This document shows, in pieces, positions 1 through 64,000 of a stretch of 64,000 nt of DNA. The stretch lies in NCBI RefSeq assembly GCF_009914755.1, contig NC_060943.1; one strand, 5' to 3'. The DNA is from the human T2T-CHM13v2.0 reference genome, Homo sapiens. A program made the position numbers and the translations under genes. The first letter of the stretch is position 1; each line of letters begins with the position of its first letter. The notes under the pieces were generated by a model that was not told the DNA's origin, made no database searches, and was given only the letters and a program-made list of their open reading frames with translations.

Positions 1-29
1 GCCTCATTATACATCTTTACCTTTTACAG

Positions 30-1593
<1,564 letters not shown>

Positions 1594-3526
1594 CTATTCA
1601 TCAATCTCTGGCCCATCTTGCTGCAATGGTCAGCTCCATGGAGCCAGGCCTTGTCTACCGCTGAATCCCCAGCACCGGCGAGTGCTGTGATGGGGGCTAC
1701 TCAGGAAGTCCTCGCTGAATGGGTGTGGAGACGCATGGCCATCCTCATGCCTTGCTTTTTTCCGCTGAACAGTACATGTCAGGGCCTGATCTACATTGGC
1801 ATACGTGGACCTGCCTCGTTCTTTGTAACAGGTGTGTGGGATTCCTACCATGTGGATGCTCCATGATCTTTATTTAACCAGAGCCTTTACTGATAGACAG
1901 GTTGCTCCCAATTTTTTATTATCACAAAACAAACAACAAACAAAAAAAAACCAGAAAAGTATATCCATACAGTAAATCTGTAGATATCAGCTTCTTGGAT
2001 CAAATAATATGGAATGTTTCATTTTGGTTTTTTTGTTTTCTTTTCTTTTGTTTTGTTTCCTTTTTTTTCTCTATTTTTTTGACACGGAGTCTCTCTCTGT
2101 CACTCAGGCTGGAATGCAGTGGTGGAATCTCAGCTCACTTCAACTTCCTCCTCCCAGGTTCCAGCGATTCTCCTGCCTCAGCCTCCTGAGTAGCTGGGAT
2201 TTCAGGTTTGCCCCACCACGTCTGGCTAATTTTTGTATTTTTAGTAGAGATGAGGTTTTGCCATGTTGGCCAGACTGGTCTTGAACTCCTGACCTCGAGT
2301 GATCTGCCCACCTCAGCCTCCCTAAGTTCTGGAATTACAGGCGTGAGCCACCATCCCCGGCCGGGGTGTTTCATTTTGAAAGATGTCATCAAATCGCAGT
2401 CCCCAGAGAAATCCCCAGAGAATCGCAGTCCCCAGAGTCACAGGGAGATGGGAGAAAAGAGAAGCAGATGAGGCCAGAGAGTGCTGCAGACAGAAGGCCC
2501 GTGGAGCAGAACTTGCAAGTTCTGGGAGGACTCTAGCTTTGATCAGAGAGGTGGGGAGCCTCTGTGGGGTTCTGAGTAGGGAAGAGACGTAGCCTACTTA
2601 TGTTTTTATTTATTTATCTATTTTGAGACAGGGTCTCACTCTGTCACCCAGGCAGGAGTACGGTGGTGTAATCACGACTCACTGCAGCCTCAATCTCCTG
2701 GGCTCAAGTGATCCTCCCACCTTAGCCTCTTCAGTAGCTGGGACTACAGGCATGTGCCACCACACCTGGTTAATTTTTTTATTTTTTGTTGAGACAGGGT
2801 TTCACTATGTTGCCCAGGCTGGTCTTGAACTCCTGGGCTCAAGTGATCCTCCCGCCTTGGCCTCCCAAAGTTTTGGGATTACAGGTGTGAGCCACTGCAC
2901 CCAGCCCTGCTTATGTTTTTATAAGACCATTCTGGCTGCTGCGTGGTGTGAAGTAGGGAACCAGAGAGCAGATGCTGCAGAGACACAGCTGAGAAAGTGC
3001 TGAGAGCCTGGACCAGGGCTGTGCTAAAAAGTGGCTGGATTGGGGAGCTATTCTGAAGACAGGGTGGAAAGGATTTGCTGATGGGGTAAAGAGAAGAATC
3101 AGAGATTTCTCAGGGCCTGAGCAACTGGAAGGATGGGGTGGCAGAGTCTGTGTAATTGGGGCCCTATTCCCAAGATGTTGGCACCATGGGCCTGTAGGGG
3201 CAGCAGCTGGTGGAGGGGAGGCATCTGGGAAACTTCCCTTTCCCACCAGATAGGGTTTCCTGATGTTAGCCTGTCAGGGTGGTTTCAAAACAGGTACAGC
3301 TGGGCTGCAGCAGGTTGAACTGTAAGGAAGGGCCAGCCTACAGGCAAATGAGGGCAGTGGCTAACTCAAATCCTGTCCCCCGGCTAGGCCCACACTCTTC
3401 CTTTCCCTCCATTTCCCCTGTTGGTGCATGCTGGTGACCAGGTGCCCAGGTGCCCATACAGCTGGAGACATCTGCATTCCCTTGCTTTTTTTTTTTTTCC
3501 TTTTTCTTTTTTCTTTTTGAGACTGA

Positions 3527-3739
<213 letters not shown>

Positions 3740-4508
3740 TGACCTGCCGCCTCAGCCTCCCAAAGTGCTGGGATTACAGCACTTTGGCATGAGCCACTGG
3801 GCCCAGCTTTTTTTTTTTTTTTTTAAAGAAATGGAGTCTGGCTCTGTCGCCCAGGCTGGAGTGCAATGGCGTGATTGCAGCTCACTACAGCCTGGAACTC
3901 CTGGGCTTAAGCAGTCCTCCCACTTCAGCTTCCTGAGTAGTTGCAAATACAAGCATGCACCAGCACACTCAGCTAATTTTTTAATTTTTTTAGCGATGGG
4001 CTACCGCTATGTTGCCCAGGCTGGTCTCAAACAACTGAATTCAAGCAATCCTTCTGCTTTAGCCTCCCAAAGTGCTGGGATTTCCAGCATGAGCCACCAC
4101 ATCTGGCCCCCTTTCATCTTAAAATGCTTCCCATTCTGTTTTGGGTGCCCCATATCTGACCTTTACCCTATCTGTCATTGCGGGATGCTGACAAGGACAG
4201 TGTGGCTCAATGTGGGTTTCTGTTGTCAAGATACCACAAGGGCATGGAACCAGAAGGGGGCTGTCAGTTTCTGACTGGCTGCAGCAGCTTATCAGAACGT
4301 ATCACAGATCAGGAGAGGACGATATGATCAACGGATGAGGTAACCATCAGCTGAGGGCAAACAGCTCCTAACTAAAGTCAGCACTTTACAGCTGGCTCCA
4401 GTGCACTCTCCCTGTGGCTGCAGGCAGAGCAGCCAGGGCCCCTCCTCCAGCCTCCTTTCCGTCCTTCCAACACAGCAGTTTCTCCCACCTCAGAGCTTCA
4501 GAGCTTCA

Positions 4509-4983
4509 GACATCCTTGGTGCTGAGGCCTAGGTTCCATGAGGTCAAAGGGAGAATTCAGGCCGGGCACAGTGGCTCACGCCTGTAATTCCAACACTTTG
4601 GGAGGCCAAGGTGGGTTGATCACCTGAGCTCAGGAGTTCGAGACCAGCCTGACCAATATGGTGAAACCTCATCTCTACTAAAAATACAAAAATTAGCCAG
4701 GTGTGGTGGTGAGTGCCTGTAATCCCAGCTACTCAGGAGGCTGAGTCAGGAGAATGGCGTGAACCCAGGAGAATGGAGGTTGCAGTGAGCCGAGATCGCC
4801 TCTGCACTCCAGCCTGGGCAACAGAGTGAGACTCTGTCTCAAAAAAAAAAAAAAAAGGAGAATTCAGACTAAGCTGTTTTGCAGCATCCCAAGGCTGTGT
4901 TGACCTCACGTACAGCTGCATCATGGGAGTGGGCGGTGCGACATCTCAAGTCCAACTCAACCGAGCCATGGTTCAGGCTAAGT
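4509..4983 (+). repeat. Left arm of a ~170-bp inverted repeat, split by an Alu (4560-4856)
   Basis: About 85% identical to the reverse complement of 6092-6259; Alu TSD AAAG(G)GAGAATTCA. Confidence 0.92.
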
Positions 4984-6091
4984 TCCCGCTGGTGCCCCTA
5001 CCTGGAACGCTCTTCAGATAGTGGCTCCTTCTCACCCATTCAAATGTCCCAGGCCTTTCCTGACAGGCCCTGCCCATCTCTCTCTCTCTCTCTCTCAATT
5101 TCCCTGCTTGCTTTTTGTTGTTGTTGTTGTTGTTTGATTTTTGGTCCTTTTTTTTTTTTTTTTTTGAGGCAGAGTCTTCCTCTGTCGCCCAGGCTGGAGT
5201 GCAGTGGCATGATCTCGGCTGACTGCAATCTCTGCCTCCCAGGTTAAGGTGATTCTCCTGCCCCAGTCTCCTGAGTAGCTGGGATTACCAGTGCCCGCCA
5301 CCATACCTGGCTAATTTTTGTATTTTTAGTAGAGACAGAGTTTCACCATGTTGGCCAGGCTGGTCTCAAACTCCTGACCTCAAGTGATGTGCCCGCCTCA
5401 GCTTCCCAAAGTGCTGGGGTTACAGGCATGAACCCCACCACGCCTAGCCGATTTATTTTCTTTCCCTTTTTTTTCCCCCAGACAGGACCACTGGATTGGA
5501 GTGGTGCCATCATAGTTCATTTTAATTTCCAACTCCTAGGCTCAAGTGATCCTCCCGCCTCAGCCTCCTGAGTATCTAGGACTACAGGTGTGCACCACCA
5601 TGCCTGGCTAATTTTTTATTTTTATCCTTTTTTGTAGAGACAGGGGATCTCACTATGTTGCCCAGGCTGGTCTCAAACACCCAGCCTTAAGCAATCCTCC
5701 TCCTGCCTCAGCCTCCTAAGTAGCTGGGATTATAGGTGTGAGCCACCATGCCTGACTTTTTATCTCACTTTTTGTAGAGACGGGGTATCGCTATGTTGAC
5801 CAGGCTGGTTTTGAACTCCTGGCCTCAAGCAGTCCTCCTGCCTGGGCCTCCCAAAGCGTTGAGATCACAGACGTGAGCCACCTTGCCTGGCCTACTTCCT
5901 TTCTTCCTGTAAAATTGCCTTGTTGGTTTGTCTACTTGTTTTCTGTTCATCCTGTTCACTCTTGTCTCCAGCTCCTAGAACAGTACCTCACACAGAGTAA
6001 CGGCTCCATGTGTTTTGTGACAGGGAAGCAGACAGTGTGGCTTGTTGGAGAGGAGCCACATACCCCCGCCCCCCGATTCATACATGGTGTG

Positions 6092-6259
6092 ACTCAGCCC
6101 GAACCATTGCTCAGTTGAGTTGGATTTGAGATGTTGCACTGCCCACTCCCGTGATACAGCTGTGTGTGAGGTCAGCACAGTCTTGGGGTGCTGCCAGACA
6201 ACTTAGTTTGAATTCTCCCTTTGACTCATTGGAACCTAGACCTCAGCACCAAAGATGTC
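6092..6259 (-). repeat. Right arm of the ~170-bp inverted repeat
   Basis: Reverse complement matches 4509-4560 plus 4867-4983. Confidence 0.92.
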
Positions 6260-7042
6260 CCCATACCAGTAACCCGGGCAACAGAATGCAGATAAAGGAC
6301 AGAAGACAAAAGGCGCAGGTTCTGACACATTCTTTGCTTGTGTCATCAGCTAGCAAGTATTCACAGGCACATCCAACCTCCATCCTTACATTCCACAAGG
6401 ATTTGAGTGTCTGTTATAGGCAAGGGACAGTGCTAGGTTTTTTTTTCTAAAAACAAACTTGGGGCTGGGCATGGTGGCTCACACTTGTAATCCTAGCACT
6501 TTGGGAGGCCAAAGCGGGTGGACTGCCTGAGCTCAAGAGTTCGACAACTCTTGGTAACGTGGTGAAACCCCGTCTCTGCCAAAAATACAAAAAATTAGCC
6601 AGATGCAGTGGCGTGCACCTGTGGCCCAGCTTCTCGGGAGGCTGAGGTGTGAGGATCACTTGAGCCCGAAAGGTGAAGGCTGCAGTGGGCCGCGATTGCA
6701 CCACTGAACTCTAGCCTGGGCAACAGAGTGGGACCCTGTCTCAAAACAACAACAACAAAATAAGAAAGAAAGAAAGAAAAAGCGGAAGTGAGAGATGGAT
6801 GTGTGTGTAGTCGTGTGGGATAATTGCCCATGGGAAGGAAACAGAATTCAACCTCTTGGAATGTAGGGGGAGGAGGAAGCCTGAAAAAACTGTTCAAATT
6901 TGGATTCTGGGCTGAGCACAGTGGCTCACGCCTGTAATCCCAGCACTTTGGGAGGCAAGGCAGGCGGATCTCTTGAGGTTCGGAGTTCGAGACTAGCCTG
7001 GCCAACATGGTGAAACCCTGTCTACAAAAAATACAAAAATTA

Positions 7043-7258
<216 letters not shown>

Positions 7259-7269
7259 TCAAGCTGCTT

Positions 7270-7440
7270 TAGAAAGAGCTCAACCACTGACTTTCCTCTT
7301 TTTGACCACATGACTCTTCCAGGTATAAAAGCCTGCCGTTGGTGGAAAAGGAAAAGGTGGTCCAGTTAGACAAGATGCCACCGGCTTCTGAAACCAGACA
7401 TCTTTGAAAACCCACCCATCTACCTGCAGGAAAAGGCAAG
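7270..7440 (+). promoter_or_regulatory. FFAR2-paralogous promoter and exon-1 module of unit 1 (E-box CACATG 7307, TATAAAA 7324, GC donor 7436)
   Basis: 7286-7334 aligns ungapped to 48925-48973 at 34/49. E-box-to-TATA offset is 17 nt in both. Donor is AAAG|GCAAGG. Confidence 0.8.
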
Positions 7441-7969
7441 GGACCTGACCTCGCCTGGGCTCAGGGAAGAGGTTGCTGGGATCATAACCCCAGGAAGAGA
7501 CGGGATGGAAGGAGAGCATGCAGGGAGCAGAGGACAGGCTACTCTCCAAGGAGGAGAGGGAAGAGGCCACAGAAATGGAAAAGGGGCCAGGACAAGTCAG
7601 TGGAGAGATGGTCAGGGCCTGGCGAGGAGGAGCAGGACAAAAGCGGTGGAGCTCAGCCCCGTGGCGGCAGGGCCACTCCCATTCATCTGGTCCTCTACTT
7701 CTGAAGTTCTCGAATGCAGAATGAGATGTACAGATGGGCCAGCAGGTGATATGCTATCTGTCATAGGTTAAGGCCTCATTATTTTATTCATTTTTAAACT
7801 TTTTTTTTTTTGAGACCGGGTCTTGTTCTGTCGCCCAGGCTGGTTTGCAGTGGTGCCACCATGGTTCACTGTAACCTTGAAGCCCCTGGGCTCAAGTGAT
7901 CCTCCTGCCTCAGCCTCCAGAGTAACGAGGACTACAGGTGCACACCGCCATGCCCAGCTAATTTCTTAA

Positions 7970-8107
<138 letters not shown>

Positions 8108-8147
8108 TAAATGTTTACCTTTCAATGATCACTTCGAGGAGATTTAA

Positions 8148-8390
<243 letters not shown>

Positions 8391-8451
8391 TAAAGTGATC
8401 TGCCTGCCTCAGCCTCCCAAAGTGCTGGGAGGCATGAGCCACCATGCCTGG

Positions 8452-9317
8452 CTCATTGTCTAGTTTTTACCAAGAAGACGATGAGATATGCCAGAGGGCT
8501 CCGTATCTGCTATGAGAACGTCCCCCAAGAGCAGCTGGCCGTGGTGCTGCAGCTGGAGCTGTGCTTGGAGCTCTTCTTCACCCCCATGGCGGTCACCACC
8601 TTCTGCCACTGGCACTTTGTGCAGATCATGCTCTCCTGGCCCCAAGTGGGGACCTGGAGGTGCTGAAGAGCCAAGAGACTGGCTGCCGTGACCCTCTTCA
8701 ACTTCCTGGTCTGCTTGGACCCTGTGCTTTGTCTCCCGTGGTGGGTTCCCCCAGTGGAAGAGTCAAATTGGTGGGCAGGCGCAGTGTTGTTCAGTGCTCT
8801 CGATGCTGCATTGACCCCTTGATTTTCTTTGTTTTTGTTTTTATTTTGTTTTGTTTTGTTTTTGAGATGGAGTCTCGCTCTGTCACCCAGGCTGGAGTGC
8901 AGTGGTGTGATCTTGGCTCACTGCAACCTCCGCCTCCTGGGTTCTCCTGCCTCAGCCTCCCGGGTAGCTGGGATTACAGGCACCCACCACCACACCCGGC
9001 TAATTTTTGTATTTTTAGTAGAGACGAGGTTTCAACCCCTACTCAGGCTGGTGTCAAACTCCTGACCGCAAGTGATCTGCCCACCTTGGCCTCCCAAAGT
9101 GTTGCAATTACAGGCGTGAGCCACCATGCCCAGCCTAACCCCTTGATTTTCTGTTTCTCTTCCTCCACCGTGCGCAAAGCCTTTGACAGAGGGCCACGGA
9201 GGTGGCAGCACGGCGGGGGTCTCACTGTCTGGGTGGTGGTGAAAGCTCTGGAGAGCCAGCTGCAGAGAGAAGATGTGGATCTTAGGGACGGCCAATGTCA
9301 CCTTCACAGGAGATTAG
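8452..9317 (+). pseudogene. FFAR2-like pseudogene, unit 1 (end of TM4 to C-terminus), Alu-interrupted
   Basis: Translates as [69 protein letters not shown] / [10 protein letters not shown] / [19 protein letters not shown] ... NVTFTGD*. FFAR2 has TCYENFTDNQLDVVLPVRLELCLVLFFIPMAVTIFCYWRFVWIMLSQPLVG...DPLLFYFSSSVVRRAFGRG...SDFTTE*. Stops at 8461 and 8664, frameshifts near 8716 and 8812, Alu at 8829-9135. Confidence 0.95.
8829..9135 (-). mobile_element. AluS-type element inserted into the TM7 DPxxF codons of pseudogene unit 1
   Basis: Full Alu with 17-bp TSD T(G/A)ACCCCTTGATTTTCT at 8812-8828 and 9136-9152. Confidence 0.95.
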
Positions 9318-10229
9318 AGGCGCCAGCTTGGGGTAACCTTTTGGGGAAGGAGGGCTCAAAAAGAGGAACAATGAAACAGAACTAAGGTGAGTTCTCCTGT
9401 GCCCAGTTTCAGAGGTCAAGGAGAGTAGTAGATAGCTCAAACCCAACTCAGCCATTGAGTGAGTGTTTTCATTTTGTTCCTTGGGGTCTATGATATTTTC
9501 TATTTTCTTTTCTTTCCTTTTGTTTTGGTTTGTTTGTTTGGTTGGTTGGTTGGTTGGTTTGTTTTAGAGACAGGGTTTCCCTCTGTCACCCAGGCTGGAA
9601 TGCAGTAGTGTGATCACATCACACTGCAGCTTCTAACTCATGGGTTCAAGCCATCCTCCTGCCTCAGCCTCCTGAGTAGCTGGGACTCCAGGTGCACGCC
9701 ACCATGGCCGGCTAATTGTTTATTTTTTATAGAGACAGGGTTTCACTATGTTGGCCAGGATGTTCAACAACTTCTGCCTTCAAGCGATCTTCCCTCCTGG
9801 GCTCCCCAAGTGCTGAGTTTACAAGCATCAGCCACCACACCCAGCCTATGACATTTTCTTCATTATGGCTGGTACTGCCTCATGGTAAGCCACAAGCCTT
9901 TTTATCTTGTAATATCAGAGTCTTGGAATTCTTTATCTTCCCTACTCTATATCTAGAAGACAGTAGCACTGACTTATCTGCTGCAGAGCTCTTAATTCTA
10001 TCCTTGGCCCCGATTCAGAAAAGGGGGTTCCTCATGCTGGATCTGAACAACCCAGCACAGGCAAGTCTGGGGAGCAAGGCAGGAGCCTGCATGTGGACTC
10101 AAAGGACCGGCACCCGAAACAAAGCAGTGGCTGGCACAGGTGGACAAACCAGGCAAGAAAAGCAACTGTCCTTCGGAGCAGAGTCCACGTGATGGGAAGA
10201 AACAGGTCATGATACTTTTGAGTGGTTAC

Positions 10230-12330
10230 ATCCTACTGTGTTTGTGCCTTCTTTTTTCCTTTCTCAGTCTTGCCAAGAGACCCATTAATTTGTCTTTTCA
10301 GAAAACCAAGATCCTCTCCAGCATTTATCTTTGTTTTCTTGTTGCATTGATTTCTAATCTTATCTTTATTGTTTCCTTCCTTTTACTTTATTGAGTCTTC
10401 TCTGTTGCTCCTTTTCTAACATGTTAACTTGGATGCTCGTTCATTTTAGCCTTTCTTCTTTGCTAATGTAAGCATTTAGTGTGTTGGATAGATTTCCCTC
10501 TAAGAACAGCTTTAGTGGGATGTCACAAGTTTTGATTTGCAGCATTCTCATTATTTTGAGTTCTAAATAGGCTCCAAATTCCATGGGATTTTTTTATTTG
10601 ACTCTTGACTTTGGAAATGTACCTTAATTTTCAAACACAGATGTTTCCCCCCTTTATCCTTTTGTTATTCATTTCTAACTACAGAGTATTGTTTCAATGG
10701 TATCAGTTCTTTGAAATTTGCTGAGAATTGTTTTTTGGCTTAGAATATAAACAGTATTCTAGTATTCCAGTAATGAAAAGAAGATAGATTCTGTAATTGT
10801 TGGGTGCTATGTTCTCTGTATATACCTTAGATCAAACTTGTTAATTTATGATGTTCAAATCTTCATAACCTTTATATACATTTTCATCTATTTAATCTAT
10901 CAGTTATATGAAGAGGTGTGTTACATGCTCCTTCTATCATGGTAAATTTGCCTATTTCTCCTTGTAGTTCTGTCTCCCTGGTGAATTGAAACTTTCAAAA
11001 TTCTTTCTGCCTTAACATTGATTTTGTCTGATATTAACAGAGCCACATCAACTTGGTTTTTGCTTATTATTTGCCAGTCCATCTCTGTCCATCCTTCTAC
11101 ATTCAACCTTGCTATATCTTTATGTTTTAAATGTGCTTTTCCTAAGCAGTGTATAGAGTGGTTGGATTTTTTTGTAATCTGGTCTGACAACTGGACAATA
11201 TTTGTCTTTTAACTGTACCATTTTGTCCATTTATAGTTATAAAATAATAATTTCCAATATATTTGAATTTATCTCTGTCATCTTATTTTAAATACTTTTA
11301 GTGAAGTATGTGCACATATATTGAAATATACATGCATACCGTGTGTATTAGTCCATTCTCACGCTGCTAGTAAAGACATACCCGAGACTGGGTAATTTAC
11401 AAAGAAGAGAGGTTTAATTGACTCACAGTTCCACGGGGCTGGGCAAGCCTCAGAAAACATAGAATCATGGTGGAAGGGAAAGCAAACAGGTCCTTCTTCA
11501 CATGGCAGCAGCAAGAAGTGCAGAGCAAAATGGGAGAAGCCATCTGATAAAACCATTAGATCTCGTGAGAACTCACTCACTATCAGGAGAACAGCATGAG
11601 GGTAACCCACCCCATGATTCAATTACCTCCCACCTGGTTCCTCCCATGACACTTGGGATTATGGGAACTGCAATTCAAGATGAGATTTAGGTGGGGACAC
11701 AGCCAAACCATATCACCATGCATGGCCAAATAATAAGTGTACAGGCCAAATAAACTATCACAAATATCACAGAGTGAACACACCTATTTAAGAAAAAGCA
11801 AAAAGTCTACCATATTATTTTGTGCTTTTTATTTCCCTCATCTTTTATTTTATTTTATTTTATTTTATTTTATTCTATTTTATTTTATTTTCAGACACAG
11901 TCTCACTCTGTTGCCCAGGCTGAAGTCAACGGCATGATCTCAGCTCACTGCAACCTCCACCTCCTGGGTTCAAGCAATTCTCGTGCCTCAGCCTCCCAAG
12001 TAGCTTGGATTACAGGTGTGTGCCACTATGCCTGGCTAATTTTGGCATTTTTATTAAAGACGGGGTTTCACCATGTTGACCAAGCTGGTCTTGAACTGCT
12101 GACCTTAGGTGATCCAACCACCTCGGCCTCCCAAAGTGCTGGTATTACAGGTGTGAGCCACCTTGCCAAGCCATCCCTCACCTTTTAATATTTCTTTTTT
12201 TCTTCTCTCTAGCCTTCTTTTGAGATTCAGTTCGTTTATTTCTTTTCTTTCTCATTTCATTTATTCCTCCACTGACTTGGAAACTGTATGTTCTGTTTCC
12301 ATTATTTAGTGGTTATTTTAAACACTGTAA
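10230..12330 (-). mobile_element. Old LINE-1 (L1M) fragment with an ORF2 endonuclease remnant, interrupted by THE1 and Alu
   Basis: The minus-strand ORF 10921-11190 IHCLGKAHLKHKDIARLNVEGW...VDVALLISDKINVK resembles the L1 EN domain; T-rich strand. Confidence 0.85.
11344..11715 (-). mobile_element. THE1 (MaLR) solo LTR
   Basis: TGTATTAGTCC...GGGGACACAGCCAAACCATATCA; 5-bp TSD CCGTG/CCATG. Confidence 0.93.
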
Positions 12331-12442
12331 GATGGTAGGAGTTCCTCAATGAGTTACTCCCTCCCTCCCTTCCTTCTTCCCTTTAATACCACACATCAAG
12401 GAAAACCCAACCCAAGTAGCTTCGAACTATGTGAATCTAGGG

Positions 12443-13515
<1,073 letters not shown>

Positions 13516-13818
13516 CCTGGTGAGATGACAGACAGGATTACTCTGCTAAGTGCAATTGTGCACATATAAAACCTTCTGCTACCTGATGTGTCTTTAATGA
13601 TTCGAAATTTCATAAAGTCTAATGCCACTTAACCTCTCAAAGTGAGTTTAAAGTTTGCCTGATAAAATGCAAAGCTTGTTGAGATATTAAATATGATACT
13701 TAACAATCAGAACTATTCCATGAGGAGATAAAGAAGTAACAAAGCCGGCTCAGATGGATGGGATGTAATTGCGCCGCACAGACCTGTATTCACCATGTTA
13801 TGTTAGTTCCTGTTCTAA

Positions 13819-14055
<237 letters not shown>

Positions 14056-14742
14056 TGAACTCCTGGCCTCAAGTGATTCATCAACCTCAGCCTCTCAAAG
14101 TGCTAGAATTACAGGTTTGAGCCACCGCGCCTGGCCTAAGGATTGTTTAAATTGGAGTTTTTCTTCTTGTTTTATGGGGAAGGATTACTTCATCTACAAT
14201 TAGGTGGAATATTAACCCAAACTATATGTAGGATTTCCAATCTTAGAGGCTATAGGAACTGGGGGAGAAGGAAAGCATAATACTAATTATATTTGTCCTA
14301 TGTCATCCTAGGGAAAGTGCATATTTAATTCCTGTCAGCAAAGATTAAAGAAAGATTTTCAGGGCAAAAGTTATAAACAGGCTTAGTGTGTTTTATTTTG
14401 AACGGGGGAATTCACAAAGCCTTTGTGAAAGCCTCAATTTTACTGTTAGACTACTTGATAGCACCTAGTTAATATAAGCTAGGGCGATTCAACTAGTTCC
14501 ATTGCACCTCCCGGTAAATAAATGGTTCCTGAGGCATTGTGTTAAGCGAGGAATGGAAGTTTGAAGGTTACCGGCAAGGCTCCTTCAGCCCTCTCCGGTT
14601 TTCAGGTTAATGGTGGGGAGAGTGAGTGTCCACCAGAAAGGGACTGTGATGTGACGTTAGGTCACTTGATTTCTGTAAACTTATGGGAGACCTTTCTCCT
14701 AAAGATGGGCTCAAGATGCCACCATTTACAATGTTACTCTCA

Positions 14743-15081
<339 letters not shown>

Positions 15082-15214
15082 CTAAAGCAAACAACAACCA
15101 AAAAAAAAAAAAAAAAACACAAGAGGAAGGGGTGGAAGAGTGTACTGATTGTTGGACCCTGAGGATTGCAATTTTATCATAACATTCTCTACAGTCTCTT
15201 TTCAAAAATGAACC

Positions 15215-16290
15215 AGCAATCAGAGATGGCACCGATTGGTTTGGCCTTCTTAGCAACATCTCTCCCTTGTCCTCTGCCATGTGGTTTGGTGGAGCTGACT
15301 TTACCCCCAGCTCCTGCTCCAGGGGCAGGTGTGAAACCAGGACCCTGCTCATCTACAGTTCATCCTCTGACCACAGTGATGGTTCACACTTGGGTGCATG
15401 ACTCAATCCAGACCAATGAAAGATGAACCCAGGCTGGGCATGGTGGCTCACATCTGTAATCCCAGCACATGGGAAGGCTGAGGCAGGCGAATCAGTTGAG
15501 GTCAGGAGTTTGAGACCAGCCAGGCTAACTTGGCGAAACCCTGTCTCTACTAAAAATACAAAAATGAGCTGGGCGTGGTGGTGCACACCTGTAATCCCAG
15601 CTACTTGGGAGGCTGAGGCGGAAGAATCACTTGAACACGGGATGTGGAGGTTGCAGTGAGCCAAGACCATGCCACTGCACACTCCAGCCTGGGTGACAGA
15701 GTGCACCCACTGTGGATCCAGCCTTTTTTTTTTTTTTTTTTTTTGAGACAGAGTCTCACCAGGCTTGAGTGCAGTGGCGTTAATCTTGGCTCACTGCAAC
15801 CTCTGCCTCCCAGGTTCAAGCAATTCTCCTGCCTCAGCCTCCTGAGTAGCTAGGACTAGAGGCGCGCACCACCCCGCCCAGCTAATTTTTGTATTTTTAG
15901 TAGAGACGGGGATTCACCATGTTGGCCAGGATGGTCTCGATCTCTTGACCTCATGATCCACCCACCTTGGCCTCCCAAAGTGCTGGGATTATAGGCATGA
16001 ACCACCGCACCTGGCCAGCCCTTCTCTTTTAACCACCAGGAGAAAGAACCTCTCTTCTACTGATCTTGAACTTGAAGGCTGGTCCCTCTCTTCTGGGGGC
16101 CATTGTGAAGAGAGGCTGCCTAAGCCTGAAGTCAACTTAAAGGAAGGTGAAACAGAGAAAAACCACACATTCAGGCATTTGATGTCCTAAAGCAGATCTA
16201 CTCTGGGGATTTTTAGATTTGAAAACCAAATATTCTCCTTCCTTAGCTTAAAGCAAGTTTGAAGCTGAGATGGACATAATGTAATTGCTC
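15215..16290. mobile_element. Old MaLR/ERVL LTR (MLT1-like) with nested Alus
   Basis: CCACAGTGATGGTTCA...CATGACTCAATCCAGACCAATGA and a 3' GCTTAAAGCAAGTTTGAAG signature. Confidence 0.55.
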
Positions 16291-17565
16291 TGCACAAGCC
16301 TGTATATTCATTGCTTTATGCTCATCCTTGTTCTAAAGATTAGCCTTTTGCCCATTTTCTAATTGAATTGCTTGATTGTGTTTTGTTTTACTATTGAGTT
16401 TTGTGAGACATTTATTTAGAGTGTCTCGCTCTGTTGTCCAGGCTGGGGTGCAGTGGCATGATCTCAGCTCACTGCAACCTCCGCCTCCCGGGTTCAAGTG
16501 ATCCTCCCTCTTCAACCTCCTGAGTAGCTGGGATTACGAGTGTACACCATCACACCTGGCTAATTTTTGTATTTTTAGTAGAAATGGGGTTTCACCATGT
16601 TGGCCAGGCTGGTCTCAAACTCCTGACCTCCTCAAGTTGATCAGCCCACCCCGGCCTCCCGAAGTGTTGGGATTACAGGCGTGAGCCACTGCACCAGCCA
16701 ACACTGAGTCGTATTTCTTTAGATTTTTGTGATTGATGTTCCCATTATGCTTCTCTCTCACTGAATCTCCTACCTTCTTCATCAGAGGCAGCGTCATACT
16801 GGACTTTAAGTGCATCCTTCCTGTCCATGATTTTAAATTGTACCTTGCAAATATACTTTGCACCTAAACACTGTTTAGTATTCTTTTGCGTTTTTTCAAA
16901 TATCCATAAATACCTATAGTACAAGTCATTCTGCAACTAGCTACTTTCTACCCCAAATCATCCCTTTGCTATCTGGCCTCCATCACTAAACCTTACATAT
17001 CTCATTGATTTATTTTGTCTGCTCTAGCAGTCCATCATATTAATAAGACGAGTTTTATTTTTTCCATTCTACTATTGATAGACATTTAAATCACTTCCCA
17101 TTCTTTGCCAGCATGACAATGCTGCTTTGAACATCCCTGTGTGTGTCTCTTCGCGCACACGTGGAAGAGTTCTTCCACTGGTAGGCACAGCATTTGCATT
17201 CTCCATTTCAGTAAAAGCTGCCAAGGTCCTCTTCAACGTGATGGCGTAAATCCAGCTCTTTCTGCAAGAAGGCTCACCAGCCTTCCCACCAGCTCTTCTC
17301 CCCACCCCAGCCCTGCAGCCCTGCAGCCTGACCCTAGGTAATGAGTGGTGGGGAGTGACCCAGGCATGCACGACCTGCCCAGAGGAAAGGGAGTTCAAAG
17401 AAGGACCCGAGACCCTCACAGGAACCTAGCAGATTGGCACAAGTGCCAGATGTATCCAGGACAGACACTTTCCCCAGGACTCCAGGGGTAAAGGAGTGCC
17501 CCACCTCTCCACTCCTTGCCTTTCTTAACTGAATTCAGATTGTCGTGAACATTCAAGAAAAGCAT

Positions 17566-17934
17566 TGTGGCTGACTTCCAAGGTTACTACTTGAGTCCAT
17601 CACTACAGCAGTTACTACTCTTACTGCTCCAGACCGTCATTACAGCAGTTACTACTGTTACCACTTGAGACCATCCTTACAAGACTGAAGGAAGGGAGGA
17701 ACGTAGAAATGAAAACCAAGGAAAAAAAGAAACTGCTTTAAGTAAAGGCTAGCATGGGGAAGAAGAGAGCTCCCCGCTTCTAGTGAGCAAAGGCAGCCCC
17801 CTTATTTATTGGGTAACAAGAGCACGAGGAGGTGGCAACAATTGGTCAGCTGCTTAATTGATCAGAGGTTCATGTTGTTACTGACAGGCTTCTATTATGC
17901 CTAATCATAAGAAACATTTGTTCAGCTTCCAACA
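17566..17934 (-). mobile_element. ERVL solo LTR (LTR32-like)
   Basis: TG...CA ends, internal repeated GTTACTACT/GAGACC units, TTTATTGGGTAACAAGAGC, CCAAT box on the minus strand. Confidence 0.7.
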
Positions 17935-18044
17935 AAGCTGAAGTTTAAATGATGCAATTACATTCAGCACAGAGGAGTATCTCCCCCAATCCCACCATAT
18001 AAAGAGAAAGCACATGCATGCAGGAGAGAAACAGTGAATGGAAG

Positions 18045-18369
18045 GCTAGGAAATCTTGGTCTTGGAGGAGAGTGCAGATTGGAGATAGAGGGAAGGGGAA
18101 AATAAGATGCTGGGATCTTGAGGGAGGATGTGGGGTGGTGGCCAAGCTCCCTGGTTCATGGGGATGAGAATGAAGCCTCTGTTGGCTCTGGGTCATGTGA
18201 CATGGGCCAAGATAAGACATGGTTCCTGCAGAGAGATGGAGCGTGGTCTGTCTGTCTTGTGCTCATGTGTCTGTGTCAAATGGCTTCCGAGGGAACTAGA
18301 GCCACTTAGGTCTATGTGGTTTAAGGAAAGCACAAGTGAAAAGAAGCCAGGAATAGTGCAGAGGTAGGG
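18045..18369 (+). promoter_or_regulatory. FFAR2-paralogous promoter and exon-1 module of unit 2
   Basis: Shares AAATCT...AGAGTG..GATT...AAGATGCTGGG (11-mer 18104-18114 = 48877-48887). E-box CATGTG at 18194 has GATAAG 17 nt later (18211). Donor GAG|GTAGGG ends the exon 152 nt after that position, the same distance as in FFAR2. Confidence 0.6.
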
Positions 18370-19632
18370 GATGGGACACCAAGACATGAGGCCAGAGTGT
18401 GAGACAGAATCAGAGCTCCTGCCTGCAGAGAATGATGGGCTGTGTGAGGAGCCCTGGCCCTCTGCGGACATTTTAATAAGTGGCCCCACTTTCTTAGGTG
18501 CTCATGTGTCCGGGGATTCTAGGGAGGTTTTGTGAGGCTGAGCTAAAAAAAATAACCAATTCCAGCTAGGCACAGGGGCTCACGCCTGTAATCCCAGCCC
18601 TTTGGGAGGCTGGGGTGTGAGGATTGCTTAAGGCCAGGAGGTCAAGGCTACAGTGAGCCATGATTGTGCCGCTGCACTCCAGCCTGAGCAAGAGGGTGAG
18701 ACCCTGTCTCAAGAAACAAGCAAACAAAAATAACCTATTCCACTTTGACCCTGAATAGGGAAAACTGACCAAACAAGGAGAGTAGCCAGAGGCAGGGATG
18801 GAAGCATAGGAGAAACTGGCAGTGGACAAGCTCCTTTGGAATAATCCACCAAGAGAGGAAATGAAACAGAATGCCTGAATGAATTATGAAAGCAGAACAA
18901 AGTCTGAAAGAATAATCAGGGCTTGAGATCTAGAAAGGATCAATGAGATTTGTGGGAACAGACTTTCAGGGGAAACACAGAGGGCTAAGCGGCCTGAGAA
19001 ACAGCTCAACTCTTGACCTTCCTCTTCCTGACACATAGCAAGCTCAAGTGTAAAAGTTCTTGGTTCCTGGGGGATCCCGAAATGGCAGAGGTGGCTGTAT
19101 CTATGCACCTTATTCAACAAGTTGGTAAAAGTCCACTTAAGGCTGATCACCAAGAGCTGCCTGCTTAGAAACAGGAGGAAGCTAGATACCTAAAATACTC
19201 CCAGCACGTCCTGGGAGATGACACCCTAAGCTCTCACCTGGGAAAGGAAAAGGATGAGAGACCCAGGTGACTGCAGGTTCACCTTGCTGGGGAACAAGGT
19301 TTTCTCACCTTCATTTCCAGTGCGGGAGGGAAACCAGAATAGCAAAAGATCAAGAAAACTGAACAAAAACTAGAAGAGAAATTGGTGGAGGGATGACAGA
19401 GGTTGAAATGGGAAGGCACCAAGCAGAATCAGGTATCCTCTACAGAGCAGAGAATTGCCCTGAGCACAGAATGCTATATCATTTTCTCAAAGTCACAGAG
19501 CTGGGAATTGCCAACAGTGGGACTGGGATCCAGATCTGCTCCCCTCATTACTTATTCTCCCTGGATTTCTCTTCAGAGTGGAGCAATGCCCTGGCATTCA
19601 ACTCGTCTGTGATATGACAGTCCTCACACTCT

Positions 19633-20526
<894 letters not shown>

Positions 20527-20767
20527 TCATTTCTGAATTGTATCTTTTATGATTTTAAAAAATGAATCAGAGAAGATTCAAGGCACATTCTGACATGCAA
20601 GGGTTACAGTCACAGCCCATGGGCCAGGCATGGCACTTCACCCCAGTATGCTGGCGACGGCCCTCTCTGCACCAATAAATCAGATGCCTGCTTAACAACT
20701 ATTTCAATCAGAAGTGCATTCTGCAGTTTTGAAAGTTTCCACACGTATTATCACTCCTCAGTCATAA

Positions 20768-21028
<261 letters not shown>

Positions 21029-21094
21029 TGATCTGCCAACCTCGGCCTCCCAAAGTGCTGGTATGACAGGCCTGAGCCACTGCACCTGGCTCTG

Positions 21095-22085
21095 ACCACA
21101 CGTCTTCCATCAAGGACTTACATCATTCTTTTTGGCCACCCAGAACCTCTGAACTCCCTGCCTGTGAATCTACGCCTGCCCAAGGGAGAAGCAGAAACTT
21201 GCTTTCTCAGAGTCGGCTCCCATGTAGGGCACAGGCATGTGACCAAAGTCCAGCCAGTTACCAAGCCCAGGTGGGGGCAGTGCAGCATAGCTGTGACGTT
21301 AGGCCCGGAGGCCACTCTAGGGAGCTGGCAGCACACAGCCAGCTGCCAGGGCGGCAGAGAGAGGTGCCGAGGGTGTGGCAGCAGTGCCCAGCGTGTGAAC
21401 CGCAGAGTGTGCGCCAGTGGTGGAGGTGGTGGTGTCTGCAAGGGTATCATCCAGGCATACCCTCCAAGCCTGGTGTTCTGGCTGGCCTGGAGATTCCACA
21501 AGCTACCTAATACCCTTTAAAAACAAAATTCCTAGGCTGGGTGGGATGGCTCACGCCTGTAATCACAGTGTCTGGGGAGGCCGAGATGGGAGGATGGCTC
21601 CAAGTGAGAGGATCTCTGGAGGCCAGGAGTTTGAGATCAGCCTGGGCAACATAGTGAGATCCCATCTCTATAAAAATAATTTTAAAATAAAATAAATAGG
21701 CCGGGCATGGTAAGCTCACACCTGTGATCCCAGCACTTTGGGAGGCCAAGGCAGGCAGATCACCTGAGGTCAGGAGTTCGAGACCAGCCTGGCCAACATG
21801 ATGAAACCCTGTCTCTACTAAAAATACAAAAATTAGCCGGGTGTGATGGTGGGCGCCTATAATCCCAGCTACTTGAGAGGCTGAGGTGGGAGAATGCTTG
21901 AACCTGGAAGGCAGAGATTGCAGTGAGCCAAGTTCGCACCACTGCTCTCCAGCCTGGGCGATAGAGCAAGACTCCATCTCAAAAAAAGTAAAAAATAAAT
22001 AAAATAAATAAGAACAAAATTCCTTTTCCGCTTAACCTGACAAGAGGAGAGTCTGCTGTCTGTAGTGGGAAACCTGACAGATACA
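21095..22085 (+). mobile_element. ERVL LTR (LTR33/LTR16-like) with nested Alus, directly upstream of pseudogene unit 2
   Basis: GGGCACAGGCATGTGACC..., 3' end AAATTCCTTTTCCGCTTAA...CCTGACAGATACA; TSD AACAAAATTCCT around the Alus at 21534-22010. Confidence 0.6.
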
Positions 22086-22109
22086 ATCAGGAGAGCATCC
22101 AAGGTCTCC

Positions 22110-22400
22110 AGGCGGACAGTCCTCTGCAGCTGCATCCTGTCTGTGCCATTGGTCCCTCTGCCAGCCTCTTGGCCATGTGTGTAGCCTGGGAAGAATGCTG
22201 CCCTGCTCCACCTGCTGTGGCAACTGCCACTATGCGAGATGGCCAGGCTGCTCCAGCTCCCACAGTGGCTCGTGGTCTGTGCCTCCGTCAGTCTGGCTTC
22301 TCCTGGGGCAGCGGCTACCGGCTGGACTCTGGCCCAGGAACAGGGCTTTCCCTGTGCTCGCCTGCACCTCGCACCATGGTCCTGGCCCCACGACGACTGA
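22110..22400 (+). pseudogene. Highly degraded FFAR2-like remnant, unit 2 (TM1, TM3, ICL2, TM4/ECL2 blocks)
   Basis: Colinear blocks: 22148-22177 IGPSASLLAM vs 50508-50537 TGLPANLLAL (23/30 nt); 22272-22300 VVCA..S/GF vs 50688-50717 (21/30); 22344-22357 AFPV vs 50783-50796 (13/14); GCACCATGGT...ACGACTGA vs GCACCATCGT...ACGACTGA. Confidence 0.7.
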
Positions 22401-22582
22401 ATCTGCCAGTCTCCACTCCCCTGTGCACTTTCTGCACTACAGCAGTGGGATGTGGTGACAGGAACACTAAAGGATTGAATGCCGGGATCCTGGAGGGAAA
22501 TTGAAGCTGCTGGTGCTTCTGCCTGGGTCCTAGGGGAGCAGGAAACACTGTGGAGTACTTACTGTGGGCTCAGCACAGTTCC

Positions 22583-23645
<1,063 letters not shown>

Positions 23646-24286
23646 AACAGTTCGGCGCTATTTCAAAGGTTTCCTGTGCTCTAAAGCACTCTATTAGGCT
23701 CTCGTTGCAGGGATTTGGGGAAAAAAAGACACTCCCTTGTCCAGAGACATGGACACCTGCTCGCATCCCAATTTGCCTGTCATTCACTCCTTCATCAACT
23801 GCTCCCGGCCAGGACTTGTTCAAGCTGCTGAGAATGTTTTGGTGAACAAGACAGGAAGCGGCAGCTCTCGTGAAGTTCGCGTTCTGGAAAAGCACCGGTG
23901 TTGGAGGAACAGCGGTTGGACCTTTTCCGGCCTGGAATTTGGGCTCCCCACAAAGGAGATGCACTTTAGATGATTATTACTTGATCAAACTAATAAAAGG
24001 CCCGAGATAGTTAATAATAATGAAAGCGTGGCTTCCTCCTCCCTGTTTCTAGGCCAAGAGGTGGCAAGGGGTAGCAAATTAAAAACATACATATTGGTTT
24101 AACCTGAAAGTATGTCTATGTGCACAGCTCTTTTTGCTAAAGACAGCAAAAAGTTTTTACTAGAGCAACCTAAAACCAATTCTGTGACCTGAGTAGCACC
24201 TCTTACCAGGAATTGTTGACAAAAGATGAATAAATAGAACAATTTCAGATTCTGGTAAAGCACCGTGAAGAAAACAAATTGATTAG

Positions 24287-24523
<237 letters not shown>

Positions 24524-26816
24524 TAGAGATGGGGTTTCACCATGTTGGCCAAGCTGGTCTTGAACTCCTGACCTCAGGTGATCTGCCCGCCTCAGCCTCC
24601 CAAAGTGCTGGGATTACAGGCATGAGTGAGCCACTGCACCTGACCTATTTTTATTTATTTTTTGATACAGGGTCTCACTCTGTTGCCCATGCTGGAGCGC
24701 AGTGGTGCGATCTTGGCTCACTGCAGCCTCGAACTCCTAGGCTCAAGCCTTAGCCACCAGAATAGCTGAGATTCTAAGTGTGCACCACCACCCCTTTTTT
24801 TCCTTTTTTATTGTTATAGGCATGGGGGTTTCAGTATGTTGCCCAGGTTGGTCTTGAACCCCTGGCCTCAAGTGATCTTCCCACCTCCGTCTCCCAAAGT
24901 TCTGAGATTACAGGTGTGGGCCACCACACCTGGCCCAGGACTCCTTTAGATGGAGTGGCCAGGAAGGGCTCTCTGAGGACAGACATTGGAAAGATGACAG
25001 AGAGGCAGCTGTGAGAGGGTGTGGGGCAAGGACGCTCCAGGCAAAGGCAACAGCAGAGACAAAGATTTCCACGCAAGACAAGCTCAGTGTGGGCTGGAGA
25101 CAGTGTTAGGAGACACGGTGCATCCACAGAGGTCTCCTGCAGGTGCACTGGAGAGACGTGGCCCAGAAGCAGGGCAAGGTGTGCTGGGAAAGAGAACGTG
25201 GAGGTCAGCAGGCCATCAATTCCCCTGGAACCACACCTGGATGAAGCCGAACTAGTAAACCTTTTCCAAGCAGAAGAAAAGATCTGGGGTCCAAGCCAAG
25301 TGATCCCACTGCCCAAACACATACCTGGTGGGTCTTCACCTGGTGGGTCTGCAGCTGAACCCTGGAGTGCAAATGAAAACCCACTAGGACTCAGGATAGG
25401 AGGGAACAAATATGAGAGTAGTCCCAGGTGTGATGAAGGAGTGGACCTACCGGGAGATCAAGGAATCCAGGTTACCATGAGGAAGGACAAACACAAAACA
25501 CACAGTACTGACTGTGTCCCAGATCCTGACCCAAGACATTTATTTATTTATTTTTGCGACGGAGTCTCGCTCTGTCACCCAGGCTGGAGTGCAGTGGCAT
25601 GATCTTGGCTCACTGAAGCCTCCGCCTCCCGGGTTCGAGTGATTCTCCTGCCTCAGCCTCCCAAGTAGCTGGAATTAAAGGAGCCGCCCCCACCACGCCC
25701 AGCTATTTTTTTTTTTTTTTTTTGAGACGGAGTCTCATTCTGTCGCCAATTTTTGTATTTTTAGTAGAGACAGGGTTTCACCATGTTGGCCGAGCTGGTC
25801 TCCAACTCCTGACCTCAGGTGATCTGCCCGCCTTGGCCTCCCAAAGTGCTGGGATTACAGACGTGAGCCACCGCACTCAGCTGCCCAAAAGTTTTAGATA
25901 CATCAACCCATTCAGTCTTCACAAAAGCCCATGAGGTGGGCACTATCATTTCCTCCATTTAGAGGGAAGGAAACCACAGCCCAGGAGACTACAGGACTTG
26001 TCCAAGCACACACAGCTGGAGGGAGCCCAGCAAGGCTGGAATCCAGGCAGTCTGCATCCCAGTCCATGCCCTTGCCTGCCACTCTACATGGCCTCACGAG
26101 ATGCCTCTCCAGGTACCTAAATGTAGAAGTCAAAGGAATACTGTGGAAGCAGCCAAGGTCTGCATTTGGGAATCCATACGTTAGATTCGTGGAATCAGTT
26201 CTGGAGAAAAGGTGGAATTTTTCAGGTTTTTTTTTCATAGAGGTAATCAACTACCAACTTTCCAATGGACACAGCCCATCTCAGTGTGAAAGCCTGTCCC
26301 TAGAGCAGAGCCAGAGGAGGTACAGCCAGCTCCGACTCTGCAACTTCAGTAAGGAGCAAGAAGATTTCTGTTTAGAGGTTACCACTCCACTCCCCAACAA
26401 AAAATGAGAGTAGAGCAAGGTTTCCAGGCAGCTGCCTATACTCCGGGAAAGGATGTTGGTGGAGAAGGAATCGAGAGAGGGCCACACTGTTGGGGGCAAG
26501 GCAAGGGGCTCACTGCCAAGGGACAGACAGAACCAGGGAAGGCAAAGATCACAGAAAGGGAACGGGAGTGCAGAGCTTCTAATGGAGAGACTGCATGATG
26601 CTCTCCTGGGCTGGAGCTGGGGAGCTGGGAACAGCTAAGGTATGCCCACAGGCACAGAGGCATCTCTTCTGCCCCTTGGAACTTCTGACTCGGAGGCTGT
26701 CAACATTCCCTCTCTTGAGCAGGAGCAGGATGGGAGAAGTTGCAGCTAGATTGCTTTGGAGTCTATCCAGCATTTGGACATAACCTGTCCCTTGTGTGGT
26801 CACTGGAAAGAAGTTA

Positions 26817-28760
<1,944 letters not shown>

Positions 28761-28824
28761 CAATTTACAATAGAGGAGTATTCTGCCATTTTGCAAAGTG
28801 TTCTCACATATGTTACCTCATTTA

Positions 28825-29035
28825 TTCTGAGAGAGAGGGAGGATTATTGTGGGAATTGGCTCATGTGATTATGGAGGCTGAGAAGTCCCATCTGTCTGCA
28901 AGCTGGGGAACCAGGAGAGCTGGTGGTGTAATTCAGTCCAAATCTGAAGGCCTGAGAACTGATGTCTGAGGGCAGGAGAAGATGGACATCCCAACTCAAT
29001 AGAGAGAGCAGAGACAGAAAACTTGCTCTTCTTCT
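28825..29035. mobile_element. MLT2 (ERVL) LTR fragment
   Basis: GGAATTGGCTCATGTGATTATGGAGGCTGAGAAGTCCCA...AGTCCAAATCTGAAGGCCTGAGAAC. Confidence 0.85.
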
Positions 29036-29444
29036 TTTTTTTTTTTTTTTTTTTTTTTGATATGGAGCGCCTGCCACCACACCCAGCTAATTTTTTGTGT
29101 TTTTTTGTGGAGACAGGGTTTCGCCGTGTTGGCCAGGCTAGTCTCGAACTGCTGACCTCAGGCGATGCACTCAGCTCAGCCTCCCAAAGTGCTGGGATTA
29201 CAGGTGTGAGCCACCACACCTGGCAGAGCCACCACACCTGGCAGAGCCACTGGTTTTTTTTTTTTTAATTGACTTATTTTTCTTACATATAATTTAGCCT
29301 TACCCTAAACAAAAATAAATATTAATAACAGTAACAGCCAGCAATTCTAAGTACTTGCTATGTACCAGGCATATACATACATACGTACATATGGGATTTT
29401 TTGAGACAGAGTCTGGCTCTGTCGTCCAGGCTGGAGTGCAGTGA

Positions 29445-29759
<315 letters not shown>

Positions 29760-31143
29760 TAATACACATACACACAAACATATACATATTCATTTCAATC
29801 CTCACAGCAAACCTACAAGGTAGGTATATTAGTCTCCTCGTTCTACAAATGAGGAAACTGAGGCCCAGAGAAATGAGTGCCCTTGCCCAAGGTGACACAG
29901 CCAACAAGTAGCCGCCAGGACTGCAGCCCACAGGGCCAGCTCCAGATTCCACGCTTTTAACCCCTGAAATCATGAGTTTAATGGCTTAGCTACAGGTTAA
30001 GTCACTTGCCAGGGAACCCAGAGCTAGCAATGGGATGGGAACTGAGATGTGAATCCCAGTAGTCTAACCTCAAAACCTGCGTGTTTAGCTCCTACATGCG
30101 TTCCCACATGGGTTATGGACAGCTCTACTAATGGAAGAGGGCGCTGGACTGGGGTGGAATTGTGAAAGAACTAGCGACGTGGAGAGAGGCTTGAAGCTCA
30201 GCCTAAATAAATGTTGGGGACAGCCCCCACTGACAGCTGGACTTGGCCCGCCATCTTCCCTTCTTGGTACCTCTCAATCTTTCGTAAAAATAAACCAAAA
30301 GCTGACGTTCACCACTTCATGCCATGCAAACAACTGTTTTTGGTTTTGTTCTTCAAATATAAAATAACATGAAACATGCTTTGTCAATGTACTTACCCCC
30401 ATCCCATCCCACACTCTCTCTTCCCAAATACCCGCATCACCCTCCACTCTTCAGAGATACTAGACGGGGTGGCTCAGCAGGGCTGGGAACAAACACTGGC
30501 CAATGTAAAGGCTTCTGAATACTCCGCAGCACTGGAGAGTCTGTCTTCAGCACGATCCCCTGTTAACCCTAGGAAAGATGTGCACGTGACAGGGGCGGGG
30601 TGCGTCATGGAAGCCTGACGTTCCTCATGCCAGATCAGACGGGAAGGCTGTAAAAGGGGGAAGGTGAGGCCAGCTGGCAGAAAGCAGGAGGAACGCAGCC
30701 TTGCTCCAGGTTCGTACTCCCATACCTGAAACGCCTCCTCCTTCTCCCGCCTACCCAGGCTGAACACCTGGAGAGGGGCAGGGTAGGAATGCCCCCTAGG
30801 TGACCAGAGTGGAGAGGAGGACACTGAAGGGGTCTAAGGATCACGAGACCGCGTGTGGCTTGACTTATTCGCCAAGTGGAGATTCCTCGATCATCCTCAG
30901 AGCCTGTGGTCCCTTCCATCTAGTCAAGAATGGGCAGGAGGCCAGGCGAGACAAAACTCAAGGGGAAAGCCGTACTCATTTTTATCAACATCTCCTTGCC
31001 AGGAAGCTTGTGGTATTCACTCAAATCCAGGACATGATAAACATTTACAGAAAATAATAAAAGCAGATGATGTGAGGACAGTCAAGAGACGCAAAGTACA
31101 CTTATGCTCCCCCTCCTCATCTAGAAAGTGGGTCTGCATGGAG

Positions 31144-31665
31144 TGTAACAGCAGAATCTGACATAGCTGACTCCACCCTGCTTCTAACCTCACAAGCTAA
31201 TGGTCTTTGTCATTCCTGCACATCAGCCAAGCTAATCATGGGAAGAATTTAGTTTACAGTTTAACTTTAAAGCAAGGATGACAATAATCCCTTCCCAACA
31301 CTCACCCCCAAGGAGATAAGGAGGGTGTACACACTAGCAGCTACATCATATTAAAGATTTATAGGAACATTGTGACCTCAGCAGGACAAAGAAGTTGCAC
31401 AGTGCCCCTCCTCGGACACTCACTGCCACCCAGATGTCCGCTATCATCGGTCACCTCTTGATCTTAAACCTCACTCTCTTCCCCCTTCCCTAATGTAAAA
31501 GGAGCCCAAAATTCTATTACTTAAGATTGTTCTCAAGACACTAGGTCTGCTATCTCCTCAGTCTGCTGGCTCTCTGAAATAATGTCATTTTTCCTTCCCC
31601 CAATATCTCGTCTCTTGATTTATTGGCTGTTGTGCAGAGATTGGTATGAGCTTTGGATTCAACTG
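31144..31665 (+). mobile_element. ERV1 solo LTR (LTR8/LTR26-like)
   Basis: ATCTGACATAGCTGACTCCACCCTGCTTCTAACCTC...AGAATTTAGTTTACAGTTTAACTTTAAAGCAAGGATG. Confidence 0.75.
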
Positions 31666-33274
31666 CAGGAGGACGGTGAAGCCAGAAGAGATAGAGAGAG
31701 AGAGAGAAAGAGAAATGAGCAGCTGCTGAATCATGAGGGCTTCCCTAATGGCAGGGAAAGAAGAAAGTTTTGACAGACAGTGGGGCAAGACACTTGCACA
31801 AAACAGGAAGCCAGAGGAATCCTTAAAACCCACACATCATACAAAAATAAAGAAAGAAAATAAAACATGATAAAAGAAATGAAACCCATACATCAGATCA
31901 CTTACTCCTCTGCCTTATACCCTTCAAGAGTTTCCTATGACTTTGGGAATAAAATCCAAATCCTCACCTTGGACAACAGGGCCCTGCACCATGTGTTTTC
32001 CCTCCACCCCCTCCACCCCCAGCTGTCACGTCTCTGACCTGGTTTCCCATCACTTCCCTCATGCTCATTCCCACCCCACCCCCCCAGCCACACTGGCCTC
32101 CTTTCGGTTTCTCCATCACACCAAGCTTCGTATCGCCTCAGGGCCTTTGCAAAAAATGTCCCATCTGCCCCGAGTGTTCCTCTCCCAGCTCTTCCATGGA
32201 GAGCACCTACAGGCCTCGGCTCAAATGTCACCCCTTCAAGGACATTTCCCTGCTGCCCCCAGCACAGATTACCCTATTCTATCATCCAATTCTATTTCCT
32301 TCCGAAAGCGTGCCCCACATTACCTCCTATATTACTGTAGAGACTGTACTAGTGTCTCACCCCTCCCCACAACTACAATGTCAATTTCATGAAGGCAAGA
32401 ACCATGTCTGCCTTTAAAAAAAAAAAAAATCAGGGTCTCACTCTGTCCCACAGGCTAGAGTGCAGTGGCACAATCTAGGCTCACTGCAGCTTTGATCTCC
32501 TGGGCTCAAGTGATCCTCTGACCTCAGCTTCCTGAGTAGCTGGAACTAAAGGCATGCACTACCACATCTGGCTAATTTTTGTATTTTTTTGTAGAGATCA
32601 GGTGTCACCATGTTACCCAGGCTGGTCTTGAACTCCTGAGCTCAAGCAATCCACCTGCCTTGGTCTCCCACCAAGTGCTGGGATCATAGGCATGAGCCAA
32701 CACACCCAGCCACAATGCCTGTCTTGTGATGCTCTATCCCCAACCATCCATGGAGAGATGAAAATGCATGATCTGGTTGTTACCTTGCACTCAGCTGCCT
32801 AATCCAAGAGACATGCAGGTGACTTTGAGAAGGCTGGGGCTGTCCTGGGCCCACAGAATTCAGACAGAAGACACTGGGGAAAGGAGAGGAGGTGGGACAG
32901 GGACCAGACACAGAGCACTGGAAAGGAGAGGATGTGCAGGAGCAAGAGCTGAGCCGGATTTTCCAGACGGCGGCAGACTCTGGGGGGCTGCCTGGACTTG
33001 GGGCATTTTTTCTGGGCTGGCCCTGGACTTAGAGAATATTTTTGTGATTTAGCGGCCCCAATTTTTGTGAAATGTCCTCTGCTGACTGAGAGATTAACCT
33101 GCTTTGACTGGGCCATGCTAAAAAATGAACAGGAATTTGATATAGTCCAGTGTGGAGGTGGAGAGGGAGGGAGGTGAAGAAAGAACAGAAGGAAGGGGTA
33201 AGACACACTGAGGAGCAGATGGAAGTTACCTGAGGGGATCCTCCAAAGAAGAAAGGGTGGGCTATGCAAACAGT

Positions 33275-33445
33275 GGATGTAAAAAGACGCCTGGAAGAAG
33301 TTAGGACTTGGATTTCTAGGAGAGATTAATTCGACTTGTAGGAGCAGGGATTTGGGGAGAGGCAGAGGGCTCTGCTGCCTCTGAAAGAGCTCACCGAGTG
33401 CGCTCCCTCTCTCTGACTAAGGACCCCTGTGGATAAGAAAGCTCT
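33275..33445 (+). promoter_or_regulatory. Decayed FFAR2-type promoter of unit 3
   Basis: 33374-33442 aligns to the unit-1 promoter 7263-7332 at about 47/70 (shared GAAAGAGCTCA). Colinearity extends upstream. GATAAG occupies the TATA position (33432) and the E-box is lost. Confidence 0.6.
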
Positions 33446-34004
33446 CTGCCCTAGAGAAGAAGAGCAGTCAAGGTGCTTACAGGCTCTTTCCCGAAGACTG
33501 AAGACCTTTCCCAGGGTGGACTGTGGTGCCCTTCCCTGTGCAGGCACCCTGACCACTGTGTGTTCAGAGAAGAGGGATGTGGCACACACACCTGAGAAGC
33601 ACTGGGACTCCTGCGAGACCAAGTGGGAGGTTGCCACTCCTGGGGACCATCTGATGGGAAGCAGCGGTGAAGAAAAGGGAATGGCGTCTGGATGTGGATG
33701 GAGGCAGGTGCTTCTACTGCTGCCCGGCCAGAGAGGAGCATCCCCAGAGGGTCCGTCCCTAGCCAGGCTGGAAGCTTGTCTCTGCGCATCTGGTCCCCTC
33801 TCGAAGCAGTTCTCAAAAGCCGTTGAGACACACTGCTGGGATGTGGCAACACACCAAGAGGCAAGAAATGTAAGTCCATGGTTCCTGGTAATACTGAAAA
33901 AACTAGGCTTTGGAAGTTTAAGTAAACAAAGAAATGAGAGGATATAAGGTAAGCTGTTACAACGTCACTGTCAGTTATGAGTATTCTGTTATGCTTTCTT
34001 TTGA

Positions 34005-34106
<102 letters not shown>

Positions 34107-35124
34107 TGAGTCACTGGGATTACACATGCCCGCCACCACACCCAGCTAAATTTTTTTGTATTTTAGTACAGACAGGGTTTCACCATGTTGCCCAGGGTGG
34201 TCTCAAACTCCTGAGCTCAGGCAATCCGCCCACCTCAGCCTCGCAAAGTGCTAGGATTACAGGTGTGGGCCATCATGCCTGGCCCCCATTACACTTTCTA
34301 GAGAGAGGAAGAAGTACTAACCTCACAGTGCAGACTGGAGACTGCACAGCACATGCGCAGATGGTCTTGACAGAGGATGCCTCCCTCTGTGCTGGGGAAC
34401 TCATCCTTGCCCATTCAGTTTCCGTGGCTCAAGCAGGCTGATGTCAGCCCTTGGCGATGCTGTTGGCGTGTGTGACCCACAAATCATTCAGAGGCAGCAG
34501 AGCCAGCCTGGAGATCCGGGCTGTGACTTCAGGACAGGAGACCCTCTCTCTGCACAGGTTATTATCCTAAACTGCCAAAGGTCACTGCGTGAAGCAATTT
34601 TACTAAGAGCCACCAAACCCCTCTCTTCCCTCCAACCAAGTTCATTCACCCTTCTCAGAAGAGCCCAAGAGACCTCTGTGAGAGTAAGACAGGAGTTGGC
34701 GATGGTGCAATTTGCAGAACGCCATGTTTGTTAGCGCCTTGTCTTCATGTGGCCGGAGGGCACTCCTGAAGCTTCAAACTCCTGTAAAAACGCTTCCTGT
34801 CCAGGGAGGGTGGTATGGGAAGTCTGAGGTGGCTGGGAGAGGAACTGGCGAAGTAAGGAGTTGGAGCAGGAGTCAGAGAGACATGGGATGGGGAAACTCA
34901 CAAGCAGACTCCACCCCAGTCAGGGAACCTCACTCACCGTTCCATTAAGGGCTGGAAAAGGAGGCACCGACAGGTGTCTCACAGAAGCGAATGGTAGCTG
35001 TTCAGGAGGCTGGACCCAGGAAAAAGGACATAAAATCGGGGAGGTGCCTCACCCTAATTTTTCTCAACTCCAGCAGAACCTTCTTAGAGAGCCTCACTCA
35101 ATTCCACATTTCTCCTCCTCTCAG

Positions 35125-35450
35125 ACAAGCCCGGCAGCTCCGTCCACGTCCTTTGCTGAATGGAGCCAGCGTGGTCACTTCTGCCCTATCGAGGAAGCTG
35201 AAGGCCCTGGCCCATCTCTGACAGCTCAGGGCACAGGAAAGCCTTGCCTCTGCCTAGTCTGCCCTCTGCTTCCCCACCAGCGTCATCTGTGGCCCACGGC
35301 TCTTGGCTGGACCTGCACTGAAGGACACAGCTGCTCCGAGCTACACAACAGGGTGGCTGTCCCTCCGCCCTCCATGTGTGGTGGCTGCTGCAGCAGGATA
35401 CAGCCAGCCTCCTGGCTGCTATCCCACAGTGCTATGGTTGATTGCGTTCT
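35125..35450 (+). pseudogene. Degraded FFAR2-like remnant, unit 3 (ICL1/TM2 to TM4)
   Basis: Colinear frameshifted blocks versus FFAR2: APVHVLLLN (35137-35161) vs APVHILLLS; FPTSVICGPRLLAG (35270-35311, 28/42 nt) vs FYSSIYCSTWLLAG; VAVP vs VAFP; RPPCVVAAA vs RPLYGVIAA; SWLLS--HSAMV vs AWVMSFGHCTIV. Confidence 0.75.
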
Positions 35451-35480
35451 TACACTGGAAGATAAACAGTGCTTGTGTCA

Positions 35481-35867
<387 letters not shown>

Positions 35868-36159
35868 TTATCTTAGGAGTGGAAGGTTTGCTGACTGAGA
35901 GGGAATAAAAGGGCCTCTAGGGTGCTGAAAATGGCCTGCATCTCAACCTGGGTGGTCATACACAAATGTACAGATATGTTAACATGCATCCAGCTGTATC
36001 CCTAAGTTGAGCTCACCTTTTTGTATGTATGTTACCTGTTAATAACACAATTGATAAAAGCCCCCTCTAAAATCCCACATCTTCCTATGGCTACCATAGA
36101 TATTTTAGGCTTATAATTGGTTTTGCTCCCCATATTTGCTATTCAAGATCTGTATAATT

Positions 36160-36950
<791 letters not shown>

Positions 36951-39169
36951 ATATAAGGGTTTTATCTTCATAAATGGCAAAGACTTCTAGAGACAGAAGG
37001 GAAGGCTTCTGGGTGCTAATTCACTGTGGCTTCATATCATCAAGTAGCAAGGGCTCAAGGAAAAAAAAAAGTGGGGGAAGGAATCCCCAAGACATTCCCA
37101 AAATTAAGACTACATTCTCCCCTCCCACCTTCTCCTGAGAGCAGTCTTCCCTGCTTCCTATGGAATCTGAATTCTTCTGGCATTGGAAAAGGCTCAGGGA
37201 AGATGGCTCAACGTGAAGAGGATCTCAGTTCACGTAAACTTTACCAAGAGCGGGTCTTAGAGTGTTATGTCCACTGCATCACTGTTTCTCAATCTATTTT
37301 TAACCACTTCCCACTTCTGATAAACAGAAACTTTACTTTCTGGTTTGCATTAAGAAAACCAGGGCTTTTCTCTCTCTCTTGGAAAATTTCCAAGCATTTT
37401 GAAACGTGCTGCCAACTCCCCGGGTGTGACACCCGGGAGTTTCTGATATCCTCCCTGCACTTCCTGAAAATCTGCCGTCTAATTTAAGTTTCCTAAGATT
37501 CTGCAAAGCAGACAGAAACCCTGGTGACTCCAGCGATACCACAACTCTTAGGGGAAGATGAGTCATGTATGTGGCAGAAGCAGGTAATGGAGGAAAACAG
37601 AGACAAGGTTGGGCTGGGGAAAGGAACACAGAGCAACTAGTTTTGCCCCCCATCTGGTGTGTCTTTTGCAGGATCAGCCAGCACCTGACTGCAAGTTTCC
37701 GCCTCCAGACACTCTGCTGCCTCTCCTCCCTGGCTCAGGGTCAGCACTGAAAATCAGCCCAAGGAAACGACCAGCTGCCTTCTGGCCCTTATCAAGGGTG
37801 GTGTGAACCCGCGCTAGCTACCCAGGGGTCTGGCCCGGAAGCGGCAGGGGGAGGGCTTTTTAGTCCTGTGTCTAGTCCAGTGGTCACCTCTGCACGGACA
37901 GCAGATGGAGAAGGGGGCTCGGGGAAGGAGGAAAAGGTCAGGCAACCTCTCCAGGATTCCTGGAATAAACATTCCTCCTCCCAAGCTCTTCATTCTGTTT
38001 CACAATCAAATCCAGAGTCTTATAAGCATTCATGGAAACCATGAAAGCAAACAACTTGGTAAACGGTAGACAGAAACAGTAAATAGAATCTTCCCTCTAC
38101 TTCCTGTGTATCCAGAATGTTTAGAGACAGGGAGTGGGGACTGACGACAGATTGCAGCATCTGGGATCTGGGGCTATGGCAGGAACGAGGACATGTGGAA
38201 GGCTGGGAGTTGCCTGGGTCTTGGGAGTCTGGGGTTGAAGGTTACTCCTTCATGGTTTCAGGGAAAGAGTGAAGACCACTGGCAAGAAGCCTGGTAACCA
38301 CACAGACACACCCTGCAGGAAGCAGTTGACACCATCTCACACCCTGACCTGTCCCCCATGTCCTCCTCTGTGGGATGCACAGGACTTCCAGGGGCCACCA
38401 AAGAAGTTGGGTCTAACCGGGGCCCTCACAGTACAGTGGCGAGTGTAGTGCGGTGGTAAAGACCATGGACTCCAGCCGGGCGCGGGGGCTCACGCCTGTA
38501 ATCCCCACACTCTGGAAGGCCAAGGTGTGCAGATCGCTTGAGTCCAAAAGTTCAAGACCAGCCTGGGCACATGGTGAAACCCCGTCTCTACAAAAAATAC
38601 AAGCATTAGCCGGGCATGGTGGCGCACTGTAATCTTGTAATCCCAGCTACTCGGGAGGCTGAAGTGGGAGGATTTCTGAAGTCGCAGGTTTCAGTGAGCC
38701 AAGATAGTGCCACTGTACTCCAGCCTGGGTGACAGAGTGAGACCCTGTCTAAAAAAAAAAAAAAAAAATTAGCCAGGCATGCTGGCGTGCACCTGTAATT
38801 CCAGCTACTCCAGAGGCTGAGGCAGGAGAATCACTTGAGCGTGGGAGGCAGAGATTTCAGTAAGCCATGATTGTGCCCCTGCACTCCAGCCTGGGCAACA
38901 GAGCGAGACCCTGTCTAAAAAAATAAAAAATAAAAAAAGCCCATGGACTTTTTAGTTCAGAGTTCAGTTCCTCCGTCCACCAGATGCATGACTCCAGGCA
39001 AATCACTTCTTTCTCTACATACTTCAGCTTCCTCGTCCGTTAAAGGGGATGAGTGTGTAACTTCCTAGGATGTTTTAAGATTTACATGAGTTCATCTTTG
39101 CAAAGCTTTTTGCATGGCACTTGATACACAGTGTCATACAATACAATAAATGTTGGCTGCCATGTCTGC

Positions 39170-40430
<1,261 letters not shown>

Positions 40431-41170
40431 GCTGGTGTGATTGGCCAGGAGTGAAGTCTAATAAACAGGACTCAGGTGGACGGAGAGTGGAGGAAGGAGA
40501 GGTCTCTGCAGAGAGAGGTTGGGGTATGGCTACCGGCAGTGGGTGGGAACAACCACAGAGGCCCACCACCAAGGCCACAGAGACAGAGTCTGCAGAGTTC
40601 TCCCAAGAAGCTAGCCTTGAGACGCTCCTTTTAATTTTCTTCTTCAGCAATGTACCAGCCCGGGGATGGGTTCTGCAGGGACTGTGGAAGTGAAGGACCC
40701 CACGACTGGAGTGACAGGGGAGGCTGCATAATAGACAACTAAAAGAGAAGATGCACGGAGGGGGGTGGGCATAAACTGTTACCTTCACAGTGGGTGAGCT
40801 CCTCTGGTGAGGCCTCTGCAGGGCTCAAAAAAGGTGATACGCAAATGAACTCAGGTGAACTGCACTGGCACAGGGGCCATTACGTCTCAAAGTCCATCAG
40901 CACGTGCTGGTCTAGATTCTCCTTCCCTCTTCATCCCTAGGAGAGTTCCATTTCTCTCTGGCATCCTGTACTTCCTTATTAATTGTCATTTATTTAAAAT
41001 TGCACACTGGGTGCAATGGCCCACACCTGTAATCCCAGCACTTAGGGAGGCCAAAGCAGGAGAATCGCTTGAGGCCAGGTGTTTGAGACCAGCCTGAGAA
41101 ACACAGCAAGACCCTGTCTCTACAAAAAATAGCAAATTAGCCAAGTGTGGTGGCCAAGCCCGTAGTCTCA

Positions 41171-41320
<150 letters not shown>

Positions 41321-42629
41321 TCACACCTGTAATCCCAGCACTTTGGGAAGCCAAGGTGAGAGTATGGCTTGAGGCCAGGAGTTTGAGACCAGCCTGGGCA
41401 ACATAACAAGACCCCATCTCTACCAAAAATAAAAATAATAAAAACATTTAGAAATAATAATAATAAAACAAAGTTACATATCTCAAATCCTAAGTGATCC
41501 TCTCTGCCCCGGGTGCACATTCTCCCTTATCCATGCCATCCTCAATCCCCTCAACCCCTGGCGACTGCAACACCCTCCTAGCGGATCCCTCTGCTTCCAG
41601 TTCTGTCCTTCTAGGGAGCATTCTTCACACAGTAGCAGGCTTGATCTTCTAGAATCATATATCACATCACATCATTCCCCTCTTATGGCCCTAAGTGACT
41701 TCCCACTGCTCAAAAATGGAGTCTTAAGGCCGGGTGCAGTGGCTCACACCTGTAATCCCAGCATTTGGGAGGCTGGCAATTGTTTCATTCATTCATTCAT
41801 TTAACAAATATATATCCACCCCCCAGGATGTGCCAGGATCTGTGCCAAGCATTAGAAATATCATGGTTGAAAAATACAGATGGGTCCAGGCGCAGAGGCT
41901 GACGCCTGTAATCCCAGCATTTTGGGAGGCCGAGGCAGGCGGTTCACCTGAGGTCAGGAGTTCAAGACCAGCCTGGCCAACATGGTGAAACCCCGTCTCT
42001 ACTAAAAATACAAAAATTAGCAGGGCATGGTGACAGACACCTGTAATCCCAGCTACTCAAGAGGCTGAGACGGGAAAATCAATTAAACCCAGGAGGCAGA
42101 GGTTGCAATGAGCCAAGATCACGCCACTATGCTCCAGCCTGGATGACAGAGCAAGACTCCGTCTCAAAAAAAAAAAAAAAGGTATATAGCCTGGATCATC
42201 AGTGCTGACCATGAGGAAAAAGGTCCTGTGGCTTTTGCTGCAAGTCCCTTAAACCACAAGACAGCTCTCAAGTGATTACACGTCCAGGATGTCTTAACAG
42301 GTCCCAGAAAAAGATAAATGAGGCATCTGAGGACAAGCGTCCTCTGAGTTTTTGAAATGGACTTATCTCCATTCTGAAGTCACTCTCATCCATCTATCCT
42401 CCACTGTCATCCAGGAAATAGTTACTAAGGGCCTAACATGTTCCAGGCTGCACGCCAGGTCCTGAGGATGCAATGGTGAGCAAAGCAGCTGTGTTCCCTG
42501 CTTTGTGGACAGTCTCATAAGGGGAGGTAGACTTCACATCCATCTTAATGCAAATCCTCATGCTAATGAACACATTATAATAAATTGAGACGTGGGACAT
42601 AGGAAGGAATAGTAAAAGATGCTATGAGA

Positions 42630-45120
<2,491 letters not shown>

Positions 45121-45125
45121 CTTAA

Positions 45126-45293
<168 letters not shown>

Positions 45294-45296
45294 TGA

Positions 45297-46980
<1,684 letters not shown>

Positions 46981-48534
46981 GGGTCCAACTTCCTGTGATG
47001 ACAGGCTGCATTATAAAGACGATGAGAGAAAACTGAACTTGGAAGGAACTGTGAAGGATATTGCTCTTGTGAAAGTTTACCCCCTTGAACTCGGTCTGAG
47101 AGGTTGGGTTTCCTTTTCCTGTGACGTAGGTGGACATCATGAACTGTGAGACTGAAAGCCTCCTTGGTGATGCTCCCTTCATAACTGCGGTGAACATTCA
47201 TAACTGCTGTGAACCCAGAGAGGGGGTTTCGTTGGGGCGTCTTCCACAGGGGGACTCACGACAGTGACGGCGAAAGGCAGGAGGTGGGGGGAGAAGAACG
47301 TGCAGAGACAGAGAGGCAGTCCCACTCCTCAACACTTGTTTTCCAATGAGTTTCCTGGATTCTGCAATTAAATCCAGATCCTCGTGCATGTTTATAGGAA
47401 ATCATAAAAACGAAATGACACAAATAAATTTGGTGGCAACAAGAGAGAATGGTCTCTTTCTTAGTTCTCCTGTTGATCTGAGAAGCGACGTGTGCTGGGG
47501 GAAGGAAATAAAGAACTAGAACGCCTTCAGAGGAGAGTAGAGTGGACGAGAAAGAAAAGCTAAATATCAAAATGTCTAGACCCTGGGGTTACAGACCACA
47601 AAAAGAATAAATGACTGACTGACTGAATGACTGAATGAATGGCAAACAATAGGAAGTAGGTATGTCCTAGGGAAAGAATGGGGATTCTGTGAGCAGGAAT
47701 CAGGCCACAGATGGCAGAACAGAGACTTCTTTCTGAGACTTCCTCCCTAGTTCAAGAGGAAAACACGTTCCAACGATCCTTGCTGCATTAGGTGTGTATT
47801 TCAAAGGGACCTTCAGGAGCTCCTAACCTGGGGCTACCAAGGTCAGAGAGGGGGAAACAGTGAGACTTTATCAGGGAAAGGAATGGAGCCTGAGTGCCAC
47901 TCCCTGACGAAAAGCCACATGGGCACGTGAACTCGGGCCTCCTGAATTCCTGACACTTTCCCAAGAGGGACAGCACATCCATGCCCTGAGCCTCTGGAGG
48001 CTGCACCAAGTGGCTCACTCTCTGTGAAGCTGCGTTACAGGCTTGAGACGAGGCAGCACTTACGGGCATCTGCTAAGTGCTTTATATACACAACCTCACT
48101 GAATCCTCGCAGAAGTCCTAGGATGTCAGAATTCGCATGCTCACTTGACTACAGCAAACTAGACTTCAGAAAACGGATCTGCCCCCAAGGTTGTAATGAA
48201 GGGACCTGGATTTGAGCCCATATCTGCATGACTATAACTCCCACACCATTTCCATCACAACAAGATGCAGGCCAGGACCAGCCTGTTTCAGCTGAGACGG
48301 GCAAAAGAAATGTGTTGGGGGCAGAGGGCAGGAGACCATAGAGAAAGTAAAAAAATTGAAGAAGAAAAGGAAGGAGTGCCGGGTGCAGTGGCTCACGCCT
48401 GTAATCGCAGCACTTTGGGAGGCCAAGGCAGGCGGATCACTTGAGGTCAGGAGTGCAAGACCAGCCAACATGGTGAAACCCTGTCTCTACTAAAAATACA
48501 GAAATTAGCTGGGCGTGGTGGCAGGTGCCTGTCA

Positions 48535-48735
<201 letters not shown>

Positions 48736-48924
48736 CTAAGAAAGAGAAAAGAAAATAATCTGACTTGGGAAGTAAAAAAAGAAAAATGCCTGGGAATTTT
48801 TTTTTTAAATCAGGAATTAAGGACAGAAAAATCTGAATTTGGAAGTCAAGAGTGAGGATTCTCTAGGGAGAGAATAAAGATGCTGGGCCTTTCCTTTGGG
48901 TTTGAGAGGAAATAGTGCTTAAAG

Positions 48925-48975
48925 ACTGACCTTCCTTTCTCTGGTCACGTGGCTGGTGCTAGTATAAATGCTTAC
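48925..48975 (+). promoter_or_regulatory. FFAR2: FFAR2 core promoter: E-box CACGTG (48946-48951) and TATA box TATAAA (48963-48968); TSS predicted ~48990
   Basis: Sequence GGTCACGTGGCTGGTGCTAGTATAAAT lies 1.5 kb upstream of the ATG. The same module recurs upstream of the paralogous remnants. Confidence 0.8.
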
Positions 48976-48989
48976 TACCAGCCAGGTTC

Positions 48990-49115
48990 CTCACCATTTT
49001 TTCCTGCATGGCATGGACAGAAGCAGGGGCTAAAGCTCTGTTCCTCTCTCCTGGAAGCTTGCAGACCTCCCTTCAGAACCAATCCCAAGAAGCCACCTAT
49101 CCGGAACAACACAAG
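48990..49115 (+). other. FFAR2: Predicted non-coding exon 1 of FFAR2, ending at a GC-type donor (CAAG|GCAAGG); intron 49116-50449
   Basis: Begins ~28 nt after the TATA box. AAG|GCAAG matches the GC-AG donor consensus and pairs with the strong acceptor at 50449. The same donor is found in the paralogue at 7435. Confidence 0.65.
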
Positions 49116-49534
49116 GCAAGGCAGCTAGTGTAGTGCTTGTGCTCTGGGAAGAGAGGCCAGGATCAGGTTTGAGGGGAAGGTTCTGGGAGACTGGAGGAAG
49201 GATGTCAGAACCAAATGGAAGACTCATACCCAGAGACAGGAGCTAGTGTGAGGAGCAAGGAAACAGCCAGGAAATCAAGGCTGGAGAGTGGACAGAGGGA
49301 CAGGACCTGGGTTGGGGCCAGCAAGGGTGACACCCCAAGTGGAAACTGAGTTACCCCGTGAAGAAGACGAGTTCTATTTATGGTCAGAATGCCACGCTCA
49401 AGGGCCAGTGAAGGCCTGTGGGCTTTTCTGAATATTTCTCTAAGGTCTTCTAGGGACAAGCCTTCCTCCTAAGGCTAGTGCTGGTTCATCCTTCTTCCCC
49501 TCCACCCTCCTCTAAGCCTCCCAGCTTCCCCTTT

Positions 49535-49839
49535 TCTTTTCTTTTTTTTTTTTTTTAGACGGAGTTTTTGCTCTTACCGCCCAGGGTGGAGTGCAATGGC
49601 GCAATCTTGACTCACTGCAACCTCTGCTTCCCGGTTCAAGCGATTCTCCTGCCTCAGCCTACCAAGTAGCTGGGATTACAGGTGCCCGCCATATCACCCG
49701 GCTAATTTTTTTTTTTTTTAGTGGAGATGGGGTTTCACCACGTTGGCCAGGCTTGTTTCGAACTCCTGACTTCAGGTGATCTGCCCGCCTCGGCCTCCCA
49801 AAGTGCTGGGATTACAGAAGTGAGCCACTGCGCCCAGCC
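49535..49839 (-). mobile_element. Antisense Alu in the FFAR2 intron
   Basis: TSD CCCAGCTTCCCCTTTTCT on both sides. Confidence 0.95.
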
Positions 49840-50450
49840 CCAGCTTCCCCTTTTCTAGAGAGTCCCAGAGTTTGGTGTTGGACAGGAGAGGACAAGGTGG
49901 GGGAGAATCTGTGCTCTGCAAAACAGACGAACGGAAGTAGGAAGCTGGGCTGGTGGCTGGGCACTTGGGTCCTTTGGAGAGCTGGCACTGGGTATCCGCG
50001 CCTGGGGCGCCACAGCCTCTTTATACTGATAAGCATCTTACAGCTCTCTCCCGGCACTGATGCCTTTCTCTCCTGCAGGTCTCTGTCTGAGAAAGGGACT
50101 TGAGTAAAGTTAGAAACTGGCAACAGTAACTTCCTGTATCTGTGAGGACAGGAGGAGAAAGGCTAGGGAAACTGGAGGGGGAATTCCCTTGGGAAGCCAC
50201 GAGTTGGTCTCCTCCAGAGACACATGATGGCAAACATAATCACTACTGCTTAATATCCCGCCCCAGGCAAAGTCAATAATTGCTCTGGGTAGTTCGAGCA
50301 GGTGGTGTGAGCAAGCCGTGGTGGCATCAGAAAGCACAGTCCTGGGAAGGGGACGGTGCCGGGGAGGATGTCCGCATCCTGAAGGAGAGCTGGCTGCGCG
50401 GGCTGTGAGTGAGACCTCCCTGACCCCGCCCTTTTTTGTTCCCCTCCAGG

Positions 50451-51443
50451 ATGCTGCCGGACTGGAAGAGCTCCTTGATCCTCATGGCTTACATCATCAT
50501 CTTCCTCACTGGCCTCCCTGCCAACCTCCTGGCCCTGCGGGCCTTTGTGGGGCGGATCCGCCAGCCCCAGCCTGCACCTGTGCACATCCTCCTGCTGAGC
50601 CTGACGCTGGCCGACCTCCTCCTGCTGCTGCTGCTGCCCTTCAAGATCATCGAGGCTGCGTCGAACTTCCGCTGGTACCTGCCCAAGGTCGTCTGCGCCC
50701 TCACGAGTTTTGGCTTCTACAGCAGCATCTACTGCAGCACGTGGCTCCTGGCGGGCATCAGCATCGAGCGCTACCTGGGAGTGGCTTTCCCCGTGCAGTA
50801 CAAGCTCTCCCGCCGGCCTCTGTATGGAGTGATTGCAGCTCTGGTGGCCTGGGTTATGTCCTTTGGTCACTGCACCATCGTGATCATCGTTCAATACTTG
50901 AACACGACTGAGCAGGTCAGAAGTGGCAATGAAATTACCTGCTACGAGAACTTCACCGATAACCAGTTGGACGTGGTGCTGCCCGTGCGGCTGGAGCTGT
51001 GCCTGGTGCTCTTCTTCATCCCCATGGCAGTCACCATCTTCTGCTACTGGCGTTTTGTGTGGATCATGCTCTCCCAGCCCCTTGTGGGGGCCCAGAGGCG
51101 GCGCCGAGCCGTGGGGCTGGCTGTGGTGACGCTGCTCAATTTCCTGGTGTGCTTCGGACCTTACAACGTGTCCCACCTGGTGGGGTATCACCAGAGAAAA
51201 AGCCCCTGGTGGCGGTCAATAGCCGTGGTGTTCAGTTCACTCAACGCCAGTCTGGACCCCCTGCTCTTCTATTTCTCTTCTTCAGTGGTGCGCAGGGCAT
51301 TTGGGAGAGGGCTGCAGGTGCTGCGGAATCAGGGCTCCTCCCTGTTGGGACGCAGAGGCAAAGACACAGCAGAGGGGACAAATGAGGACAGGGGTGTGGG
51401 TCAAGGAGAAGGGATGCCAAGTTCGGACTTCACTACAGAGTAG
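50451..51443 (+). CDS. FFAR2: Free fatty acid receptor 2 (GPR43), class A GPCR for short-chain fatty acids, 330 aa, intronless CDS
   Basis: ORF MLPDWKSSLILMAYIIIFLTGLPANLLAL...SSDFTTE* with 7 hydrophobic helices, ERY, CFGPYN and DPLLFY motifs, and the carboxylate-binding H140/R180/H242/R255. The ATG at 50451 follows a polypyrimidine tract and CAG acceptor (AG 50448-50449). The extra 5 aa in the ORF track are intronic. Confidence 0.99.
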   Translation: MLPDWKSSLILMAYIIIFLTGLPANLLALRAFVGRIRQPQPAPVHILLLSLTLADLLLLLLLPFKIIEAASNFRWYLPKVVCALTSFGFYSSIYCSTWLLAGISIERYLGVAFPVQYKLSRRPLYGVIAALVAWVMSFGHCTIVIIVQYLNTTEQVRSGNEITCYENFTDNQLDVVLPVRLELCLVLFFIPMAVTIFCYWRFVWIMLSQPLVGAQRRRRAVGLAVVTLLNFLVCFGPYNVSHLVGYHQRKSPWWRSIAVVFSSLNASLDPLLFYFSSSVVRRAFGRGLQVLRNQGSSLLGRRGKDTAEGTNEDRGVGQGEGMPSSDFTTE

Positions 51444-51676
51444 CAGTTTCCCTGGACCTTCAGAGGTCGCCTGGGTTACACAGGAGCTGGGAAGCCTGGG
51501 AGAGGCGGAGCAGGAAGGCTCCCATCCAGATTCAGAAATCCTTAGACCCAGCCCAGGACTGCGACTTTGAAAAAAATGCCTTTCACCAGCTTGGTATCCC
51601 TTCCTGACTGAATTGTCCTACTCAAAGGAGCATAAGTCAGAGATGCACGAAGAAGTAGTTAGGTATAGAAGCACCT

Positions 51677-51978
<302 letters not shown>

Positions 51979-52480
51979 AGAAGCACCTTCAGGCTGGAGA
52001 AGCAGCGTAGCTAACACAAGTCCAGTCCTTGTGATGTGGCTGGTAGTTGGGGATGGCCAGGCTGAAGCAGAGAGTCCTAGAGAAATCTCGATACAAGCTT
52101 CAAAGCAACACCTAGACACTGCTCTAGCGGTTGATCCTGGAGATAAACCAACAAGAGAGAGATGGAAGAGAAATACTAAATGAGGTCAAAGAAGACTCAG
52201 AAAGGTTCTGAGCCTGGAGATGAGCAGGGAGGCCTCAGGGCTTAGACCTTTAATGATAGGGGTTTCCCTGCATTGGTTTGACCTGTTGCCTTTTTGATGT
52301 GCTCTGTTTGTTTTCATGTGTTGTCTTGTCTCCCCTGCTAAACTGGGAGCTGCCAGGGGTCTGGGTCTTATCTCCTTCCTCCATGGTACCCCACACAGGC
52401 CAGGATGTGGTTTGGTACCCAGCAATCAGAGATTGGCACTCCCTCATACAGGGGAAAGCAACCTGGTCTAGCAAATTGAA

Positions 52481-52486
52481 AATAAA
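52481..52486 (+). terminator. FFAR2: FFAR2 polyadenylation signal AATAAA (cleavage ~52500); the 3'UTR carries a sense Alu
   Basis: First canonical AATAAA I find after the stop codon, followed by GT/T-rich sequence. Confidence 0.7.
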
Positions 52487-52958
52487 GATGATAAAACTCT
52501 GAAGTGAATGTCCACAATTTTTGTAACACTGCTGCAAGCACAGGGAGGGCAAAAATAGGAGAGAGAACCAGATTCAGCAGCAAAGGGGAAAAGTGATGCA
52601 TCTGAAACCACAGAAACATCTTAAGATAAAGAGGTGGTGTGGGCAAAGGAAGTGAGAGCACTGACGGAATCGTCTTTCGAGGGATGAATAGAGAGTCCGG
52701 ACTTAGAAAGGATGCAGGGTGATTCCGATTCACAGTCATCTGTCTGCCACAGGGCCTTAAAACATGTCACCCTCCTGCTCAGAAACCTGCAGAGCTTTCC
52801 TATCATCAAAATGTTTCCTTGGCCAGTTGCAGGGGCTCATGACTGTAATCCCAGCACTTTGGGAGGCTGAGGTGGGAGGATCACTTGAGCCCAGGAGTTG
52901 GAGACCCACCTGGGCAACACAGTGAGACCCTGTCTCTCAATTTTAAAAATTTAATTTA

Positions 52959-53291
<333 letters not shown>

Positions 53292-53419
53292 TCATATTGT
53301 ACCATTCTTTTCCTTGCTTTGTCCTCTCTCTCCCCTTCCAGTTCTACCTGCCTAGCTCATTTTTCCACAATAAGGACTCCTAGACCATTCTCTCTAGTTA
53401 AATGACCTCCAGCCCCTAA

Positions 53420-54086
<667 letters not shown>

Positions 54087-54491
54087 TGAAAGCTCATTTT
54101 CTATTTTCCTCCTTCAAAAGAAGACTGGACAGGTGCCATAAGAACCCTGAATTCAGTGTCCATTCCACTTACTAAATGGATGGCCTGAAGCAAGCCACCT
54201 CCTCCAGCTTCTATTTCTAAATCATAGTGATTAGGATACTACATACCTCCCAAGATTATTCTGTGGATTAAAATAAGACTCTATGAATAAAATTGCTGAG
54301 AAATCATAGAATATTAAGTAGTTCTAAGATATAAATCCATGTACACAGATGTACCCTCACTTATTAGAAATATAATAAGTAAACATTAAAAATAGTGGAA
54401 ATAATGCTGGGCATGGTGGCTCATGCCTGTAATCCCAGCACTTTGGGAGGCCGAGATGGGCAGATCACTTGAGATCAGGAGTTCAAGATCA

Positions 54492-54721
<230 letters not shown>

Positions 54722-54880
54722 TCAACTACGGATAGCATGGCAGTAATATGTTTTAAAAAATCTGGGATTCTCAGCTGACTGTACATGCACTATGAGTCTG
54801 TGATGTATTACAGCTGCCACAAAAGCTAATTTGATTGGATTACATGAAAAGAAATCATGTTGGCCAGGCACAGTGGTTCA

Positions 54881-55169
<289 letters not shown>

Positions 55170-55189
55170 CTAGACAAGTTGATGATACT

Positions 55190-55670
55190 GAGGCAGAGCA
55201 GGTGTGCTAAGTGGGGCTTGGCCCATGAGGGTTCTTGGTTTTGCCCAGGAAAGAATTCAAGGGCTAGCCGGTGGTGAAAGAAAACAGCTTTGTTGAAGCA
55301 GCCCTGTTACAGCTCCAGCCCTGTTGCAGCTCCGTGACTGCTCCTGCAGAGCAGGGCTACCCCACAGGCAGAGAGTAGCAGCTCAGGGCAGTTTTGCAGT
55401 CATATTTTTGCCTACTTTTAATTGCACACAAATTAAGGGGCAGTTAACACAGAAATTTCTAAGGAAAGGGTAGTAACTTTTGGGTTGTCAGGTCATTGCC
55501 ATGGAAAGGGGTGGTAATGCCCAGGTGTTGCCATGGCCACAGTAAACATGGCACTCTGGCGGGCATGCTTTATGAAAAGCTGCTTCACCCTTTCCTTGTT
55601 TTAGCTAGTCCTCAATTTGGTCCAATGTCCAAACACCACCCCTGGGGTCAAGTCCCTCCTCCTACCTCCA
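55190..55670 (-). mobile_element. ERV1 solo LTR (MER66-like)
   Basis: TTTTAGCTAGTCCTCAATTTGGTCC, GTTGCCATGG X-box-like motifs, CTCCTGCAGAGCAGGGCTACCCC. Confidence 0.8.
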
Positions 55671-55695
55671 TAACCCCCATTCCACTTAGGTCTAA

Positions 55696-55996
<301 letters not shown>

Positions 55997-56157
55997 TAAA
56001 GTGCTGGGATTACAGGCGTGAGTCACTACATCCAGCCTGAGCAACACATTTCTAAGAAGGACATTAACTCAGCCGGGCGCAGTGGCTCACGCCTGTAATC
56101 CCAGCACTTTGGGAGGCTGAGGCAGGTGGACCACCTGAGGTCAGGAGTTCGAGATCA

Positions 56158-56389
<232 letters not shown>

Positions 56390-56638
56390 TCAAGCCCAGA
56401 AAAATTAACCAAAATGTTTTGGAGATTTAAGACTGTATAACAATAGTAATAGCCGTAATAATAGAGCAAATTAAATACCAGGCACTGTGCCAAGAAGGGG
56501 CCTGAGAGGGTTAAGGTCACTTTTCAAGGCCAATAGGTGGCAGGGAGTTTGAATCCAGGTCTTTCTGAGCCTAAAGTGCATGCTGTTTTCACTGACACAT
56601 GAGAAGGAAGTAAGAGAACACTGGCTGGGACAAGATAA

Positions 56639-56824
<186 letters not shown>

Positions 56825-57013
56825 TGAGCCACACAGGACAGAACAAAGACCACAGGTGGAAGAGGCACAGAGATACCTTTCAAATAGTTATGGCCATTTC
56901 AATGGAACTGACTATCTCAGCAAAGAAGTCACTCCCCAATTTCCAGGAATATTCAAGAAGGTAGCAAACATCTATCCTAGGACACTGAGGAAACTCACAC
57001 AAATGAGGGCTGA

Positions 57014-57368
<355 letters not shown>

Positions 57369-57431
57369 GATTCTCAGGTTCTTTAGGGGCACGACTTCTC
57401 TTACTAACCAGGAAAGTACAAAATGAAGTCA

Positions 57432-57739
<308 letters not shown>

Positions 57740-58914
57740 TCATGGGGTTATAAGAAGATCGATCACTGGACCTGGTCTAAGACTTTCAAAGTGAAGCTGT
57801 AGCTGCTCACTTACAAGCATTTGACCTTCATCAAGTTACCTGACATAGCAGCCCATTTCTTCACTGGGAAATCAGTCGATCACCTGTTCAACAAATATGT
57901 ATTCATTACCAACTCCAGGCCAGATACTTTTCTAGGGTCTAGGGATACAGAGCGTACAAAAGACAAGTATCTTCCCTGTTGGGACTTCCATTCTGGTAGG
58001 GGAACATAGTTTAAAAACAGGTAAACAAATAGATGAGCAAGGTGATTTCAGAGTGTGGCAAATGGAAAGTAGTTACAAAGGAACTGAAACAAGGTCATGG
58101 GAGAAACTATAAGGGGAGGTTGAGGAGGTTTAGAAGATCATTCTACTCTCTTGCTTCAAACCTTCACCTGGCTTCCAGAAGCTCTTAGAAGCTCATTCAA
58201 ACTCCTTTTAGTGACCTAAAATACTTTGCACGGTCGGTCTTTTCAGGCAGCTGCTAGCCCGATGAAAACCCTGCGTGTTTGCATAGAAGTCTATGGTTTC
58301 TTAACTCTCATGCACATGGTCTCCTTGATCCTAACAAACATTCCCCTTCAGGTCCCTTCAGGTAGGCACAGCTGCCAGAATGATATTCTTAAAATGGAAA
58401 TCAGATCATTCCAATATCTTGCTTCAAATCCTCGAATGACTTCTAGAGGCTCTTAGAATACAAATTCCTTTCTGTGACCTGGAAGCCCCTGTTCAGCTCC
58501 TCAACCTCATCTTCTTTCACTCTGTCCCCATTGATAGTATTCCAGCCCAGAGGTTCTCAATATGTGGCCTCTGAGCCAGCAGCTGCTGCATCACCTGGGA
58601 ACAAGCCACTTGACACATCGGCCTGTTTCTTCTTTTGGAAGTTGAATCTCCTAAGTTAGTGATGTTCAGCTGAGCCCTGAACAATGAAAGGGAGTTGACA
58701 TACAAAGGCCCGCAGGAACATTCTGGAAACAGAAATTGCTGATGCAAAGGCTCTGAGGAGAGAGAAAACCTTAGCATCTCTCAAGGCCAGAGAGAAGGCC
58801 AGTGAAGGGCTCAAACAGGGGTTTTAAATGTAAGCAAATATTGGAACTACCTGAAGCGTTTGCTGAACCATAGATGACTGTCCTCACTTCCCCAGGACTT
58901 CAGAATCAGTAGGG

Positions 58915-59297
58915 ATATTGGTCAGGGTTCTCCAGAAAACAGAACCGAGAGGACAGACAGATTACATAGACAGATAAGTAGATAGGTAGACAGATAATAG
59001 ATTAGAGAGATAGAGAAAGAGAGAGAGAGACAGAGACAGAGAGATAAAGATACACAGGTAGGTAGTAGGTAGACAGATAATAGATTAGATAGATAGATAG
59101 ATAGACAGATAGAGATAGATAGATATACACAGGTAGCTAGTAGGTAGACAGATAATAGATTAGATAGATAGATAGATATGCACAGGTAGGTAGTAGGTAG
59201 ACAGATAACAGAGTAGATAGATGATAGATAGACAGATAGATAGATAGATAGATAGATAGTTATACACAGGTAGGTAGTAGGTAGACAGATAATAGAT

Positions 59298-59346
<49 letters not shown>
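58915..59346 (+). repeat. MLT2 LTR start followed by a compound (GATA/GACA)n microsatellite with higher-order units
   Basis: GGTCAGGGTTCTCCAGAAAACAGAACC, then (AGAT)n runs separated by a recurring spacer. Confidence 0.93.
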
Positions 59347-61303
59347 GGGGGAAGGGTAGGAAGCCCTGATCTATTGCATTTGCAAATTTCTGTGGCACAT
59401 ACACTCCCACCAGGAATCACTGCTACCAATATGAAGATCTTGAACATGGGTTTGGCAAGAGATGCTAATAATGGGCTCTTATTATAATGTAATGAGCTCA
59501 GACATATCCCTGCATGCAACTCACAGTACATCTGCTCAAATGGCAGCCAGATCACATCTTCCTTGAGAAAACTTTCTCTTTCCCCACCAACGCTTCATGC
59601 AAGCCTCTTGCACAGTGCTTCCTATACAGTAAACACTAGTTAAATGTGGCTGGCTGGGCCTGCTCCAAAGCATCCGGGTGGCTGTATGATTGCACAGCTC
59701 CTCTGAACCCCCTGCCCCAAAGCAGGATGACAGATGGGTAAACAGAAATATTAGTGCCTGGTTAATGAATAACACAGACGGCAGCCTAGTGCCGCTACCA
59801 GGAAACAGGGGTGGAGGGATCTGACCTGGCCCAACCTGGGGGCCTGAGCAGCACGAAAAGGGAACCTGGCATTATTTCACTTCCCCTTTCTGGAAAAGAT
59901 GCTCCTGGGCCCCTTCCTCAGAACTTCTCATCAGTCCGCACAACCAGAGCTCAGGTGCAGTGTGGCTTGGTGATGAATACTATGGTTGGAAAAGGAGGGG
60001 TGGGGGCAGTGGGCATGGAGAGGGTCTGGAGGAAACACACAGCCATGATTCCAGCCTCACTCCCTTAAACGTCCTGCCTCTCAGCGCGGGGTCTGTGCTA
60101 GTTCTTCTTTTCGCCTTGCCCTGCCTCCTGTGGATAAGTGCTTTTGCCCCACTTTTTTTTTTCCTTTTCATTATTTATCTCTAATCACAGGAAATGAGGA
60201 CATTTCTCATCTACAAATTGCACATCCCATCAGGAAATTGGGCCAAAGATCTCTAAGCCTTCAGAAGCGGTCATCCAGTAACCCACTTGGCAAAGTTTCA
60301 AAGGTCTGGGAAAGTAGATGCGAGGTCAAGCAGTGCGGGAGGGGAGCCGACTCTGCAAACGCTGGCCACGGCCAGCTGGCCACCAGCAGCTTACCCGAGG
60401 AGGGGTTGTCCAAGCTACATACTAACCCCGGTTCCCTCTCCCCAAACATTGTCCTCTGCCATCTGTCAGTCCGAGCTACGACCAGCCTCAAGAAAACAGA
60501 GTTAGGAAAGTAAACACACTGCTCCCAAATCTAGCTATTTTAAATAAAAAGCTCACCCATGTGGGCTGCAGTTGAGAATTTCTAAAGTGCCATGGCAAAC
60601 ATTACACCATTTGAGTTTCCACGGCGTAGCCTTCATTCATCCGCCAACATTTATGGAGGCCTACCATGTGTCAGGCCCTGTTTTAGGTGCTAAGGATACA
60701 GCAGTGAACAAAAAGGGTAAGATTCCTGCCCTCAAGCAGCTCCCATTGCTGGGCAGACAGGGAGAGCAAGACCCATAAGCAGGATCCTTTGCACTGGTGC
60801 TACGTGCTGTGAAGACGATAGAACCGAGCTGGGATAGAACATGACTCCCAGGAAGGGAGTAGGTGGTTACTTTTGAACACACAGCTTGAGCTTGAGAAGG
60901 CCATGCAAAGGTGATATTTGAGCTGGGACTAGAATGGCAAGGAGGAATCTTGTATGCCAAGAACTGGGGGAATAATGTCCCAAGCAAGGGGCTCCAGGCC
61001 TGTGCGAGGCCTGAACAGGCTGAATTTGTGCCGGGAAAAGAAACGCCAGGGTGGCTGCAGCTTAGTGACAGCTGAAAAGCCAGCAAGTGTCAGATCCCAG
61101 GGAGTCTCAAAGGCTTTTAAGAAGCACAACAGGCCGGGCGCGGTGGCTCACGCCTGTAATCCCAGCACTTTGGGAGGCTGAGGCGGGCGGATCACGAGGT
61201 CAGGAGTTCAAGACCAGCCTGACCAACATGGTAAAACCCCGTCTCTACTAAAAATACAAAAAAATTAGCCAGGCGTGGTGGCACACACCTATAATCCCAG
61301 CTA

Positions 61304-61447
<144 letters not shown>

Positions 61448-62081
61448 CTACTTAACAACAAGAAAAGCTGAGGCTCAGCGATGCAAAGTGGCAAAGTGGC
61501 AAAGTGACACACGCAAGTCCTCAGTGAGATGGTGTTCTGGCCCCTCCTCCACGATTCCCGACTCCCTCTCAAAACCACAGGCACACTCTCTCTCAATCTT
61601 TACTTCACTGAGGAAGAGAAAAGAGGGCAGGAATCGTGACTCATGCGGTGTGCAGTTGTTTGGTATAGAAAGTTGGGGAGAGTGATGGAGACTGACCTCC
61701 ATCGAGGTTCTGAGAAAGGAAAGGCATCGGGGGTGGGGTAAGATGCCTGGTGCTGAGAGCAGAGTAGAGACCAGCAAGAAACCTGGCTTCTAGGAGGAGT
61801 CGTGGCTGGGGAGAAGAAGGGGCCTGGGCTCCAAGAAAGTGATGGGAGGCCAAGGAGTCACCAAGAGCCGTCCCATGTTGTCCCGGGTCCACTGGCCTGC
61901 AACAGAAATGAAGGTGTGAGGACAGAAGCATAGAGCTCGGGGGATGCGAGCAGGCCTCCAGCCTGCGTCCACTTCTCAACCCTGGCTGCGCTCCAAAGCC
62001 ACTGGAGGAGTTTCCAAAACTGCCGGTGTGTTTGGGCATTGTATTTTCTAAAGCTCTCCAGTTGCTTGTGAAGTAGAGTGA

Positions 62082-62444
<363 letters not shown>

Positions 62445-62667
62445 TGAATTCCTGACCTCAAGTGATCCACCCGCCTCAGCCTCCCAAAGTGCTGGGATTA
62501 CAGGCGTGAGCCACTGAGCCTGGCCTCTCACAAGATTTAAAAAAAAAAAAAGGCCAGGTGCAGTGGCTCACACCTGTAATCCTAACACCTTGGGAGGCCA
62601 AGGTAGAAGGATCACTTGAGACCAGGCGTTTGAGACCAGCCTGGGCAACAGAGTAAGACCCCATCTC

Positions 62668-62702
<35 letters not shown>

Positions 62703-64000
62703 ATGTAGTTGATTTTAAAAAAGAAAAAGAAAAAAATGAAATTATTAAATAAAATAAATTAGCCGGGCATGGTGGCACACACCTGTAGTCCCAGCTACTT
62801 GGGAGGCTGAGGAGGGAGGACTGTTGGAACCCAGGAGGTGGAGGCTGCAGTGAGCCACTGTACTCCAGCCTGAATGACAGAGTGAGACCCTGACCCAAAA
62901 AATATATAAGTAAGAAATAAAAGAAGAAAAAAATAGGGCTAACAGCACCTACATCATCATGTTATTATGAGGATGAAACGAATTTCATATTGTACCTCCA
63001 AAGCACTTAGAAAAGTGTCTCGCACTGGAGATGCCAAATACATGTTTAACCATGGAAATGTTTTAAAACTGTAATTCCATTCTTCTGCTCGAAGGCCTCC
63101 AGATACTTCTCATGATCCTCAGAGTAAAATCCCATGCCTTCCCCAAAGCCAGCAAGGCCCCTGATGCATCTAGCACTTGGCTCTCACCCAACCCAGCTCA
63201 TCCCTACTCCCTTCCTCCAAGCCCTCCTCCAGCTCCCTTCACTCTTCCTTTTTTGTTACCGACAGCTCACTAAGCTCCTTCTCCTTGTGGTTCCCTTTTC
63301 GTGGAGCCCTCGTTCCCCAGGTACTCATCCAGCTGAATTTCCCCTCTTTGAGGCTGCCTGTGACTCAAATTTTATTTCCTCAAAGGACTTCCCCCTCCAC
63401 CACTCCTAAGTGGCTTCCCTTTTGACACATTCACATAATACCTAGTTGCTGACTTCGCTGGGTGTATCATTAGCTGATAGCATCTATTTTTGTCTACTTG
63501 TTATTTTTATCCGTTAGACTTGCACATCCCTTAATGCATCAAATGGTTGACTGTGAAAAACAACTTCCTTCCCCTCTCTCTCCACCACAGTCACTTACCG
63601 CTTCCTGGAGGCAGCTGCTGCTACCTCTTGTCAGCAAAATATTTATCCCTCCATGCCTTTAAGGGGCTTGCTTATTTTACTGTATTTCTTCATTTCTCAA
63701 TATAAGGTTTCATCTGTTAAATTATTCTGTGGCAGATGAAGATTATGCTCTTATTCTTTTCCCAATATGTACAACACCCTTCCCGCCCTGTCTTCCCGAT
63801 CTGCTCCCATTGTCACTATGTTAGAAAATATTCAGTGTTTGCATAATCGTGACTACATCGATGTTAATGACATTGGAGCTCTGTAGTAAATAACAGCTCC
63901 TTTTTTTTTTTTTCTTGAGACAGAATCTCACTCTGTCACCCAGGCTGGAGTGCAGTGGCACGATCTCAGCTCACTGCAACTTCCACCTCCCAGGTTCAAG

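What the first reader, a model, noticed from the sequence alone, without database searches (positions are those of the whole stretch)
8452..9317. Unit 1 is a well-preserved FFAR2-like pseudogene whose ligand-binding arginines decayed by CpG mutation
Seen: colinear from LIV*FL (FFAR2 IIVQYL) to the stop (FTGD* at 9315-9317 vs FTTE*). The codon aligned to R180 is CAG and the one aligned to R255 is TGG, each a single CpG transition from CGG. The H242 position reads CCC, and the TGA at 8664 fits CGA decay. Established: R180/R255/H242 coordinate the SCFA carboxylate in FFAR2. Inference: the ancestral gene was a true carboxylate-sensing receptor with a divergent ECL2 and C-tail, possibly the lost human orthologue of the FFAR2-like (FFA2L) receptor I recall from pig.
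Basis: partly seen in the sequence, partly recalled or inferred. Interest (0 to 1): 0.78.

Follow-up and report, generated by a model that had tools for sequence, protein, structure and literature searches.

The report
Dead human FFA2L receptor gene remnant
This stretch is the broken back half of a third short-chain-fatty-acid receptor gene (FFA2L) that pigs, tarsiers and many other mammals still have but humans have lost, and it now sits as passive cargo inside a long non-coding RNA.

Summary
Window 8452-8828 plus 9153-9317 is an FFAR2-family coding remnant (tblastn E 7e-25; profile iE 7e-32).

It is not a recent FFAR2 copy. In a 72-row tree it sits inside the eutherian "FFAR2-like" clade that contains the second pig paralogue (SH-aLRT 100), as sister to the tarsier protein (86). 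An AU test rejects grouping it with FFAR2 (p 0.0035). Its C-tail and stop position match that clade.

Two points do not hold:
- **"Well-preserved".** About 144 N-terminal codons are absent from the window and from the human genome search. The rest carries a 309-nt Alu, about 7 frameshifts, 2 premature stops and a 6-nt deletion.
- **The TGA at 8664.** It aligns to Trp in 18 of 20 paralogue-tier proteins, so TGG>TGA fits better than CGA decay.

Verdict: a unitary pseudogene of FFA2L inside LINC01531 exon 2, probably dead since early anthropoid evolution. It is a solid identification of modest novelty.

The parts
8452..8828 (+). FFA2L remnant, part 1: end of TM4/ECL2 through the start of TM7 (about codons 145-271). 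It holds TAG 8461, the 6-nt deletion next to CAG 8550, TGA 8664, and frameshifts near 8473, 8715, 8750-8762 and 8805-8815.
8829..9152 (-). Antisense Alu (8829-9137) plus the second copy of its 15-nt target-site duplication (9138-9152; first copy 8814-8828). It splits the remnant inside the TM7 DPLIF motif. Non-CpG divergence from the window's Alu consensus is 7.6%.
9153..9317 (+). FFA2L remnant, part 2: TM7, helix 8 and the FFA2L-type C-tail up to the orthologous stop TAG at 9315-9317. Frameshifts lie near 9209-9215, 9237-9240 and 9280-9283.
8550..8552 (+). CAG in the R180 column, next to a 2-codon deletion.
8735..8737 (+). CCC in the H242 column (frame 2, after the -1 shift near 8715).
8772..8774 (+). 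TGG in the R255 column.
8664..8666 (+). Premature TGA. The column is Trp in 18 of 20 paralogue-tier proteins and Arg in FFAR2.
8162..8451 (-). Antisense Alu whose head abuts the 5' end of the remnant and marks the 5' truncation. No obvious target-site duplication was seen by eye. Non-CpG divergence is 5.3%.
7323..9884 (+). LINC01531 exon 2 (hub's RefSeq table). It contains the whole remnant in the sense orientation. About 21% of it is remnant (542 of 2562 nt) and about 47% is Alu (four copies).
   Evidence: hub annotation

Best explanation
This is the unitary pseudogene of FFA2L (FFAR2-like), a second FFAR2-type short-chain-fatty-acid receptor. FFA2L arose by duplication before the placental radiation and is still intact in pig, tarsier, galago, tree shrew, squirrels, carnivores, cetaceans, afrotherians and others. 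In the human lineage the gene lost function and has drifted neutrally. The 5' 44% of the coding exon is gone, and an Alu sits at the breakpoint. A second Alu landed in TM7. Frameshifts and two stops accumulated, and CpG-containing Arg codons, including the two carboxylate-binding arginines, decayed to CAG, CAC, TGC and TGG. It encodes no receptor. It survives as part of exon 2 of the lncRNA LINC01531, 41 kb upstream of FFAR2 on the same strand. Shown here: homology, clade membership, the lesions and the loss of constraint. Inferred: the timing (early anthropoid), the ancestral codons, and that the RNA has no function that depends on this stretch.
For: - **Homology.** tblastn E 7e-25, profile HMM of 20 paralogue-tier proteins iE 7e-32, whole-genome search E 1.1e-26 with 2 TGA inside.
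- **Closest relatives.** All 10 database hits to the fragment are paralogue-tier proteins. In frameshift-aware alignment to 71 labelled proteins the top 13 are all paralogue tier. Tarsier P0006 is best with 112 of 176 identical, against 94 of 188 for human FFAR2.
- **Tree.** In the 72-row tree the remnant is inside the 19-row clade (SH-aLRT 100) and sister to the tarsier protein (86). The result is the same with FFAR3/FFAR1 outgroups (99 and 88). The AU test rejects remnant plus FFAR2 clade (delta lnL 56, p 0.0035).
- **Shared characters.** The C-tail (GVSLSGWW ... [11 protein letters not shown], then stop) matches the FFA2L tail and end point. Four of 5 strictly diagnostic columns carry the FFA2L state. 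R201H is shared only with the tarsier protein.
- **Loss of constraint.** 12 of 54 columns invariant in 18 clade members are changed in the remnant, against 0-2 of 54-56 for each intact member. CpG observed/expected is 0.34, against 0.48 for the same part of FFAR2.
- **Only copy.** There is one such locus in the human genome, lying within the FFAR cluster (hub table).
- **Ancestral function.** R180, H242 and R255 are invariant in 20 of 20 paralogue-tier rows. The pig FFA2L paper's title calls it a functional SCFA receptor (seen only as a citation).
Against: - Seven of 20 paralogue-tier rows score below human FFAR2: Erinaceus, Eschrichtius, Galemys, Suncus, Rangifer, Capra and Condylura.
- Two paralogue-tier rows (Capra, Rangifer) fall outside the core clade.
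- One of 5 diagnostic columns carries the FFAR2 state.
- The remnant is a long branch (0.56) and the trees are quick searches, so the sister position to tarsier is only moderately supported.
- That P0108 is the published pig FFA2L is inferred. Its database name is generic and the paper was not readable.
- No orthologous primate DNA was available, so the date and order of the lesions, and the CGG ancestry of the Arg codons, are untested.
- Synteny in other species rests only on equal contig lengths for both paralogues in 12 species.
Confidence: 0.9

Rival explanations
1. It is a recent primate-specific partial duplicate of FFAR2 (as GPR42 is of FFAR3) that then decayed.
For: It lies 41 kb from FFAR2 on the same strand (hub table). 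Human, Saguinus and Saimiri FFAR2 are the best-scoring FFAR2-tier rows (332, 328 and 318).
Against: - Only 72% nucleotide identity to FFAR2.
- No similarity outside the CDS except Alus.
- The AU test rejects it (p 0.0035).
- The C-tail and stop are of FFA2L type.
Confidence: 0.02
2. It is a transposed or retroposed fragment of FFA2L, not the gene's original locus.
For: The coding region of this family is intronless, so lack of introns says nothing. The 5' end is truncated, as in many retrocopies. No target-site duplication was seen for the flanking Alu.
Against: It sits inside the FFAR cluster, between GPR42 and FFAR2 and in FFAR2's orientation (hub table). No other FFA2L-like locus exists in the genome. 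No A-run is seen in the 183 bases after the stop.
Confidence: 0.05
3. The remnant has been co-opted: LINC01531 needs this stretch for a function, such as regulating FFAR2 or producing a small peptide.
For: It is transcribed in sense as part of a curated lncRNA exon (hub table).
Against: Substitution, indel and CpG patterns look neutral. The exon is about 47% Alu. No paper found links LINC01531 with FFAR biology.
Confidence: 0.05

Closest known systems
FFA2L (FFAR2-like) receptor of pig and other mammals (Zhang et al. 2014, Domest Anim Endocrinol 47:108; seen only as a citation in PMC7911740)
   Same: Same clade in the tree. Same C-tail and stop position. Same diagnostic residues, for example [12 protein letters not shown] and DPLIF.
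   Different: The human copy is a 3' fragment with stops, frameshifts and an Alu. All three surviving ligand-contact positions are mutated.
Human FFAR2 (GPR43), window 50451-51443
   Same: Paralogue in the same cluster and orientation. 50-55% amino-acid and 72% nucleotide identity over the shared part.
   Different: It belongs to a different orthologue group that separated before the placental radiation. FFAR2 is intact.
GPR42, the primate duplicate of FFAR3 (PMC4531286, passages read)
   Same: Another extra copy in the same 19q13 cluster whose status as a gene or pseudogene has been debated.
   Different: GPR42 is a recent, nearly identical, intact ORF. This remnant is an ancient paralogue long dead.

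Membership tests
FFA2L / FFAR2-like orthologue group | Falls within the FFAR2-like clade and not the FFAR2 clade | tested here: met
   SH-aLRT 100 and 99 for the clade. AU p 0.0035 against the FFAR2 grouping.
FFA2L / FFAR2-like orthologue group | FFA2L-type C-terminal tail and stop position | tested here: met
   GVSLSGWW ... [11 protein letters not shown] then stop, against the tarsier, pig and squirrel tails.
FFA2L / FFAR2-like orthologue group | Position next to FFAR2 in the FFAR cluster | tested here: inconclusive
   The human locus lies between GPR42 and FFAR2 (hub table).
Functional SCFA receptor (FFAR2 type) | Intact seven-transmembrane open reading frame | tested here: not met
   TM1-4 absent. 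Two stops, about 7 frameshifts and an Alu.
Functional SCFA receptor (FFAR2 type) | Carboxylate-binding R180, R255, H242 (and H140) | tested here: not met
   Q, W and P at these columns. The H140 region is missing.
Unitary (unprocessed) pseudogene | Disabled, no intact copy of the same orthologue group in the genome, at the ancestral locus | tested here: met
   Single locus in the genome search and lesions as above. That this is the ancestral locus is inferred from its place in the cluster.
Recent FFAR2 duplicate | Groups with primate FFAR2, with flanking similarity | tested here: not met

The most novel reading that the evidence does not exclude
LINC01531 is the still-transcribed carcass of FFA2L. 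It keeps the old receptor gene's promoter and tissue pattern. The loss at the base of anthropoids is one of several independent losses of a third SCFA sensor that track changes in gut fermentation: no FFA2L-type protein was listed for lemurs, murid rodents, bats, lagomorphs or perissodactyls. Pig and other FFA2L-bearing models would then sense SCFAs differently from humans.
Probability: 0.25. Interest if true: 0.5.

Novelty: new member of a known kind. Interest (0 to 1): 0.35.

Why it matters
Humans are usually said to have two SCFA receptors of this type, FFAR2 and FFAR3, plus GPR42. This relic shows that the primate lineage once had a third, which many mammals used as models (the pig above all) still have. 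That bears on carrying SCFA pharmacology from pig to human. It also gives LINC01531 an origin and offers a datable gene loss in anthropoid evolution. It does not change what is known about how these receptors work.

Tried and rejected
- **Search for the missing 5' half.** I used sensitive blastn and tblastn of FFAR2 and five FFA2L N-termini, a profile HMM on six-frame translations and a whole-genome search. Only weak hits appeared: 4040-4135 with 4240-4281 (E 2-5) and 16796-16879 (iE 0.46). The 16796-16879 stretch is AT-rich and unlike a GPCR. The 4040 pair was not recovered by the profile.
- **Non-coding similarity between the FFAR2 locus and this locus.** Only Alus matched.
- **Dating by Alu divergence.** The window-built consensus of 59 copies separates AluS-like from AluJ-like ages but is not subfamily-specific, so it gives no firm date.
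- **Literature.** No paper on a human FFA2L or FFAR2 pseudogene, or linking LINC01531 to FFARs, turned up. The Zhang 2014 paper is not held, so whether it already notes the human remnant is unknown.
- **Not used.** No structure, complex or RNA-family tools were run, because the question was one of homology.

Full report
**What is in the sequence**

Human FFAR2 was translated from window 50451-51443 (P0001). By tblastn it hits 8508-8819 in frame 3 (aa 164-270, 55% identity, E 7e-25) and 9095-9217 in frame 2. At DNA level, identity is 72% over CDS 486-820 and 74% over 797-862. A profile of 20 paralogue-tier proteins gives iE 7e-32. A search of the window's whole genome finds the same place at E 1.1e-26 with two TGA inside. 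This is far beyond chance.

Between the two pieces lies an antisense Alu (8829-9137). It is flanked by a perfect 15-nt target-site duplication at 8814-8828 and 9138-9152. Another antisense Alu (8162-8451) abuts the 5' end of the remnant.

- LIV*FL at 8452-8469 and FTGD plus TAG at 9303-9317 are there.
- Against human FFAR2 alone, BLAST aligns WW to WW.
R180 falls on CAG 8550, H242 on CCC 8735 and R255 on TGG 8772.
- The CAG sits beside a 2-codon deletion, so its column is the most parsimonious choice, not the only possible one.
- Human FFAR2 uses CGG at both arginines.
- The TGA at 8664 aligns with Trp in 18 of 20 paralogue-tier rows (Arg in Capra and Galemys) and with Arg in 40 of 40 FFAR2-tier rows. 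All five closest relatives have Trp. TGG>TGA is therefore the better reading, not CGA>TGA.

**What it is**

A database search with the fragment, read by reference with X at the stop, returned 10 proteins. All were from a second tier of "FFAR2-like" mammalian proteins. A search with FFAR2 showed two tiers: orthologues at 76-97% identity and eutherian paralogues at 63-72%. The paralogue tier includes a second pig protein, P0108, and proteins from tarsier, galago, tree shrew, squirrels, panda, elephant, tenrec and others.

I labelled 71 rows by hand, 70 of them database proteins out of the 121 (P0002-P0122) fetched by then:
- 20 paralogue tier
- 40 FFAR2 tier, including human
- 10 marsupial
- platypus

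I left out unnamed clusters, an engineered fusion, fragments, fish proteins and further FFAR2 orthologues. The extra paralogue-tier proteins found later were not added.

Frameshift-aware scores put 13 paralogue-tier rows on top. Tarsier is first with 112 of 176 identical, and human FFAR2 is 14th with 94 of 188. Seven paralogue-tier rows score below human FFAR2.

In the maximum-likelihood tree (72 rows, quick search) the remnant lies in a 19-row clade with 18 paralogue-tier rows (SH-aLRT 100). It is sister to the tarsier protein (86). Capra and Rangifer fall outside that clade. With human FFAR3 and FFAR1 as outgroups the result is the same (99 and 88). Eutherian FFAR2 and FFAR2-like join as sisters above marsupials, but with no support.

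Forcing the remnant into the FFAR2 clade costs 56 log-likelihood units (p-AU 0.0035).

Three further characters agree:
- The C-tail and the stop are those of the paralogue tier.
- Four of 5 strictly diagnostic columns carry its state and 1 carries the FFAR2 state.
- R201H is shared only by the remnant and the tarsier protein, though this is a CpG-type change and could be parallel.

The clade holds afrotherians, laurasiatherians and euarchontoglires that each also have an FFAR2 orthologue. The duplication therefore predates the placental radiation.

**State of decay**

- No trace of about 144 N-terminal codons was found in the window or elsewhere in the genome search (in which only the best candidates are scored).
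- Along the reading path there are two premature stops (TAG 8461, TGA 8664).
- There is a 6-nt in-frame deletion.
- There are about seven frameshifts, near 8473, 8715, 8750-8762, 8805-8815, 9209-9215, 9237-9240 and 9280-9283. Their exact places vary with the protein used.
- Of 54 columns invariant in 18 clade members, 12 are changed in the remnant. Each intact member, left out in turn, shows 0-2 of 54-56.
- Of six Arg columns conserved in the clade, four read CAG, CAC, TGC or TGG, one reads AGA and one CGC.
- CpG observed/expected is 0.34, against 0.48 for the same part of FFAR2.

**Timing (inference)**

The 22-26% replacement at invariant columns corresponds to roughly 0.11-0.13 changes per site. 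The calibration is recalled and rough. It suggests neutral drift for most of the time since the tarsier split.

In agreement, the best 120 of 618 hits to the tarsier protein include no monkey or ape paralogue-tier protein. The only primates are tarsier and galago. Absence from a protein database is weak evidence.

The Alu inside the remnant (7.6% non-CpG divergence from a consensus of the window's 59 copies) and the Alu at the 5' break (5.3%) are in the younger mode. Neighbouring Alus at 7802-8094 and 9533-9848 (about 17%) are in the older mode. The Alu insertion and the truncation may therefore be later damage rather than the killing lesion. This was not tested.

**Context**

By the hub's table the remnant lies wholly inside LINC01531 exon 2 (7323-9884), in the sense orientation. 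GPR42 lies upstream, and FFAR2 lies 41 kb downstream on the same strand. The exon's acceptor and donor look canonical. Outside the coding remnant the two loci share only Alus.

**Known or new**

A duplicated FFA2 gene (FFA2L), functional in pigs and present in "some mammalian species", was published in 2014. I saw only the title, in a reference list; the paper is not held. That P0108 is that protein is my inference.

Searches for FFAR2-like, FFA2L, LINC01531, FFAR2/GPR43 pseudogene and unitary pseudogene found no description of the human remnant. The passages I read in PMC4531286, PMC4453067, PMC7840215 and PMC7344995 do not mention it. Genome-browser pseudogene tracks could not be checked.

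I rate it as a new member of a known kind: a well-supported unitary pseudogene. It is interesting for pig-to-human translation and primate gene loss, but not surprising.

Noticed in passing
window 8613-8615 (CAC): The remnant and the tarsier FFAR2-like protein alone share His at the FFAR2 R201 column. The other 19 paralogue-tier rows and all 40 FFAR2-tier rows have Arg. This is either a haplorhine shared change or a parallel CpG hit.
   Followed up: partly
proteins P0102 (Capra), P0103 (Rangifer), P0126, P0131, P0133 (Cervus, Bos, Bubalus): Two ruminant 'second-tier' proteins fall outside the core FFAR2-like clade. Other ruminant FFAR2-like proteins appear. Ruminants may have a more complex FFAR2 family history.
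   Followed up: no
proteins listed: FFAR2-like proteins show a patchy spread. They are present in tarsier, galago, tree shrew, sciurids, carnivores, pangolin, suids, cetaceans, eulipotyphlans and afrotherians. None was listed for lemurs, murid rodents, lagomorphs, bats, perissodactyls or xenarthrans, which suggests repeated independent losses.
   Followed up: no
window 7323-9884: LINC01531 exon 2 is about 47% Alu (copies at 7802-8094, 8162-8448, 8829-9137 and 9533-9848). Its splice donor at 9885 lies just past the last Alu.
   Followed up: partly
whole window: 59 Alu copies of 240 nt or more occur in 64 kb. Their non-CpG divergence from the window's own consensus falls in two modes, about 3-10% and about 11-20%.
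   Followed up: partly
proteins P0109 and P0111 (Macrotis): The bilby has two closely related marsupial FFAR2 copies (SH-aLRT 100), a lineage-specific duplication.
   Followed up: no
window 4040-4135 and 4240-4281: Two very weak tblastn hits to FFA2L aa 14-51 and 86-99 (E 2-5) are colinear in spacing. They were not recovered by the profile search and are probably noise.
   Followed up: partly
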